From assembly GCA_030603565.1 (NCBI GenBank), contig JAUVXM010000002.1:2151-66150 (forward strand): a stretch of DNA of 64,000 nucleotides, written 5' to 3'. The translations under genes and the position numbers were made by a program. The first letter of the stretch is position 1; each line of letters begins with the position of its first letter. This DNA is from Candidatus Aminicenantes bacterium (GTDB lineage Bacteria; Acidobacteriota; Aminicenantia; Aminicenantales; Aminicenantaceae). Below are positions 1-64,000 of the stretch, piece after piece. The notes under the pieces are model-generated. The model had not been told where the DNA came from. It ran no database searches and saw only the letters and a list, made by a program, of their open reading frames with translations.

Positions 1-56
1 AAACCAATACCGCATTACAGATGAAAAATGCGGGGATTGAGTTTAAGGTGGTTTAA
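1..56 (+). CDS. mod: 3' end of Type III restriction-modification methyltransferase (Mod), partial
   Basis: Frame from nt 3 reads TNTALQMKNAGIEFKVV*, matching the typical Type III Mod C-terminus (..LKTNxxLQMKxxGIEFKxx); a cognate res gene lies at 3882. Confidence 0.7.
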   Translation, partial: TNTALQMKNAGIEFKVV

Positions 57-61
57 GAATA

Positions 62-733
62 ATGAGTTATAAAAGTGCACAATTGATCGACATAAAGGTT
101 GCCGAAGGTGACTATTTCCTCAATGAAATAAAAAATGTCAAATCTAATATTTTGATTGTCAACAGTTTGGTAAATGCCTTTGTTTCCTCATGTAGAAATA
201 TCACTTTTGCACTTCAATATGTCTTACATAACATTGAGGGGTTTCATGTTTGGTATAATGAAAAACAAGCATATATGAAAAATAATGCTTATTTTAATTT
301 TTTTAATGAATATAGGCGTTTGTCTATACATAAAGGGCAATATTTTATTAAATCTGGAGACATGAAAAATAGTAAAATATCATGGTATTTTGATACAATT
401 AAAAACATTCAATTTAATGATGATGTATTTATTGTCTGTAACAAATATTTTATTGAATTGCTACAACTAATATTTGATTGTTATCAAGAGTTTAAATTTA
501 CTCTAAGCGCTAAATGGTATTATACTCAAAATAATTTTACAATGTTAAATAAAACTATTTCTGAAGCTGAAAACGAATTGAGGTTTCCGACAAATTGGAC
601 TAAAATAAATGGCAATAAAGAAGAATTTCCTAAACGATGGGCTGTTTTAAGAAGAAATGTAACCAGCTGTGAAATAAATCATTTTTTCAAAATGTATCTT
701 AATAAATGTTTTAAAGAACCTGACGACATTTGA
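62..733 (+). CDS. Hypothetical protein, putative HEPN-like domain
   Basis: 223 aa, very AT-rich. Helical pattern NAFVSSCRNITFAL..GFHVWY followed by an Rx4H motif (YRRLSIH). Confidence 0.5.
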   Translation: MSYKSAQLIDIKVAEGDYFLNEIKNVKSNILIVNSLVNAFVSSCRNITFALQYVLHNIEGFHVWYNEKQAYMKNNAYFNFFNEYRRLSIHKGQYFIKSGDMKNSKISWYFDTIKNIQFNDDVFIVCNKYFIELLQLIFDCYQEFKFTLSAKWYYTQNNFTMLNKTISEAENELRFPTNWTKINGNKEEFPKRWAVLRRNVTSCEINHFFKMYLNKCFKEPDDI

Positions 734-775
734 AATATGTTGAGATAGAGTTTATATCAGTATAAGGACAAATAA

Positions 776-2416
776 ATGACTGAATCACCATTTAAAATGC
801 AGTTTGATCCTCAAACAATCAAACATCTTGGTGTACGAATGTATTCAAGGCTTGCACCCGCACTAGCCGAAATTATTTCAAATGCATATGATGCCGATGC
901 AAATAATGTCAGCATTGTTTTGACTGAAAAAAATGGAATTCCCAAAGAGATACGGATTGAAGATGATGGAACAGGAATCTCACATAACGAAATCAATAGC
1001 AAATTTCTAATAATTGGTAGAAATAGGCGTGATGATGAAGGGGACAAGCCTTCAAAAAAATACAATCGTTTGCCTACCGGTAAAAAAGGTCTTGGCAAAC
1101 TTGCTCTGTTTGGACTTGCCAAAACAATTACAATTTCAACAAGGCAATCTGGGAAACAAAATGAATTTGTATTAGACTGGGATGATTTAATGACAGCTAA
1201 AGATAGTTATCGACCTAGGGCAAATAGTATTAACACTGATACAAGTGCTGCCGATGGTACGGTTATTACTATGGAAGGGCTAAAAAGAAAAACGGCATTT
1301 GATTTAAATGAGTTAGCAGACAGTTTGTCTCGAATATTTATTTTTGATAACAATTTTAATTTGGTGCTTGAATCACCCTCAGGAGACAGAATCTTAATAG
1401 ATAATAAGAGAAAATACGGTCTACTTAATGAAGAATTTGAGTGGGATCTCGAATCCACATTTTTGGTACCTTCAGAATCTGAATATCACAGGAAAATAAA
1501 CGGTCATCTAATAACTTCGGAAAAACCAATTACCCCTTCTTCCGGTTTAAGAGGAATAACTCTTTTTTCGCGAGGAAAACTTGTAAATGCTCCAGAATTT
1601 TTCTCCAGTAGCACCTCAAGCCACTTTTTCCAATACCTTACTGGATGGATAAGTGTAGATTTTATAGATCTCTTAGATGATGATGTTATATCAACGAATC
1701 GTCAATCCATAGATTGGGAACATCCCGATATGACCAAATTAAGAAAATTTCTTTCAGGAATAGTTTCACAAGTTAATGCAGATTGGCGAAAGAGAAGAAA
1801 AGAAAAAAAAGCTGCTGATTTAAAGGAAAAAACAGGTATTGATGCAGAAAATTGGACAAATACTTTACCGGATGACGTAAAAGAGAACACCAAACGAATT
1901 ATAGAAACATTGGGTGGTGAAGATGCGCTTGAAAAATACACTCCCGTAATCAAAGCCCTTCATGATATTATTCCGGAATACCCCCTTCTTCATTGGCGAC
2001 ATTTGCACGATTACCTAAGAGAAAGAATCAAATCATATTACGAGCATAAGCAGTACGGGGATGCTGCAAGCCAAGGGGTTCAAATATATTGTGAGATAAT
2101 AAGAAAACTAACAGACAGAAAAGAGGACGGGACAGCTTTAGTCAATCGAATATTCGGGAGTAGCCCTTTTGATAGTCTCCCAGAGGTCCAATTGAATGAC
2201 TTAGACACAGAATCTAAGAAAAACATTCAGGAAGGGCAAGGCCATTTATCCAGAGGAGTAGTAACGGGCTTTAGGAACCCCATATCACACGGACCAATTG
2301 ACACCAATGTCCCTGATTTGTTTACTGAACTTGATTGTCTGAATATTTTAAGTCTAGTTTCATATCTAATAACTCGAATGGATAATGCCAAGGTGAATGC
2401 TTCTTCTGGTAGTTAG
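776..2416 (+). CDS. GHKL (MORC/HATPase_c_3) ATPase fused to C-terminal TIGR02391/Ymh-like domain
   Basis: GHKL boxes EIISNAYDA, EDDGTGI, GKKGLGK, GTVIT; S5-like GITLFSRGKLV; C-terminal DGTALVNRIFG..ESKKNIQEG..GFRNPISH. Confidence 0.85.
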   Translation: MTESPFKMQFDPQTIKHLGVRMYSRLAPALAEIISNAYDADANNVSIVLTEKNGIPKEIRIEDDGTGISHNEINSKFLIIGRNRRDDEGDKPSKKYNRLPTGKKGLGKLALFGLAKTITISTRQSGKQNEFVLDWDDLMTAKDSYRPRANSINTDTSAADGTVITMEGLKRKTAFDLNELADSLSRIFIFDNNFNLVLESPSGDRILIDNKRKYGLLNEEFEWDLESTFLVPSESEYHRKINGHLITSEKPITPSSGLRGITLFSRGKLVNAPEFFSSSTSSHFFQYLTGWISVDFIDLLDDDVISTNRQSIDWEHPDMTKLRKFLSGIVSQVNADWRKRRKEKKAADLKEKTGIDAENWTNTLPDDVKENTKRIIETLGGEDALEKYTPVIKALHDIIPEYPLLHWRHLHDYLRERIKSYYEHKQYGDAASQGVQIYCEIIRKLTDRKEDGTALVNRIFGSSPFDSLPEVQLNDLDTESKKNIQEGQGHLSRGVVTGFRNPISHGPIDTNVPDLFTELDCLNILSLVSYLITRMDNAKVNASSGS

Positions 2417-2430
2417 CAAAAGAGAAAAAG

Positions 2431-3459
2431 ATGAAAAAAAATAACATTTTAAATGCAATTGACCTTTTTTCCGGTTGCGGCGGTTTATCCGAAGGATTAA
2501 AACAAGCCGGTTTTAACGTTATTGCAGGTGTTGAAGTTGATAAAAACGCAGCTAAGGCGTACCGCATGAACCATACGGACACCGTTCTTTATGAGGATGA
2601 CATAAGAAAACTTGATTCTAATGAAATATTGAAGCTTCTTAACGGCAAACCCTTGCATCTTCTTGCCGGATGCCCCCCGTGTCAGGGTTTTTCGACAATA
2701 AGGAAACTAAATCGTAAATTGGCTGTTCCGGATGAAAGAAACAGTTTGATTAATGAATATTATAGATTTGTTAAGGAATTAAATCCGTTAACTATAATGC
2801 TTGAGAATGTCCCGAGTATTGTTGATTATACATTATTTAAAACTATCGCTCGAAAACTTAAAAAACTTGGTTACAATATTACTTATAAAGTCGTTAATGT
2901 TGCTGATTATTCCATTCCACAGCGACGGAAAAGATTGGTTTTGGTAGGCTCTAAAATATGCAAAATTGATATTGCATCAGGAACAAATACACTTACTACC
3001 GTTCGAGATGCTCTTGGTAAATTAAAAAATAATGTCAATGACGAGTTGCATAAAATTTATCCGAAACATACCGAACATATTCAAAAAATGATTTCATTAA
3101 TACCTAAAAACGGCGGTAGTAGAAAAGATTTACCGGAACAGTACACGTTGGAATGTCATAAAAAAAAGAATGTGGGATTTAAAGATGTATACGGAAGGTT
3201 GCGCTGGGATAGCGTATCTTCAACAATTACCGGCGGATGTCTGAATCCGTCAAAAGGAAGATTTTTACACCCGGATGAAGACAGATGCATTTCTGCAAGA
3301 GAAGCGTCATTATTACAAACCTTTCCGATTGATTACAAGTTTCCTACCGATATTCCAAAAGCCGAACTCGCGTTATTAATAGGTAATGCTCTCCCTCCTG
3401 AATTTAGCAGAATACAGGCGGAAAACATTTTTCGTCATATTGAAGAATGTTATGGCTGA
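2431..3459 (+). CDS. dcm: DNA (cytosine-5)-methyltransferase
   Basis: Motifs DLFSGCGG (I), GCPPCQGFS (IV), ENV (VI), QRRKR (VIII), REASLLQTFP (IX), IGNA (X). Confidence 0.95.
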   Translation: MKKNNILNAIDLFSGCGGLSEGLKQAGFNVIAGVEVDKNAAKAYRMNHTDTVLYEDDIRKLDSNEILKLLNGKPLHLLAGCPPCQGFSTIRKLNRKLAVPDERNSLINEYYRFVKELNPLTIMLENVPSIVDYTLFKTIARKLKKLGYNITYKVVNVADYSIPQRRKRLVLVGSKICKIDIASGTNTLTTVRDALGKLKNNVNDELHKIYPKHTEHIQKMISLIPKNGGSRKDLPEQYTLECHKKKNVGFKDVYGRLRWDSVSSTITGGCLNPSKGRFLHPDEDRCISAREASLLQTFPIDYKFPTDIPKAELALLIGNALPPEFSRIQAENIFRHIEECYG

Positions 3460-3865
3460 TATTTTTATCAAGGAAAAGCGCTCACAAATAATGAGTAGTA
3501 TTTCCGGAAAAGACACAAAACCGGAGATGATTATTAGAAAGGCGCTTTTTTCGGAAGGATATAGATATAGACTACATAGGAAAGATTTACCGGGTAAGCC
3601 GGATATTGTTTTTCCAAGCAAAAATAAAGTGATTTTTATTAACGGTTGTTTTTGGCACGGCCATAATTGTAAGAAAGCTGCTTTACCGGCAACCAATAAA
3701 AGTTTTTGGGAAAAGAAGCTAACAGGCAACAAAGAGAGAGATAAGCGGAATTTGGCAAAATTAAAAGCTATCGGTTGGAAAAGCTTGGTGATTTGGCAAT
3801 GTCAAATAAAAAAGAACACGCTTGAAGCTCAAATCAATAAGATAAAAGCATTCTTGGAAAAGTAA
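3452..3865 (+). CDS. vsr: Very short patch repair endonuclease
   Basis: Start reassigned to ATG 3452 (MADIF..RSQIMSSI..KDTKPE); LPGKPDIV, GCFWHGH, N..RD motifs; overlaps the MTase stop. Confidence 0.93.
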   Translation: MADIFIKEKRSQIMSSISGKDTKPEMIIRKALFSEGYRYRLHRKDLPGKPDIVFPSKNKVIFINGCFWHGHNCKKAALPATNKSFWEKKLTGNKERDKRNLAKLKAIGWKSLVIWQCQIKKNTLEAQINKIKAFLEK

Positions 3866-3881
3866 TAGGAATTCTCAATAG

Positions 3882-6506
3882 ATGAAACTCCACTTTGACC
3901 CAAACCAAAAGTTTCAGCACGATGCAATAAACTCGATTGTCGGCATATTTGAGGGACAACCTTTAAACCAGGGCGATTTCAGTTTTTCGATAAGTAGTGA
4001 AAGCTACATGTTTCAGGACGGTGGTGTTGGAAACAGACTTGAAATAAGCGAAGAACAGATTCTAAATAATGTTAAGGTAATACAGAAGAAAAATGAGTTA
4101 ATTGTTTCCGATAAATTGGACGGAATGAATTTTTCCATTGAAATGGAAACCGGAACCGGAAAAACTTATGTTTATCTCCGCACAATTTACGAATTGAATA
4201 AAAAATACGGATTTAAAAAATTCGTTATTGTTGTCCCCTCAATAGCCATTCGTGAAGGCGTATTAAAAAACCTTGAAATAACCTTTGAGCACTTTCAGAA
4301 TCTTTACGATAAGACGCCGCTTAATTTCGATGTTTACGATTCCAAAAGGGTTTCCAATTTAAGAAATTTTTCCATCAATAATAACATTCAGATCCTTGTT
4401 ATAAATATCGATTCCTTTGCCAAGGATGAAAACATAATCAATAAACCCAACGACAAACTGACCGGCAAAAAACCGGTAGAGTTTATCCAGGCAACCTGCC
4501 CGATTGTAATCGTGGATGAACCGCAGAATATGGAGACGGAGATCAGAAAAAAAGCAATTGATAACCTGAATCCGCTCTGCACTCTGCGCTATTCCGCCAC
4601 CCATATCAACCGTTACAATATGGTCTACAGCCTTGACCCGGTGAAAGCCTATGACATGGGGCTGGTCAAGCAGATAGAAGTTGATTCCATTGTCACGGAA
4701 AATGACTTTAATGAAGCATTTCTTTGCCTTGAAAAAGTAGCCGCAACAAAAACCCGCACTTCCGCTAGAATTAAAATAGATTTAAATACGCCTGACGGTG
4801 TTAAAAGGAAATCCGTTACCGCAAAGGTCGGAGATGATTTATACGATTTATCCAATAAAAGAGAGATTTATAAAAACGGATACATTATAAACGGTATTGA
4901 TGTTGCAGAAAATCTGATAGAGCTTTCTAACGGTGAAACAGTTTTTACAGGTGATACATTCGGCGGGCTTTCCGATGAGATCAGGAAGGTTCAGATTCGC
5001 AAAACAATTGAAGAACACTTTTTAAAAGAACGAAAGCTAAAAAATAAAGGTATAAAAGTCCTTTCTCTTTTTTTTATTGACCGGGTAGCCAATTACCGTG
5101 ATTATGATTTTGACGGCAATCCGGTTAAAGGCAAACTCGCCAAATGGTTTGAAGAAATATATACGGAATTATCTTCAAAACTCGCTTACAAAGATTTGAT
5201 TCCGTTTAATTCGGAAGAAGTCCATAACGGCTATTTTGCAGCTGATAAAAAAGGCAAATGGAAAGACACGAAGGGAAACACACAGGCAGACAATGATACT
5301 TTTAAGCTTATAATGAAAAACAAAGAAAGGCTTTTAGACACTGATGAACCGTTGAGGTTTATTTTCAGCCATTCCGCTTTGCGTGAGGGATGGGACAATC
5401 CCAATGTTTTTCAGATATGTACATTAAATGAAACGCAATCGGAACTTAAAAAGAGACAGGAAATAGGTAGGGGATTAAGGCTTTCGGTAAATCAGGATGG
5501 AATTCGTATACAGGACACCAATATTAACCGATTAACGCTTGTTGCCAATGAATCTTATGAAGATTTTGCCAAGCAGTTGCAGAAGGAAATAGAAGAAGAT
5601 TGCGGAGTATCATTTAAAGGCAGAATCAAAAATAAACGGAAAAGAACAACTGTCAAATACCGAAAAGGATTTGAACTGGATGAAAAATTCAAAGATATCT
5701 GGGACAAGATTAAATATCAAACCACCTATCGGGTTGAATACGATACCGCCGAACTTATTAAGAAAGCAGCAAAAACCGTTAATCAAATGCCCTCTACCGG
5801 AAAAGCGGTTATAAAAACAACAAAAACCGCACTTGAATTTGATGAAGCCGGTATTATTATGGAAACAAAAGCCTCTTATATGACATCACTTGACGGCATG
5901 TTTTTAATACCTGACATCCTTTTTTACATACAGGAAAGAACGGAACTTACACGTTCCACAATTTTTGAAATTCTTAAGAAATCCGGGAGAATAAGTGAAG
6001 TTTTAATTAACCCGCAGCTTTTTCTTGATAATGTCGTTACTGCCATAAAAGATGTTCTCACGGAACTGGTGATTGAAGGTATAAAATATGAAAAAATCGG
6101 CTTAAAAGAATATGAAATGCGGTTGTTTGAGGACTATGAAATACATATCAATGACCTGACATTTAAAATAAATAAGAAAGATAAAACCATTTACAGCAAT
6201 CTTTTTCCGCTTGACTCCAATGTTGAATATGAATTTGCCAGAGAATGTGAAAGCAGAGATGACATTGAATTCTATTTTAAGCTTCCCTTCCGGTTTAAAA
6301 TTAAAACACCAATCGGAAATTATAACCCTGACTGGGCTTTGATTAAAAAGAATGAAAAAACGGTTTACTTTGTCGCCGAAACCAAATCGGCAGGACAGGA
6401 ATTAAAAATAAGTGAAAAAAGAAAGATAAAATGCGGGTATGCTCATTTTAATGAATTTGAAGATGTTAAATATAGGCAAGTAGCGACAGTAGGAGAATTG
6501 GATTAA
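3882..6506 (+). CDS. res: Type III restriction endonuclease Res subunit
   Basis: METGTGKT, DEPQ, YSATH, ALREGWDNPNVF, QEIGRGLR helicase motifs; C-terminal YNPDW..FVAETK PD-(D/E)xK nuclease. Confidence 0.95.
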   Translation: MKLHFDPNQKFQHDAINSIVGIFEGQPLNQGDFSFSISSESYMFQDGGVGNRLEISEEQILNNVKVIQKKNELIVSDKLDGMNFSIEMETGTGKTYVYLRTIYELNKKYGFKKFVIVVPSIAIREGVLKNLEITFEHFQNLYDKTPLNFDVYDSKRVSNLRNFSINNNIQILVINIDSFAKDENIINKPNDKLTGKKPVEFIQATCPIVIVDEPQNMETEIRKKAIDNLNPLCTLRYSATHINRYNMVYSLDPVKAYDMGLVKQIEVDSIVTENDFNEAFLCLEKVAATKTRTSARIKIDLNTPDGVKRKSVTAKVGDDLYDLSNKREIYKNGYIINGIDVAENLIELSNGETVFTGDTFGGLSDEIRKVQIRKTIEEHFLKERKLKNKGIKVLSLFFIDRVANYRDYDFDGNPVKGKLAKWFEEIYTELSSKLAYKDLIPFNSEEVHNGYFAADKKGKWKDTKGNTQADNDTFKLIMKNKERLLDTDEPLRFIFSHSALREGWDNPNVFQICTLNETQSELKKRQEIGRGLRLSVNQDGIRIQDTNINRLTLVANESYEDFAKQLQKEIEEDCGVSFKGRIKNKRKRTTVKYRKGFELDEKFKDIWDKIKYQTTYRVEYDTAELIKKAAKTVNQMPSTGKAVIKTTKTALEFDEAGIIMETKASYMTSLDGMFLIPDILFYIQERTELTRSTIFEILKKSGRISEVLINPQLFLDNVVTAIKDVLTELVIEGIKYEKIGLKEYEMRLFEDYEIHINDLTFKINKKDKTIYSNLFPLDSNVEYEFARECESRDDIEFYFKLPFRFKIKTPIGNYNPDWALIKKNEKTVYFVAETKSAGQELKISEKRKIKCGYAHFNEFEDVKYRQVATVGELD

Positions 6507-6840
6507 GAAGCGTTTTCGCACATCGGATGCTACAGCGGAATAAAACGGGCTATCTCAAATATGACGAAAGGAAAAAGCATATATAACAAATCGTTAGAAC
6601 TCCGTTCGGAAGAACATCAGGAAAAAGTCTTAATCATTAAAAATGTCCCACGCTATCCAGAAATCATTGACAAAGGAACCAGCGCATTTCTGCACAATCC
6701 TGCCTTCGCCGCCTCCAACCGCATAAAATATGAATAATGTTCGGCTACAGGCCGCCCCATTTATTTAGGCCAAGCCAGTGAAATTTAGCTGAGATTGTCA
6801 TGAACAAAAAAAATTTGAATAAGATTTTGAAGAGTGTCTC

Positions 6841-8001
6841 TTATATACCACGATGCAGGCATGCAACCGGAAGTAGATGAACCTGATTAATTTGAGCATA
6901 TTCTGTTCCTGAGTAGAATAAATATTTTTGAACCGGACGTTTTAATTGCTTTTCAAATTCAATCAGATTATTGATGTCACGTTTAGACGGATTTTGAGTG
7001 GATTTGATTTCTATGGCATAAAGTTGATTTTCAGATTCAAAGATCAGGTCAATTTCACGTCCGGCTTTAGTTTTGTAGTAAAAAAATTGGTCTGTTTTAA
7101 TGAATCCCAGTTTTCTTCTTTTTTCCAGTTCTGCCAGGACAAAATTTTCAAACACTTGACCTTCAGTGATATTTGTATTAAAGCTTTTTATTATTCCAGT
7201 ATCAGAAAAATATGATTTTGCGGCTTTAACATATCGTTTAGCCGGACCATATTGATATCCATACAGCTTGAATATAAGCTGTGATTGAAGCAATGTATTT
7301 AAATATTTTTTTGTGGTGGGGTAGCTGATCCCGGCTTCTCTGGCAAAATTGGAGACCTCGAGATGTGATCCAATTGAGCGGATTAAATGATTAAAAATAG
7401 CATATAACCCTTCTATGTTTTCTATATTACTAAGCTGCATTAAATCGCGTGTAAAATATGTATTCTTATAATTTGTCAGAAGTTCGTATTTGTTCTCAGT
7501 TTTTGTCGTGGTGAGAATTTCCGGGAATTGGCCGTATAATATAGCTTCTTGTGTTTTTCTGTTTGCCTCTGCCAATGCCCTTAATGCAATTTGGTCATGG
7601 AAAATACTATGAGTATGACTGCCCTCATTTTCACCCCAACAAGCAGTTGGTAAGGAATACAGGTTGATCCGCCCGGCAAGTGTATCTGCTGTGGAATCAA
7701 GAAGACCTATTGAACTCGAACCTGTCATCAAAAAATGGGCTTTTTCATTGTCTATTGCATACTTGGCAGCAATGGTTAATTCCGGATACCTTTGAATCTC
7801 ATCTATAATTGCTCTGTCCCCCAATTGGGCTATAAATCCTTTTGAATCTTTTTTTGCCCAATTCAAGGCATCAAGGTCATCAAGAGTGATATAATTGTAA
7901 TCAGGAAATTGTGATTTTAATAATGTGGTTTTACCACATCTTCGCGGCCCTAGAATAAGGCAACTCTTATTTGTTTTTAACTCTATCCATCTTTTAAACA
8001 T
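6841..8001 (-). CDS. AAA+ ATPase (AAA_14) with DUF4143 / PD-(D/E)xK-like C-terminus
   Basis: GPRRCGKTT, IIDEIQ, TGSS, LAGR, FENFV..EL, EIDL..IEIK. Confidence 0.88.
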   Translation of the reverse strand: MFKRWIELKTNKSCLILGPRRCGKTTLLKSQFPDYNYITLDDLDALNWAKKDSKGFIAQLGDRAIIDEIQRYPELTIAAKYAIDNEKAHFLMTGSSSIGLLDSTADTLAGRINLYSLPTACWGENEGSHTHSIFHDQIALRALAEANRKTQEAILYGQFPEILTTTKTENKYELLTNYKNTYFTRDLMQLSNIENIEGLYAIFNHLIRSIGSHLEVSNFAREAGISYPTTKKYLNTLLQSQLIFKLYGYQYGPAKRYVKAAKSYFSDTGIIKSFNTNITEGQVFENFVLAELEKRRKLGFIKTDQFFYYKTKAGREIDLIFESENQLYAIEIKSTQNPSKRDINNLIEFEKQLKRPVQKYLFYSGTEYAQINQVHLLPVACLHRGI

Positions 8002-8093
8002 AGTTATAAAATAGCATGCCTATTTTGAAAGTCAAGTATTAATATTGACATGCTTAAATTAATTTTTATTTTTTTGCCACACTGACTTTTATC

Positions 8094-9188
8094 TTAGTCA
8101 TGTTTCCAATTCCTCCTAAAAATTAAGACACAAACAATCGACAATAAGTATGCTATACCCAGAAAGAGAAACCATTTACTATTTTCCCGGATATGTTGAT
8201 AAAGCTCCCCTTCTCCAGGTTGGGGCAGAGGTACCGGATCCCAGGGTAAGCCATATTCCTCAGCCAAACCATGGATAAAAAGCAGGTGAATAACAGGAAC
8301 CCCGCGAAAAGCCATGGCAAAGAGTAAGCCTCTTTTCTCGGAAGGCGGAAAATTATGAATATCCGTAAACCCGGGCTTTACTTTAAGGATCTCTTCATCC
8401 GTACCCATGTTTGATAGACTTCCTCCGATATTAATAAATGCCCGGATCTCAGCTTCGGCTGCAGCTGTATTATAGATCTGCATCTTCTTTTCTACATTTG
8501 TTTTCAGATCCGGTTCTTCAATAAAAAGCATTCCGCTCTGTTTTACAGCTTCTTTCAATATAGATCGCCCTTCAGGCAGCATGTTGTCTCCTGTATCCCG
8601 GTCTCCACCCAGAGAAAGGGCGACAGGTTTTACCTCGAATATTCCCTTCGTATCCAAACAGTCCTGAATTTTAAGCCAGTGAAAATGCGGGTCATTCGCA
8701 CCCCACTGCGAAGCCCCCAGAGAGCATATTACCAGAGGATTCAATCCCATCGCCTCAGCTGCTGAAAGTACTGCGATTATTAGCGCCGGAAAAGAGCCGG
8801 AAGCTCCCACGGCGATCGTATCCCCCCTTTTTACTCCTGCTTTTTTAAGCAGCAGCACAACTAACCCGGCAAAATTGGGATTGGTGGTCGTACGTTTTGC
8901 CTCCAGCTGCCCGAGCGAGGTCGTTATTTCCGAATATTCCCGTCCGATAAGGCCGGTCAGATTAGGATCACTCTTGTAATCCAAGCCGGAACCGTTTCGT
9001 CTGCGGCAGTCTGATACTGCTTCTGATGCATGAGCCATTAAGCGGGAAGCAGCGACCATATCCTTTGTCAAAGCATTTACATCTTTCAGAGGAGCAGTCC
9101 TGGCCAGAACATAAAAGACCAGACTTAACAAGAAAAGCCATATATATATCCGGGAACCCGGTTTATTTTCCCTCGCCGTACTATCCAC
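8094..9188 (-). CDS. pgsW: Poly-gamma-glutamate system protein (TIGR04332-like)
   Basis: DPNLTGLIG.E.S.ITTSLG.LEAKRTTTNPNFA, SGSFP, ASQWGAN, FINIGG motifs; N- and C-terminal TM helices. Confidence 0.85.
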   Translation of the reverse strand: MDSTARENKPGSRIYIWLFLLSLVFYVLARTAPLKDVNALTKDMVAASRLMAHASEAVSDCRRRNGSGLDYKSDPNLTGLIGREYSEITTSLGQLEAKRTTTNPNFAGLVVLLLKKAGVKRGDTIAVGASGSFPALIIAVLSAAEAMGLNPLVICSLGASQWGANDPHFHWLKIQDCLDTKGIFEVKPVALSLGGDRDTGDNMLPEGRSILKEAVKQSGMLFIEEPDLKTNVEKKMQIYNTAAAEAEIRAFINIGGSLSNMGTDEEILKVKPGFTDIHNFPPSEKRGLLFAMAFRGVPVIHLLFIHGLAEEYGLPWDPVPLPQPGEGELYQHIRENSKWFLFLGIAYLLSIVCVLIFRRNWKHD

Positions 9189-9189
9189 T

Positions 9190-9684
9190 TTAAAGCCTGC
9201 ATATAGAACATTTCGAAGGGTCTTTCTCGTTTATCCATGTTTTCCAATTGTTATATCTGGGAAAATACATGAATATAAGAAACAATGAGACAAAAAGCAA
9301 AATGTAAAAATCCTGGTTTAATCCGGCTAAAAGAAACAGGACAAGACCTAGTATTGCCGGAATCTCAGATAAGGCAAGAATCAATATGGAAGTTTTAAAA
9401 AGATCGCCAGCCAGGTTTGTTTTTTCAGAAGAAAATGTTTTCCTTAAAAGAAATCCTCTTAATACCCTGATAAGGATCACCTGAAAAACAGCAGCCCCAT
9501 AAAAAACGTATCTTAAAAGCATGGTGTTTTTTATCTCTACCAATCCGGAGAAAGGGGCCATCCGGGCTCTTATTATCTCTACAGCTACCGGATAAATAAA
9601 CAATACAGCCAGCATTGATGATGCAATGACCACCGCAGTTTTAACAACCTTTTTTAAATCATCATCTTGACCTGGACTATTCAT
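9190..9684 (-). CDS. Hypothetical 4-TM membrane protein
   Basis: Four hydrophobic segments; 1 nt from pgsW; predicted ATG lies inside a repeat terminus. Confidence 0.75.
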   Translation of the reverse strand: MNSPGQDDDLKKVVKTAVVIASSMLAVLFIYPVAVEIIRARMAPFSGLVEIKNTMLLRYVFYGAAVFQVILIRVLRGFLLRKTFSSEKTNLAGDLFKTSILILALSEIPAILGLVLFLLAGLNQDFYILLFVSLFLIFMYFPRYNNWKTWINEKDPSKCSICRL

Positions 9685-9923
9685 AAGAAATACCGATATA
9701 TATGTAATATCCTTTTAGCTCAATATTTTACAATGATTATTGTCAATAGACAATTAATCATTTCGTTCATGATATAATCTCTATTAATAATCGACATTTC
9801 TTACCCTTCAGGCGAGCCGATCTCACCGCATCTACTTCGTTACAGGGTATTCGCGGTGAAGGACCACAGCTTCATACCCTGTGCCTCGTATCTACGGCAA
9901 GCTTGGCTCGTGAATAATCCAGG
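9671..9923. mobile_element. MITE-like element, most complete copy (253 bp)
   Basis: Ends CCTGGACTATTCA ... TGAATAATCCAGG (13-bp TIR, 1 mismatch); internal IR TAAGAAATACCGAT/ATCGACATTTCTTA; structured GC-rich arm 9813-9910; related copies elsewhere in the window. Confidence 0.75.
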
Positions 9924-9931
9924 TCCTCCTA

Positions 9932-10025
9932 GGACTATTCATAAGAAATACCGATATATATGTAATATCCTTTTAGCTCAATATTTTACAATGATTATTG
10001 TCAATAGACAATTAATCATTTCGTT
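9932..10025 (+). repeat. Exact 94-bp direct repeat of 9674-9767 (truncated second element copy)
   Basis: GGACTATTCATAAGAAATACCG...AATCATTTCGTT is identical in both places. Confidence 0.95.
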
Positions 10026-10032
10026 AAAGCTT

Positions 10033-13000
10033 CTATTTTTTCTTATAATCAAAGGACTTGTCAGGGTAAGGGGGAGGTTCCGGGATATCTACAGGATGTT
10101 TCCGTATCTCTTCTTTTAAAAAGGCAATGGCAGCTTCAAGCTGAGCATCTTTCCCTTTGAATGTCGCATGCGGTAAATTGTCAACTACTATATCGGGGTC
10201 TACGCCGTGTCCTTCGATCAACCATTCTCTTTCAGGTCCGTAAACGCCTGTCTGGGGAGCTCTTGCCAAGCCCCGGTCTGTAAGGCGGTTATTACTGCTC
10301 AACCAGATCTCACCTCCCCAGGTCCGGGTGCCGATAACTTTACCCAGGCCCAGCCTCCGGAATCCCTCTGCAAAAGCTTCTCCGTCTGAAGCAGTATATT
10401 CATCACAAAGAACCACCATGTGCCCTCTAAAGGCATAATTCATGTTCCAGTAAGTAGCACCGGCGCGAGGTTTCCAAAAAAACCACGCTTTTCTTAGCAA
10501 TTTTCCCAGGATAATACTGTCAATGTTTCCACCCCTGTTATGCCTGACGTCTACTATTAATCCCTTGCGTTTAAAGACGGGATAAAAGTTTCGGTACCAT
10601 TCTGTGATATTACTGCCTCCCATAGCCCTAAGATGGACATACCCTATGTCGCCGCCTCCTTCTTCCTCGACCTGTAAACGGCGCGTATATTCCCAGTCAC
10701 TGTACCTGAGGCCTGCTTCATACCCGATGGGGATGACAACAGCAAGGCTGATTTTTCCTGTTTCAGCAGATTTGATCTCGATAAGAACCTGGCTGCCTGC
10801 CTTGTTGCGCAGCAAAGCATTTGGATGCCGGACCGAAAGAGTGCTGCGGCCATTGATACTTAAAAGGATATCACCTTCCCGGATATTTAAATCCGGATCG
10901 GCCAGAGGGGAAAGCTCCTCGGGATAATCCGGGTCTGATTTATAAATATAATCTATTCTATAACCGCCGGCTGTTTTATCCCGCTCAAGCTTAGCTCCCA
11001 AAGTAGCGACTCTGACCTGATCTTGCCCCTGCCTGAGATCGCCACCCCGGACACTGACATGAAGGGCTGATAGTTCTCCTACCAATTGTCCGATAAGGTC
11101 ATTTAGTTCCCGGCGTGATGTAATCCGGTCTACCAGAGGGAGATATTTAGCAAGCACTGCATCCCAATCTAAACCATGCATACCCGGGTCATAGAAGTAG
11201 TCTCTTTCAAGCCTCCAAGCATCTATAAATAGCTGGCGGAAGTCATCTGCAACATCGATAGAAAAACTCCAGCCGCTTAGATTCACTTTATTTTTATTGA
11301 GATTTGATAACTTTTTTGGGGCTGCCTCAAATACATAAATCGAGTCGCCTTTTTGCACCATGATTTTTTTTCCGTCTGCAGAAAGTTCATATCTGCGGAT
11401 TCCTTCGAGAACAGTTTCAATTTTAATGTCTTCACTGGCGATTTTAAGAGACTCTAATTTGGCAGGATCTCCATATCCGGCTCCCCGTTCCACCCAGAAA
11501 AGAGCTTTTGAGTTTACGGAAAGACCGGAGTAATTGCCGGCACTTATAGGAATTTCGTGGATACGCCGCTGAATTCCGTTAAGGTCTATTTTAATTAAAG
11601 CCTCGGTCTGCTTTTTTTCCTCAGATTTTCTAGCGGGTCCATCTGCCTGAAAAAGCTCATCTTCATGTTTAAAAGGCGACCTTAGACCTTTACGGAGAGA
11701 AAGCACATATAGTTTGACCGGTTTGTCAAAATAAGGTTCCGGCTGCCTTGGCCCCCACGGGCTTCCTACAACTGAACGGAGATTTCTGTCAGACAAAAAG
11801 TAAATAAATCTACCGTCCGGACTCCAGGCAGGACTCATACTATTGACGCGGTCTGTTGTAAGAGGTATCTGCTCGCCTTTTTCCAGATTGTAAAGGTGGA
11901 TCTGAGTAAATGTATTAAACGCCTGCTCTGAATAGGTCAGCCACTTGCTGTCAGGGGACCAGACAATATCCCCTATCCCGTTCCTTGTATTTGAGATTTT
12001 GTGCTGTTTTCCATTTGAAGTGTTCAACAGCCAAAGGTCGTTGTTCTTGTCATCAAAAGCTATCCATTTTCCATCAGGCGAAGGATGTCCCTGAAAGCGC
12101 AGTATTTTTCCGTTTTCAGTAAGAGGGATCTCTTTGCCTACCCCATCAGCAGGCAAGAAGGCAAATTCGATTTCATCACTTTCATCAGAAAGAGCAAGAA
12201 GTCTTTTACCGCTTGGCATAAAAACCACATCCCTGTAACGAACTCCCTCTTTAAAAGATGCTCTTACTAAACGGCCTTTTCCGGCAGGAGCTACAAATAC
12301 ACGGCCTCGGGACGTAAGTACAACACTATCACCTGAGGGGTGGATGTGAGCTGAAGTAAGATAATCCATAGGGTCATTTACCCATTTTTCACGTATCTGG
12401 TCAAAATCAGATGCCAGAGTGATAGGAATAAGGCGGCTTTCATTATTCCGCACATCAAGTATGCGCAGGTCAGCTCCTATCCGGTATACTATTTTACCAT
12501 CATACATGTAAGGTGTTCTAACATCCCAGCCGCTGTGATGGGTGTGCTGCTTAAGGTCTTTTCCATCCTCATCCATTGACCAGATATTCCAGTCCCCATC
12601 TCGGTCGCAAACATAATAAATACGACTATTCCACCACATGGGTGCGAAATTCTCTCCCGGGAAATCCTTTGTCAAGTTGCGGGCTTCCGGCCATTCCGAC
12701 TTAATTTTCCAGATATTCCGGGCCGTGCCTCCTTTATAGCGTTTTGTATTGTTGTTGTGAAATCCAGGGCGGGCAAAATAAAGCGTCTGTTCTGAGGTAT
12801 CGTAGGAGCCGCCACTTGCCTGGCTGAGTGGTATTAGGGCTCTTTTTCCGGTTTTTAGCTCAATATAGACCAACTGCGGGTTGGGAATGGTCGAAAAAGC
12901 ACGGGTTGAATATATAAGTTTTCCTTTAGGAGTAAAACCAATTGCAGTTGAGGCATCGCCTTCATAGGTCAAGCGGGATGGCAGGCCTCCGCTAAGCGGC

Positions 13001-13293
13001 ATGATGTAGAGCTCGGTCGGCCCTTCATAGGTTGCGGAAAAAGCCAAAGTTTTACCGTCTGGGGAAATCACAGGGTGAGTTTCTTCTCCAGGATGGGTTG
13101 TCAATCTCCGCCCTGTTCCTCCCTTAATGCTAACAGTCCAGAGGTCCCCTTCAGCTGCGAAAACAAGTGTGTCTTCATATAGGGCAGGATAGCGATAAAA
13201 TCCTTTTGTAGAATCAGCAGAAGCAGACACCGTAAATACCAGGACCACTCCAAATATACAAATAAATAGGATCAAGTGTTTTTTTTGTATCAT
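10033..13293 (-). CDS. Tricorn protease homolog (S41, PDZ), secreted
   Basis: Signal peptide, beta-propeller repeats (SPDGK), PDZ, DVRHNRGG, catalytic TASDGE, GTRTWGG, EGHGVDPDI. Confidence 0.95.
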   Translation of the reverse strand: MIQKKHLILFICIFGVVLVFTVSASADSTKGFYRYPALYEDTLVFAAEGDLWTVSIKGGTGRRLTTHPGEETHPVISPDGKTLAFSATYEGPTELYIMPLSGGLPSRLTYEGDASTAIGFTPKGKLIYSTRAFSTIPNPQLVYIELKTGKRALIPLSQASGGSYDTSEQTLYFARPGFHNNNTKRYKGGTARNIWKIKSEWPEARNLTKDFPGENFAPMWWNSRIYYVCDRDGDWNIWSMDEDGKDLKQHTHHSGWDVRTPYMYDGKIVYRIGADLRILDVRNNESRLIPITLASDFDQIREKWVNDPMDYLTSAHIHPSGDSVVLTSRGRVFVAPAGKGRLVRASFKEGVRYRDVVFMPSGKRLLALSDESDEIEFAFLPADGVGKEIPLTENGKILRFQGHPSPDGKWIAFDDKNNDLWLLNTSNGKQHKISNTRNGIGDIVWSPDSKWLTYSEQAFNTFTQIHLYNLEKGEQIPLTTDRVNSMSPAWSPDGRFIYFLSDRNLRSVVGSPWGPRQPEPYFDKPVKLYVLSLRKGLRSPFKHEDELFQADGPARKSEEKKQTEALIKIDLNGIQRRIHEIPISAGNYSGLSVNSKALFWVERGAGYGDPAKLESLKIASEDIKIETVLEGIRRYELSADGKKIMVQKGDSIYVFEAAPKKLSNLNKNKVNLSGWSFSIDVADDFRQLFIDAWRLERDYFYDPGMHGLDWDAVLAKYLPLVDRITSRRELNDLIGQLVGELSALHVSVRGGDLRQGQDQVRVATLGAKLERDKTAGGYRIDYIYKSDPDYPEELSPLADPDLNIREGDILLSINGRSTLSVRHPNALLRNKAGSQVLIEIKSAETGKISLAVVIPIGYEAGLRYSDWEYTRRLQVEEEGGGDIGYVHLRAMGGSNITEWYRNFYPVFKRKGLIVDVRHNRGGNIDSIILGKLLRKAWFFWKPRAGATYWNMNYAFRGHMVVLCDEYTASDGEAFAEGFRRLGLGKVIGTRTWGGEIWLSSNNRLTDRGLARAPQTGVYGPEREWLIEGHGVDPDIVVDNLPHATFKGKDAQLEAAIAFLKEEIRKHPVDIPEPPPYPDKSFDYKKK

Positions 13294-13590
13294 TTTTAAC
13301 TCCTTTAACTTACTATATCAGCAATATTAGTTATTTTACTTAGAATAGACACATGCAGTCAATAAAAGATAGATAAAATTCATTATCAACAGCTAAACTA
13401 TCATGTCAGGGTTTTATATTTAATTATCTTTGCTATAAAACAGATGAAATCATGGATTTCAGATACAGAATACACCTTAAAGTAGGCTGTTTTCTGTCCA
13501 AACAATAGGGAGACCCTCATAACTATCAATATAAAATCTGACATAAAATATTTGACAAGAAACTTTTTTTATGAAATAAAAGACTGTACT

Positions 13591-13607
13591 AAAAAACTAA
13601 TTTGGTT
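13591..13607. promoter_or_regulatory. Putative TetR operator 1
   Basis: AAAAAACTAATTTGGTT, quasi-palindromic, just upstream of tetR; 16/17 match at 14233. Confidence 0.55.
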
Positions 13608-13633
13608 GATTAGTCTAACAAATGGCATATTAA

Positions 13634-14209
13634 ATGAAAAAAAACAAGAAAACTATAATTATCAAAGCTGCTCAGGAACTATTTGCTCGGTTTGGCTTTG
13701 TTAAAACGACTGTGGATGAGATCGCCAGGGCAGCACGGATGGGGAAAGCAACTCTCTATCATTACTTCAGGAGCAAGGAAGATGTTTTCAAAGAAGTGAT
13801 AGAGAAAGAAAGTAAAATTTTAAATGAGAAAGTAAAAGAAGCAATTGATAATGAAGAAACGTCACAAAAAAAGTTAAGAGCTTTCGTGCTAACCAGGATG
13901 ATGTATTTAAATGAATTGGCGAATATTTACAGTGCATTAAGGGATGAGTTTTTAAATCATTATGCTTTTATTGAAAAAACTCGGGAAAAAGATTTTTATC
14001 AGGAAATAAAATCGGTTAAAAATATTCTAAATGAAGGCATTGAGAAGAATATTTTTGTAATCAAGGATGCGGAATTAACTTCTTTTGCCATTATTTCGGC
14101 TCTGAAAGGACTGGAGTACCCCTGGTCAATAAAAGTATCTTTACCTGATATTGAAAAAAATATTGATAAACTATTGGAAATTCTATTTCACGGAATATTG
14201 AAAAGATAA
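13634..14209 (+). CDS. TetR/AcrR family regulator
   Basis: AAQELFARFGFVKTTVDEIARAARMGKATLYHYFRSKEDV HTH. Confidence 0.95.
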   Translation: MKKNKKTIIIKAAQELFARFGFVKTTVDEIARAARMGKATLYHYFRSKEDVFKEVIEKESKILNEKVKEAIDNEETSQKKLRAFVLTRMMYLNELANIYSALRDEFLNHYAFIEKTREKDFYQEIKSVKNILNEGIEKNIFVIKDAELTSFAIISALKGLEYPWSIKVSLPDIEKNIDKLLEILFHGILKR

Positions 14210-14232
14210 ATTTTTTTAAAATCTTATCGAAC

Positions 14233-14249
14233 AAAAAACTAAATTGGTT
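14233..14249. promoter_or_regulatory. Putative TetR operator 2
   Basis: AAAAAACTAAATTGGTT upstream of the small membrane gene/fabH operon, next to a TATAAT. Confidence 0.55.
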
Positions 14250-14349
14250 TAGAAGTATAATATTCAAAAATGGACCAACCAAAGATAGGACCGGCTCTGG
14301 GATGCAGCGCAAAGCGAGTAAAAGATAATTATTATAAAAGGGAAATATT

Positions 14350-14544
14350 ATGAAAGAATCTAAAACTATCGCTTTAATGTTTTTATTGTCGGGAATTGCA
14401 ATCTTGCTGTATTCGATACAGTCGCTAGTATTGGGTCCGGAAATTATTGCATTTGAAACCATTCAAAAAGTAGGAGTTTGTTTTGGACTTATTCTAATTG
14501 CGACAGGCATTTATCTTCATGTGAAAGGCAAAAAAGAAGATTAA
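14350..14544 (+). CDS. Small 2-TM membrane protein
   Basis: 64 aa, two hydrophobic helices, AAGGG RBS-like sequence upstream. Confidence 0.65.
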   Translation: MKESKTIALMFLLSGIAILLYSIQSLVLGPEIIAFETIQKVGVCFGLILIATGIYLHVKGKKED

Positions 14545-14616
14545 ATAATACTCCTTTATAGGATAAAAAAAGACATCGTTACTGTCGGTGATGCAGTAAA
14601 GATTATTGAGGAACAA

Positions 14617-15630
14617 ATGAAAATAGAAGATAACCCAATGGAAACAAGATTTAGGTCAGTAGGAATTGCAGGCTCAGGTTTTTACGTTCCTAAAAAGGTT
14701 TTAACTAACTTTGATTTGGAGAAGATGGTTGACACCACTGATGAATGGATAAGAACCAGAACAGGGATCAGGGAACGAAGGATTGCAGATGATAATGAGG
14801 CGACATCTGATCTGGCAGTTGAAGCGGCAAGAAAGGCATTAGAAAATGCTCGAATTAACCCTCAAGAAATTGATTTAATCATTGTAGCAACACTATCTCC
14901 AGATTATTTATTCCCATCCACTGCCTGCCTGGTGCAGGATAAACTTGGAATAAAAAATGCCCGAGCCTTTGATGTTGAAGCGGCCTGTTCTGCATTTATT
15001 TATGCCTTATCGGTGGCTGAGGCATTTATTAAAAGTGATGCCTGTAAAACAGCCCTGGTCATTGGAGCAGAGGTGTTTTCCCGAATAGTTGACTGGAAGG
15101 ATAGAAATACCTGTATCCTGATGGGTGATGGGGCCGGGGCCGTAGTATTAAAAGAAGTGGAGAATGGCAAAGGAATTCTTTCCACACATCTTGGTGCCGA
15201 TGGTTCAGGAGCATCTTTATTGAAACAGCCTGCTGGCGGTTCTCGCCTTCCGGCATCTGAGGAGACAGTCAGGCAGGGGCTGCATTATTTCAAGATGCAG
15301 GGTAATGATGTATTTAAACTTGCGGTAAGGATCATGAGCGAATCAGTAATAAACGCTCTTAAAAAAGCAGGTTTATCAAATAAAAATGTAGATTTGATCA
15401 TACCTCATCAGGCCAATTTGCGTATCTTGAATGCCATGGCCAAAAGGTTATCTATACCGATGGAAAAGCTTATGGTCAATTTAGATAAATACGGGAATAC
15501 CACTGCTGCGTCCATTCCTATTGCTCTGGATGAGGCGGTAAAACAGGGAAGAATAAAAGAAGGTGATATTGTTGTTCTTGTTGCCTTTGGAGCCGGCCTG
15601 ACATGGGGTGCCGCAGTAATTCGCTGGTAA
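14617..15630 (+). CDS. fabH: 3-oxoacyl-ACP synthase III
   Basis: WIRTRTGIRERR, AACS (Cys), GDGAGA, PHQAN (His), YGNT (Asn), GAGLTWG. Confidence 0.95.
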   Translation: MKIEDNPMETRFRSVGIAGSGFYVPKKVLTNFDLEKMVDTTDEWIRTRTGIRERRIADDNEATSDLAVEAARKALENARINPQEIDLIIVATLSPDYLFPSTACLVQDKLGIKNARAFDVEAACSAFIYALSVAEAFIKSDACKTALVIGAEVFSRIVDWKDRNTCILMGDGAGAVVLKEVENGKGILSTHLGADGSGASLLKQPAGGSRLPASEETVRQGLHYFKMQGNDVFKLAVRIMSESVINALKKAGLSNKNVDLIIPHQANLRILNAMAKRLSIPMEKLMVNLDKYGNTTAASIPIALDEAVKQGRIKEGDIVVLVAFGAGLTWGAAVIRW

Positions 15631-15693
15631 AACGAACGTCAAGATATCAATGAGATACTTAAAAAATGAATTTTTCAATCAGGAGGCTGCCAG

Positions 15694-18684
15694 TTGAATA
15701 TGAAGAAATTTTCTGAGTCGGTGATTAAATACCGTAAATTAATTATTTTCGTTACTGTTTTTATTACTCTGATTCTGGGATTTTTCTTAAAAAATCTTAC
15801 GATCAACAGCGACATTCTTAGCTATCTGCCGCAAGATGATCCCAAGGTGGTGCTTTTCAATGAGGTCGGCGACAAGTTTGGCGGCAGTTCACTTGCTATG
15901 GTGGCGCTTGAGTGTGAGGATGCCTTCAATCACGCAACCTTGACCAGGATCAACGAGATTACGCAGCAATTCAAGGAGATGGCCGAGATATTCCAGGTGA
16001 TGAGCCTGACCGATATTATCGATATAAAGAAAACGGATTGGGGCCTTGAGATTGGCAAATTCATTGATGAGGATAATATCCCAAGAGATTCTGAAGAGCT
16101 GTTAAGATTAAGAAAGTATGCCCTTTCCAAGGATATGTACCGGGATAATCTTATCTCTGACGATGGCAAGATAACGTTAATCATAGCTCGTTTGAAAGAG
16201 GATGCCGATAAATTAGCAATCGGGCGCAGGATGAGAGAGGTAGTCGAAGGAACTCGAGGAAACGAGAAAATCTATTACGGTGGCATACCGTTCCAAATGA
16301 TTTTCTTGACTGACATAGTCCAGTCCGACCTGACCATGCTTATTCCACTCGTTATTTTTCTGGTGATGGGAGTGCTCTTAATGAGTTTCAGAAGCCTACG
16401 TGGTGTTTTTCTTCCCCTCTCCTGCGTACTGATAAGCACTATCTGGGTTTTGGGATTTATGAGCCTGTTGAAGATTCCCCTTACCATCGCATCGGATGCA
16501 ATGCCGGTATTGCTCGTCGCGATCGGCAGTGCATACGGGATACACATGCTTTCCAAATATAACGAAGATGTTCACAAGGAAGAAAGTAAAATTCAAGATA
16601 TAAAAGACGTATTGAGCGAAGTGGGCTTTCCAATTCTTCTGACCGGTTTAACAACTCTAATCGGTTTCCTGGCATTCCTGTCTTCAAATTTGAGCTTGAT
16701 ACGCGAGTTCGGTGTCTTTACAGCCATGGGAGTGGCGTTTGCCATGATCATATCCGTCACCTTACTGCCGGCCGTGCTCTCCTTCATGAAAGTCAAACGG
16801 ACCAAACGTAGTACCAAAAAGAAAGAGAATGGATGGTCAACCGGAATGATGAACAAAGTGGGAGGATTTGTGCTGAGGAATGCAAAGCTCATTATTGCAT
16901 TCTGCATAGTTGTGGTCCTGTTTTCGCTGTTCATGATTACCAGGCTGAGTCGGGAAGTCAACATGGTTGATTACTTCAAGAAAAACAGCGAGATAAGGCA
17001 GGCAGAGGAGATGATGGAGGAAAGACTCGGCGGCTCCATTCCTGTCCAGATAGTGATTAAAGGTGATTTGAAAGACCCCTTTGTCCTGAAGGAAATGATA
17101 AGGTTTGAGAAATTTATAGAGGCACAACCATCCATCCATAATCCCCATTCAATTGCAGACTTAATCTGTGAAATGAACTGGGTAGTGAACGGGCACCATA
17201 CAATCCCCGAAACCAGAGATGGAGTAGCGAATCTATGGTTTTTTATCGAGGGAAACGAGATTTTGAATCAACTCATAACCGACGACGCCATGGAGGCGCT
17301 CATCCAGGCAAATCTGGGCACAGTAAATACCAAACAGGTTATTGCCCTGGTGAATCAGGTCGAAGGTTATATAAATAAGGAGTTGAGAACAGACCTTATT
17401 AAGTTGAGAATTTCCCTTGTATCCTCTGATTTTGAGGCGGTACTTGCGAAAGAGCGGATGGAACAAATACTTTCAAAAATAAATTGGGACATCAAAAAAA
17501 GGGGTCTTGTATGGACCGCTCATAATTCAGAGCTAAGGGAGATGCTTTTCACGGCAGCTAACCCAAACAGCGGCGGCTTAGATGATGCCATGATAGATGC
17601 GCTAGGAATGAAAGTTAGTGATTATCTGCGCACCGAGAGTACCGACATCCAGGTTGAGTCTGAAAAAGTCATCTCTGCGATTATCGCTGACATTGGCGAT
17701 TCGCTGCGACTGAGCAAACCGGGAATCGGGGAAGCAAAAACGCCTGAATGGGGCGAGGAGGATATTGTCGATGTCCTGAAGAAGAATGTCCCTCAAGCCC
17801 TGTACGCCGAAGACCCGGAGGCGCTTGATTACGCTGCCGAAACGATTGTAACGATTATTAAAGACGAGAAAAATTGGGCAAGAGTGAAGAGATTAATTCA
17901 GGATATAAAACCTTTTCTTCCTGAGTCTCTTGCAGACGACGATAAATTCCTGGGCGATTTACGCGATGATGTCTGGGAGATAAACGAGGATCGGATAGCC
18001 ATTGAAGGTTCGAAATACGAGATTCTCCCCGGTAATACCAAGTTCCAGAGCCGAACAAAGCTTTCTGCTCAACAGACAGGAATGCCGATAATCTACAATG
18101 ACCTAGACAAACAGATCATAAAAAGCCAGGCTTTTAGCCTTTCCATCGCCATTCTACTGGTGTTCCTGCTTCTTGCCTACCGTCTGAAATCGATTATTGG
18201 CGGTTTTGTTTCGATAACTCCGATCACTCTGACCATACTCATCAACTTTACGATAATGGCGATTTTCGGCATACCCCTGGATGTTGTAACCGTCCTGATT
18301 GGCAGTGTAGCGGTCGGCATTGGAATCGACTACACAATCCATTTTATAATCAGGTTCAAGGTCGAACACGCTCTGGGCAAGACTGAGCTTGAAGCTCTGG
18401 GCAAGACACTGGAAACCACTGGAAAGGCAATTGTCATCAATGCACTCTCGGTGATGATGGGGTTTTTGGTGCTGGTTCTGGGGAATATCGTCCCGATGCA
18501 GCGCTTCGGCTACCTCATCGCTATTACGATGATTGTCAGCGCCACAGCCTCGATTACGGTCATGCCCGCGTTGCTCCTGGTGACAAGAGCCGGATTTATC
18601 GGGAGGCTCGGATTGCTGACTAATGGTTTAGTCTCCAAAGTGGCCAATAAAATCAATGTAAAAAATAATTACAGAAAAAAATAA
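15694..18684 (+). CDS. MMPL/RND family transporter with enlarged second periplasmic domain
   Basis: Two TM bundles with AIGSAYGIH and GIGIDYTIH motifs; 996 aa. Confidence 0.9.
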   Translation: MNMKKFSESVIKYRKLIIFVTVFITLILGFFLKNLTINSDILSYLPQDDPKVVLFNEVGDKFGGSSLAMVALECEDAFNHATLTRINEITQQFKEMAEIFQVMSLTDIIDIKKTDWGLEIGKFIDEDNIPRDSEELLRLRKYALSKDMYRDNLISDDGKITLIIARLKEDADKLAIGRRMREVVEGTRGNEKIYYGGIPFQMIFLTDIVQSDLTMLIPLVIFLVMGVLLMSFRSLRGVFLPLSCVLISTIWVLGFMSLLKIPLTIASDAMPVLLVAIGSAYGIHMLSKYNEDVHKEESKIQDIKDVLSEVGFPILLTGLTTLIGFLAFLSSNLSLIREFGVFTAMGVAFAMIISVTLLPAVLSFMKVKRTKRSTKKKENGWSTGMMNKVGGFVLRNAKLIIAFCIVVVLFSLFMITRLSREVNMVDYFKKNSEIRQAEEMMEERLGGSIPVQIVIKGDLKDPFVLKEMIRFEKFIEAQPSIHNPHSIADLICEMNWVVNGHHTIPETRDGVANLWFFIEGNEILNQLITDDAMEALIQANLGTVNTKQVIALVNQVEGYINKELRTDLIKLRISLVSSDFEAVLAKERMEQILSKINWDIKKRGLVWTAHNSELREMLFTAANPNSGGLDDAMIDALGMKVSDYLRTESTDIQVESEKVISAIIADIGDSLRLSKPGIGEAKTPEWGEEDIVDVLKKNVPQALYAEDPEALDYAAETIVTIIKDEKNWARVKRLIQDIKPFLPESLADDDKFLGDLRDDVWEINEDRIAIEGSKYEILPGNTKFQSRTKLSAQQTGMPIIYNDLDKQIIKSQAFSLSIAILLVFLLLAYRLKSIIGGFVSITPITLTILINFTIMAIFGIPLDVVTVLIGSVAVGIGIDYTIHFIIRFKVEHALGKTELEALGKTLETTGKAIVINALSVMMGFLVLVLGNIVPMQRFGYLIAITMIVSATASITVMPALLLVTRAGFIGRLGLLTNGLVSKVANKINVKNNYRKK

Positions 18685-18705
18685 TTTCAAAAATAAGGAG
18701 GAAAA

Positions 18706-19470
18706 ATGCAAAAAATAACATTGACTACTATTCTTTTTTTTCTGGTTGCCTTCCTATTTATATGCCAACCTGAGGAGCTGAATGCGGAAGAATTGACCCT
18801 CACGGCTTCACAGATTCTTGAAAAGTGTGATGATGTTATCAATGCTCCCACGGATCAGGATTTAAGAATAAAACTTATCCTGATAGACAAAAAAGGCAAA
18901 GAAAAAATGCGTGAGATGAGCATGCTTCAGAAGGGGAATGATAAAAGGATGGTGAAGTTTCTGTCGCCTGCTGATCAGAGGGGGATTGCTTTCCTTTCGC
19001 TTCCCGACGACATTATGTATCTTTATCTACCTGCTTTCAAAAAAATAAGACGCATTGCCTCTCATGTAAAAAATACCAAATTCGCAGGAAGCGATTTTAC
19101 CTATGAAGATATGGAGGCAATAAGGTATTCAAAAAAATACATCCCTGAATTGCTGAAGAAAGAGGAAAATCATTATGTTCTCCAACTCAAACCAAGAGAA
19201 GGAGTGAAAACTGACTATTCCAAATTAGTTATGTGGGTGAGAATGGATAACTTCTACCCAACTAAAATTGAACATTACAATAAGGGTGACAAGCTATACA
19301 AGATAATGATCAGCAAAAAAATTGAGAAGGTTAATGGATACTGGATATCCAAGGAATATGAAATGGAAGATTTAAAAGCAGAACATAAGACAAGAATGAT
19401 GATATTGGATGTAAAGTTTGACTCGGGATTGTCCGATGACAAATTCACAAAACGTTATTTAAGTAGATGA
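18706..19470 (+). CDS. Outer-membrane lipoprotein-sorting (LolA-like) protein
   Basis: Signal peptide; FLSPADQRGIAFL, YLPAFKKIRRI, FAGSDFTYED. Confidence 0.9.
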   Translation: MQKITLTTILFFLVAFLFICQPEELNAEELTLTASQILEKCDDVINAPTDQDLRIKLILIDKKGKEKMREMSMLQKGNDKRMVKFLSPADQRGIAFLSLPDDIMYLYLPAFKKIRRIASHVKNTKFAGSDFTYEDMEAIRYSKKYIPELLKKEENHYVLQLKPREGVKTDYSKLVMWVRMDNFYPTKIEHYNKGDKLYKIMISKKIEKVNGYWISKEYEMEDLKAEHKTRMMILDVKFDSGLSDDKFTKRYLSR

Positions 19471-19486
19471 AGAAGGGTAACATAAC

Positions 19487-20848
19487 ATGAAAAGGCGTAA
19501 AATCATATTGGCATCTGTATGTATTTTGTTGTTCTACTTTTCTTGTATTCTTCAGGCGCAAGAAAAAACGGATTCCGGAGTTAAATGGGGCGGGTATTTG
19601 CAAACAGATAATCGTCTCCGCTTAAAAGATAGTGATTTTTCCTGGCAGGAGTATCGGCTTGATTTAAAAGCGGATGTCAGTCCTTCGGAGAAGGCACATT
19701 TTTATAGCGAGTTCTGGATAAGGTCATGGGGATTTTCCGAGCTACAAAATAGTTCCGATTTGATAAATAAAGATAAAGTCGCTCCCTGGAACCTGGATTT
19801 GCGAGAGGCATACGTTGACCTTTATGGGTTTCTTTTTGACAATCTCGATGTTCGGGTTGGAAGACAGCGCATAGCCTGGGGAACGGGAGATAAACTAAAC
19901 CCCACTGACAATCTTAATCCCTATGATCTTGAAGACATCTGGGATTTCGGAAGACACCTGGGATCCAATGGACTTAAAATGTCCTATTACTTGGGAGATT
20001 ATACGTTTGAAGCCGTTTTCATTCCAGCTTTCACACCTGCTGTATTGCCCAGAGGTGACTGGGCTTCGGCATTGTCACCCTCAATGGAATTGCCTCCTGG
20101 ACTGACTTTAAGAAATCTCACCGATACGATAACAATTCCCGAAAACAACATTAAAGAGAATTCTACTGTTGGTGTTAGAGTCTTGAAAAACTTTTTAGAT
20201 TATGATTTTTCTCTGAGTTATGTTCATGGCAACGACTTTTTTCCGTTGGCAGAAAAAATAATCTTTACTCCTACAGATATGCCAGGCGACGTGGATATTG
20301 CAAGTGAACTTATATATCCGAAAAGGCATGTAGTCGGAGGGGATATGGCTGGAACCATTTACGATGTTGGGATATGGGCCGAAGCAGCGTTGTTTTTCCC
20401 TGAAAAAATCATGATGACTACTGACTTTTCTGCTCTGAGGATGGGCGTCCATGAATCAACTGCTTTGGACAATGAGCCGTATGTAAAATACGTTGTTGGT
20501 GCAGATTATACCTTCAGGAATGGAATCTATATCAATGGGCAATACCTGCATGGTTTCATACATGAACGGGGTAAAGACAATTTGGAAGATTATTTTATGT
20601 TTGGCATAGAGAAGAAATTATTTGACAATAAGCTGAAGCCAACGATTTCAGGAGGTTTAGAGGTAAAGGATTTTAAAGACTTTAAAAATAATTATGCCCT
20701 TATTCTTTCGCCTGAAATCGCTTATTATCCTCTTGACAATGCTGAGGTTATCCTTGGCGTCCGATGGATAGAGGGAAAAGTCACGACTGCCTTTGGAAGG
20801 GTAAAAGATAATGACGAGTTTTATATCAGGGTAAAGTATAGCTTTTAG
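19487..20848 (+). CDS. Outer-membrane beta-barrel (DUF1302-like)
   Basis: Signal peptide; LREAYVD..VRVGRQRIAWG..NPTD; C-terminal YSF. Confidence 0.8.
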   Translation: MKRRKIILASVCILLFYFSCILQAQEKTDSGVKWGGYLQTDNRLRLKDSDFSWQEYRLDLKADVSPSEKAHFYSEFWIRSWGFSELQNSSDLINKDKVAPWNLDLREAYVDLYGFLFDNLDVRVGRQRIAWGTGDKLNPTDNLNPYDLEDIWDFGRHLGSNGLKMSYYLGDYTFEAVFIPAFTPAVLPRGDWASALSPSMELPPGLTLRNLTDTITIPENNIKENSTVGVRVLKNFLDYDFSLSYVHGNDFFPLAEKIIFTPTDMPGDVDIASELIYPKRHVVGGDMAGTIYDVGIWAEAALFFPEKIMMTTDFSALRMGVHESTALDNEPYVKYVVGADYTFRNGIYINGQYLHGFIHERGKDNLEDYFMFGIEKKLFDNKLKPTISGGLEVKDFKDFKNNYALILSPEIAYYPLDNAEVILGVRWIEGKVTTAFGRVKDNDEFYIRVKYSF

Positions 20849-20924
20849 GATGTTATTTTTAATGTGTTATGAATGAAGAAAGGGTAGTCAAAAAAGTTTT
20901 TTTTCACTTGAAACCGACTTCCCA

Positions 20925-21028
20925 ACAGAGTTTGTTTCTGCAGAAATCTTAAGGAAGGAAATCTCATTCTGACCGAGATGAAAGCAAAAGGATTTAATTT
21001 GTCTGTGAATTCTCTAAAAGAAATTTAG
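20925..21028 (+). pseudogene. Internally deleted remnant of the PIN toxin gene at 33443-33937
   Basis: Matches 33542-33570 joined directly to 33857-33937 through the shared hexamer CTTAAG. Confidence 0.85.
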
Positions 21029-21178
21029 GATTGAAGAGCAGTCAGTCTCTTTTTTGCATCTTCCCCTTACCGAGAAAATTATTTTCAATTTTTTACTTGA
21101 CAAATACTCTAATATCATTATACTTTAAATATATTGAAGTATAAACATATTAGATTTATAATTAAGAGGAGGTAGAAA

Positions 21179-21952
21179 ATGGAAAAACCTGGAAAATTAA
21201 AAACGAGCAATTGGGGAATCGTCTTTTTTACTCTGCTGATTGTAGTAATTCTTACATGTTCCGCGATATTTTTTGGTAAAACAGTATTCTACACTGTACT
21301 TTGTTTTATGCCTTTATTAGCGGCTATTACCCACTTTATCAGTTTTCTCAGAACAAAGAATTGGGGTCATTTGATTCTAATGCTATTTTATGTGTTTATT
21401 GTCCTTCTTTTCTTCCCTACTTTAGCTTTTAACCAACAAACAAGAATAATACTTGCAGCATGTGCCTTGATCCTGTTCATAGGAGAGATTATTGTACTTT
21501 CAAGCAAAAGAATTAACTGGCGCTATCGGGAGATACTGGAACTTGCGGCATATCCTGTAGAAGAGTCCACCGACGGTTTTACTCCCCGCGCATTCCCTGC
21601 CGGGGAAGCACAATACACAAAAGAAGAAATTATTGGATTCACAAAATTCATGATTAAACATGTTATCGCCTACCCGTTCGTTGAAGAGAATAGAGTTGTC
21701 CTGGTAGTTCCGGAAAATATGTTTGTTTATATGCTTTTTCTAAAGCACAGCTACAAAAAAGACACCTATATCACTTTTGATTTCAAGGGAAATGTCTCTG
21801 TCACTATCGCCAAAAAGGACTATCAAAAATACAAGGAAGAATTCACTTTTGATCAATTATGTGCTTCTCTGGGAAATTTGTTCATAGAATTTCTGGAGCT
21901 GTACCAAAAAGATAAAAGCAGAGAAATCATTGACAAACTGAATGCAATCTAA
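21179..21952 (+). CDS. Hypothetical membrane protein (4 N-terminal TMs + soluble domain)
   Basis: Strong RBS GAGGAGG; TTGACA-16-TATACT promoter-like sequence at 21097-21124. Confidence 0.8.
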   Translation: MEKPGKLKTSNWGIVFFTLLIVVILTCSAIFFGKTVFYTVLCFMPLLAAITHFISFLRTKNWGHLILMLFYVFIVLLFFPTLAFNQQTRIILAACALILFIGEIIVLSSKRINWRYREILELAAYPVEESTDGFTPRAFPAGEAQYTKEEIIGFTKFMIKHVIAYPFVEENRVVLVVPENMFVYMLFLKHSYKKDTYITFDFKGNVSVTIAKKDYQKYKEEFTFDQLCASLGNLFIEFLELYQKDKSREIIDKLNAI

Positions 21953-21987
21953 AGTGAAATACAAAGAAGTAAATTGGAGAAATTTCA

Positions 21988-22584
21988 ATGGATTTTAAAA
22001 CAGCATCTCAATTAGGCTCCATAATCTCTAAAGATTATGCCGAGGATTTCTTTAAGCTGCTGGTGATATATCAAGACATTTCAGCCTCAGAAGCAGCCTC
22101 CCGGCTTAACCTTCATATATCAACCGCCCAGGATTTTCTCGAGGGATTAAACTCCCAGGATATAGTTTCAAAAAAAGAAGTCCTTGAAAAAAAGCGGCCC
22201 TATTTCAGGTATTCCCTTAAAAAGAAAACATTAACTATAACAATCGATTTTGTTGCCCTATATAACAAACAGGATCATCAGGATAGATTAAAATGGAAAA
22301 TAAGGGAGAAAAAGAATTCCGGCGCTATATTTAAAAAATTCAGGAAAAGTGATTATATTTCTGCGGTGCACTTTTTTACAGGCAAGGGAAGAACCCGAAT
22401 TGAAAAAAAAATCAATCTAACAAGAAACCAGGGAAATTTCCTTTTATATCTCCCTTTTCCGACAGAGCCTTTTTTAAGCGTGGCTGAAATTATAAAAAAA
22501 GCTAAAATTGAAGATTCAAACATTCCAGAAGTCCTGGATATTATCGATGCTTTACTCAACCATAAAATAATTGAAAAGAGATGA
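21988..22584 (+). CDS. Winged-helix (ArsR/TrmB-like) transcriptional regulator
   Basis: ISASEAASRLNLHISTAQDFLEGL..RPYFRYSL HTH-wing. Confidence 0.7.
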   Translation: MDFKTASQLGSIISKDYAEDFFKLLVIYQDISASEAASRLNLHISTAQDFLEGLNSQDIVSKKEVLEKKRPYFRYSLKKKTLTITIDFVALYNKQDHQDRLKWKIREKKNSGAIFKKFRKSDYISAVHFFTGKGRTRIEKKINLTRNQGNFLLYLPFPTEPFLSVAEIIKKAKIEDSNIPEVLDIIDALLNHKIIEKR

Positions 22585-22684
22585 CACTTGTTATTTAAAA
22601 AATCCAATTCTTTTCAAGTGTCTGAGTATAGTCCTAGTTAAAGATTTTATCTATTTGAGGCATTCCTTATTGAGCCTTGATTTC

Positions 22685-25177
22685 TCACTCATCTTTATCC
22701 CCGCGGATCATACGGATACCGAACACCGATGCAACAGAACTCCCCTCTGCAGCTTCAAAACGCACAGTTACTATCTCTTTGCCCTTGATGATGCTTGCAT
22801 CGATGGCATACTCGACATTAAAAAATCGTTGGGGGTAGCTTCTTTTCACTTCCTGATGGCCGATAGGCCTCCCGTCCACAAGAATATTGAATGTGGCGCT
22901 TCGGCTTCGCTCACCAGTGTAGTAGGTCACGACCAGGACCATGGGAGACTCGGGCTCTACAGGCAGATCAAAGGAGAACCAGCTCCCGCTTCTGCGTCCG
23001 GGACGACCCCTCACCTGTGTGATACGCGCATCTTCAGAGCCTTGATAGTTAAAATCCCGTTCCGGCTGCATCTCTCCAGGTTGAGCATAGGCCACAGTGG
23101 CTTTTTCGGAGACGAGCTGCCGTTCTTGTTCAGCGACATACTCGGCTTTTTTCTCCTCCCATCCGGGCTTGGAAAAGAGGTCGAAATAGACAGCGTAGAC
23201 ACGACGGTGTAAACGGTAGAACGGCACCAAATTGGCCTCGATCTCAAGGTCGGCACCAAAATTATCGCGGCCAACACCAGTAATCCGAAAATGTCCCGGT
23301 TCGTTGGGAACTGGATGCACCCATTGGCCCACCGGCTGCTCGGCAGCCACGAATACAGGAATTGTCAGCGGTTCACGCCTGACATCACTTCCGCGTCCTC
23401 TCTCACGTTCCGGTCCCAAGTCTGCAGCCAATGCAAGAGGCCCCCACATAATAGCAGCGACCTGCGGATTGTCCGGTGTGGGCTCCAAACGAAGCGTCTT
23501 GGGGAGGGTTAGCTCGATTGTGTCGCCGGTATTCCAGGTCCGTTTCAGTTCGACATACACTCCGGAACTATCCACACCGGCACGGCCAGCAACGGGGCGA
23601 CCCGATTCAGGCACATCGCGATAAGGATTGATGGTGTCTTCTGAGACGGGTATGCCATTGACATTTATGGAAAATCCGTCACCAGCCCATAAGGGCCGGC
23701 GCAGAGCCAGAGTTATTTTTTTGGGGGACTGGAGCATCATTTTTATGGTCACGGACTCCCCTTCCGGGAAATCCGTATCCACCTCCAGGCTGACACCTGC
23801 CACAGTCCAGTCTAGCGTGGACGGTGCATACAAATTCACCCAGAGCTTGTCCTCTGCTTCATAGTAGATCCCGTCTCCATGAAGAGCATGACTCTCCATG
23901 CCCGTTCCCACACAGCAGGTGAAACTGCGGAACATATCCTGATATTCATGCTGGACTCCTCTACCGACCGGCACCATGTAGCATGTCCGGCCGTCCTCTG
24001 GATCAATAGAGGCCAAGATATGGTTGAAAAGAGCCCTCTCATAAAAATCGGCGTAATGGGCGTCGGGCCGGATCGCAAAAAGCCGGCGGGTTAGTTTGAG
24101 CATGTTGTAAACATTACACGTTTCAGCAGTCCGACCGTCAACACGATCACTGAGCTTACCGGGTTCACCAAAATATTCGTCATGACCGTGTCCACCCGTG
24201 GCATAGCTGTGGTGCTGGACAACTTGATCCCAGAAAAAACTTGCAGCCAGAAAATCTCCTGCACTGCCCGTATAGGCATAACGGTCGGCCGAGCCGATAA
24301 GCTTGGGCACCTGCGTGTTAGCGTGTTTGCCCTCAAGGATGTCCTGGTGGCGTTTGAGAGGCTCAATAAAGGATCGGTGTTCAAATTTATAGGAAAGATC
24401 CAACCAGCGCTTGTCCCCTGTGTCAGCATAGAGATCGACCATAACCTCGTTCATGCCTCCAAACTCCGTGTTCAGCATACGCTGTATCTGTCCTGCATCG
24501 AGAGGTGCAAGAATGCGTTCTGCCCATTCCGCAAATTTGATTTCCAATTCCAAAGCCAACTTGTTGCCCGTATAACGAAAGGCGTCCCTTAAGCCTGCGA
24601 ATGTTTTATGCAGGGTGTACCACGGTGACCATAAACCATTGAGATCAAAACCGCCGGATTTGATTTCTCCCTGTGATAAGCGCATGAAAAGTTCATGCCC
24701 GTCAATACCGTCTCGATTGACAATGGCCCCAAGGTACCCGTCGCCCCTCTTGTCTTGAACTTCCTTGAATTCTGTGACGATATAATCTGCCCGTCGCTTG
24801 AACTCTTCATTGCCGGTAGCAGCGTACATTAAGCTGATAGCCGAGAGATAATGCCCGGCAATGTGGCCGGTCAGCTGGCGGCTGTCCACTGCATCCCAAC
24901 CTCCGTATCCCTCGGCCTTTGCTTTCAGGCCCGCACGGATACGGTAGCCGGCCAGCATGCGATTTGGTTCCAGCTGAAGCAAATATTCAGCCGTCACATC
25001 CTGGGCTTGCTTGAGAGGACCGCCCAACAGTCTAACTTTGCCTAAATCTAAGGGCCGTGCTTTAAGGATTTTTTCCTCAAAAGCCCCCACAACAGGATCC
25101 TGCCCCTCTGCAAGAATATTAAGGTTAAATACCAAGACCAAAAACAAAAGAGAAATAATTTTTGCTTTCATCATCAC
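22685..25177 (-). CDS. GH127-family (beta-L-arabinofuranosidase-like) glycoside hydrolase, secreted
   Basis: GHIAGHYLSA, EFGGMNE, HANTQVPK, ETCNVYNMLKL, FTCCVGTGME. Confidence 0.9.
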   Translation of the reverse strand: MMMKAKIISLLFLVLVFNLNILAEGQDPVVGAFEEKILKARPLDLGKVRLLGGPLKQAQDVTAEYLLQLEPNRMLAGYRIRAGLKAKAEGYGGWDAVDSRQLTGHIAGHYLSAISLMYAATGNEEFKRRADYIVTEFKEVQDKRGDGYLGAIVNRDGIDGHELFMRLSQGEIKSGGFDLNGLWSPWYTLHKTFAGLRDAFRYTGNKLALELEIKFAEWAERILAPLDAGQIQRMLNTEFGGMNEVMVDLYADTGDKRWLDLSYKFEHRSFIEPLKRHQDILEGKHANTQVPKLIGSADRYAYTGSAGDFLAASFFWDQVVQHHSYATGGHGHDEYFGEPGKLSDRVDGRTAETCNVYNMLKLTRRLFAIRPDAHYADFYERALFNHILASIDPEDGRTCYMVPVGRGVQHEYQDMFRSFTCCVGTGMESHALHGDGIYYEAEDKLWVNLYAPSTLDWTVAGVSLEVDTDFPEGESVTIKMMLQSPKKITLALRRPLWAGDGFSINVNGIPVSEDTINPYRDVPESGRPVAGRAGVDSSGVYVELKRTWNTGDTIELTLPKTLRLEPTPDNPQVAAIMWGPLALAADLGPERERGRGSDVRREPLTIPVFVAAEQPVGQWVHPVPNEPGHFRITGVGRDNFGADLEIEANLVPFYRLHRRVYAVYFDLFSKPGWEEKKAEYVAEQERQLVSEKATVAYAQPGEMQPERDFNYQGSEDARITQVRGRPGRRSGSWFSFDLPVEPESPMVLVVTYYTGERSRSATFNILVDGRPIGHQEVKRSYPQRFFNVEYAIDASIIKGKEIVTVRFEAAEGSSVASVFGIRMIRGDKDE

Positions 25178-25181
25178 TTCC

Positions 25182-27206
25182 TTACCGAGAAACCTTCACT
25201 ATAGTTGTTGCGGACTTGGAAGGATCACTCTCGGACGTTGCTTGAAGAGTCACCGTAGCCATAGGGGCACCCCCGTCCTGTTGAGAGACATAGACTATAA
25301 CCGGTTGGAATCTTCCCATCTCTACTGCAGCCAGACCGTTGAGCAGCCGGGCCGTCCACCCTTCTCCTTCCACAGAAACGGTAAGCCGATAGACATCAGA
25401 ATTGACGTATGCACTTACGTCAACCGGATGCACTTTCGGTTCCGATCCTACAACAGTACCAGTATTATTCAGAGTAAATGAAATAGGGGTGTTGGGTCGT
25501 TTGACTTTTTGTTCTGCCGGCCCATCAAGAACAACATCTCTTTCATGCTGGCCCGAGCCATCCAGGGACCGGACGGCCAGAGTGTAAGAGAGGATCCCAT
25601 TCTTTTCCTTTTGAATGTCGATCACATAGAAATGCAGCCGATTTGGCGTATCTTCCCATTCAAACTCACTGCCCGAGTTGAGCCCTGCATGAAAAAGAGC
25701 ATCGTTGAGCTGCCGGTAGTCGGCGATCGTGCGCATAACCTCTTCACCATTGGGCTTTACGTAGTCCACCATGTTTATATCTTCAGGGTGAGCGTCAATA
25801 ACCCAGATGTAGCTGTTAAAGGCATTGGGACCGCCATTTCTGCCTCGCAGACTATCTTTATTCTTGGCAATAAGTACCCCATTATCAGGAGTGAACGAGT
25901 CATAACCGATGCGCTGAACCACTTCCAGTGTATAGAAATTGTAGTTCGGAATCCCAGGAGAGAGCGGATTTATCGCCGGATCATCCTCTGAAGTCCGGTC
26001 AAAGGGCTCCGCACCGTCAAGCCTGACTATGATGCCGGCAAAGGTGCCCGCTAGAGGATCCACCGCCCGTGCTGTGACTTGAGCTACGGCCAATCCGGAT
26101 TGGGCCAGGCCATCCCTACTCAGAGTTAATATCTGGGATTCGGTAATAAAGCCGTTCTCCAGGCGGTTGCGCACCATTAGTCCTGCTGGCATCGCTGCCC
26201 CCTGAGTAGGCGGAACTACACAGCGCATGTGGGGTCCTCCCGGTCCGTTAAAACAGCCCCTGTCCATCATATCCCATGGACCCGCAGCAACTCTCCGGTA
26301 TGGTGTAACATAGGGATTGTTATTGAGGTCGGGTAGACGAAACGCATAATGACCGAGCTCGTGAGTGATAGTGCCGGAATTTTCTCCCTGACGCATGGAC
26401 GACAGTCCCCACTGCTGTGAACCGGCCAACCAGCTCGTCCATTCAACGTACCGAGTCGTGATCCAGCGGGGCATGTCCGGATTGGGATTGCCCCACTCCG
26501 GCGGGATATCCTCGGGGGAATTGAACTTCATCTCGCCAAATTCCTGCCAGACACCCGTCTCATCATAACTTGCATACATGCGCAGAACGGCATCATAGTT
26601 TTTCCGAATGTCCTCCCCTATATCTTCAATCCAAATTGAATCACAATCCCGCTCCATGCGGCTGTTGGCGCGGCTGCCGTCGGGAGTTTGGTCATTCTGT
26701 CCATATTCATTAAGGCCGTAAGCCCAAATGGGTTTGGGCATGCGGTAAGGGCCAAAAACATCCACTTCGGTGACGCCGAACTTCCCCCGGGATTGCTCCA
26801 TCCAGTAGCCGTTGATAGTCTGGCCGTTATTGACCTCACTTGGCGTCATGAAGAAGTCGGCATAGAACTGAGACACATTCTCCCTTTCTATGGGATCGAT
26901 CTGTGGATTTCCGAAGGGATCTGATCCTTTGGGGAGGGTGACCACAAAAGGCTGGTCTGGAAAGTCGATGGCGAGTACTGCAAGACGAAAACCTCTTTCC
27001 GGTTTAAGTAAAGGATCTGCCCAATTGTGGTCGGGGATAGGGCGATAATCATCCCAAGTCATGAGGTCCTGGTCCTGAACCTGTTGAGGATCGATTGGCA
27101 ACATGGATTTATGTCTACCATCTCCTATATTGCACGCGGCCAAAATTACAAAAGAAAAACACATAAAAACAAGAACAGGCGGGATTTGTTTATAAGGCTT
27201 TGCCAT
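25182..27206 (-). CDS. M6-like (immune inhibitor A-type) zinc metalloprotease, probable lipoprotein
   Basis: Lipobox ILAAC; IDFPD; HELGH..LPDL; WDMM Met-turn. Confidence 0.75.
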   Translation of the reverse strand: MAKPYKQIPPVLVFMCFSFVILAACNIGDGRHKSMLPIDPQQVQDQDLMTWDDYRPIPDHNWADPLLKPERGFRLAVLAIDFPDQPFVVTLPKGSDPFGNPQIDPIERENVSQFYADFFMTPSEVNNGQTINGYWMEQSRGKFGVTEVDVFGPYRMPKPIWAYGLNEYGQNDQTPDGSRANSRMERDCDSIWIEDIGEDIRKNYDAVLRMYASYDETGVWQEFGEMKFNSPEDIPPEWGNPNPDMPRWITTRYVEWTSWLAGSQQWGLSSMRQGENSGTITHELGHYAFRLPDLNNNPYVTPYRRVAAGPWDMMDRGCFNGPGGPHMRCVVPPTQGAAMPAGLMVRNRLENGFITESQILTLSRDGLAQSGLAVAQVTARAVDPLAGTFAGIIVRLDGAEPFDRTSEDDPAINPLSPGIPNYNFYTLEVVQRIGYDSFTPDNGVLIAKNKDSLRGRNGGPNAFNSYIWVIDAHPEDINMVDYVKPNGEEVMRTIADYRQLNDALFHAGLNSGSEFEWEDTPNRLHFYVIDIQKEKNGILSYTLAVRSLDGSGQHERDVVLDGPAEQKVKRPNTPISFTLNNTGTVVGSEPKVHPVDVSAYVNSDVYRLTVSVEGEGWTARLLNGLAAVEMGRFQPVIVYVSQQDGGAPMATVTLQATSESDPSKSATTIVKVSR

Positions 27207-27333
27207 TATTCCTCCATTCTGTAAATCATGAATCTATTTTACTTTGATAATTTATCCAATGCAATAATATATTACTTCAAGGCTCTCTCTATCACTAAAA
27301 GAAATTCCTATCCTGATCAAGCGATAAAATCAG

Positions 27334-28368
27334 CTAGCGGCTGTTGATGGGGGCTGTGAAGTAAAAGTAGTCGTAAATGAAACGGCTGATTTTAGCGATT
27401 TTTTCCTCTATTTCCTTGGTTTTTCCTTCTGCCGTATCTTTAAAGAAGATGGAAACAGCCACATGCCCCAAGCCGTCAGGAAGATAAATGATCCCGACAT
27501 CATTAACCGTGCCCCCAATGGTGCCGGTTTTATGCGCTACAGCAGTCCCCGGAGGGAGTTCGCCCTTGATTCGACCCCTGCCTGTGTCACATTTGAGCAT
27601 AACATCAATTATAAAATCACAACTTTTTTTATCCAGAATTTTTTGAGTGAAAATTTTCTCCAAAAGATTGGTCATGGCTCTCGGAGTGCTTTGATCCAGC
27701 AAGATCGTACTGAATTCTTTTTGGGCTTGCTTTCCTAAATCAGGATCTTTTTTCAGCTTCTGGCGGTAAGAAGCGATCACTTCGTCCCTGGTTTTGCCTT
27801 TATGCGCTTCGAAATCGAGCCCCATAGCATCCATTATCAAATGCTGACATGAGCGGTTAAGCGTAATACCTTCGATTCCAAAGGATTTAAGTCTGGCATT
27901 AATATTGTCAGGTCCCAGTTTGTTGAACAAAATATCTGTCGCGGAATTATCACTGATCATCATCATCATGTTGGCCAGATTGCGAAGAGACAAGGTTATC
28001 CCCGGGGCATCCAAAGTTGCAAGCATCCCGCTTCCCAGGTGCTGGTCGGTTTTTTGAATGCGGATTTCATCCTCCAACGAAAATTCACCCTCTAATACCC
28101 GAGCCATCAGATCGACAAAAATGGGCACCTTGAAGACCGAGGCCAGGGGAAAAAACTCATCGCTATTGAGGGTAATATTTTCTCCCGACTCTATATGAGT
28201 AGCGGCCAGACCTACTTTCCCTTCCATCCCGCGGGTGATCCGTTCGATCTGCAGAAGAAGCCGCTTGACCCCCTGGGGAGGATTATCCTGAGAGAATCGA
28301 ACCCCTGAAACCAGAGGCGATACCACCATTAAAATACAAAGGAATACGATAACACGTATTTTTTTCAT
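27334..28368 (-). CDS. Class A beta-lactamase-related serine hydrolase
   Basis: SVFK, SDN and KTG motifs; signal peptide; no Glu166 equivalent. Confidence 0.85.
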   Translation of the reverse strand: MKKIRVIVFLCILMVVSPLVSGVRFSQDNPPQGVKRLLLQIERITRGMEGKVGLAATHIESGENITLNSDEFFPLASVFKVPIFVDLMARVLEGEFSLEDEIRIQKTDQHLGSGMLATLDAPGITLSLRNLANMMMMISDNSATDILFNKLGPDNINARLKSFGIEGITLNRSCQHLIMDAMGLDFEAHKGKTRDEVIASYRQKLKKDPDLGKQAQKEFSTILLDQSTPRAMTNLLEKIFTQKILDKKSCDFIIDVMLKCDTGRGRIKGELPPGTAVAHKTGTIGGTVNDVGIIYLPDGLGHVAVSIFFKDTAEGKTKEIEEKIAKISRFIYDYFYFTAPINSR

Positions 28369-28381
28369 GTTAACCTCCTAG

Positions 28382-28514
28382 CCTGAACTATTCATAAAAA
28401 ATGTCGATGTTCATAATAAGCCTATTTATATCAAGATGTTGGATTAATTTAAAGGAAATTCATAATCACCATTTCATTTTCGATGTAATCCCTGTTTATA
28501 ATCGACATTTCTTA
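28382..28514. mobile_element. MITE-like element, partial (A terminus + internal IR segment)
   Basis: CTAG|CCTGAACTATTCATAAAAAATGTCGAT...ATCGACATTTCTTA; same 133-bp span as 9671-9803. Confidence 0.7.
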
Positions 28515-28591
28515 CTCCGTGCCTAGTATTGACAGAAATCCCAATTACGGTTACAGTTCGGCTTTGATAAGATTAACTACTGGAGAAAAAA

Positions 28592-30370
28592 ATGCATGAT
28601 ACACTGCCTGAGATATTGCTGCATTCCCTCAAATCATACCAGAAAGATACCCTGATGCTGTATAAACAGGGATCAGACTATGTTCCTCTTTCCAGCCGGG
28701 ATTTTGCCAACCGGATCAAACGGCTCTCTCTGGCCTTACAGGATATGGGAGTGCAACCGGGAGACAAGATCATTCTGCTGGCAGAAAACGGACCCCAATG
28801 GATTATGACAGATCTAGCCATTCTGTGTATAGGCGGAGTAACAGTGCCGGTCTACACGACCTTAATCCCTGAACATATTAAATATATTATCAATGACTCC
28901 GATGCCCAAATTGTATTCTGTTCCAATCAGGCTCTGTGGGATAAAGTCAAGGAAGTTCGGCCCGACTTGAATAAAGTAAAGCATTACGTTACTTTTCATA
29001 AAAATGATGACTCAGGGATTTTTTCCCTATCCCAACTCCTGGAACGGGGAAAAGAAATAGAAGATAACCATCCCGACCGGTTCGAAAAAACCGCCTTGCA
29101 GGTTCGGCCTGCAGATCTGGCTTCGATCATTTATACTTCAGGAACAACCGGCACGCCAAAAGGAGTTATCCTCACTCACAGCAATTTCACCAGCAATGTA
29201 AAAGCTGCAAGCGGCCTGCTCGATCTCAGGGAAACGGATACTGTGTTTTCATTCCTGCCCTTATCCCATGTTTTCGAACGCACGGTTACTTTCGGCTATT
29301 TATATAACGGCTGTACCATTGGTTATGCCGGGAGCATGGAGACAATAGCGGATGACATTTATAGAATTAAACCGCATGCCTTTGCCAGTGTTCCCAGATT
29401 TTTCGAAAAGATATATGCCAAAATCATGGATGGCATTTTAACGGGATCTGCTCTAAAAAGAAAAATCTTTTATGGGGCGATCAAAACCGGTAAAACTTAC
29501 AGCCGAAAAAAACTGACCAATCGACCCATCTCCCTGTTTCTGCGGACCAAACGGCTTATTGCCAACAGATTAGTGTTTTCCAAGATAACCGACCGGATCG
29601 GAGGAAGGGTCAGATTTTGTGTTTCAGCCGCTGCTCCCTTGGCTAAAGATATTGCGGAATTTTTTCACGCTGTTGGTTTGGTTATTCTGGAAGGCTACGG
29701 TTTGACAGAGACTTCCCCCTGCAACACTATGAACACCATGAAAAGCCTAAAATTCGGCACAGTGGGTAAACCCATCCCGGGAGTTAAAATACGGATTGCT
29801 GAAGACGGCGAGATTTTGACACAAGGGCCTAACGTAATGAAAGGGTATTATAAAAATTTAGACTGGACCCATGATGTTCTGAAAAACAATTGGTTTCACA
29901 CCGGAGATATAGGCTTTTTCGATTCGGACGGATTCCTGGTTATTACAGACCGCAAAAAGGACATCATCATCACCTCAGGGGGAAAGAATACAGCCCCCCA
30001 GCCTACAGAAAACATGCTGCGCATGAGCCCTTACATATCCAATGCTGTTGTTATCGGGGACCGGAGAAAATTTTTATCCGCTTTGATCGTGCCCGATTTT
30101 GACAAAATCAAAAAATATGCCCGCAGCAACAATATCTCTTATACCGGTCTTAAGGACCTGGTAAAAAATTCCCGGATCGTCAAGTTTATAGAAACAGAAC
30201 TGGAAAAATACACTTCCAAGTTGTCCGCTTTTGAAAAAATAAAAAAACTGGCGCTCCTGGACCGAGATTTCGAAATAGGAAAAAATGAGATCACTCCGAC
30301 TCTGAAGATCAAAAGGAAAATAATCACCCGGAAATACAGCACCTTGATAGAATCGCTTTACGCCGAATAG
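28592..30370 (+). CDS. fadD: Long-chain fatty acid-CoA ligase
   Basis: YTSGTTGTPKGV, EGYGLTET, TGDIG, DRKKD, TPTLK. Confidence 0.92.
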   Translation: MHDTLPEILLHSLKSYQKDTLMLYKQGSDYVPLSSRDFANRIKRLSLALQDMGVQPGDKIILLAENGPQWIMTDLAILCIGGVTVPVYTTLIPEHIKYIINDSDAQIVFCSNQALWDKVKEVRPDLNKVKHYVTFHKNDDSGIFSLSQLLERGKEIEDNHPDRFEKTALQVRPADLASIIYTSGTTGTPKGVILTHSNFTSNVKAASGLLDLRETDTVFSFLPLSHVFERTVTFGYLYNGCTIGYAGSMETIADDIYRIKPHAFASVPRFFEKIYAKIMDGILTGSALKRKIFYGAIKTGKTYSRKKLTNRPISLFLRTKRLIANRLVFSKITDRIGGRVRFCVSAAAPLAKDIAEFFHAVGLVILEGYGLTETSPCNTMNTMKSLKFGTVGKPIPGVKIRIAEDGEILTQGPNVMKGYYKNLDWTHDVLKNNWFHTGDIGFFDSDGFLVITDRKKDIIITSGGKNTAPQPTENMLRMSPYISNAVVIGDRRKFLSALIVPDFDKIKKYARSNNISYTGLKDLVKNSRIVKFIETELEKYTSKLSAFEKIKKLALLDRDFEIGKNEITPTLKIKRKIITRKYSTLIESLYAE

Positions 30371-30380
30371 AGGAAGCGTA

Positions 30381-32249
30381 TTATTTCTTCTTTTCGCTTT
30401 TTAACTTAAAAACAACCGTCACTGTAAAAATCACACCTCTCGGCTTACCGTCGATCAAAAACGGTTCATAAACCCACTGCATGACAGCATCAATGGCGGC
30501 TTGGTCAAGTTCAGGGATGGATCGCAGGATTTTTGTTTCTTGCACCCGGCCATATATGCCTGTTGTCGCTTCAAGGATGACGACACCCTCAATGCCCTCT
30601 TTTCTGGCCTCTTCAGGATAGATCGGATCAACTCCTTCTATCCGCTTTGGCGGTTTGATGTCCCCAGTAGCCCTGACAGGACCACCGGCTCTTGCTTCTG
30701 CTTCACCTACGACACCGCCGATTACACCGCCCACGACTCCTCCTTCTACTCCTGGCGCTTTAATCTGCTTCTTCTTTTCACTTTTTAACATAAACCGAAC
30801 CGTCACTGTAAAAATCACACCTCTCGGCTTACCATCGATTATAAACGGTTCATAGACCCACTGCATGACAGCATCAATGGCGGCCTGATCAAGTTCAGGG
30901 ATGGATCGCAGGATTTTTGTTTCTTGCACCCGGCCATATATGTCTGTTGTTGCTTCAAGGATGACGACACCTTCAATCCTCTCTTTTCTGGCCTCTTCGG
31001 GATAGATCGGATCAATTCTTCTTATCAGCTTTGGCGGTTTGATGTCACCAGTCGCTCTGACAGGTGCACTTTCCTCCTCTTTCTGTTTTTCCTTTTCCTG
31101 GAGAACATTATGACCAGTAATTTCATTGGAAGCAACTATTTCGGGCAGCACTTTGTTATCAACGGCTGCAAAGGTCAGTCGGTAGCCTGCCATCATGCCA
31201 ATTAAAAGAAGTGATACAAAAAGAATCACTCCCACAGTCGATTTTTTTAATTGAGTTTCCATATTTCTCTCCTTGGATAAAATGTTTTTTATTCTTTCTG
31301 TCAAAGGAATATGCGGAGAAACAATAGCAGCGGGAACCAGAAAATGGATGGAAAGGGATGTTTTTTCCGCTAAGTTGACCAAACACTCTGCATATTCTCT
31401 TTTGTCGTTTTTTAAGAGGACATGATTATCTGATATTTCCTCTCTTGCTCTGGAGAAATCAGCACTTAAAGTATAGGCCAGAGGATTCCACCAATTTAGA
31501 ATTAGAAAAATCCTCTGCAAAACTACTGTAATCTGATCTCGATGAAAAATATGGGACATTTCATGGAGCAGAACAACTCTCAATTCTTTATCTCGCATTT
31601 TTTCTATTAAACCACGCGGGACAAGTATGAGTGGTTTGAAGAATCCCAATACTATTGGGCTGCTGACCTCTGAAGACTCAAATATCTTTATTTTCATAGA
31701 TTTCTGAAAGGCCAGCTCAGCTTCTTCTAAGACCTGAGAAATTCTATAGTTTTTGACTTCAACAATACCTTTTTTCAAATTCTTAAGAGAAGAAACCCCG
31801 TATACAAAACGGAACAAAAGGAGCACTACTCCCAATCCCCAGAGGACACCAAAAAAATTAAGGGCTTTTATCACAAATGGTCCTGATCCAAATATTTTCT
31901 TGAATGTTTTTGATATGAGATTAGATGATATAATTGTATTTTCGTTAATAGCTTCGTCCGTTCCTGAAGCAGTGTTCAAGCTATTTCCATCCACAAGAAT
32001 GGGAGAAGAATCAAGCTCAAAAGGGAGTATGGTTTGAATAGGCTTTAATCCCAGTAAAGAAGAGGAAATTGTCAGGATAGGAAGAAATAAAAGGACCAGC
32101 ATGATCATGAATACAATACCACTCCTCAGGGGAGCGGCCTTATGTTTTAAAAACTGTATGAACACCCAACCGATCCCTAAAATGATTAAGGAGGGGAGAG
32201 CTATATTCAGGATCCCTTCGGCTGTTGATATGTCTTGCAGTATTTTCAT
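30381..32249 (-). CDS. BlaR1-type M56 peptidase fused to two tandem TonB C-terminal domains
   Basis: HEMSH, WWNPL, REEISD; two copies of PIYPEEARKE.IEGVVILEA..LDQAAIDAVMQWVYEP. Confidence 0.9.
   Translation of the reverse strand: MKILQDISTAEGILNIALPSLIILGIGWVFIQFLKHKAAPLRSGIVFMIMLVLLFLPILTISSSLLGLKPIQTILPFELDSSPILVDGNSLNTASGTDEAINENTIISSNLISKTFKKIFGSGPFVIKALNFFGVLWGLGVVLLLFRFVYGVSSLKNLKKGIVEVKNYRISQVLEEAELAFQKSMKIKIFESSEVSSPIVLGFFKPLILVPRGLIEKMRDKELRVVLLHEMSHIFHRDQITVVLQRIFLILNWWNPLAYTLSADFSRAREEISDNHVLLKNDKREYAECLVNLAEKTSLSIHFLVPAAIVSPHIPLTERIKNILSKERNMETQLKKSTVGVILFVSLLLIGMMAGYRLTFAAVDNKVLPEIVASNEITGHNVLQEKEKQKEEESAPVRATGDIKPPKLIRRIDPIYPEEARKERIEGVVILEATTDIYGRVQETKILRSIPELDQAAIDAVMQWVYEPFIIDGKPRGVIFTVTVRFMLKSEKKKQIKAPGVEGGVVGGVIGGVVGEAEARAGGPVRATGDIKPPKRIEGVDPIYPEEARKEGIEGVVILEATTGIYGRVQETKILRSIPELDQAAIDAVMQWVYEPFLIDGKPRGVIFTVTVVFKLKSEKKK
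30388..31065. repeat. Intragenic duplication (~290 bp, offset 384 bp) of the TonB_C coding unit
   Basis: Near-identical DNA at ~30388-30681 and ~30772-31065; boundaries approximate. Confidence 0.9.
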
Positions 32250-32641
32250 GACCCTGCCTCCTCGGTTTTTTTAAGGAGTTCACGTAGTTTGAGGATGTCC
32301 TCCGGAGAAACTTCCGAGGTTTCGAGCATGCACTTTACAAGCTCAGCCCTTGATCCTCCAAATACTCGATTGATGGTGTCATTCAAGATCTCCTTACGAG
32401 TTTTCTGTTCTTCTACAAGCGCAGAGTAGAAAAACGTCCGCCCTATTATTTTGTGTTTTAACCATCCATAGTCCTCAAGCCGGTTCATTTGAACCTGAAT
32501 GGTTGTCCGCCGCAATTTATCAACTCTTTTTGCATTTATCGCGTCAAATATGTCATTGACACTGACTTCACCCTTTGCCCAGACTATATTCATAATTTCG
32601 AGATTGGATGGAGAAAGCTTACGTACTCTTTTTTTTGCCAT
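32246..32641 (-). CDS. BlaI/MecI/CopY family repressor
   Basis: LSPSNLEIMNIVW, TTIQVQMNRL..GWL, GRTFFYSA, FGGS; start reassigned to ATG 32641 after GGAGG. Confidence 0.92.
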   Translation of the reverse strand: MAKKRVRKLSPSNLEIMNIVWAKGEVSVNDIFDAINAKRVDKLRRTTIQVQMNRLEDYGWLKHKIIGRTFFYSALVEEQKTRKEILNDTINRVFGGSRAELVKCMLETSEVSPEDILKLRELLKKTEEAGS

Positions 32642-32660
32642 TGTTTGGCCTCCTGCCTTA

Positions 32661-32705
32661 AACGACATCTGTCGTTAATATAAACGACTATTGTCGTTTT
32701 GTCAA
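32661..32705 (-). promoter_or_regulatory. Sigma70 promoter overlapped by two BlaI-type operators
   Basis: TTGACA(32705-32700)-17-TATATT(32682-32677); palindromes AACGAC-N4-GTCGTT at 32661-32676 and 32683-32698. Confidence 0.85.
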
Positions 32706-32754
32706 GTGCTTCTAATCTTTTTTTTTATGACAACTGACACATAAAACAGTTATA

Positions 32755-32994
32755 ATGCCGGCTAAAGAAGGATTTGAGTTCAATTTAGGCGAAAAATATA
32801 TTTTATTCCTCGGTCTTAACAGGAATGACCTGGATAAGGCATCAAGTACTGTAATACGGGTGCCTGAAGTGAGGATATCAACTAAAGGCTACCTACCCGG
32901 TAAAAAATACGTACCCAGAGACGTGTTTGATATTATTTATACGGACAAGTTTATTCTGCAGGAAGAACAGTTTCAAAAAAATGAACCGACCTAG
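32755..32994 (+). CDS. Hypothetical 79-aa ORF, possible gene fragment
   Basis: ORF track only; no RBS or motif recognised. Confidence 0.3.
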   Translation: MPAKEGFEFNLGEKYILFLGLNRNDLDKASSTVIRVPEVRISTKGYLPGKKYVPRDVFDIIYTDKFILQEEQFQKNEPT

Positions 32995-33075
32995 TCAAAT
33001 AAAGGGTAAAAATTTAGAGAAAACCGTAAGTTTAAAAAATATGAAATCCTATCTGTAAATACCTATCTGCAAAGG

Positions 33076-33125
33076 TTGACACACAATTAGAAAAAACATA
33101 TTATATACACATACTGTTACACATA
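33076..33125 (+). promoter_or_regulatory. TA promoter with direct-repeat operators
   Basis: TTGACA-17-TATTAT; TACACATA at 33106 and 33118. Confidence 0.7.
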
Positions 33126-33138
33126 TATAGGAGGGGCA

Positions 33139-33450
33139 ATGAAAAGGACAAATATTATGCTAAGTGAAGACCAGCACAGAAAATTAAAGCTCTATTCTAA
33201 AAAAGAAGGCAGGACACTTGGGGGATTGATAAGAGATGCCCTTGATGTTGTTTATAAAAAAAAGGATGTGCTCGAACAGAGAAAGCAGGTTGCTATCAGC
33301 GCTTATGAGGAAGGATTCATCAGCCTGGGAAAACTTGCCGAAGTATTGGGTCTTGACCCGGTCAGCACGAGAAATTACTTAAAGGAGCATGGTAGACCAA
33401 TCTATTCCCTGGATCTGCAGGAATTGAAAGAAGACGCAGAAAATGCCTGA
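33139..33450 (+). CDS. Antitoxin: RHH/CopG + UPF0175 domain
   Basis: MKRTNIML..LIRDALD (RHH); YEEGFISLGKLAEVLG (UPF0175). Confidence 0.85.
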   Translation: MKRTNIMLSEDQHRKLKLYSKKEGRTLGGLIRDALDVVYKKKDVLEQRKQVAISAYEEGFISLGKLAEVLGLDPVSTRNYLKEHGRPIYSLDLQELKEDAENA

Positions 33451-33937
33451 GATCATATTAGACTGCTGCTGCCTTTCCAATTTTGCCCTTTCCAATTCCC
33501 TGTTCATCCTTAAAAAGCTTTACAGCAACTCTGCTTTCGTCACAGAGTTTGTTTCTGCAGAAATCTTAAGAGGAGTTCATAGGGGACACAAAGATTTGAC
33601 GAAGATCCAGGATTCTTTGAGGGAAGGATGGCTCAAGGAGGTTGTCTTGAGCCCTAAAAAAGAAAAATCCCTTTATGAAACGCTTTCCGTCTCTCTCGGT
33701 CTTGGCGAGGCCTCTAGCATTGCTGTCGCAAAAGCCAGAGGATTTTTTTTTGCATGTGATGATAGAGCAGCACGGAGAGAGGCCGGGCTGTTGGGTGTAA
33801 AACTCTCAGGAACGCTCGGCATCCTTAAAAAATCCATCCGCGATAAAACAATCAAGCTTAAGGAAGGAAACCTCATTCTGACCGAGATGATAGCAAAAGG
33901 ATTTTATTCATCTGTGAATTCTCTAAAAGAAATTTAA
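33443..33937 (+). CDS. PIN-domain toxin (DUF3368-like)
   Basis: IILD, LGLGEASSI, CDDRAARR, GTLGIL, GFY. Confidence 0.88.
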   Translation: MPEIILDCCCLSNFALSNSLFILKKLYSNSAFVTEFVSAEILRGVHRGHKDLTKIQDSLREGWLKEVVLSPKKEKSLYETLSVSLGLGEASSIAVAKARGFFFACDDRAARREAGLLGVKLSGTLGILKKSIRDKTIKLKEGNLILTEMIAKGFYSSVNSLKEI

Positions 33938-33946
33938 GCATGTACT

Positions 33947-34195
33947 TCAGAGCCCAGCCCAGAAAAGCAGCCTGGTCAGAAAATAGGTGATCACTGCTAC
34001 CGTAAAAAGGGAAGCAAGCGTGGGTATATATTTTTGCTTTTCCAGGTTATTTGCCAGAAGACCGGGAATTACCCAGCCTATAGCTTTTAGCTCAAAAGGG
34101 AATCTTTCATAAATATTAGCTTGTTTGGATTTATAAATGAAACTGCTTAAGGCTAAAACAATTACAATCAATAACGCTATTATATAATTTTTCAA
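33947..34195 (-). pseudogene. Chimeric ORF: unrelated 33-aa N-terminus fused to the last 49 codons of pgsC
   Basis: 33945-34098 repeats 35698-35851 with 6 mismatches; the encoded protein tail is identical. Confidence 0.8.
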
Positions 34196-35274
34196 TTGAC
34201 AATTTTATATTTTAAAATCTCATATTCATCCAAATAATTACTTTCATTTAGCCGTCTGGATAGGATATAGAGGTGGTGATTTTCTTTATGGTAGAAATAT
34301 GAAGGACCCCGCATGGAAAAATCAACCGCATCCGGAAGCTTTACCTCGCTCAATAATTTACCCTCAAGACTATACAATTGTAAAAGAGCTTTCCAAAGCG
34401 AAGAAGCTTTATCATAGTTATTATAGAGTAGACCTATGAATTCATTATCTGCAAAAACTCCTCTTACCCAGGACATCTTTTGCTTTTCTTTTCTTTCTTT
34501 AATCGATTTTCTTTCGTTACGGGCTTGAAGAATTCCTTTTGTTACCTTAGGCCTCGTGTAATTTTTTGTTTCTTGACCAAAAAATTTCACTTTTTTTGTA
34601 TTCAGATTCATTTGAATGATTCTTAATCGGCCCTCCCATACATGATAAATATAATCGTTATATATGTAAAAAAAAGATTCTGTTCCAATTGGGGAAATTT
34701 CTCTGTATTTTCTATCGAATCCATTTGCTGATTTAAATCCATATTTTAAATATATAGGAAGAAGATAATGAATCTCTTTGTTCTCAAAATCTTTATAATA
34801 GAGGGAATATTTTTTTCCCGATCGATCTACTTTATATCCACCAATTAATACATTTTTTTTAAATAATCGTACATCTGACATACATCCTAAACATAAAATT
34901 TCATTTATTCTTACAAACTTAGTTTTTTCAATCCTTTTATATATATAAATTTTGCTTGTCATAGCATCTAGGTGTATATAGTAGGGATTTTGATAATCAC
35001 AATAAAAAGGGCTAAGGAATTCATCAGGGCCACGTCCTCTTCTTCCCCATACTTTAATTAAATCACCGTGGATATTATATAATTTTATATTTCCTTCTTT
35101 TGAATCAGGAATTATTAGCATTTCATCTTCTGTTACAGAAAAACATACTATATTCATTAGAATTACTTTTTTTTGCAGCAAGGTGGAGCTCTTGATAAGT
35201 TTAACTTCTATTCCAAACAATCCATTGGCTATAATAAACAGGAAAAATAATGGCAACCAAATATTTTTTTTCAA
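34192..35274 (-). CDS. Secreted 6-bladed beta-propeller-like protein
   Basis: Signal peptide; WGRRGRGPDEF motif; low GC; C-terminal ILKYKI. Confidence 0.7.
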   Translation of the reverse strand: MKKNIWLPLFFLFIIANGLFGIEVKLIKSSTLLQKKVILMNIVCFSVTEDEMLIIPDSKEGNIKLYNIHGDLIKVWGRRGRGPDEFLSPFYCDYQNPYYIHLDAMTSKIYIYKRIEKTKFVRINEILCLGCMSDVRLFKKNVLIGGYKVDRSGKKYSLYYKDFENKEIHYLLPIYLKYGFKSANGFDRKYREISPIGTESFFYIYNDYIYHVWEGRLRIIQMNLNTKKVKFFGQETKNYTRPKVTKGILQARNERKSIKERKEKQKMSWVRGVFADNEFIGLLYNNYDKASSLWKALLQLYSLEGKLLSEVKLPDAVDFSMRGPSYFYHKENHHLYILSRRLNESNYLDEYEILKYKIVN

Positions 35275-35287
35275 TCAATTTCTCCAA

Positions 35288-35327
35288 GAATTGAGGGGGC
35301 AGTTCTTTGGAACTACCCCCTTAATTC
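35288..35327. other. 18-bp stem hairpin upstream of the propeller gene RBS
   Basis: GAATTGAGGGGGCAGTTC-TTTG-GAACTACCCCCTTAATTC. Confidence 0.7.
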
Positions 35328-35663
35328 CCCAATAAATATTCAGGTTTTAAACTGTTTAGATAATCCTAATTCTCGAATACAATACAGCAATCGCTACCCC
35401 TTTTTTTGTATAATAAATTTATTTTTCGCAGAATTTGAAAAATCCCTTTTACATAAAGTTTAGTCGTAGAAATAAGCATATATTGGAATTTTTTTTAATT
35501 ATGAAAATCATTATGTTATTTATAAAATATTTGCTTTTATGCTGTTGATAGCAGGTGCGGTGATGCTCATTCCGGTTTCGTCGAAAAAATTTAGCGAAGG
35601 AAAAGTATTTCGGAATAATAAATTTAAAATCAAAGGGTGAAAGTAGTATATCAATTAAGATCT

Positions 35664-35685
35664 CCTGAATTATTCACGAGTCGAG
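35664..35685. repeat. Isolated B terminus of the MITE family
   Basis: CCTGAATTATTCACGAGTCGAG, ~15 nt from the pgsC stop. Confidence 0.6.
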
Positions 35686-35699
35686 GATGCCGCTACCCT

Positions 35700-36140
35700 T
35701 CAGAGCCCGGCCCAGAAAAGCAGCCGGGTCAGAAAATAGGTAATCACTGCTACTGTAAAAAGGGAAGCAAGCGTGGGTATATATTTTTGTTTTTCCAGAT
35801 TATTTGCCAGAAGACCGGGAATTACCCAGCCTATAGCTTTTAGCTCAAAAGAGGCAGGAAAAATATGAGGAAGCACTAAAAACCACAGCTGCGTCCATAA
35901 TGCCCCCAAAAGCACAAGCATTACAAAACGCCTTTTTCCAAACAGAATAAGATAGCGGGATAAGAATTTATAACAATAAAGGCTCACAAAAGCGATCAGA
36001 ACCGTTGCCAGCGCTCTTAACGGTTGGTCAAGGTAAAGGGCGATATAGGCAGGCACAATAATCCCGCCGGGATATATATCCATAATCTCAATATAAAGAA
36101 CTGCAACCACAAGGCCGATAAAAAATGTTTCATACTGCAT
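35700..36140 (-). CDS. pgsC: Poly-gamma-glutamate biosynthesis protein PgsC/CapC
   Basis: Start reassigned to ATG 36140 (MQYETFFIG); PGGIIVPAYIAL, LFGKRRF, IGWVIPGLLAN. Confidence 0.92.
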   Translation of the reverse strand: MQYETFFIGLVVAVLYIEIMDIYPGGIIVPAYIALYLDQPLRALATVLIAFVSLYCYKFLSRYLILFGKRRFVMLVLLGALWTQLWFLVLPHIFPASFELKAIGWVIPGLLANNLEKQKYIPTLASLFTVAVITYFLTRLLFWAGL

Positions 36141-37290
36141 AATACTCACCTGCCTTCTGCCAATACTTGACAAGCTCCTCCCCTGCTCCTCCCATATTTC
36201 CCATCCCGATAACAACCGCTTCATCCCGGCTTATTTCTAAAAGAGAGTCCATTATCTTTTCCGCCTTTTTTTCCTTTAACACGGAAAGCTTGCTCCTGCA
36301 GGGGAATTTTCTTAATTTTCGTTTAAAAGACAGCGCATGTTCCCCGGAAAGGACCAACCTGTCAAATTCCGGAAAATCTCCCCGTTTTACAGCTTTCAGC
36401 CACTGAAGAGTCCTGCCGCCCCGGTCTCCACGCAGATTCAAGAGGCCGATAAATTTTTTCCCTGCCAAGGATTTTACTTTGTTAATCTTCTCCAGAACCT
36501 GTCTGGTAGAAATGGGGTCATTGGCAGCAAAAGCACTCAGAAAATGCCAAATACTTCCCCCCTCACCCATCGGGATTTTCCAGGCTTTAAGGCAGCCAAA
36601 ATCGGGCTGAACGCTTGCAATCCCCTTTTTTACCTGGCTGCGGTCAATCCCAAGATGGTCAGAAACCGCTAAGCAAAGCCTGATATTCTGTTCAAATTTA
36701 TTAGCGGTCGAGGATAATTTGTAAAGCGGGAAATCATTAAAAATCTCCTGGGAAACAGAGATCACTTTTGACCCGGCTTTCCGCGCCTTCTCCTGAAATA
36801 CCGGATACATCTCTTCTGTGGGAATAAATACTGTACTTCCCCCAGGAACTGCCGCAGAAAAACAGGCCGCAGCTTCTTCTTTTGTTGTCCCCCAATGTTC
36901 GATATGATCGACCCTGACATTGGTAATGATCAATATATGGGGCCTTAATATCCGGCCTGATTCAACCAGCATAGACTCGGGTTGAATACTCATCATTTCT
37001 GACACAAGTACCTGCACATTCAGATCCTCTCCAATTTTCAGGAGATTTTTCTGCTCCAAAATGGAGGGAGGGCTGCGGCGGATGATCTCTTTTTCCTTTC
37101 CGTCGGGAAAAATTATAACCGGCTTTGAACCTGTAGTTTTTGCTAAAACAGAAAATCCAGCCTGGTTAAGTATAGAGGCAATCAACCTGGTAACACTCGA
37201 TTTTCCCCGGGCTCCGGTGATACATATCCGCAAAGGGATATAGCGATATTTTTTCTTTATCCTGATGCGTTCGCTCAACAGGTAAGCCAC
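36130..37290 (-). CDS. pgsB: Poly-gamma-glutamate synthase PgsB/CapB
   Basis: GARGKSSVTRLI, AKTTG, EQ..EMM, TNVRVDH, FAANDP, N.R.DR..RT, GMGN; true start may be ATT 37332. Confidence 0.93.
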   Translation of the reverse strand: MAYLLSERIRIKKKYRYIPLRICITGARGKSSVTRLIASILNQAGFSVLAKTTGSKPVIIFPDGKEKEIIRRSPPSILEQKNLLKIGEDLNVQVLVSEMMSIQPESMLVESGRILRPHILIITNVRVDHIEHWGTTKEEAAACFSAAVPGGSTVFIPTEEMYPVFQEKARKAGSKVISVSQEIFNDFPLYKLSSTANKFEQNIRLCLAVSDHLGIDRSQVKKGIASVQPDFGCLKAWKIPMGEGGSIWHFLSAFAANDPISTRQVLEKINKVKSLAGKKFIGLLNLRGDRGGRTLQWLKAVKRGDFPEFDRLVLSGEHALSFKRKLRKFPCRSKLSVLKEKKAEKIMDSLLEISRDEAVVIGMGNMGGAGEELVKYWQKAGEYYAV

Positions 37291-37353
37291 AAGAAAGGCA
37301 AGGCTTCCGGCTGTGGCAATAAGTCCGTTAATTAGAAACTCCGTTTTTCGATA

Positions 37354-37386
37354 GGGACAGTCCCTCTCCTTAAAAAGGACTATCCC
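37354..37386. repeat. GGGACAGTCC hairpin (terminator- or REP-like)
   Basis: GGGACAGTCC...GGACTATCCC inverted repeat between the M28 gene and pgsB. Confidence 0.45.
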
Positions 37387-37406
37387 GGTCGTTTATAGTC
37401 TTAAAG

Positions 37407-39710
37407 TTAAAAAGGGCGCCTTGCTGCAGTCAGGACTCTCAAGAAAGTCCCGGAAATCACATTCCGGAAATCCCCTCTATCATATTCAGCCTTAATGATC
37501 TCAGATATCACATCTACCATCTGCCCTTTCCCAGCATCTTTCCACACACAGTCTTCATTAACGATCATCAAATGTTCGGTCCCTACTGCTTCTTTAGCAT
37601 TAGTGAGAATTTTAAAATACTCAGCCGCAGCCGCACCTTTGGCAAGAACCAGCCCTACAGCCGCTTCTTTTTCCTTAACCAAATCAAGCACATCCTGTTC
37701 CGGGAGGTTTTCCTCCAGTAGAACAAAAGGTTTTTTTGAAGCCTTTAAAAGTGCTTTTGCCTGAGCAGTATCGGTTCCTTTAACCATAAGGAGAAGACCG
37801 CTCCGGTTAATACCTTTTAGAATCTGTTTTCCGTTTTCACTAAGTTCCTCACCCTCAAAAAGAGCCGCTGGATTATCAACTATAACAAAATAAGCCCCTT
37901 GTTTGGCTAAAACTTCAGCCCATTTCGGATCATCTTTGAAAGAATTGAGCCCCTTAAGCCCTGCCAGAATCGTAGTCTTTCCAGCCCGGACTGCCCGGCT
38001 AATTCCATTAGAGGGAGAAAATCCCTCAAGCCCTTCAGCTGCGTGTAATTTTTCAGCAGTAGTAAAAAGATTGTTTATTATATCAATCCTGAGCTCATCT
38101 CCGGAGAGTCCTTCTTTTTCGCCGATAATCGAAAGCTGTAGATCAACATATGAGTCTTTAACATCTTTTTTATGCTCTACAACATTAGCTAATTTATCCA
38201 GCTTAAAATTAATAAGATCCTGGTATTTCAGGTTATAGACGGCCTGCCGCTGCGGTTTTATAAAATCACCCGGCTCATCAGCCATAATCTTGGTTGCAGT
38301 GTGGATAAAATCTCCTACTCTTTTTAATATATAAGGTTTGACGAGATCAGTATCATCCCGGACCTGGTGATATTTAAAATGGTGTCCTGCTGTCATTACC
38401 CCATAAGCCGGAACTCCTTTAGCAAGGAAAGGAGAATGGTCTGAACCACCGGGGCCGCCGCGTCCGGGTTTGACATATTCCAGCATCTCCTTGGAAATCT
38501 TTTCCTTCACAGCATCCCAAATCCAGGGACCATAATACACTCCGTTGAAAGGCACTATTCCATTCCCATGTGCAACCATATCCATATTAAAGTAAGTGAT
38601 TGTCTTTTCGATCGGATGGGTGGGATGCCCACAATAATGCCGCGAGCCGAGCAGGCCCATCTCTTCTCCGGCCCAGGCAGCAAAGATCACTGTTCTTTTC
38701 GGTTTTGCCTTGTTAAGTTTCATAATGCGGGCGATCTCCATCATCACAGCAGATCCTGAGGCATTGTCATTAGCTCCATTGTAAACATCTCCATACGGGC
38801 TTACTCCCAGATGATCCATGTGTCCGCCGATAATAACATGTTCATCTTTCATCTGCTTGTCGCTTCCTGTGATCTTGGCTAAAATATTTCTTGTCTTTCT
38901 TTCCGGGTCAAATTCCGCATCAACTGAAATATAAACCTTTACGCCCGTGGCAAAAGACATGGGTTTTCCTTTGTCATCTATCTCCTGAAAAGGATAGCGG
39001 AGGTCGGTTTTAAGTTCTTTAAAAATAAACTCTGTGATTCTGCTTTCCGCTGATAATATGACAAAATGCGGATCATAAAGTTCTTTACTTAGTCTGAGCC
39101 TGAAATAACGGCTCTGGCTTGAGGCGCGGTTGAAACCGATAACACCCACAGCGCCCAGTTTTTTTGCTGCTGTGATACGGTTGTCCATCTTGGCTTCTTC
39201 CTCAAGCTTATCAGCAAGCTTTGCTGGAGCCCCGGTTGTAAAGAGAACGACTTTCCCTTTAACATCAACATCAGCATAGTCATCATAGCCTTTTTTTGGA
39301 GCATGAATACCGTAACCGGCAAAAACAACCTCAGCCACAAAATGTCCGGAGCCTGAATATCTCTGAACCCTCCAGTCTTCACCATAATAAAAATCACGAT
39401 GCAGTTTATCTGTCCAGACCTCAAAAGATGCTCCCTGATTCACATACCTGTACTCTACTTTAAATTCCTGAAAATAGGACCCATTATCTCCGGCCGGCTC
39501 CAATCCCCACTGCTTAAACTTGGCTGCAATATATTCTTCACCCATTACTCCGCCGGGATGGCCGCTTTGCCGCCCCTGCATGCAGTCGCATGCCAGGTCT
39601 TTAATGTAGCTCAAAGCTGCCATTTCATCAAAAGCCAGTCTCTTGTCTTTAGCTAAAGACGGGGTGGTAAGTAGAATTAATACAAGTATAAGTCCAATAG
39701 CTTTTTTCAT
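37407..39710 (-). CDS. M28 aminopeptidase with PA domain and degenerate M19-dipeptidase-like C-terminal domain
   Basis: GGHMDH, GANDNASG, GEEMGLLGS, NMDM, SDH, YH..DD; tail resembles a dipeptidase barrel. Confidence 0.88.
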   Translation of the reverse strand: MKKAIGLILVLILLTTPSLAKDKRLAFDEMAALSYIKDLACDCMQGRQSGHPGGVMGEEYIAAKFKQWGLEPAGDNGSYFQEFKVEYRYVNQGASFEVWTDKLHRDFYYGEDWRVQRYSGSGHFVAEVVFAGYGIHAPKKGYDDYADVDVKGKVVLFTTGAPAKLADKLEEEAKMDNRITAAKKLGAVGVIGFNRASSQSRYFRLRLSKELYDPHFVILSAESRITEFIFKELKTDLRYPFQEIDDKGKPMSFATGVKVYISVDAEFDPERKTRNILAKITGSDKQMKDEHVIIGGHMDHLGVSPYGDVYNGANDNASGSAVMMEIARIMKLNKAKPKRTVIFAAWAGEEMGLLGSRHYCGHPTHPIEKTITYFNMDMVAHGNGIVPFNGVYYGPWIWDAVKEKISKEMLEYVKPGRGGPGGSDHSPFLAKGVPAYGVMTAGHHFKYHQVRDDTDLVKPYILKRVGDFIHTATKIMADEPGDFIKPQRQAVYNLKYQDLINFKLDKLANVVEHKKDVKDSYVDLQLSIIGEKEGLSGDELRIDIINNLFTTAEKLHAAEGLEGFSPSNGISRAVRAGKTTILAGLKGLNSFKDDPKWAEVLAKQGAYFVIVDNPAALFEGEELSENGKQILKGINRSGLLLMVKGTDTAQAKALLKASKKPFVLLEENLPEQDVLDLVKEKEAAVGLVLAKGAAAAEYFKILTNAKEAVGTEHLMIVNEDCVWKDAGKGQMVDVISEIIKAEYDRGDFRNVISGTFLRVLTAARRPF

Positions 39711-39816
39711 AGATACCCTCCATAATTAAATTAAGAATTTTTATTATACATAAAATGAAATGCAAACAAAACCTTGAATCGACTTGACCTTTATGAGAAA
39801 ATTTTTTACATAAAAT

Positions 39817-41025
39817 ATGAGACTACTTTTATCTGTCGTTGTCATTTTGGTGATCGCCCTTTTGGGATCTCGCCTTACATTTTTAAACCGCCGCCTTCCC
39901 CTTGGTTTTAAAAACATATTATTTACAGGAGCTGAATACATATTCATCGGGGTTATCTTAGGTAGAATGGGCCTTAATCTTATAGATGCCCGGTCTTTAA
40001 ATAATCTGGAACCATTTATAATCTTCGGGCTTTGCTGGATCGGCTTTTTATTTGGCCTGCAATTCGAATTCCGTCAGCTCAAAAACCTGCCGCGTTTCTA
40101 CTTTTCAATCTCGGCCATACAGGCCTTTATTACTTTTTTAATCGTTAGTTTTGCGGTTTATCTATCATTTAGAGCACTGTTTTCGATACCTAAAAACACC
40201 CTGTTAATAATGGCCATTACCCTAGGAAGCGTAGCCTCTTGTACAGCCCAATCTGCCCTTGCCATAGTAAGTAATAACTATCAGTTTGAAAACCGCAAGC
40301 TTTTAGCTCTTTTGCGTTATATCTCCAGTGTTGACGGAATCTTTGCCTTGGGTTTTTTTACTATTGCTATTTGGATAATGCCAGGCGTTAATAATGCTGA
40401 CTTTAGCTTAGCAAGGTCTCTAAGATGGTTTATTTTATCAATATCTTTAGGAATCCTCTCAGCGCTCATCCTTATTACTCTGAGTAAGACAAAATTTTCT
40501 CAACAGGAATTCCTTGTTTTTTTAATCGGGACAGTTCTATTCTGCGGCGGATTAGCATCGAAAGCAAACTCTTCACCTCTTGTGATCGGCTTTATCTGTG
40601 GGACTATTACAGCAAACTTCTGCCGGCACCGCCTGCGTGCCCTGGCAACTATCATTCATTCTGAAAAATCCATTTATATTATTCTGCTCATTATAATCGG
40701 GGCAAGCTGGTCTTTTAAATTAGGTTATATTGTTTTGATCACAGGGATATATTTTTTAACAAGGACAATTGGCAAAGTTATTGGAACATTTACGGCCACA
40801 AGAATATTTAGAACAGAATTTTATACTCCCCCCGCTCTCGGTTTAGGCCTTCTTTCTGAAGGTGGGTTGACTATTGCAATAATAATTAATTTCAAACTCC
40901 TCTATCCCTCTTTATCAGATTACCTGGTAACAATAATCATATTGTCCCTGTTTGTTAATGAACTCATAAGCCCTAAGTTTATTCTCTATCAACTAAAAGG
41001 TTTTAAAAAGATAACAAAAAGATAA
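39817..41025 (+). CDS. Cation:proton antiporter (CPA2-like) 1
   Basis: ~12 TMs; WIGFLFGLQF, TAQS, SVD, RTIGK. Confidence 0.75.
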   Translation: MRLLLSVVVILVIALLGSRLTFLNRRLPLGFKNILFTGAEYIFIGVILGRMGLNLIDARSLNNLEPFIIFGLCWIGFLFGLQFEFRQLKNLPRFYFSISAIQAFITFLIVSFAVYLSFRALFSIPKNTLLIMAITLGSVASCTAQSALAIVSNNYQFENRKLLALLRYISSVDGIFALGFFTIAIWIMPGVNNADFSLARSLRWFILSISLGILSALILITLSKTKFSQQEFLVFLIGTVLFCGGLASKANSSPLVIGFICGTITANFCRHRLRALATIIHSEKSIYIILLIIIGASWSFKLGYIVLITGIYFLTRTIGKVIGTFTATRIFRTEFYTPPALGLGLLSEGGLTIAIIINFKLLYPSLSDYLVTIIILSLFVNELISPKFILYQLKGFKKITKR

Positions 41026-42341
41026 TGTTAAATAAAATAATCAGCCTTTTTCTTGCCCTTGCGACCATGTTTTTCATCGTTCATGCCGGACTAAAATTAA
41101 ATCAGAAAAACTGTCCTGTACTTGTTCTCGGTTTTATCCTTATCGCTGCCTACTGTATCGGTCAATTATTAGAAAAAATAGGGCTTCCAGGCATAGTAGG
41201 TTATATCTTAACAGGCCTTTTTATGGGTCCCTATTTCTTAAAATTCTACACAAGCTCTGCAATCAATGAGCTGAGTTTCATAAATAACTTAGCGCTCGCT
41301 TTCATCGCCTTTTGTGCCGGAGGTGAATTACGACTTTCAAATATACGCCGTATTTTAAAACCCATCATTTATTATATTTCCGGAATTACTCTTGTAGTAT
41401 TTACAGGGGTCACATTATTAATTTTTTCTATATCCAACCTTATCCCTTTTCTAAGGGGGCTAAGCCCGGAAGTCAAGCTTGCTGTCTCGGCTATTTTTGG
41501 GGTCATCACTGTAGCACGTTCTCCCTCATCCGCTATTGCCATTATAAGCGAAACAAAAGCTAAAGGTCCCTACACTGACTTAGTATTAAGTGTATCAGTC
41601 GCCATGGATGTTATTATCATCATGCTCTTTGCTGTTATCATATCAGTCTGTCAAATTTTTATACATACAAAAGACGGAATGGATTTATCTTTTATAGCAG
41701 TACTTATCTTTGAAATCGCTATTGCTTTTCTACTTGGTTATCTGTTAGGGAAATTTATTGTTTTTCTAATTGAGAAAGCAAAAGTCGAATTTGCTTTTGT
41801 TATTATAGCCATGGGTTTTTTTGTAATAGAATTTTCCCGCCTTTTAGGCAAATATTTACATGAAGTCCATAATATCGGGTTTGAGATAGAACCTCTTCTA
41901 ATCTGTATGGCAGCGGGTTTTACTGTGCAAAATTTTTCTGACTATGGCAAAAATTTTCTAGAGAGAATGGACAGGGTTTCACTTCCGATCTATATTGCCT
42001 TTTTTGCCATGACAGGAGCTGCAATGAACATCGATATACTACGCACAGGTTGGTTATTTGGACTTATTATCGTTGCGGCACGTTTAATATTAATCAATAT
42101 CGGCTCATATTTCAGTGGAAAACTTTCCAAAACTTCACCAAAGATCTATAAAAATGCCTGGTTAGGCTTTATTACTCAGGCAGGTGTAAGCTTAGGGCTG
42201 TTGACAGAAGTCGTGCGACGATTCCCTGATATTGGACCCTCTATCCAAACCATCCTCATTGCTGCTATAATAATGAACCAGATAATTGGTCCTATAGCTT
42301 TTAAATATGGGCTTAAAAAAGTGGGTGAGACTAATGTATAA
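41025..42341 (+). CDS. Cation:proton antiporter (CPA2-like) 2
   Basis: LPGIVGYILTGLFMGP, IAFCAGGEL, ARSPS, MDV, QAGVSLGL, NQIIGP. Confidence 0.85.
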   Translation: MLNKIISLFLALATMFFIVHAGLKLNQKNCPVLVLGFILIAAYCIGQLLEKIGLPGIVGYILTGLFMGPYFLKFYTSSAINELSFINNLALAFIAFCAGGELRLSNIRRILKPIIYYISGITLVVFTGVTLLIFSISNLIPFLRGLSPEVKLAVSAIFGVITVARSPSSAIAIISETKAKGPYTDLVLSVSVAMDVIIIMLFAVIISVCQIFIHTKDGMDLSFIAVLIFEIAIAFLLGYLLGKFIVFLIEKAKVEFAFVIIAMGFFVIEFSRLLGKYLHEVHNIGFEIEPLLICMAAGFTVQNFSDYGKNFLERMDRVSLPIYIAFFAMTGAAMNIDILRTGWLFGLIIVAARLILINIGSYFSGKLSKTSPKIYKNAWLGFITQAGVSLGLLTEVVRRFPDIGPSIQTILIAAIIMNQIIGPIAFKYGLKKVGETNV

Positions 42342-42352
42342 AGGAGAAAATC

Positions 42353-42820
42353 ATGCGGATTACTGATTATTTAAACAAAGAGTGCATTAAAATACCCCTA
42401 TCTAAAACAACCAAAAAGGAAATAATAGAAGAACTATTAGAGCTCATCCTATCAGTTAATCCCGAAATTGACAAAGAAAAAGCATTCCACTGCCTTATTG
42501 AACGTGAAAAAGTAGAGACAACCGCCATAGGAGACTATGTAGCGATTCCCCATGCGAGAATAAAAAACCTGGCAAAGATTTATCTCGCTTTTGGATTATC
42601 TGAAAACGGTATCGATTGTCACTCGATAGACGGCGAATGCGTTAAGCTTTTTTTCCTGATCCTTTTTCCTGAAGAGGAGATCAATGCTCAATTAAAGTTC
42701 CTAGCCCGTATTTCCCGCCTCCTTAAGGATAAAAACCTCCGTACTAAACTATTTAAGTGTAAAGACCATGAAAAAGTAATAGATGCCTTTAAACAATACG
42801 AAGAGCATCATTTCCAATGA
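42353..42820 (+). CDS. PTS EIIA (Ntr/fructose-type) domain protein
   Basis: ERE..ETTAIG..VAIPHAR with phospho-acceptor His; LARISRLL. Confidence 0.9.
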   Translation: MRITDYLNKECIKIPLSKTTKKEIIEELLELILSVNPEIDKEKAFHCLIEREKVETTAIGDYVAIPHARIKNLAKIYLAFGLSENGIDCHSIDGECVKLFFLILFPEEEINAQLKFLARISRLLKDKNLRTKLFKCKDHEKVIDAFKQYEEHHFQ

Positions 42821-42836
42821 TCGGCAGGACAGTAAT

Positions 42837-43166
42837 ATGAAACTTGTAATAATTTTCCTCAATCAAATCGAATACCTGGACGATCTGCTTGCTGCATTTC
42901 TTGAAATAGGAGTGCCCGGTGCTACAGTTTTAGATTCAGTCGGAATGTGGCATGTCATAAGCCATGATATTCCTATATTCGCAGGATTAAGAGACGCTTT
43001 TGCCGGAAGCAGTCCAACTAATAAAACAATCCTGATTGTAACTCAAGAAGATCGAATCGACCAAATAGATGAAGTATTACAGGATATCACAGGATATCCG
43101 GATGAAACAGGCATAGCAAAGATGGTTTCTCTGCCGGTCGATAAATTGTTCGGTTTTAAGTTTTGA
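42837..43166 (+). CDS. PII-like (GlnB-fold) protein
   Basis: Start reassigned to ATG 42837; GVPGATVLDSVGM..NKTIL..GIAKMVSLPVDKLFG. Confidence 0.75.
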   Translation: MKLVIIFLNQIEYLDDLLAAFLEIGVPGATVLDSVGMWHVISHDIPIFAGLRDAFAGSSPTNKTILIVTQEDRIDQIDEVLQDITGYPDETGIAKMVSLPVDKLFGFKF

Positions 43167-43213
43167 GAAACTCAAGCTATTTGATTTAAAATAGGCATAC
43201 AAAGGAGACAAAT

Positions 43214-44035
43214 ATGAAATATTTTAAGATGAGATTTTTTATGTTAGGCATTTGTTTTGGATTGATGCTTGGCACTGCCAATATTAATGCTCTGGAAGCT
43301 GAAGGAGAGCAAGCAAAAGATGGGATCAATGTAACAATATTGTATGACAATTATATCCATACAGAAGGGACAAAGGCAGATTGGGGATTCTCCTGCCTTA
43401 TCGAAGGCACAGAAAAAACCATTCTCTTTGACACAGGGACAAAACCTGATATTCTCTGGCACAATATAAAAAAACTCAACATCGATATCAATAAAGTTGA
43501 GCAGATCGTGATCTCTCATGAGCATGGGGACCATTTCGGAGGCCTATTTTCATTTCTTGAAAAAAAGACCGATGCCCCTGTCTATATCCCGGCATCATTT
43601 TCTGATGCCTTTGTAAAGAGGACAGAAAAAGCCGGAGGAAAAGTTGTCAAGGTCACAGAACCTGTGGAATTATGCAAAAACGTTTACCTGACCGGTGAGA
43701 TGGGAACCGGCATCATTGAACAATCACTGATATTTGATACCAGCAAAGGGCTGGTTGTCATAACAGGCTGCGCTCATCCCGGAGTGACAGAGATCGTCAA
43801 CAAAGCACGCGAGATTCTAAACAAAGATGTTTATTTTGTTTTGGGCGGCTTCCATCTGATGCAAAAATCTCAGGCCCAGGTACAGGCTATTATCAAACAA
43901 TTCGAAGCAGCAGGAGTAGTCAAATGCGGGGCCACCCACTGCACCGGCGACAAACAGATCGAGTGGTTTAAAGAGGCTTATGGCGATAATTATGTCTCAA
44001 TGGGGGTCGGGAAAATAATAAAAATCATCGAGTAA
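43214..44035 (+). CDS. MBL-fold metallohydrolase (COG1237-like), secreted
   Basis: WGFS, LFDTG, SHEHGDHFGG, GCAHPG, GGFHL, HCTG. Confidence 0.88.
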   Translation: MKYFKMRFFMLGICFGLMLGTANINALEAEGEQAKDGINVTILYDNYIHTEGTKADWGFSCLIEGTEKTILFDTGTKPDILWHNIKKLNIDINKVEQIVISHEHGDHFGGLFSFLEKKTDAPVYIPASFSDAFVKRTEKAGGKVVKVTEPVELCKNVYLTGEMGTGIIEQSLIFDTSKGLVVITGCAHPGVTEIVNKAREILNKDVYFVLGGFHLMQKSQAQVQAIIKQFEAAGVVKCGATHCTGDKQIEWFKEAYGDNYVSMGVGKIIKIIE

Positions 44036-44185
44036 ATAACACCCGGCAGTTACGCGTTGCAGCAATAAGAGCATCCAGGTCAATAACCTTAACGTCCTCA
44101 ATAGATAGAGGAAGCAGGGGAGATGCTTCCTGCAAATGAAAAACTATATACTGATTGACGAAATAGCTTTATTCTTATATTATTA

Positions 44186-44701
44186 ATGACAATTGAGGGT
44201 GGAAAGGCAATGCTGAAAGAAAAATTTAAAGAACTTCAAGACAAACTCTTAGAGGAAACCAAATCTTTTTATAGGGACCGGCTTGTCTCTTTTATCGTCT
44301 ATGGTTCAGTTGCCAGAGAAACATTTCGATTTAATTCTGATATCGATCTCTTGATAATCGCCAGAAATCTTCCTAAAGGAAGAATGAAGAGAGTCACCCA
44401 ATTTTCGACCGTCGAAGACCGGGTCGAGCCTTTTTTAGAGTGCCTTAAAAAGGAAGGAATCAACACCTTTGTCTCGGCTATTTTTAAAACTCCTCAGGAA
44501 GTTGAAAGGGGAAGCCTTCTCTTTCTCGATATGGTGGAGGATGCCCGTATTCTTTATGATAAGAATAAATTCTTCACGAAATGGCTTGAAAAGTTCCGAA
44601 GCAGACTAAGAGAGCTGGGCGCAAAGAGAGTGTGGAAAGGAAATATGTGGTACTGGGTATTGAAACCGGATTATCAGCCGGGTGAGGTCATTGAATTATG
44701 A
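44186..44701 (+). CDS. Minimal nucleotidyltransferase (MNT) antitoxin
   Basis: YGSVAR..SDIDL; start may be ATG 44210. Confidence 0.88.
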   Translation: MTIEGGKAMLKEKFKELQDKLLEETKSFYRDRLVSFIVYGSVARETFRFNSDIDLLIIARNLPKGRMKRVTQFSTVEDRVEPFLECLKKEGINTFVSAIFKTPQEVERGSLLFLDMVEDARILYDKNKFFTKWLEKFRSRLRELGAKRVWKGNMWYWVLKPDYQPGEVIEL

Positions 44702-45102
44702 ATACCAAGAGCCTTGCGGAGAGTTATCTGAAAAAAGCTTTAGACAGGCTGGATATTTTGGACCTGCTTTTTAAGAAAGGCGCTTTTTCTGATGTTATAA
44801 GAGAATCCCAGGAAATAGTCGAACTGTCACTTAAAGGTATGCTGCGGTTTGTAGGAGTGGAGCCTCCAAAAATTCATGATGTTGGTAGCCTTCTCCTTGA
44901 GCACAACAATAAATTTCCCAAGGATATCTCAAAACAATTAAACAAGCTTGCTGATGTTTCAAAAAGGCTCAGGAAAGAAAGGGAATTGGCTTTTTACGGA
45001 GACATTGATTTTATACCAACAGAAGAGTATACAAAAGAAGATGCAAAAGAAGCCATCAGAGATACTCGGTTAATTGTCGAAACAGCAAGAAAATTACTGT
45101 AA
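44698..45102 (+). CDS. HEPN domain protein
   Basis: SQEIVELSLKG, PPKIHDV, RELAFYGD; ATGA-coupled to the MNT gene. Confidence 0.88.
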   Translation: MNTKSLAESYLKKALDRLDILDLLFKKGAFSDVIRESQEIVELSLKGMLRFVGVEPPKIHDVGSLLLEHNNKFPKDISKQLNKLADVSKRLRKERELAFYGDIDFIPTEEYTKEDAKEAIRDTRLIVETARKLL

Positions 45103-45110
45103 AACTGCCG

Positions 45111-46406
45111 CTACTTTCTGTGACCTGCTATTTTTTTGATCCCATCCAGAAGCATATCCACTTCTTTATGGGTGATATATATATGAGTTGAGACCCGGCA
45201 GCCGTATGTGCCTTTTTTACTGCTCCCTACAGTGCGTATCACAATATTATATTTCTGTCTGACAAATTCCACAATATCCTTTGGTTCGACTCCTTTGATT
45301 GAAAAAGCTGTTAAGCCGCCGCTTATATAGGGATCCTGAGAAGTGTGCAGTTTTGCTCCCGGAATCTTTTTCAATTCCTGTTTAAAATGTCCGGCCAAAG
45401 ACTTTATTCTTTTCTCGATCCGTGCTTTGCCAATATAGTTCTGAAAGTTGACCGCCTCACCCAACGCAATACCAAGCGCATCAGCTCTTTGTCCTAGTGT
45501 TTCATATTTCCGGGCACTTTTGCTGCTCCAACCAGAGGTGACGATCGAAGGCCAGAGCCTGTCTTGAACTTCTTTGCGTACATAAAACACGCCAACTCCG
45601 GTGGGCGCTCCCAGCCATTTATAAGGGCTTGTAGCAAAAAAATCGATTCCCAGCTCCTTCATATCCAAGTCCAGCATCCCGATCCCATGGGCACTGTCAG
45701 CTACAACTAAAAGGCCTTTTTCATGAGCCATTTTGCTCAGCTCTTTAAGGGGAGATATCAGGCCGGAAATATACACTGTATGGCTGACACTTATTACCTT
45801 AGTTTTTGGGCTTATCGCTTTTCTAAATCCGTCGACAAATTCATCAACGCTTTTGGGAGGGAGCCCGATGGGAACTTCTTTTATGTTAATACCGAAGCGC
45901 TCTTCCTTGATCTTCCAGGGATGAGTTCCTCCGGGATGCTCCATGGTCGAAATCAAAACCTCATCTCCCTCTTTCATATCCAACCCATTGGCTACAAAAT
46001 TCATGCCTTCTGTTGTGTTATGGACAATCGCTACTTCATCTGTAGAGGCATTGATAAACTCTGCCACTTTGGAGCGCACCTCTTCTTTTTTGCGGGGTAA
46101 ATAAGTATAAGCATCGACCGGGCTAGTAGCCTGCACTTTAAATGCTTTCATAAGAGTATTAAACACCGGTTTAGGCATGGGGCCGACTGTTCCGTTATTC
46201 ATCATTATAAGCCCGTCCTGGAATAAGAATTTATCTCTTATAGCATCCCAGTACACACCGTCAGGCGCTTCATCTTTGACATACTTCTGGTTTAAGGTTT
46301 TTATGCCCTGGTATATAGAAGCGTTCAATTTATCCAAAGCAGTTACAGATAAAGCAGAACCTGCAACCATATACTTAACAAAGGCTCTTCTTGTAAGATT
46401 TTCCAT
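45111..46406 (-). CDS. Class V PLP aminotransferase-fold enzyme (isopenicillin-N epimerase-like), Tat signal
   Basis: TRRAFVK; NNGTVG, NTTEG, EHPG, DSAH, SPYKW, RVSTHIY. Confidence 0.88.
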   Translation of the reverse strand: MENLTRRAFVKYMVAGSALSVTALDKLNASIYQGIKTLNQKYVKDEAPDGVYWDAIRDKFLFQDGLIMMNNGTVGPMPKPVFNTLMKAFKVQATSPVDAYTYLPRKKEEVRSKVAEFINASTDEVAIVHNTTEGMNFVANGLDMKEGDEVLISTMEHPGGTHPWKIKEERFGINIKEVPIGLPPKSVDEFVDGFRKAISPKTKVISVSHTVYISGLISPLKELSKMAHEKGLLVVADSAHGIGMLDLDMKELGIDFFATSPYKWLGAPTGVGVFYVRKEVQDRLWPSIVTSGWSSKSARKYETLGQRADALGIALGEAVNFQNYIGKARIEKRIKSLAGHFKQELKKIPGAKLHTSQDPYISGGLTAFSIKGVEPKDIVEFVRQKYNIVIRTVGSSKKGTYGCRVSTHIYITHKEVDMLLDGIKKIAGHRK

Positions 46407-46419
46407 TAAAGTCTCCTTA

Positions 46420-47376
46420 TTAGACTTTTACTTCTTTTATTTTTATTTTTTTCAGAGCCATATTGCCCAAGCCGCATTTATGAGCATGGGTTATTTGAGT
46501 ACAGTCTTCAGCTTTGACATCCCAAAGGGTTGTACAAAAAGAATCCACGGCAACCCGGTCAACCCCGGCAATTACTTTTTGCGGTTTATTAAGCTCGCCC
46601 GGCCCCATCGGTCCGTTTGTTATGATAAATTCTGTAGCATCTACTACACAAAGGTCAGGTTTAACAGCTCTGTTTAAATCAACAATACAGTAGTCCAGGT
46701 GTCGTATGGCATTTACATCAGTCGTCCAGTTTTCTTTATGAAAATTCGAGCGGTTATGAGTGGGAAAGTTAATACCCATGAGATTTTTCATAGTGCCGGT
46801 AAATTTGTTCCCGGCATGGTCTTTTGTAATGGGCATGTCAATAAAAACATCATTATTATAGAGTTCTTTTATTATCATGGCATCTTTAATAGCCGTGCCG
46901 TCAGGTATCTTTACCTGCTTGAAGAGGGCTTCTTCCCGTTCGACCAACTTCAAGTTTGCACCTTCCGCTTTCAGAGCCTTTGTCATTCCGGTTGATTCCC
47001 AGTTTTTTTCACCAAGCCATGACAGAACATTCACTTCTGCGGCCCCAGCCTTTTTACACATCCGGATCACTGCCCGCACGATCTCCCGCTTAGTAAAAGT
47101 CCCCGGATGCCATCTCTGGACATTAGGCAACAGTGCCACTTTGGAGCCTTTAGATACGATCTTGTCCATCCCGCCCAATAATTCAACCGCTTTAAAGGTG
47201 CTTTTATAATAATCAGCACCGCTTACTACGGTTAAATCCGCAAGCTGTCCTTCAAAAAAATAAGTACTGCCGACTCCAGGTCTGCTCTGAGCAATAAGGC
47301 TTCCTCCTATTGCCGCAGTCAAACCAAACTGCGCACTTTGTTTAAAAAATTCTCTCCGCCCAATTTTTTTTGTCAT
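46420..47376 (-). CDS. DUF362 domain protein, Tat signal
   Basis: GRREFFK; LLPN, P.TKDH..TGTMKNLMG, VDAT, DRVAVD. Confidence 0.85.
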   Translation of the reverse strand: MTKKIGRREFFKQSAQFGLTAAIGGSLIAQSRPGVGSTYFFEGQLADLTVVSGADYYKSTFKAVELLGGMDKIVSKGSKVALLPNVQRWHPGTFTKREIVRAVIRMCKKAGAAEVNVLSWLGEKNWESTGMTKALKAEGANLKLVEREEALFKQVKIPDGTAIKDAMIIKELYNNDVFIDMPITKDHAGNKFTGTMKNLMGINFPTHNRSNFHKENWTTDVNAIRHLDYCIVDLNRAVKPDLCVVDATEFIITNGPMGPGELNKPQKVIAGVDRVAVDSFCTTLWDVKAEDCTQITHAHKCGLGNMALKKIKIKEVKV

Positions 47377-47389
47377 AATTCCCTCCTAA

Positions 47390-47429
47390 CCTGAACTATT
47401 CATAAAACTCAACTCGTGAATAATTTAGG
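47390..47429. mobile_element. Minimal 40-bp MITE-like copy with CTAA target duplication
   Basis: CTAA|CCTGAACTATTCA-TAAAACTCAACTCG-TGAATAATTTAGG|CTAA. Confidence 0.75.
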
Positions 47430-47490
47430 CTAATAATTCTTCTGTTATAATATATGTAAAAATAGTACAACAGAAAATAAAAAAGTTCAA

Positions 47491-48345
47491 TCAAGCTGAC
47501 GATTTACTTTTCCTTTTGAGAATGATACTTCCCTCCTCGACTCCGATATCACGAGCAATAACATGGCATTTGGCTTTTAAAAGAAAAAAAACCGGGAGGT
47601 TTTCATCTGAAAGCCCTTCGTAATTGCCCTGCCCTTTGCTGATAATAAGGTCAGCTGTCCGCAAAATATCTAAAAATTCCGGATCACACATTCCAAGTAT
47701 AGTACCGGGACCATCACATCCGGAGGAGATTATCTCAGCAGTTTTATCAATTCCCGCCGCTACAGCATCTTCGTAGACCGCATCATTTATTATAGGCTTT
47801 TCCCGGACAACATAAGTAACCGGCTTCCGCATCTCTTCAATAAGGATCCGGTCAAACACAGTCTCCCCGGCATTATCACCAAGATAGATAATCTTCTCTG
47901 CACTTTCCAAAGCAAGCCTGAATTCCTGGTAATCATCTATAGTCAAGCCGCCGGCAAGAATCTCTCTTACATCCTTTTCCAGATCGAATTTCTCTGCTAT
48001 ACCAAAATCAATAATATTTCCGGCAATTGCCAGCTTTGCAGCAGTCAGGAGAGAATCATCTGAATTCGCGACTATTTTTTTAAACTCGGGATATAGAGTA
48101 AGCGCCTGTTTAGTGCATTTATTTTTTAGTTCATAATAAGGGTCCTCAACTCCTGTATATTCAGCAATGATCCGGTATATTTCCCGCCCAATCTCAGGCG
48201 GGGTTACCCCAAATGCCACTCCGGAAAGATAAGAGCTTAAAGCAGACAATATTTTCCAGATCTCTCTCTCATCCGTCAGTATCATCCGGGAAGTTTTTAG
48301 CGCCTGTGTGAAAAAACAGGGATAACAGTCCAAATATGCGCGCAT
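47491..48345 (-). CDS. ARMT1/DUF89 damage-control phosphatase
   Basis: CYPC, DPY..K, AIAGNIIDFG, DNAGE..FD, PIIND, KGQGNYE, KAKC. Confidence 0.92.
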   Translation of the reverse strand: MRAYLDCYPCFFTQALKTSRMILTDEREIWKILSALSSYLSGVAFGVTPPEIGREIYRIIAEYTGVEDPYYELKNKCTKQALTLYPEFKKIVANSDDSLLTAAKLAIAGNIIDFGIAEKFDLEKDVREILAGGLTIDDYQEFRLALESAEKIIYLGDNAGETVFDRILIEEMRKPVTYVVREKPIINDAVYEDAVAAGIDKTAEIISSGCDGPGTILGMCDPEFLDILRTADLIISKGQGNYEGLSDENLPVFFLLKAKCHVIARDIGVEEGSIILKRKSKSSA

Positions 48346-48356
48346 ATGTCCTCTCC

Positions 48357-48851
48357 TTATCTTTGGCTATCCTTGATCATTTCCCGGTGGCTGCGAAATG
48401 CGATCTCCGGCAGGCTGTCCGGAGGGAAATAGCCGGCAGCCATAGAATCTGAACCGGGCTGCAGGTTTCCCCGGACTTCCATACGGTATCCAATAATTAT
48501 TACTCGCTTATACAGGGATGACTCCTGAGAATACACTCCGATCAATTCAGAGATATTCCCATCCAGACCAGTTTCTTCCTTAAGTTCCCTGAGGCAGCCT
48601 TGCTGCGGATTTTCATCGATCTCTATAAAACCGGATGGCAAGCCCCATTTCCCTTTTCCCGGTTCTACTCCTCTTTGGACAAGAAGGATATCGCCTCGTT
48701 CATTCTGGACAAAAGCAGCTGAACAGGGCAAAGGATTTTCATAATGAATCCATCCGCAGGCAGAGCAGACCTGTCTTTTTCTGCCTTCAATACTCTTGTC
48801 CAGCATTTCACTGCTGCATAAGGGACAATACTTAAACAAAGAATTATTCAT
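48357..48851 (-). CDS. NUDIX hydrolase with N-terminal zinc ribbon
   Basis: CPLC..CSAC..YENP; Nudix box G.IE.DE....CLRELKEETGL. Confidence 0.9.
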   Translation of the reverse strand: MNNSLFKYCPLCSSEMLDKSIEGRKRQVCSACGWIHYENPLPCSAAFVQNERGDILLVQRGVEPGKGKWGLPSGFIEIDENPQQGCLRELKEETGLDGNISELIGVYSQESSLYKRVIIIGYRMEVRGNLQPGSDSMAAGYFPPDSLPEIAFRSHREMIKDSQR

Positions 48852-48866
48852 AATAGATGTCGATAT
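48841..48866. repeat. Degenerate A terminus of the MITE family overlapping the NUDIX start codon
   Basis: GAATTATTCATAATAGATGTCGATAT vs consensus GAACTATTCATAAGAAATGTCGAT. Confidence 0.6.
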
Positions 48867-49210
48867 GTATAATATAAAGTAAAATGCAAATTGTAAATTG
48901 TTTCATTGCTTCATTGTTAAAATTCATTAACCGGAAAATAGTAAATAGGGAGACTGGATACGTATTTTTGGGGATGTCCTGGTATTTGTCCCGGGAAATT
49001 GGATATAATAAATTTAGTCGGAGGAAAAGATATGATAGATACAGACAACCTGACAAAGCTTTCTCCCTACGATTCTCTAGTTTCGATTCTCTAGTTTGGC
49101 TGTTCTAACTTGTTTATTTCAATGAAGTAAGTTCCAATTTTCTTTCCGATAATTGCCTTAAATGAGAATTTCTACCTGCAAAATCGTCTATCTAAGAAAA
49201 GGAGGATATT

Positions 49211-49984
49211 ATGGCTCGTGCTAAACTCTATTACATCCCCGGAATTGTCTGGCACATTACCCAACGATGCCACAACAAAGATTTTCTTCTGAAATTTTCA
49301 AGAGACCGCAAAAATTGGCTCTATTGGCTGTTTCAAGCAAAAAAGAGGTATGGACTGCATATCTTGAACTATGCAGTCACTTCAAACCATATTCACCTTC
49401 TCGTCTATGATGACGGCAAAAGAGACGTAATTCCCAGATCTATTCAATTAACAGCGAGCCGAACGGCCAGAGAATACAATCAAAGGAAAGGCCGCAGAGG
49501 TGCTTTCTGGGAGGACCACTATCATGCCACTGCAGTAGAAACAGGTGATCACTTGAATTGGTGCATGGTGTACATTGATTTAAATATGGTGCGGGCAGGG
49601 GTAGTAAAGCATCCGGCCGATTGGCCCTTCTGTGGATATAATGAGATCAAAAGCAGCCCGCAAAGATATAAACTAATCGATACCAAAAAATTAATGAGAT
49701 TATTGCATATAGATAGTCAACAGAGACTGAAAGAATTCTACAAGAAATGGATAGAATCTGCACTAATATCCAAAGGCATCAAGAGGGAAAGCCGATGGAC
49801 GGAAAGTATTGCTGTAGGGAATAAGGATTTTGTTGAAGCAATAAAAACCAGACTCGGAATTAAGGCGAATTATAGAGAAATCAAAGAAGCGAATGGAACC
49901 TTTGTTTTACAAAATCAAAGAAATCCTTACAGGTCGAATTTTCCTACCAAAATGGGCCATTTAAAAGGGACAGCAGGGGATTAA
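49211..49984 (+). CDS. Y1 HUH transposase (RAYT / REP-associated tyrosine transposase-like)
   Basis: WHITQRC, NHIHLL (HUH), YN..R.GAFW, YIDLNMVRAG, HPADW; RBS AAGGAGG. Confidence 0.9.
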   Translation: MARAKLYYIPGIVWHITQRCHNKDFLLKFSRDRKNWLYWLFQAKKRYGLHILNYAVTSNHIHLLVYDDGKRDVIPRSIQLTASRTAREYNQRKGRRGAFWEDHYHATAVETGDHLNWCMVYIDLNMVRAGVVKHPADWPFCGYNEIKSSPQRYKLIDTKKLMRLLHIDSQQRLKEFYKKWIESALISKGIKRESRWTESIAVGNKDFVEAIKTRLGIKANYREIKEANGTFVLQNQRNPYRSNFPTKMGHLKGTAGD

Positions 49985-50030
49985 TTTTGACTATCTCTAT
50001 TGTAATCTATAGGTTGGCGTAGCCTAACTG

Positions 50031-50093
50031 CAATTTCAATTTCAATTTCCAATTATCCATTATCCATTATCCATTCTCTATTTTCTATTCTCT
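50031..50093. repeat. Short-period tandem repeat (CAATTT)x3 + (ATTATCC)x3 + (ATTYTCT)x3
   Basis: Read directly from the sequence downstream of the transposase. Confidence 0.85.
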
Positions 50094-50126
50094 GCCTTCC
50101 TTCACATTTTACCGCAGTTTAAATTT

Positions 50127-51623
50127 TCATCTCTCAGAATAATCCAGTATCTCGATCTTTAGTTTCCCGATTATCTCAGAGATAGAGGTTATCATCTCTT
50201 TGAACATATTCTCATCCAGGTTGCTGTGACCGAATTTAAGGTGAGTGGCATCAGTATAATATTCTCCACTGGCCTTATCAACAGCCAGCCATTTAGCATC
50301 CAGGCTGACCCATTCGCCTACATAGACTTCCGGCCACATATGATAAGCAAACAGTCCTCCTCCATACATAATACCTACAGACGCCCTGGCAGGAATTCCC
50401 ACAGCCCGGCATAAGGAGATAAAAAGCACAGTATATTCACTGCAGTCCCCTTTTCGGTTATTGAATATTTCTTTTGCTGAGGCAAACCCTACATCATAAT
50501 TTGGCGTCATATTTTTATCGACCCATTCCGCTATTTTCTTGGCGGCACGCCAAGAGTTTCGCTCAGTCCCAATAATATCATTTGCTGCCTCAACAATTTC
50601 CGGAGCATCCGCCTGACAAAAAACCGTTGGTTTCAAGGCCGCCTGCAGCTCTTCCCTTTTTAGCGGAAAAACGCAGGCTTCTTTTTCATTAAATATCCTG
50701 GAGTATGTTCTGATCAAAAAAGAATCCCCCTCTGCTTTTATGAGCTTCTGACTTCCATCACCCCAGGGAAATCCTTTTATCCTCTCTGCTGAAACCCCGC
50801 TTAGCTTAAACTTCATTTTCCTGACTTTTTGAGGATTATCAAATAACACATTGGATTTAATGATAGATGAAAAGGCAATATCAAAATTTTCCTCAGAAGG
50901 CTCTTGTGCCTTCTCTTGCGACATACGAATGGAAACTGTATTAAAAAAACCGGACCGGGTTATTGACTTATATATATCTCCCTCTTCATTGATCCACTCC
51001 TCTACCTCAATCGGAATTATTGACTTAAGCTCTGACTTTAAATGCCACAATTTTAACCTTTCCCCCAGGATTAGAGTCTCCTCCTCGCCCAATATTTCAA
51101 CCCGGCAGTCTGAAAAAGAGTAAGCTATCGGATCAAGAATTTTATAATTAAGAATATTTCCCGGTTTAAAATCCCCACCTCGTATAATGTTTTCCAGCGG
51201 CACCTCAAGATAAAACTCTTTATCATAAAGCAATTCTTTTACAACCTCTCCGGCAAGTTTAAAAATAACTTTCTCTGGAGTTATTTCTGCTTTAATAACA
51301 GTTTCTATTTCCGACATCCTGGTCTTTAATAAAACCTCCAGTGGTTTTTTTTTAAGATCAGTCAAAGACTCCTGGATGCTTATAATCTCTACCGGGTTGC
51401 CTCCAAAGCGGGAAACCTTCATTCTGGACTGGTTAAAGGCCTCAATCAGCTTTTTTCCTTCTTTTTTTATTATTGTCTCTTGGCTATGACTGTACCCGAC
51501 CTTGATCCCATTCATATAAATACCCATCCAGAATTCAGAAGGATTTTCTATTTGAATTCCTGAACCTGTCTGTATGGACAATAAAAAAAGGGAAACAATG
51601 ATCAATATTCTTGTTTTTTTCAT
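50127..51623 (-). CDS. Secreted transglutaminase-like domain protein
   Basis: Start reassigned to ATG 51623 (MKKTRIL); GDCSEY, RAVGIPAR, YHMWPEVY, W..LDA catalytic triad. Confidence 0.9.
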   Translation of the reverse strand: MKKTRILIIVSLFLLSIQTGSGIQIENPSEFWMGIYMNGIKVGYSHSQETIIKKEGKKLIEAFNQSRMKVSRFGGNPVEIISIQESLTDLKKKPLEVLLKTRMSEIETVIKAEITPEKVIFKLAGEVVKELLYDKEFYLEVPLENIIRGGDFKPGNILNYKILDPIAYSFSDCRVEILGEEETLILGERLKLWHLKSELKSIIPIEVEEWINEEGDIYKSITRSGFFNTVSIRMSQEKAQEPSEENFDIAFSSIIKSNVLFDNPQKVRKMKFKLSGVSAERIKGFPWGDGSQKLIKAEGDSFLIRTYSRIFNEKEACVFPLKREELQAALKPTVFCQADAPEIVEAANDIIGTERNSWRAAKKIAEWVDKNMTPNYDVGFASAKEIFNNRKGDCSEYTVLFISLCRAVGIPARASVGIMYGGGLFAYHMWPEVYVGEWVSLDAKWLAVDKASGEYYTDATHLKFGHSNLDENMFKEMITSISEIIGKLKIEILDYSER

Positions 51624-51663
51624 GATTAACTCCAAAAAATTAAGTCCGCAACCCAAAATCTTG

Positions 51664-53001
51664 CTAAATAGAAATATTATAGTCCTTAATTTTTTTATCC
51701 AGGGTAGGTCGGCTGATCTGCAGGATCTGGCTTGCCTGAGTCTTTGAACCTTTTACAGATTTTAATACATGCTGAATATATTGACTTTCCACCTCTTTTA
51801 TAGGGACAAGTTTCTGCGGAAACAGTTTTTTTTCTCCGCTTTCAAGTGGCAGGTTTTCATCTAAAATAACATCACCCTTTGCCAGGATAACCGCTCTGGT
51901 CAAAGCATTTTCCAGCTCTCTCACATTACCTTTCCAGGGGATATTTAAAAGAGTCCTCATAACCTGGGGCGGCACTTTTCGTACATTCTTGCGTAGCTCC
52001 CGGTTGATCTTTTCAAGCAGATAAGCTACAAGCTCTGGGATATCCTCCTTCCTTTCACGCAAAGGAGGCAGGTTTATCTCCACAACTTTCAAACGGTAAT
52101 ACAGATCCTCCCGGAACTGTTCTTTTTTGATTAAAGCTATAAGGTCCTGGTTTGTCGCAGCAATAATCCGGGCCTCTGTTTTTAACACTTTTTCACCACC
52201 AACCTTCATAAAATCCCGGGATTCGATCACCCGCAGCATCTTTGACTGCAGATTAGGAGAGACATCACCCACTTCATCCAGGAATAGAGTCCCTTTTCCG
52301 GCTATCTCAAACTTCCCTTTTGTCTCATATACGGCATCTGTAAAAGCACCTTTTACATGGCCAAAAAGCTCGCTTTCCAGTAAAGTATCGGAAATAGCGG
52401 AACAGTTTATCACAATAAACGGCTCGTTTTTAAAATGACTGTTGTAATGAATTGCTTTGGCACACAACTCCTTCCCGGTACCGCTTTCCCCTTGAATAAG
52501 CACATTAGCCCTATTATTTACAACGGAACCTATTAACTTGAACACTTCCCGCATCCGGGAAGAGCGTCCGATGATATTATCAATTGTATATTCCTTTAAT
52601 TTCTCTTCCACAAGATAGCTGAGCTTATTTTCCAACCCCCTGGCTTGAAAGGCTTTATCAATAGTCAGATCCAGTTCCACATAATCAAGCGGTTTGACCA
52701 AATATTCAAAAGCGCCTGATTTTATAGCTTCCACAGTTGTTTTCATATCATCATAAGCGGTTATTATAATGATATGCGCTTTCTCATTTATTTCCTTGAT
52801 CTTTCTTAGGGCTTCAAGTCCGTTGATATCAGGAAGTCGAATATCAAGGATGACAAGATCAGGGAAATTCTCCTCATATTTCTGTAAGCCCTCCCGGCCA
52901 TCCTCTGCCAGAGTGATCTCATAGCCTTCCCCGGATGAAAAATGAGCAGCCAGTGTTTTTCTGATCAATGGGTCGTCATCGATAATTAAAATTGTTTTCA
53001 T
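51664..53001 (-). CDS. Sigma54-dependent response regulator (NtrC/AtoC family)
   Basis: REC domain; GESGTGKE, ESELFGHVKGAFTDA, REDLYYRL, GNVREL; Fis HTH. Confidence 0.95.
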   Translation of the reverse strand: MKTILIIDDDPLIRKTLAAHFSSGEGYEITLAEDGREGLQKYEENFPDLVILDIRLPDINGLEALRKIKEINEKAHIIIITAYDDMKTTVEAIKSGAFEYLVKPLDYVELDLTIDKAFQARGLENKLSYLVEEKLKEYTIDNIIGRSSRMREVFKLIGSVVNNRANVLIQGESGTGKELCAKAIHYNSHFKNEPFIVINCSAISDTLLESELFGHVKGAFTDAVYETKGKFEIAGKGTLFLDEVGDVSPNLQSKMLRVIESRDFMKVGGEKVLKTEARIIAATNQDLIALIKKEQFREDLYYRLKVVEINLPPLRERKEDIPELVAYLLEKINRELRKNVRKVPPQVMRTLLNIPWKGNVRELENALTRAVILAKGDVILDENLPLESGEKKLFPQKLVPIKEVESQYIQHVLKSVKGSKTQASQILQISRPTLDKKIKDYNISI

Positions 53002-54479
53002 TATTCCTCGTTACAGGGAATAAGGATTTCAAAAGAAGTCCCTACTCCCTTTTGTGATATAACCTTGATCGAACCAGCATGCTGTTCGATTATTTTCAAA
53101 GCGATAGCCAAACCCAGGCCTATTCCCTGGGCTTTAGTGGTATAAAAAGGCTCAAAAATATCCTTGATATCTTTTTCCGGGATACCCGGTCCATTATCGG
53201 ATATTTTAATCTTTATTTTACTCTCTTTCTGTATGGAAATCCGGGTAACGTCAATATCGATCTTCCCGCCCTTATCTACTGCTTCGCAGGAATTTTGAAT
53301 GATATTTAAAATTACCTGCCTAATTTTATCTGCATCAACTTGTACTTCAGGAAGCCCCTTCTGGCAATAAGATTCCAGTTTGACTTCCTTCAACTCTAAG
53401 AGATCAGCCATCATTTTTAGCGACCCTTCAATTATCTGTTCGATAGAAAAATATTCCAGATTCAACTCGGAGACTCTGGCAAAATTAAGAAGTTCTTTAA
53501 TAAATTTTTCTATAACAGCGATTCCCTCCCGGGAGATATTAAGATAAGCTTTCTCCGCTTCACTCAGTATATTTTTTTCAAACAGTTTTTGGATATTAAG
53601 TTTTACCGATGTCAAAGGATTTCTGATCTCATGGGCGATCCCTGCTGAAATATGACCGATCGAAGCTAACTTTTCTACCTGGACCAATTTTTTATTGGCA
53701 TCTTCCACCCTCTCTTTAAACAAGAGAAGCTTGCGACTCATTTCATTAAAACCTTTTGCCAGATTACCAATCTCATCCTGCGAGTCTATATCAATTTTAA
53801 GCGAGAAATCTCCGCGGCTTATCTTAACAGTACCATCAACCAATTTTTTAATCGGTTCAGTTATCTTTCTGGTCAGCCAGGCTACTCCCAAAACTCCTAC
53901 TAACAGCCCCACGAATCCTATCAGTACAAGCAGCAGCCGGGTTTTCTGTACTTCAGCCTTGATATCATCCTGTGATAGACCGATGTTTATAGAACCCCAT
54001 TTCACAGGAGATTCGGGTAAGAAAATAGGCACTTCGATCTCTACTACACTAAATATCGGGCTGTTATCCCCTTTATCAAGTTTTCTGGATTTAGAAAAAG
54101 AATCACCCTCTTTAGCAGAAGCTGGAAGATTGCTGAACTGATAGATATCTTCATAGCCAATAATAAAATCATTAGCAACAAAAGGCCGGTTGTAGCGGTT
54201 ATAAAAAATCACATACACTAGTTTTTCATCAATACGCCTTTCTATACTTTCCTTGACTCCCTCAAAATCCCAGCGGATAAAGGCCTGAAGATTTTCCTGA
54301 GCAATGTTCTTTGCCAGTAAGATCCCTTTGTCTTTTTGCTCCTCATATATTGCCTGCACTTCCCGGCTTTGAATAACAAAGAGAATAAATACTGTCTGAG
54401 CAAGCAGCATAAGAATTACCGACACAGAAAGCTTGGTTCGTAGAGACACATTCCACTTGATCTTATTTTTCATTTTCAA
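53001..54479 (-). CDS. HAMP sensor histidine kinase
   Basis: 2 TMs, HAMP, AHEIRNPL, DNGPGI, FEPFYTTK, GLGL. Confidence 0.95.
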   Translation of the reverse strand: MKMKNKIKWNVSLRTKLSVSVILMLLAQTVFILFVIQSREVQAIYEEQKDKGILLAKNIAQENLQAFIRWDFEGVKESIERRIDEKLVYVIFYNRYNRPFVANDFIIGYEDIYQFSNLPASAKEGDSFSKSRKLDKGDNSPIFSVVEIEVPIFLPESPVKWGSINIGLSQDDIKAEVQKTRLLLVLIGFVGLLVGVLGVAWLTRKITEPIKKLVDGTVKISRGDFSLKIDIDSQDEIGNLAKGFNEMSRKLLLFKERVEDANKKLVQVEKLASIGHISAGIAHEIRNPLTSVKLNIQKLFEKNILSEAEKAYLNISREGIAVIEKFIKELLNFARVSELNLEYFSIEQIIEGSLKMMADLLELKEVKLESYCQKGLPEVQVDADKIRQVILNIIQNSCEAVDKGGKIDIDVTRISIQKESKIKIKISDNGPGIPEKDIKDIFEPFYTTKAQGIGLGLAIALKIIEQHAGSIKVISQKGVGTSFEILIPCNEE

Positions 54480-56082
54480 ACCATATTTTAAATGTCCTCA
54501 AATACTGAAGGCCCATAGGGGGAATTTCCACACCCTTAACCCGCTCCTGCATAGCAATCCTGTTCTGCTGCGAATAAAGCGGAACAGCAGGAATTTCTGA
54601 ATTTAAAATCAGCTGTATTCTGTGGAACAATTTATTCCTTCTTGTCCAGCTCGGTTCTATCTCGGTCCGAGATAAAAGGCTATCAAGTTCAGAGTTAATA
54701 TAACCACAATGATTTGTTTCCGATTTAGAATAAAATAATGGCCGGATGATATCGTCAGGGTCAGGAAAGAGCATCAGCTTATCCATTAAAATCAGATACG
54801 GCTTACGACAGTCTTTAATCTCCTTAGTAGACCTATAATAATCAACTTTTAATGATATCCCCAGGATTGAAAGCTGCTTTTTAAGTTCTCGGAAAAACTT
54901 GATCTTAAACTCGTTTCTTGGGTGAGAGAGAAAAAGGGTTATGGCTGGAATCTTTTTATTTTGTGGAAATCCCCCCTCTTTTAATATTTTTTTTGCCCTC
55001 TCCGGATAATAAGTAGTTCTGTCATCCGTAAGAAACAGTCCCGGCAGTTTGGGAGGAATAAAACTGTATAACAGCTCCTTTTTATAACGTGCTTCGTGGG
55101 TTTCTTGAATAAGCTCACTTTTATTTATCCCCCAGAAAATCGCCCGGCGTAGAATTATATTATTTAGAGGCGAGATGTGACAGCTCATACCTAAGTAAAC
55201 GGGATTAAGGGAGCCATCCTCAAATATAAAATAGTCTGATTTAAGCAGTCTATTTGAAAGGACAGGTATGGAATCAATCTCACCATTAAAAAAATGCTCC
55301 AGGGTGTATAAAGGGCAGAATTCCACTACTTCCAAGCGGGGAGAACCTTGAAAATACTGCTCATTCCTGATCAGTCGGACTCCGCAAATTTTCAGTCGTG
55401 TATCTCTTATCCAGGAGTCGAATTTAAACGGTCCTGTCCCTGATGGCTTACGGAAAAAATCTTTTCCTTTCTCAAGCACAAGCTTCCGGGGTAATATCTT
55501 GCAGAAATGCATACTCATCAAATATAAGGCCAATGTCAGAGGCTTTTTCCAGAGAATCTCTATAGTTAATTCATCAATGACTTTTATCCCTGAGATACCC
55601 TTTGTTCTTCCGGCGTGGAAATCGGAAGCACCGGCTATTCTTGTTGCTAAAAATTGATAATAGGGCGAATTGACTTCAGGGTCCAGCAGTCTTTCCAATG
55701 AAAATTTTACATCATGGGCAGTGAGTTCTTCCCCATGATGGAATTTGACTCCTTTTCTTAAATAAAAACGATATCTTTTTCCATCAGGAGACGTCTCCCA
55801 ATATTCAGCCAGAGCAGGGACAATGTCAAAATTATTATTCCGGTTTTCCAACCTTACTAATCCATCAAAAATCTGCTCAGATACAAATATCGACGAATCC
55901 GAATTAACAGGGTCTAACTGTACCTTGAATGTATCTGAAAACAATTTTATGCGGAATACGTTCTTCTGTGGCGCCGAATTTATAATAATTCCCTCTATAG
56001 AACCTGAACCTATAACTATTGCTGATTGAAATAAAAAGAAAAATGCAATAAAGAAAAGATTTATCCTGCTAATAATCCTCAT
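54463..56082 (-). CDS. Family 5 (peptide/nickel) ABC-type solute-binding protein
   Basis: LDP, QIFDGLV, PALAEYW..SPDG, FYLRKGVKFH.G..LTA.DVKFS, PSGTGPF. Confidence 0.9.
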   Translation of the reverse strand: MRIISRINLFFIAFFFLFQSAIVIGSGSIEGIIINSAPQKNVFRIKLFSDTFKVQLDPVNSDSSIFVSEQIFDGLVRLENRNNNFDIVPALAEYWETSPDGKRYRFYLRKGVKFHHGEELTAHDVKFSLERLLDPEVNSPYYQFLATRIAGASDFHAGRTKGISGIKVIDELTIEILWKKPLTLALYLMSMHFCKILPRKLVLEKGKDFFRKPSGTGPFKFDSWIRDTRLKICGVRLIRNEQYFQGSPRLEVVEFCPLYTLEHFFNGEIDSIPVLSNRLLKSDYFIFEDGSLNPVYLGMSCHISPLNNIILRRAIFWGINKSELIQETHEARYKKELLYSFIPPKLPGLFLTDDRTTYYPERAKKILKEGGFPQNKKIPAITLFLSHPRNEFKIKFFRELKKQLSILGISLKVDYYRSTKEIKDCRKPYLILMDKLMLFPDPDDIIRPLFYSKSETNHCGYINSELDSLLSRTEIEPSWTRRNKLFHRIQLILNSEIPAVPLYSQQNRIAMQERVKGVEIPPMGLQYLRTFKIWFENEK

Positions 56083-56142
56083 TTCCTTTCGTTTTCGATG
56101 TAATCTATATTTATAATCGACATTTCTTATGAATAGTTCAGG
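56083..56142. mobile_element. MITE-like partial copy with internal segment in the opposite orientation
   Basis: ..TTTCGTTTTCGATGTAATCTATATTTATAATCGACATTTCTTA-TGAATAGTTCAGG|TTAG, abutting the SBP start codon. Confidence 0.7.
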
Positions 56143-56241
56143 TTAGATACAGTTTACCTGATAACCAATAGAATGTAAAGATTTTTTACAAGAAAGAAAG
56201 TGACCCTGTCCATGAAGAATCCAGGCAAGCTGACCTGATTC

Positions 56242-57210
56242 TTATTTCAGCTCCTTAGACAGCACATAGAAATCCCGCATGCGTTCTTTGATTTTTTTGT
56301 AACGAAAGTCAATTATTTTATATCCATCCTTTAATATAGAACAAAAAGCTTCCTTGGTTTTTTTTCTCCAGTCAACCGGAATATTACGAACTTCTTTATC
56401 TAAAACATCTGTTTCCTGCAGCATGGCATAGAAATCATAAGGTATTTCAATAAGCATAATGTTGCCCAAGGAACAGCCACTTTTTTTTGCTAAAGGCAGG
56501 CAAACTTGCCCGGTTTTCCCCCTGACTTCCCGGCTTTCAGAATAGATAATTAATCTATCTTTTTCGAGTAATAAGTCCAAGTCATATTCAGGCCTCTTGA
56601 TCTCTTTCTTTAAATCCCATGATACAAAAAGGCGGTCACCGGGGACATCTACCCTGTTTAGTTTTCCCGCAAATCCTTCATAAAATGCCTCTTTATAAGC
56701 TATAACTTCCATTCCAAATATATGGAAATTTCGATAGGCATTTACTCCGGTTAAAGGATCAAAAGTGCAGGTAATTGTATTAATGCCTAAAATCCCTAAT
56801 ACTTTTTGCCTTTGAAACTGTTTTAAAAAAAAACCCAGGCCATATTTTTGAAAATCCGGCTTCACTGAAGCATACTGGGAATAAAATTCCAGGTTAGCCG
56901 GATTTTTATAGCCAATATTCAGGTCTTTGATCCCAACATAGCCATAAGAAAATCCAACCAGGTGCTCTCTATTTCTGGGAAATCCCCCATTTTTATCCTC
57001 TAAATATATTCCTATATAGAGGCTGCTTCCATCATTGAAAATGTTTTCGCCAGCCATATTCCTGGCTGCTGAAAAGTTATCATCCGGGTCCTCCCATATC
57101 TCATATCTCAACTCTTCAAACTTTGTATAATCAGCTAACTTATCTGAAGTTTCAACCGCAAATAAAAAACGCCTTCCCTTTGACTCATGGATCACTTCTA
57201 AATTTCTCAT
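56242..57210 (-). CDS. GNAT superfamily acetyltransferase (COG3375-like)
   Basis: YSQYASVKPDFQKYGLG..LKQFQR, TFDPL..NAYRN, DRL...W, IEIP, WR. Confidence 0.85.
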   Translation of the reverse strand: MRNLEVIHESKGRRFLFAVETSDKLADYTKFEELRYEIWEDPDDNFSAARNMAGENIFNDGSSLYIGIYLEDKNGGFPRNREHLVGFSYGYVGIKDLNIGYKNPANLEFYSQYASVKPDFQKYGLGFFLKQFQRQKVLGILGINTITCTFDPLTGVNAYRNFHIFGMEVIAYKEAFYEGFAGKLNRVDVPGDRLFVSWDLKKEIKRPEYDLDLLLEKDRLIIYSESREVRGKTGQVCLPLAKKSGCSLGNIMLIEIPYDFYAMLQETDVLDKEVRNIPVDWRKKTKEAFCSILKDGYKIIDFRYKKIKERMRDFYVLSKELK

Positions 57211-57320
57211 TTAATCTAATTTTACCGAAACATGCTGTTAAAAGGCAAGAGGCTACTTGCCTGTAAGAAAAGAGTTTGAATCAAATCAAATTTTAATATA
57301 TATAATATGAGGATAATACA

Positions 57321-59777
57321 TTGGAGGAAAAAATGAATATCCTAAGAAAAATTTTAGCTCTTACATGTTTACTTTGTATCCCGATTGCCCTGACTGCTGC
57401 CCAAGGACAGCCCAAAATCACTCAAAACGAAGACCATGTCATCTCTTTTGGAAATAATCTGGCGATTATTGGCGCTTCCTCTCGAATTTTTCAATCCATC
57501 TTAAACTATCCTGTTGCCGATACTATGGGATGCCTGATCAGCTTTGTCCCTGCCGGAGAAAATCTTAACAACACACTTTGCATAGGCTCTCCATACCTTA
57601 AACTCAGGGATAAACAGGAGTTCGTTGCTTATTCCTCTGTTAAAAAGATAGAAAGTTTGACTCCCGAAAGTTCCCTGAGTATGGAGGCAACCGGAAATTA
57701 TGAGGGATACCGGGGAGAAAAAGCCAGTATTACAACGACTTACAATTTTATCCCACAATCAGGAAAAATAGATATTTCCTCCACCATAAAAAATACCGGC
57801 AAAAATACAATAGATAAATTCTCCTACTCGGTCTATTGCGGAACAAACACCCGTTATTCTTTTTCCCCTTTTCACAAAGAAATATTCCCCGGTTTAAACT
57901 TCCAAATATATCAGAAAGAAGACCTGGCTCTAGGCTGGATAAACCTTAATTCGACATCAGATAACGATACAGACTCTCTAGCCCCGGAAGAAAGCTTTAA
58001 TGTCCGCTACTCTATGTTGGTCGGCAGCCAGGTTGCCACTTTGATGGAAAGGGTTTATCAGATCCTGGGGGTAAAAACTGTACAAGCCGGAATCCTCCTG
58101 GAAGAATATAAGGGAAACCTGGCTGAAGTGATTATAAGTGACGTCTTATCCGGATCGATTTTTTTCCGCACATTTTTAACATCAAAAAAGATCATAGGCA
58201 TCCCCCTTCCAGAAGGCACTTATTCCGCCAGGGCAAATCTATTTCCAGCTGTACAGAGGACAACCTTTGCTGCAGGTTCTGGTATAGAAAATATCTGTAT
58301 CATAAAAGATACTGCCAAGGGAAAAATCAAGGTCCGAATCTTAACCGGACAGGGGGAATTTGTCCCGGGAAAAGTTACTTTTATTGGTCTATCCCCAACT
58401 GAATCCCCTTACTTCAAGCCGGACAACCCCTTGATAACCGGAAAATACTGGGAGACATTTAAAAACTCACGCTTCTCCGGTGAACAAAGCCTCGAGATCA
58501 CTCTGCCGGTCGGAACCTATCTTATCTATGCTTCCCGCGGCCCTGAATATTCGTTCGACCAACAGGTAGTAGAAATCCTGAAAAACGACCAGCAAAAATT
58601 TGACTTCCATATCAATAAAGAAGTCGATACAGCAGATTTGATATCCATAGACCCCCATATGCATACAACAAAATCAGATGGGAAGATGAGCATTGCAGCC
58701 CGGCTGAAATCCCTGGCAGCCGAAGGCATTGAAGTAGCCATTTTAACAGACCATAACTATATCACCAACTATCTCCCTGCTCTTAAATCCACAGGCCTGG
58801 AAAATATTCTTTCTTTAATATCAGGGAATGAAGTAACCATCAACGGAATGATCCACTATAATACTTACCCTCTGACATGCCGGGAAGATAAGAAAAACAA
58901 TGGAGCAATAAATCCGGTATCCGACACTGTGACCCCCCTCTTTAAACTAAGCCGAGATACCGACCCCGAAACTCTTATACAGGTAAATCATCCCAGAAGC
59001 GGCAGCCTAGGCTATTTCAATATGCTCCAGCTTGACCCGGAAACAGCCGCCTATGCTTTAAAAGGTTTTGACACTTCTTTTGATGTTCTGGAAATAATAA
59101 ACGGTCCTTACTGCCATCCGGCCAATGCCGCTTCCATCCAGGATTGGCTTCATCTTTTAGACCGCGGCTACTACTATCCCCTGGTAGGTTCCTCTGATTC
59201 ACACGGAATCGACCGAAGAGAGCCTGGATACTCACGCACATATGTCTATTACAAAGGTGAAAAGGGAGGCGACCTTGATGAAAATGCCCTGATACAAGCA
59301 ATAAAATGGGGCCACTCATTTGCCAGTAATGGCCCAATAATCGATGTTAAAGTCAATGATACTTTTAAGTGTGGAGATACCTTAACAGACAAAGACGGGA
59401 ATGTGGACTTAGAAGTCAGAGTCCAAAGTGCTTCCTGGGTCGCTTTGGATGCGGCCCGGCTAATAATCAATGGAAAAAGAAAATTGGGATTTCCGATACA
59501 ACAAAAAGACCCAGGGGCCTTAGATTTTACAAAAAATATTCAGCTGAATATCAAAGAGGATTCCTATATTGTGGTCGAAATCTTAGGCAAAAAAAGCCTC
59601 TATCCTGTTATGCAGGCCACAGCCCGCAACGGACTTTCAAGTAACGCTATCCTTCCCTATGCTTTAACCAATCCCATCTTTATCGATGTGGATGGAAATG
59701 GAAAATTCGACCCCCCTATAAAGGACGAAATCAGACTCGTCGATCAAATACCGGAAACTGACAATACAGAAAAATAG
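57321..59777 (+). CDS. CehA/McbA-family PHP metallohydrolase, secreted
   Basis: DPHMHT..SDG, TDHN, GNE, NHPR, EIING, SSDSH, SRGPEY, TNPIFID; start probably ATG 57333. Confidence 0.88.
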   Translation: MEEKMNILRKILALTCLLCIPIALTAAQGQPKITQNEDHVISFGNNLAIIGASSRIFQSILNYPVADTMGCLISFVPAGENLNNTLCIGSPYLKLRDKQEFVAYSSVKKIESLTPESSLSMEATGNYEGYRGEKASITTTYNFIPQSGKIDISSTIKNTGKNTIDKFSYSVYCGTNTRYSFSPFHKEIFPGLNFQIYQKEDLALGWINLNSTSDNDTDSLAPEESFNVRYSMLVGSQVATLMERVYQILGVKTVQAGILLEEYKGNLAEVIISDVLSGSIFFRTFLTSKKIIGIPLPEGTYSARANLFPAVQRTTFAAGSGIENICIIKDTAKGKIKVRILTGQGEFVPGKVTFIGLSPTESPYFKPDNPLITGKYWETFKNSRFSGEQSLEITLPVGTYLIYASRGPEYSFDQQVVEILKNDQQKFDFHINKEVDTADLISIDPHMHTTKSDGKMSIAARLKSLAAEGIEVAILTDHNYITNYLPALKSTGLENILSLISGNEVTINGMIHYNTYPLTCREDKKNNGAINPVSDTVTPLFKLSRDTDPETLIQVNHPRSGSLGYFNMLQLDPETAAYALKGFDTSFDVLEIINGPYCHPANAASIQDWLHLLDRGYYYPLVGSSDSHGIDRREPGYSRTYVYYKGEKGGDLDENALIQAIKWGHSFASNGPIIDVKVNDTFKCGDTLTDKDGNVDLEVRVQSASWVALDAARLIINGKRKLGFPIQQKDPGALDFTKNIQLNIKEDSYIVVEILGKKSLYPVMQATARNGLSSNAILPYALTNPIFIDVDGNGKFDPPIKDEIRLVDQIPETDNTEK

Positions 59778-59791
59778 CACCCCAAATAAAG

Positions 59792-60988
59792 CTATTTGCG
59801 TTCATTTCCCCAAAGCTTCTTATTTCCATGTGCCTGGCGCCAGACATCCCGCCAACGGTGCATCTCAACCGGCCCTATTGCCGGCATATTCTGTCTCTCT
59901 TCCTTTGGTCTCATTTCCGGAAAGGGCTTGTGTGGTTCTTTTTGATACCAGTAGGCTACAGTTACGAGGTCAAGCGTTAGGCAGTTATTGTGGCCATGTT
60001 CAATCGTCGCCTTTAATGACTTTTCAAAAGCAATAGGAGATTCCAGAAAAAAATTATAACAATGTGTCCTACCCAGCCATCCTATCTGCTCATTGACCCG
60101 GGCATAGCCAAAATAAGGATGCATATAGATCTCTTTTGGGCACCAGGAAGAATTAAAAAAGTCTTCCGTTCCAGTACCATGGAGTGAAGAAGGCCACTTT
60201 TCTCCATCGATAAAAAACATATCATCCCCCTCCCCATACCAGACAGGGCTGGGGCTATCAACATAATAATTCACACCGACAAAATGCCCTTTTCCTTCAA
60301 TATCCGCAAAAACATAGTTGCCGGTACCATCTGTATTTGCCCCCTGAGGGCCTAATATACTCCATTCATTTTCCCCATCCGGCAGCGGCTCGGTCAGTTC
60401 CCTACTCCAGAATGCATGGAATCTCCCCAGTTCAGGACCAATAGTATCATGTTCTTCATAATCAATATAATAGTAAAATGCATCGATTTGTTTTTCGGAT
60501 TGATTTTCAACAGTTATAAGAGCACCATTGCTAAAGGGCATAGAAAAATAACAGTTTAAAGCATTTCCGTCTTTTGGAGCCACCGCCAAAGGAAGGGAAA
60601 TAAAATTGTATTTTTCCCCCCAACCCTGGCCAAAAAAATCTCCGATTGGAGATTCCACGCTTGGTTCCTGTTCTCCATCCCAATACATACGCAAAATCCC
60701 ATTGCGTCGCAACATGGGGTCTTGGGAGGAAATCGTAACCCAGATATGCTTTATAATACCCGCGCCTTCAATCCGGGCGAGTTCTGCAGTCTCTCCTGAC
60801 TTAATGACCAGCCGGTCAGCATTTTTCCCGCTCCGGTCATAACTGGAAATCCTTTTAGAACGGTATTGTTTGAAATGAGCGAGATTATTCAGAATAGTCA
60901 CTGATTGGTCACTATCCTGAATAAATCCAAATAATGTTCCGGTCAAAATAGAAACTGGCATAATAAAAATCCACTTTCTCAAGCGCAT
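59792..60988 (-). CDS. DUF2961 / GH172 family glycoside hydrolase
   Basis: SSYDRSG.NAD, YWDGE..PSVE.PIGDFF, WYGEGDD, GTGTEDFF, IEHGH.N, AYWYQ. Confidence 0.92.
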   Translation of the reverse strand: MRLRKWIFIMPVSILTGTLFGFIQDSDQSVTILNNLAHFKQYRSKRISSYDRSGKNADRLVIKSGETAELARIEGAGIIKHIWVTISSQDPMLRRNGILRMYWDGEQEPSVESPIGDFFGQGWGEKYNFISLPLAVAPKDGNALNCYFSMPFSNGALITVENQSEKQIDAFYYYIDYEEHDTIGPELGRFHAFWSRELTEPLPDGENEWSILGPQGANTDGTGNYVFADIEGKGHFVGVNYYVDSPSPVWYGEGDDMFFIDGEKWPSSLHGTGTEDFFNSSWCPKEIYMHPYFGYARVNEQIGWLGRTHCYNFFLESPIAFEKSLKATIEHGHNNCLTLDLVTVAYWYQKEPHKPFPEMRPKEERQNMPAIGPVEMHRWRDVWRQAHGNKKLWGNERK

Positions 60989-61065
60989 TTATTCCTCCTT
61001 TTTTTACTCAAATTATTCTCTATCTTTTATATACTAAAATCAGCAAAAACATGTATCTGCAAGAG

Positions 61066-61145
61066 GGGTCAAGTCTTCATCTTCCACATTTCTATATTTT
61101 CCTTAGTTTTATATCAGAAAAATGTGGAATACGAAGACTTGACCC
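61066..61145. repeat. REP/REPIN-like inverted repeat pair
   Basis: GGGTCAAGTCTTCATCTTCCACATTT ... AAATGTGGAATACGAAGACTTGACCC (26 bp, 2 mismatches). Confidence 0.75.
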
Positions 61146-61162
61146 TTTTTTCCAGGATAGGC

Positions 61163-62086
61163 TTAGGATTCATCAACCAGGATAAAGGCCGCAACAGCAG
61201 AGGCATGAAAAGCACGCCCTGAGAGTTTTTTAATATCAGCAATAGATTTATATTCTTCCACTCCCTGGAAGGGCGGGGCATGATTTGATATTTTGTCTCT
61301 AATATGGGCTAAAGCCAAAATACTTGCTCCAATAGGAATTTCATTTAAATCCTTTTCTAAAATTCCAGCTTCCCGGATATAATACAGGTTAAAACTGTTT
61401 AATAAAGGCGCCACCTCTTTTAAAAGAGATGCTGTTGATTTTAATATCACTTTATCGTGATCATCAAGGGAATTTTCTGAAGTTTTTATGTCTGCTCCCA
61501 AAAAATCTGTCATTTCCACAAAAAAGGCTACGTTAGTATGCAAGGCCCCTGCTTCAGAAAGAAGAGCAGCTGATTTGATGTTTTCCATCTCCCGGGTATC
61601 AAGCCCGACAGCAACAGCGAGCTTCCCAGCGAAGCTGGCAATGCGCAAAGAGGACGGTTTAATATCATCCCCGCATTCAAGATATTTAAATAAGACTTCC
61701 AATATACCTATATAAGCGTTTCTCATTTTTTGAATTCTTTTCTCTCTTTGCTCGGAAATAACTCCAATAAGAGCACCGGTTAATATTAAGAAGCTTGCCC
61801 AGGAAACAAGAGTGATGACCTCATCCATCGAAAAGGAAAGTCCTATTCCTGTACCCTGATGTGTAAATATCAGATAAAGAAAAACAATCAGGACGCAAAA
61901 AACACTAGTCAAAACTCCATGTTTTTTGCCTAAAAAATATCCTGCAAGTATGACCGGAAGGAAAAAAAAGTTTAAAAAAGATAATTTATAATGAACAAGC
62001 AGGGCAATAGCCAAAGTCCCCACCAGGATCAAAGCAATCAATGAACCTTCAAAATGGTCAACAATAAAGGCTTTTATTTTTTTCAT
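61163..62086 (-). CDS. Membrane protein with degenerate HD-GYP-like domain
   Basis: 4 TMs, then SLRIA..A...GL..IKSAALLSEAG (HD replaced by SE), IPIGASILA. Confidence 0.7.
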   Translation of the reverse strand: MKKIKAFIVDHFEGSLIALILVGTLAIALLVHYKLSFLNFFFLPVILAGYFLGKKHGVLTSVFCVLIVFLYLIFTHQGTGIGLSFSMDEVITLVSWASFLILTGALIGVISEQREKRIQKMRNAYIGILEVLFKYLECGDDIKPSSLRIASFAGKLAVAVGLDTREMENIKSAALLSEAGALHTNVAFFVEMTDFLGADIKTSENSLDDHDKVILKSTASLLKEVAPLLNSFNLYYIREAGILEKDLNEIPIGASILALAHIRDKISNHAPPFQGVEEYKSIADIKKLSGRAFHASAVAAFILVDES

Positions 62087-62152
62087 CTACCCCTATCCAG
62101 TAAATTTTATATCACCCATGGGTCAATTAGTCAATCATATTGTTTTCCCATT

Positions 62153-62863
62153 TTATTGTGATGAACCATTCCTGTCCGGTCCTTTGGAAAAAATTGCCAG
62201 TAATAAGTCCCTATCCTTTGCAGTTATAGCCATACGCCCGAACAAATCATGAACCATGCCGGTCACATGTGCATTATTTCCTGGATTGATAAATTTCTTT
62301 TCCTCCAATTTCTGCAAAATAAGCCTGATACACTCCTCTTGTTCCCAGCGGGGAAGCGGCTTTTTTTGGGCTGCCTGCATTTTATTCGCCCCCGCTGTGC
62401 TGTAAATACTAAACAACGTAATCAACACCGCTGAAGCAAGATTATAGGAAGGCTGTGATGTTTCCTGCGGTATAGCAAATAGGAAATTGGAATGATACAA
62501 CTCCTCTGATGTCAATCCGGTCCTTTCATTCCCAAAAAGAATGCCGATCCTGCTTTCTGGGGAAAACTTTAACATTTTTCTCACAGCCTGCTTTAAAGAA
62601 AGGGAGGTATAGTTTTTTCTATGCCTAGCTGTAGCAGCAAACACGACATCCATATCAGCAACTGCTGTGGATATATCAGGATAAACTCCGGAATTATCTA
62701 AGATCTCTTCTGCATGAACAGCAGTAATATAAGAGTTTGGATCAATTGGTGTACCCAAGATAAGTCTTAATTCATTAAAACCCGTATTTTTCATGCCGCG
62801 GGCGACTAAGCCAATATTTTCAGGACTCGAAGGCCGGGATAAAATAACGAAAAAACTGCTCAT
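62153..62863 (-). CDS. trmJ: SPOUT RNA methyltransferase, TrmJ/TrmH group 1
   Basis: P..PENIG..AR.MKN.G, ATAR, LFGNERTGL, SYNLASAV; start ATG 62863 (or GTG 62884 inside the repeat). Confidence 0.85.
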   Translation of the reverse strand: MSSFFVILSRPSSPENIGLVARGMKNTGFNELRLILGTPIDPNSYITAVHAEEILDNSGVYPDISTAVADMDVVFAATARHRKNYTSLSLKQAVRKMLKFSPESRIGILFGNERTGLTSEELYHSNFLFAIPQETSQPSYNLASAVLITLFSIYSTAGANKMQAAQKKPLPRWEQEECIRLILQKLEEKKFINPGNNAHVTGMVHDLFGRMAITAKDRDLLLAIFSKGPDRNGSSQ

Positions 62864-62870
62864 TGCTTTA

Positions 62871-62943
62871 TCCGGATTATTCACGAGTCACTGAAAAGAA
62901 ATTAATAATAAAAACATCGCCATTTTTTTATGAATAGTTCAGG
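62871..62943. mobile_element. Internally deleted MITE-like copy (B...A)
   Basis: TCCGGATTATTCACGAGTC...CATCGCCATTTTTTTATGAATAGTTCAGG|CTAA; the flanking CTA is the dut stop codon. Confidence 0.7.
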
Positions 62944-63372
62944 CTAATACTTGCCAGTGCTCCCGAACCCGTTTTCTCCGCGGGTTGTATTATCCAATCC
63001 ATCAACCTCGACTATCTCTACCTTTTGAACCGGCTGCACAAGAAGCTGGGCGATTTTCATGCCCTTATCAATAACAAAAGGTATATCACCAAGATTTATC
63101 ATCACAACCTTTACTTCTCCGCGATACCCGGAATCGACTACTCCAGCAAGGCGATGGACTCCATTGAGGGAAATTCCACTCTTATCCCAGATCAAGCCGA
63201 CATAGCCTTTAGGTAAAGCAATTTTTATCCCAGTCGGCACAGGGAAAGCCCGGCCTGGCTCCAAAATGCAATTATTCACAGAGAAAATATCCAGGCCGGC
63301 ATCACCTTTATGACCGTAAACAGGCAGTCTGGCGTCCTTATGAACACGTTTTACTTTAAGTTCCATGCTCAA
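62944..63372 (-). CDS. dut: dUTP diphosphatase
   Basis: AGLD, TGI, KSG, GVVDSGYRGE, KIAQL, RGENGFGSTG; start may be ATG 63366. Confidence 0.95.
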   Translation of the reverse strand: MSMELKVKRVHKDARLPVYGHKGDAGLDIFSVNNCILEPGRAFPVPTGIKIALPKGYVGLIWDKSGISLNGVHRLAGVVDSGYRGEVKVVMINLGDIPFVIDKGMKIAQLLVQPVQKVEIVEVDGLDNTTRGENGFGSTGKY

Positions 63373-64000
63373 TCACCTTCAATAGAGACTCTCTTGAAAT
63401 ATTTTTTTGCTCTATCAGCAAATTCCTTAAATTCTATCCGGGAAAAAGTTGTTTTCTGCATATAAGACTTGTCAATAGTATTCTCAGGAACAAAGTTCTG
63501 CAGCTGGAAATAATCACTTCCCTTAAGCAGTTCCCCTATCTTTTCAATATCCTCGACCTGGAAAAGACCAGGAACGACTGTAGTACGGAAAACATATGGG
63601 ACCCCTGAAGTCCTGATAAGATTAATACTAGTCCGAATATCATTGGTCTTCACATTCGATTTTGTAACCTCTTGATACCTTTCAAGCGGAGCTTTTATAT
63701 CCATGGCTACAAAATCCACCAGCTTTTTTTTAATTAAACCTTCAAGCCTCAGCGGAAAAGAACCATTGGTATCTACCTTTACCAAAAGGTCACGCTCTTT
63801 TATTACCTGCAGCAGGATTTCAAGATCTTTATGAATAAGCGGTTCTCCCCCTGTTACACAGATGGCCTCCAACCAGTCTTTGCGGGCATCAAGGAAGCTT
63901 AAAAAAAAATTCAAAGGAAATACCGGAATGCTTTCCGGATTTAAAACCAGGTCTGCATTATGACAGAAAGGACAGCGAAAATTACATCCCCCTGTAAAAA
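63369..64000 (-). CDS. nrdG: Anaerobic ribonucleotide reductase activating radical-SAM protein, 5'-partial
   Basis: Frame is open to the window edge: FTGGCNFRCPFCHN (CxxxCxxC), TGGEP, DTNG, AMDIKAP, FRTT. Confidence 0.85.
   Translation of the reverse strand, partial: FTGGCNFRCPFCHNADLVLNPESIPVFPLNFFLSFLDARKDWLEAICVTGGEPLIHKDLEILLQVIKERDLLVKVDTNGSFPLRLEGLIKKKLVDFVAMDIKAPLERYQEVTKSNVKTNDIRTSINLIRTSGVPYVFRTTVVPGLFQVEDIEKIGELLKGSDYFQLQNFVPENTIDKSYMQKTTFSRIEFKEFADRAKKYFKRVSIEGD

Follow-up and report, generated by a model that had tools for sequence, protein, structure and literature searches.

In the genome of a Candidatus Aminicenantes bacterium a compact gene module, consisting of a C5 cytosine methylase, a Vsr endonuclease, a fusion of a paraMORC-type GHKL ATPase with a Ymh-family HEPN domain and an accessory gene, ORF223, is nested within a complete Type III restriction-modification (R-M) operon, with mod before it and res after it, and across 80 related loci the C5 methylase is the sole constant partner of the ATPase-HEPN fusion. 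The DNA analysed, hereafter the window, is a stretch of 64,000 nt (assembly GCA_030603565.1, contig JAUVXM010000002.1, positions 2,151-66,150 of the forward strand). The likeliest reading of this arrangement, which we hold tentatively, is that of a methylation-gated, ATP-switched HEPN RNase functioning as an abortive-infection or addiction module.

The module comprises four co-directional, closely spaced ORFs (Table 1), for which coordinates, profile searches and alignment bear out the original prediction of a GHKL ATPase-Ymh/HEPN protein with an intact RNPISH motif, a C5 methylase and Vsr, all read in one direction. From mod to res the successive spacings are 5 bp (mod to ORF223), 42 bp (ORF223 to the ATPase-HEPN gene), 14 bp (to the methylase gene, dcm), -8 bp (dcm to vsr) and 16 bp, the last lying between the Vsr stop and the Res start.

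Table 1. Features of the nested module and its Type III frame (window coordinates)
Feature	Position	Strand	Evidence
Type III-like mod gene, 3' end	1..56	+	DPPY motif; N6_N4_Mtase 120 bits; stop codon 54-56
ORF223, accessory	62..733	+	no Pfam, NCBIfam, PADLOC or PHROG match
paraMORC-type GHKL ATPase + S5-like transducer + basic helical linker + C-terminal Ymh-family HEPN, 546 aa	776..2416	+	profiles, motifs, model
Ymh/TIGR02391 HEPN domain, residues 408-537	1997..2386	+	profiles; VIA-align
RNPISH, Rx4H HEPN motif, R500-H505	2273..2290	+	alignment; at predicted dimer interface
C5 cytosine DNA methyltransferase, 342 aa	2431..3459	+	profile 197 bits; PCQ, ENV, QRRKR and GNA motifs
Vsr very-short-patch-repair endonuclease, 137 aa from ATG at 3452	3452..3865	+	profile 112 bits; 8-base overlap with methylase stop
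Type III Res, SF2 helicase + C-terminal PD-(D/E)xK endonuclease domain, 874 aa	3882..6506	+	ResIII, PF19778, PADLOC REase_III

In the Pfam search the ATPase half of the fusion protein matches HATPase_c_3 (residues 26-144, 82 bits), and the Bergerat motifs I-IV, E32xxxN36, D63xGxG67 and G102KKGLGKL (G102-G107), are invariant among 38 homologues down to 35% identity. When the structure model of the 546-aa protein (pLDDT 84) was submitted to Foldseek, its N-terminal ~400 residues matched MORC2 (9cdh, E 9e-14 over 400 columns) and also MORC3 (5ix2), TRAP1 and Hsp90, with E about 1e-13; the model supports a GHKL and transducer fold of the MORC/paraMORC kind. Weak profile matches to P_loop_sacsin/SACS also occur. 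In the accessible portions of the survey by Anantharaman, Makarova, Burroughs, Koonin and Aravind (2013), ATPase-HEPN fusions are named pMORC.

The C-terminal domain matches Hypoth_Ymh (PF09509) at residues 408-534 with 71.1 bits against a cut-off of 25, TIGR02391 in the NCBIfam search with 97.6 bits against 39.45, and the PADLOC Aga_HEPN model with E 2e-13. Within the motif N501 and H505 are invariant, both among the 38 homologues and among the 33 aligned, and R500 is retained in 30 of these 33, the other three having K. Foldseek with this domain returned no match at E <= 0.001; the top VIA-align matches of the C-terminal model are HEPN structures, namely 2hsb (Z 8.6, rmsd 3.1, 105 aligned), 1ufb (Z 8.5, rmsd 3.4, 108 aligned), in third place the sacsin HEPN domain 3o10 (Z 8.2, rmsd 3.7, 113 aligned), and 1wol (Z 7.9), Z values of 8.2-8.6 being modest and of a size that helical bundles can reach through common arrangement. 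Other HEPN proteins (HEPN/MNT toxin, AbiA, Csm6, HepS, LsoA, Csx1) align with Z 4.7-6.7. As modelled, the domain aligns best with solved HEPN domains, in keeping with the fold originally proposed, and supports a four-helix up-down bundle of their kind; the classing of Ymh as HEPN, and of RNxxxH as the HEPN RNase signature, is found in what is accessible of Anantharaman et al. (2013).

For residues 317-546, taken alone, a symmetric homodimer is predicted (ipSAE 0.67 against 0.01 for the best control), a prediction that may rest on likeness because HEPN dimers have already been solved; the ipSAE mark used is reached by 20 of 30 solved homomers and by 1 of 23 monomers. Contact agreement between the model runs is at least 79% and partner pLDDT at least 69, and the predicted interface, at which RNPISH lies, involves the helices flanking the RNxxxH loop and includes 478-504 and 515-533. 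Since this portion is predicted to dimerise by itself, the suggestion that ATP-driven clamp dimerisation builds a composite HEPN site is, on the model, not favoured.

An adjacent C5 methylase was found beside the ATPase-HEPN gene in 73 of the 75 evaluable loci, the co-occurrence that had been set beforehand as a test of the original prediction. In one locus, L077, the methylase is gone and the ATPase-HEPN gene is also broken; a Neisseria gonorrhoeae copy, with in-frame stops, is counted with it as a case of methylase loss accompanied by a broken ATPase-HEPN gene. Vsr, a restriction-endonuclease-fold nickase, is present in 25 of the 80 loci; leaving it and the C5 methylase aside, every gene cluster is confined to 6 or fewer of the 80, and the neighbourhood survey of these loci found that, in the wider family, no DNase gene accompanies the methylase and the ATPase. 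The expectation that the cassette would lack a cognate restriction enzyme or PD-(D/E)xK nuclease therefore holds for the pair family-wide, but fails locally, where a Type III Res with a PF19778 domain begins at 3882; the mod gene had escaped attention because all but its 3' end precedes the window. In three loci (L009, L016, L026) the ATPase-HEPN protein is 61-74% identical to that of the window and the adjoining methylase only 29-30%, which sits uneasily with the idea of a tightly sequence-specific sensor. The 80 loci span many bacterial phyla and include one archaeon, and the ATPase-HEPN family is patchy across phyla and set in defence-gene neighbourhoods; at E <= 1e-30 against the window protein there are 286 clusters (50% identity), HEPN and DNase versions together. 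In current annotation the gene pair passes for a Type II restriction system or carries no more than the name 'TIGR02391 family protein'.

The surrounding frame is that of a Type III system. The whole mod gene (G000:C44:353-2206, 617 aa) starts ~1.8 kb upstream of the window, and Res matches ResIII with 61.5 bits, RE_endonuc (PF19778) with 110.5 bits, PADLOC REase_III with 1024 bits and the NCBIfam equivalog NF012027 with 318 bits, under its cut-off of 564. Instead of being adjacent, mod and res are separated here by 3.8 kb with four genes, as they are likewise separated in L003, L004 and L025; the nested frame is seen again in these three loci and, degraded, in L077, four in all and from different phyla. 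Between the window and L025 Res is 84% identical and the ATPase-HEPN protein, of another subclade, 68%; L021, L050 and L011 likewise have Type III-like mod/res genes next to the module. Such nesting mirrors that of prrC, which sits inside a Type I locus, the host locus of PrrC/RloC. These observations lend themselves to a rival reading, which we consider unlikely, in which an R-M enzyme, whether the flanking Type III Mod/Res or instead the C5 methylase, would silence the HEPN RNase through direct protein contact until an anti-restriction factor of a phage knocks that enzyme out, methylation not being read by the ATPase-HEPN protein itself. However, a Type III Res-like gene lies within 8 kb in only 11 of the 80 loci and is lacking in 69, so that neither is the Type III enzyme a general partner nor layering with Type III a general feature, and the replacement of the partner methylase in L009, L016 and L026 is hard to square with a conserved protein-protein lock. 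PrrC and RloC, to judge from the accessible literature, do combine an NTPase with a C-terminal HEPN-type RNase inside an R-M locus, where they serve as a suicidal back-up, but their NTPase is ABC/Rad50-like and that of the window protein is GHKL, not an ABC ATPase, and the constant partner here, unlike theirs, is a C5 methylase; the likeness is one of analogy only.

A role of this kind was proposed by Anantharaman et al. (2013), who, in the accessible portions of the paper, describe paraMORC-Ymh fusions embedded in R-M gene neighbourhoods, exactly the architecture of the window protein, and predict an RNase analogous to PrrC/RloC. The architecture of R.NmeAIP was likewise already in print (Orlowski and Bujnicki 2008), and REBASE lists it as a putative enzyme; the idea is accordingly not new. 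The accessible text of the 2013 paper gives no special place either to the C5 methylase as the one constant partner or to the chassis in common with HgiDII. According to the accessible records, the NmeAI system of Neisseria meningitidis (M.NmeAI, R.NmeAIP, V.NmeAI), in which the reported target of M.NmeAI is CCGG, resembles the window in combining a C5 methylase, a GHKL-Hypoth_Ymh gene and Vsr, but its order is M-R-V with no Type III nesting, whereas that of the window is R-M-V and nested. The Neisseria gonorrhoeae copy, a candidate NmeAI orthologue, is 40.5% identical over its full length to the window protein, preceded by dcm-like ORFs and followed by vsr.

The chassis of the protein is shared with restriction enzymes. 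Residues 3-387 are 42% identical to P0183, a BbrUII/HgiDII-like protein of ~630 aa, and no similarity extends past residue 387; against NF050001 (BbrUII/HgiDII) the window protein scores 223 bits over profile positions 1-398 of 659, short of the cut-off of 550, which the ~630-aa relatives likewise do not reach (positions 3-654, 296-341 bits). These relatives end in a D..ExK domain with weak SduA_C, HSDR_N_2 and NucS_C matches, and in the window protein the D..ExK block of relative A5 is absent, HEPN standing in its place; SduA_C matches, themselves weak, occur in only 4 of 15 sister proteins and, in the Pfam search, not in the window protein. One chassis of GHKL, S5 and linker is thus combined with an exchanged effector, HEPN here and PD-(D/E)xK in BbrUII/HgiDII, where the nuclease makes up the C-terminal ~250 residues. 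BbrUII and HgiDII also have C5 methylase partners (M.BbrUII, M.HgiDII), although the partner methylases of this type are only 25% identical to that of the window. That the chassis is common to real restriction enzymes fits a scheme in which the R-M logic is kept and the effector is another. Sequence recognition in BbrUII/HgiDII may reside in the nuclease domain, which the window protein lacks; this counts against the reading preferred here.

The same resemblance would suit a genuine DNA-cutting Type II enzyme, in which the ATPase-HEPN protein cleaves unmethylated DNA via HEPN or an unrecognised site. This is implied by the match to NF050001, by PADLOC REase_II models matching the N-terminal part (98 and 89 bits), by the position of the gene in the restriction-gene place beside the M and V genes, and by the REBASE label R.NmeAIP, in which the trailing 'P' denotes a putative enzyme. 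We regard it as quite improbable: the profile match stops before the PD-(D/E)xK part, searches of Pfam, NCBIfam and PADLOC gave no PD-(D/E)xK, HNH, GIY-YIG or PLD domain in the protein, and the conserved RNxxxH is that of HEPN RNases. The accessible NmeAI literature treats the ATPase-Ymh gene as 'the restriction gene', but a search of it yielded no cleavage data, and a literature search returned no experimental test of any family member. Very unlikely indeed is a MutL-like repair accessory, a GHKL protein that would stimulate Vsr during very-short-patch repair of deaminated 5mC, HEPN serving for dimerisation only and the protein being neither toxin nor defence factor. In its favour, the module is tied to 5mC, the modelled layout of N-terminal GHKL and C-terminal dimerisation domain is MutL-like and a functional interaction of MutL with Vsr in E. 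coli is cited by Iyer 2008; but most loci have no Vsr, pure dimerisation would not need catalytic N and H to be invariant and R nearly so, and the family's patchy spread across phyla and its setting among defence genes argue otherwise.

Computation shows the gene order, the domain identities and folds, the conserved catalytic motifs, the near-constant methylase, the exchanged effector on a common chassis and the recurrent nesting; for the methylation-gated RNase that we prefer, we infer beyond this that ATP operates the gate, that unmethylated DNA is sensed, that RNA is cut and what then becomes of the cell. The ATPase-HEPN protein would be a dimer held by its C-terminal HEPN domains, the N-terminal GHKL and S5 halves acting as an ATP-operated gate, on the chassis that drives a PD-(D/E)xK DNase in BbrUII/HgiDII-like enzymes. 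The adjoining C5 methylase would mark host DNA, such that a gate meeting DNA without the mark would turn on the HEPN RNase and arrest the cell, either as abortive infection or as post-segregational killing on loss of the module, and Vsr would mend the T:G mismatches arising from 5mC deamination; in the window the module could constitute a second layer within the DNA-cutting Type III system. The toxin-like gene stands ahead of the methylase here, an unusual order for safe establishment, which counts against this explanation. Rather more doubtful is the wider proposition of an R-M logic with an RNase as its 'restriction' arm, in which a MORC-like ATP-gated DNA sensor chassis would bear interchangeable effectors (a PD-(D/E)xK DNase in BbrUII/HgiDII, HEPN in NmeAI-like systems), DNA without the 5mC of the partner would elicit RNA cleavage and abortive infection, and the Type III nesting would provide a two-layer defence, DNA cutting backed by methylation-gated suicide.

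Other systems with comparable layouts differ in effector or clade. Sacsin, a eukaryotic protein with three ATPase repeats, and Tiamat share with the window protein GHKL-type ATPase modules and a C-terminal effector or HEPN domain. The Tiamat preprint describes effector swapping on a GHL chassis, but in its tree sacsin/Tiamat form a different GHL clade, and Tiamat has a PD-(D/E)xK domain (DUF3883) and mostly adenine methylase neighbours, in contrast to the HEPN and C5 methylase here. VcSduA (Shedu type I-D, paraMORC3), in which, by the accessible account, phage defence requires both ATPase and nuclease residues, is grouped with the GHKL, S5 and linker chassis by its description, whereas the window protein is without the SduA_C/DUF4263 nuclease.

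If methylation-gated RNA cleavage is true, an entire class of R-M annotations would be mistaken, an RNA-targeting suicide response would prove to be licensed by DNA methylation, and the MORC-type clamp would gain a tractable bacterial model for the way in which the state of DNA is coupled to an effector through a GHKL gate. Eukaryotic MORC relatives read chromatin marks. The comparison with HgiDII, one chassis with swapped effectors, offers a clean experimental design; were the protein an ordinary DNase or repair factor, the finding would be routine. The architecture has been known from sequence (2008, 2013), and the gene pair is widespread.

The accessory gene ORF223, devoid of profile matches (Table 1), occurs in only two of the 80 related loci, L003 and L020, and has just 8 relatives in a set of 5.8 billion proteins. 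One of these carries PF26900, and the Atlas feature score between the ORF223 and PF26900 clusters is 0.95, a lead that hints at a relationship with the phage lambda Ea47 family.

The four co-directional genes at the start of the window had been put forward as a candidate defence cassette, in which a GHKL ATPase-HEPN fusion accompanies a C5 methylase and Vsr and no restriction nuclease is at hand. The cassette is real, as judged by its ORFs and their domain matches, but the absence of a restriction nuclease holds for these inner four genes only, the whole being nested in a Type III restriction-modification (R-M) operon. A mod gene became apparent on reading 2.1 kb upstream of the window, and a res gene directly follows the cassette. 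Gene order and domain matches together give the layout Type III mod / ORF223 / GHKL-HEPN / dcm / vsr / Type III res, with intergenic gaps of 5, 42, 14, -8 and 16 bases from mod through res. The observation behind the original prediction was thus sound except for this missed frame of mod and res, and its interpretation, a methylation-sensing system, is partly supported. In what follows, the ATPase-HEPN, the methylase and Vsr are referred to as the module.

Features of the operon and of the ATPase-HEPN protein
Feature	Position	Orientation or placement	Matches
617-aa upstream ORF (Mod)	stop at window base 56	5 bases 5' of ORF223	DPPY motif; N6_N4_Mtase, 120 bits
ORF223	window 62-733	co-directional with next three	ORF listing
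546-aa ATPase-HEPN protein	window 776-2416	co-directional	HATPase_c_3, Hypoth_Ymh, TIGR02391
HATPase_c_3	residues 26-144	ATPase-HEPN	82 bits
BbrUII/HgiDII family restriction enzyme profile, positions 1-398 of 659	residues 6-379	ATPase-HEPN	223 bits, cut-off 550
Hypoth_Ymh	residues 408-534	ATPase-HEPN	71 bits, cut-off 25
TIGR02391		ATPase-HEPN	97.6 bits, cut-off 39.45
PADLOC, two REase_II models		ATPase-HEPN, N-terminal
PADLOC, Aga_HEPN and PD-Lambda-3_B		ATPase-HEPN, C-terminal
342-aa C5 methylase	window 2431-3459	co-directional	C5 methylase match, 197 bits
Vsr	window 3452-3865, Vsr-matching part from ATG at 3452	co-directional	Vsr match, 112 bits
874-aa Type III Res	window 3882-6506	just after inner four genes	ResIII + RE_endonuc (PF19778, 110 bits); PADLOC REase_III, 1024 bits
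386-aa AAA_14 + DUF4143 ATPase	window 6841-8001	opposite (-) strand, next gene directly after res	PADLOC candidate system PDC-S01, 257 bits

The central protein belongs to a large family. A word-indexed search (8,000 scored) yields 2,425 relatives at E <= 1e-5, the best 120 of which are all 524-568 aa long, 65-100% identical and endowed with both PF13589 and PF09509, the only source name among these 120, where there is one, being 'TIGR02391 family protein'. Longer fused forms (957-2730 aa) were absent at E <= 1e-10, an absence which the tool rates as weak evidence. Two alignments, of 14 and 38 sequences and extending to 35% identity, show no variation at the ATP-binding residues E32, N36, D63, G65 and G67, at N501 and H505 of the RNPISH motif or anywhere in the G102-K108 loop but K103, which at least 90% of the sequences retain. 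Of 33 aligned sequences, 30 have R at position 500 and three have K. Among HEPN-class proteins the HEPN domain itself is far more variable than the rest of the protein, such that the relative in L030, one of the related loci surveyed, is 62% identical overall and 34% identical in the domain.

The wider relationships of the N-terminal part emerge from an exhaustive search, made without a profile, of 1.84 billion representatives (5,283 matches at E <= 1e-3, 286 at E <= 1e-30), the best 150 of the 5,283 matches falling into two length classes. Proteins of ~540-590 aa align along the entire query, and those of ~600-660 aa align only to residues 4-387. All five proteins scanned from the longer class fit the BbrUII/HgiDII profile end to end (296-341 bits), and to one of them the ATPase-HEPN is 42% identical at residues 3-387 and unrelated beyond. 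On sequence grounds, the C-terminal part of the longer class is a PD-(D/E)xK nuclease, given its conserved D...ExK block and weak matches to HSDR_N_2 (9 of 15), SduA_C (4 of 15) and NucS_C (3 of 15). With a shared N-terminus and differing C-termini, one ATPase chassis therefore carries either a DNase, as in the BbrUII/HgiDII-like enzymes, or a HEPN domain, as in the window protein. One member of the longer class, on an Acinetobacter plasmid, is preceded by a C5 methylase only 25% identical to that of the window. The chassis also scores 240 bits (positions 3-387) against phrog_6203, a 644-position phage protein family with no assigned function, so that HgiDII-like proteins are phage-borne as well.

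Sequence searches of solved structures gave only marginal MutL/MORC2 rows for the full protein (E 0.06 and above) and no relative for the Ymh profile. The N-terminal part of an AlphaFold2 model (pLDDT 84.4, pTM 0.69) resembles the N-plus-middle domains of MORC2, MORC3, TRAP1 and Hsp90 over ~400 columns at E ~1e-13. For a separate model of residues 400-546 (pLDDT 85.3) Foldseek returned nothing at E <= 0.001, with 1ufb at rank 47. When this model was aligned by VIA-align to 48,161 representative chains, the four best matches were all HEPN domains, namely the HEPN domain protein AF_0298 (2hsb; Z 8.6, rmsd 3.1, 105 aligned), TT1696 (1ufb; Z 8.5, rmsd 3.4, 108 aligned), the sacsin HEPN domain (3o10; Z 8.2, rmsd 3.7, 113 aligned) and the archaeal HEPN homologue ST0689 (1wol; Z 7.9, rmsd 3.5, 103 aligned), Z values which the tool warns are modest for helical bundles. 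Further HEPN proteins, including a HEPN/MNT toxin, AbiA, Csm6, HepS, LsoA and Csx1, follow at lower rank. Because of this run of HEPN matches, together with the Pfam and TIGR scores and the motif, the HEPN assignment initially proposed for the C-terminal domain is supported at the fold level.

Two copies of residues 317-546 were predicted to associate with a score of 0.67, against 0.01 for the best control; in the calibration set, 20 of 30 solved homomers and 1 of 23 monomers attained the mark. The runs concur in at least 79% of contacts, with a partner pLDDT of at least 69, and the predicted symmetric interface is built from the helices flanking the RNxxxH loop, at residues 478-504 and 515-533. 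The models predict a constitutive HEPN dimer, and since HEPN dimers have already been solved, this prediction may reflect likeness to them.

Which genes accompany this protein was assessed in 80 loci on one-genome-per-species contigs, each with an ATPase-HEPN relative at 35-93% identity, the ORFs being searched with the window proteins. The loci span Cloacimonadota, Patescibacteria, Nitrospirota, Planctomycetota, many Proteobacteria and one Methanosarcinales archaeon. A C5 methylase lies co-directionally within 150 bases in 69 of them, in the order Dcm>ATPase in 59 and ATPase>Dcm in 10; in L019, L060 and L075 it was missed at first owing to over-long ORF starts, and in L068 it is 506 bases off on the other strand. 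In five loci (L035, L045, L063, L071 and L074) the sequence starts partway through the ATPase gene, no more than ~250 bases from the contig end, which leaves no room for a gene upstream; these were left out as non-evaluable. An adjacent C5 methylase is thus present in 73 of 75 evaluable loci, which upholds the expected co-occurrence of the two genes. The exceptions are L077, where methylase and Vsr are lost and the ATPase gene is truncated, and L061, the single intact ATPase-HEPN gene without an adjoining methylase. Besides methylase and Vsr, no neighbour cluster occurs in more than 6 of the 80 loci; the larger clusters of small ORFs are antisense shadow ORFs within the ATPase gene, and a conserved third component was rejected. 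The L061 gene adjoins a different operon (L061:998-5226, - strand), which encodes an 897-aa GHKL-like protein, one of 512 aa and a C5 methylase sharing 58% identity with that of the window. In L009, L016, L026, L032, L065 and L069 a different type of methylase (26-36% identical to the window's) stands beside a well-conserved ATPase-HEPN; in L016 a 58%-identical methylase fragment persists next to the new one, which suggests that the methylase was replaced there.

ORF223 matches nothing in Pfam, NCBIfam, PADLOC or PHROG and represents a rare family, with 8 proteins found. A lead to phage lambda Ea47 (PF26900) comes from one atlas match, a precomputed Pfam label on a 44%-identical relative and a PHROG match of the L020 homologue at E 0.004; among the papers listed for Ea47, no function was given. 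An RRLSIH stretch brought a HEPN identity for ORF223 into consideration, which was rejected, the H not being kept in the L020 homologue and family searches lending no support. That homologue (L020:6118-6819, 34% identical) lies just upstream of the dcm-ATPase pair at a locus where Type III genes are absent, so that ORF223 may belong with the module as its accessory, not with the Type III frame.

Modules of this kind, NmeAI-like or paraMORC-Ymh, have already been described from sequence. [quoted passage not shown] The paraMORC families were defined from R-M operons that also encode cytosine methylases, Vsr and SF2 helicases (Iyer et al. 2008, PMC2292703), and Ymh was classed as a HEPN family with an Rx4-6H motif, with 'fusions to pMORC ... 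in operon with R-M' (Anantharaman et al. 2013, PMC3710099). VcSduA, of paraMORC3 type (GHKL + DUF4263 nuclease), protects against phages and depends for this on both ATPase and nuclease residues (PMC12137116). Open-access searches (HEPN + GHKL since 2014, paraMORC, TIGR02391/Ymh, NmeAI) returned no experiment on the HEPN version. New here are the count marking the methylase as the one constant partner, the common chassis with its exchange of DNase for HEPN relative to BbrUII/HgiDII-like enzymes, the fold-level HEPN support with the predicted constitutive dimer, and the recurrent nesting of the module within a Type III operon.

The simplest reading would be an R-M-like module with an RNase as effector, because the methylase is the constant partner, methylation-sensitive restriction enzymes have the same chassis, the catalytic ATPase and HEPN residues are strongly constrained, and no DNase accompanies the methylase-ATPase-HEPN pair in the 80 loci. 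The protein would be a dimer joined at its HEPN end, whose GHKL gate could close with ATP on DNA lacking the partner's 5mC mark and so activate RNA cleavage, leading to growth arrest or death; Vsr would limit the mutational cost of 5mC. The pattern of loss fits a toxin whose retention requires its methylase, both genes being damaged in L077 and in Neisseria gonorrhoeae. The latter record (L083, 2.17 Mb, filed among plasmids though chromosome-sized) holds a 40.5%-identical ATPase-HEPN copy with in-frame stop codons, preceded by split dcm-like ORFs and followed by an intact-looking 140-aa ORF taken as vsr. Against a simple sequence-specific sensor stand the ATPase-HEPNs of L009, L016 and L026, which are 61-74% identical to that of the window, yet adjoin methylases only 29-30% identical; the toxin-like gene preceding the methylase in the window; and the fact that recognition by BbrUII/HgiDII may lie in the nuclease domain that the window protein lacks.

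A rival reading is a PrrC-like guard, and pMORC-Ymh fusions have been proposed to be functional counterparts of PrrC and RloC (Anantharaman et al. 2013, PMC3710099). Alternatively, the ATPase-HEPN could be a true DNase. As a MutL-like helper of Vsr it would serve a protein found in only 25 of the 80 loci.

On the RNase-effector reading, the module in the window would form a second layer inside a DNA-cutting Type III system. Within 8 kb of the module, profiles built from the Type III genes detect Res-like proteins at 11 of the 80 loci and Mod-like ones at 10, with Pfam confirming adjoining N6_N4_Mtase and ResIII in L021 and L050; with only 11 loci, a general coupling of the module to Type III systems was discarded. 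The mod-[module]-res frame of the window recurs in L003, L004, L025 and, degraded, L077. The Res of L025 is 84% identical to that of the window, whereas its ATPase-HEPN is only 68% identical, has another HEPN subtype and falls in a different clade (FastTree, 73 sequences, midpoint root, supports not inspected), so the frame seems to stay in place as the inner gene is swapped. Among metagenome contigs of relatives, the match ends at window 52-56 and resumes at 3879-3883 (one contig each), which is where mod ends and res begins. An 'empty site' with mod joined directly to res was looked for in the sequence labelled X8 and not found there, its loose end before 3879 being unlike the mod 3' end.

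A promoter and terminator scan of the operon was uninformative, with 23 promoter-like sites where shuffles averaged 22.1 and 4 terminator-like sites where they averaged 4.2. The one RNA-library run matching part of the stretch yielded a single contig which, being confined to the res gene of a ~96% relative, says nothing on transcription of the cassette. Proteins resembling the AAA_14 + DUF4143 ATPase that follows res also occur near the module in L034, L050 and L055 (28-30% identity). The operon is AT-rich, with GC of 0.27-0.41 per 500-base bin over window 1-8500 against 0.44-0.50 in most bins between 8.5 and 13 kb, a contrast compatible with horizontal acquisition.
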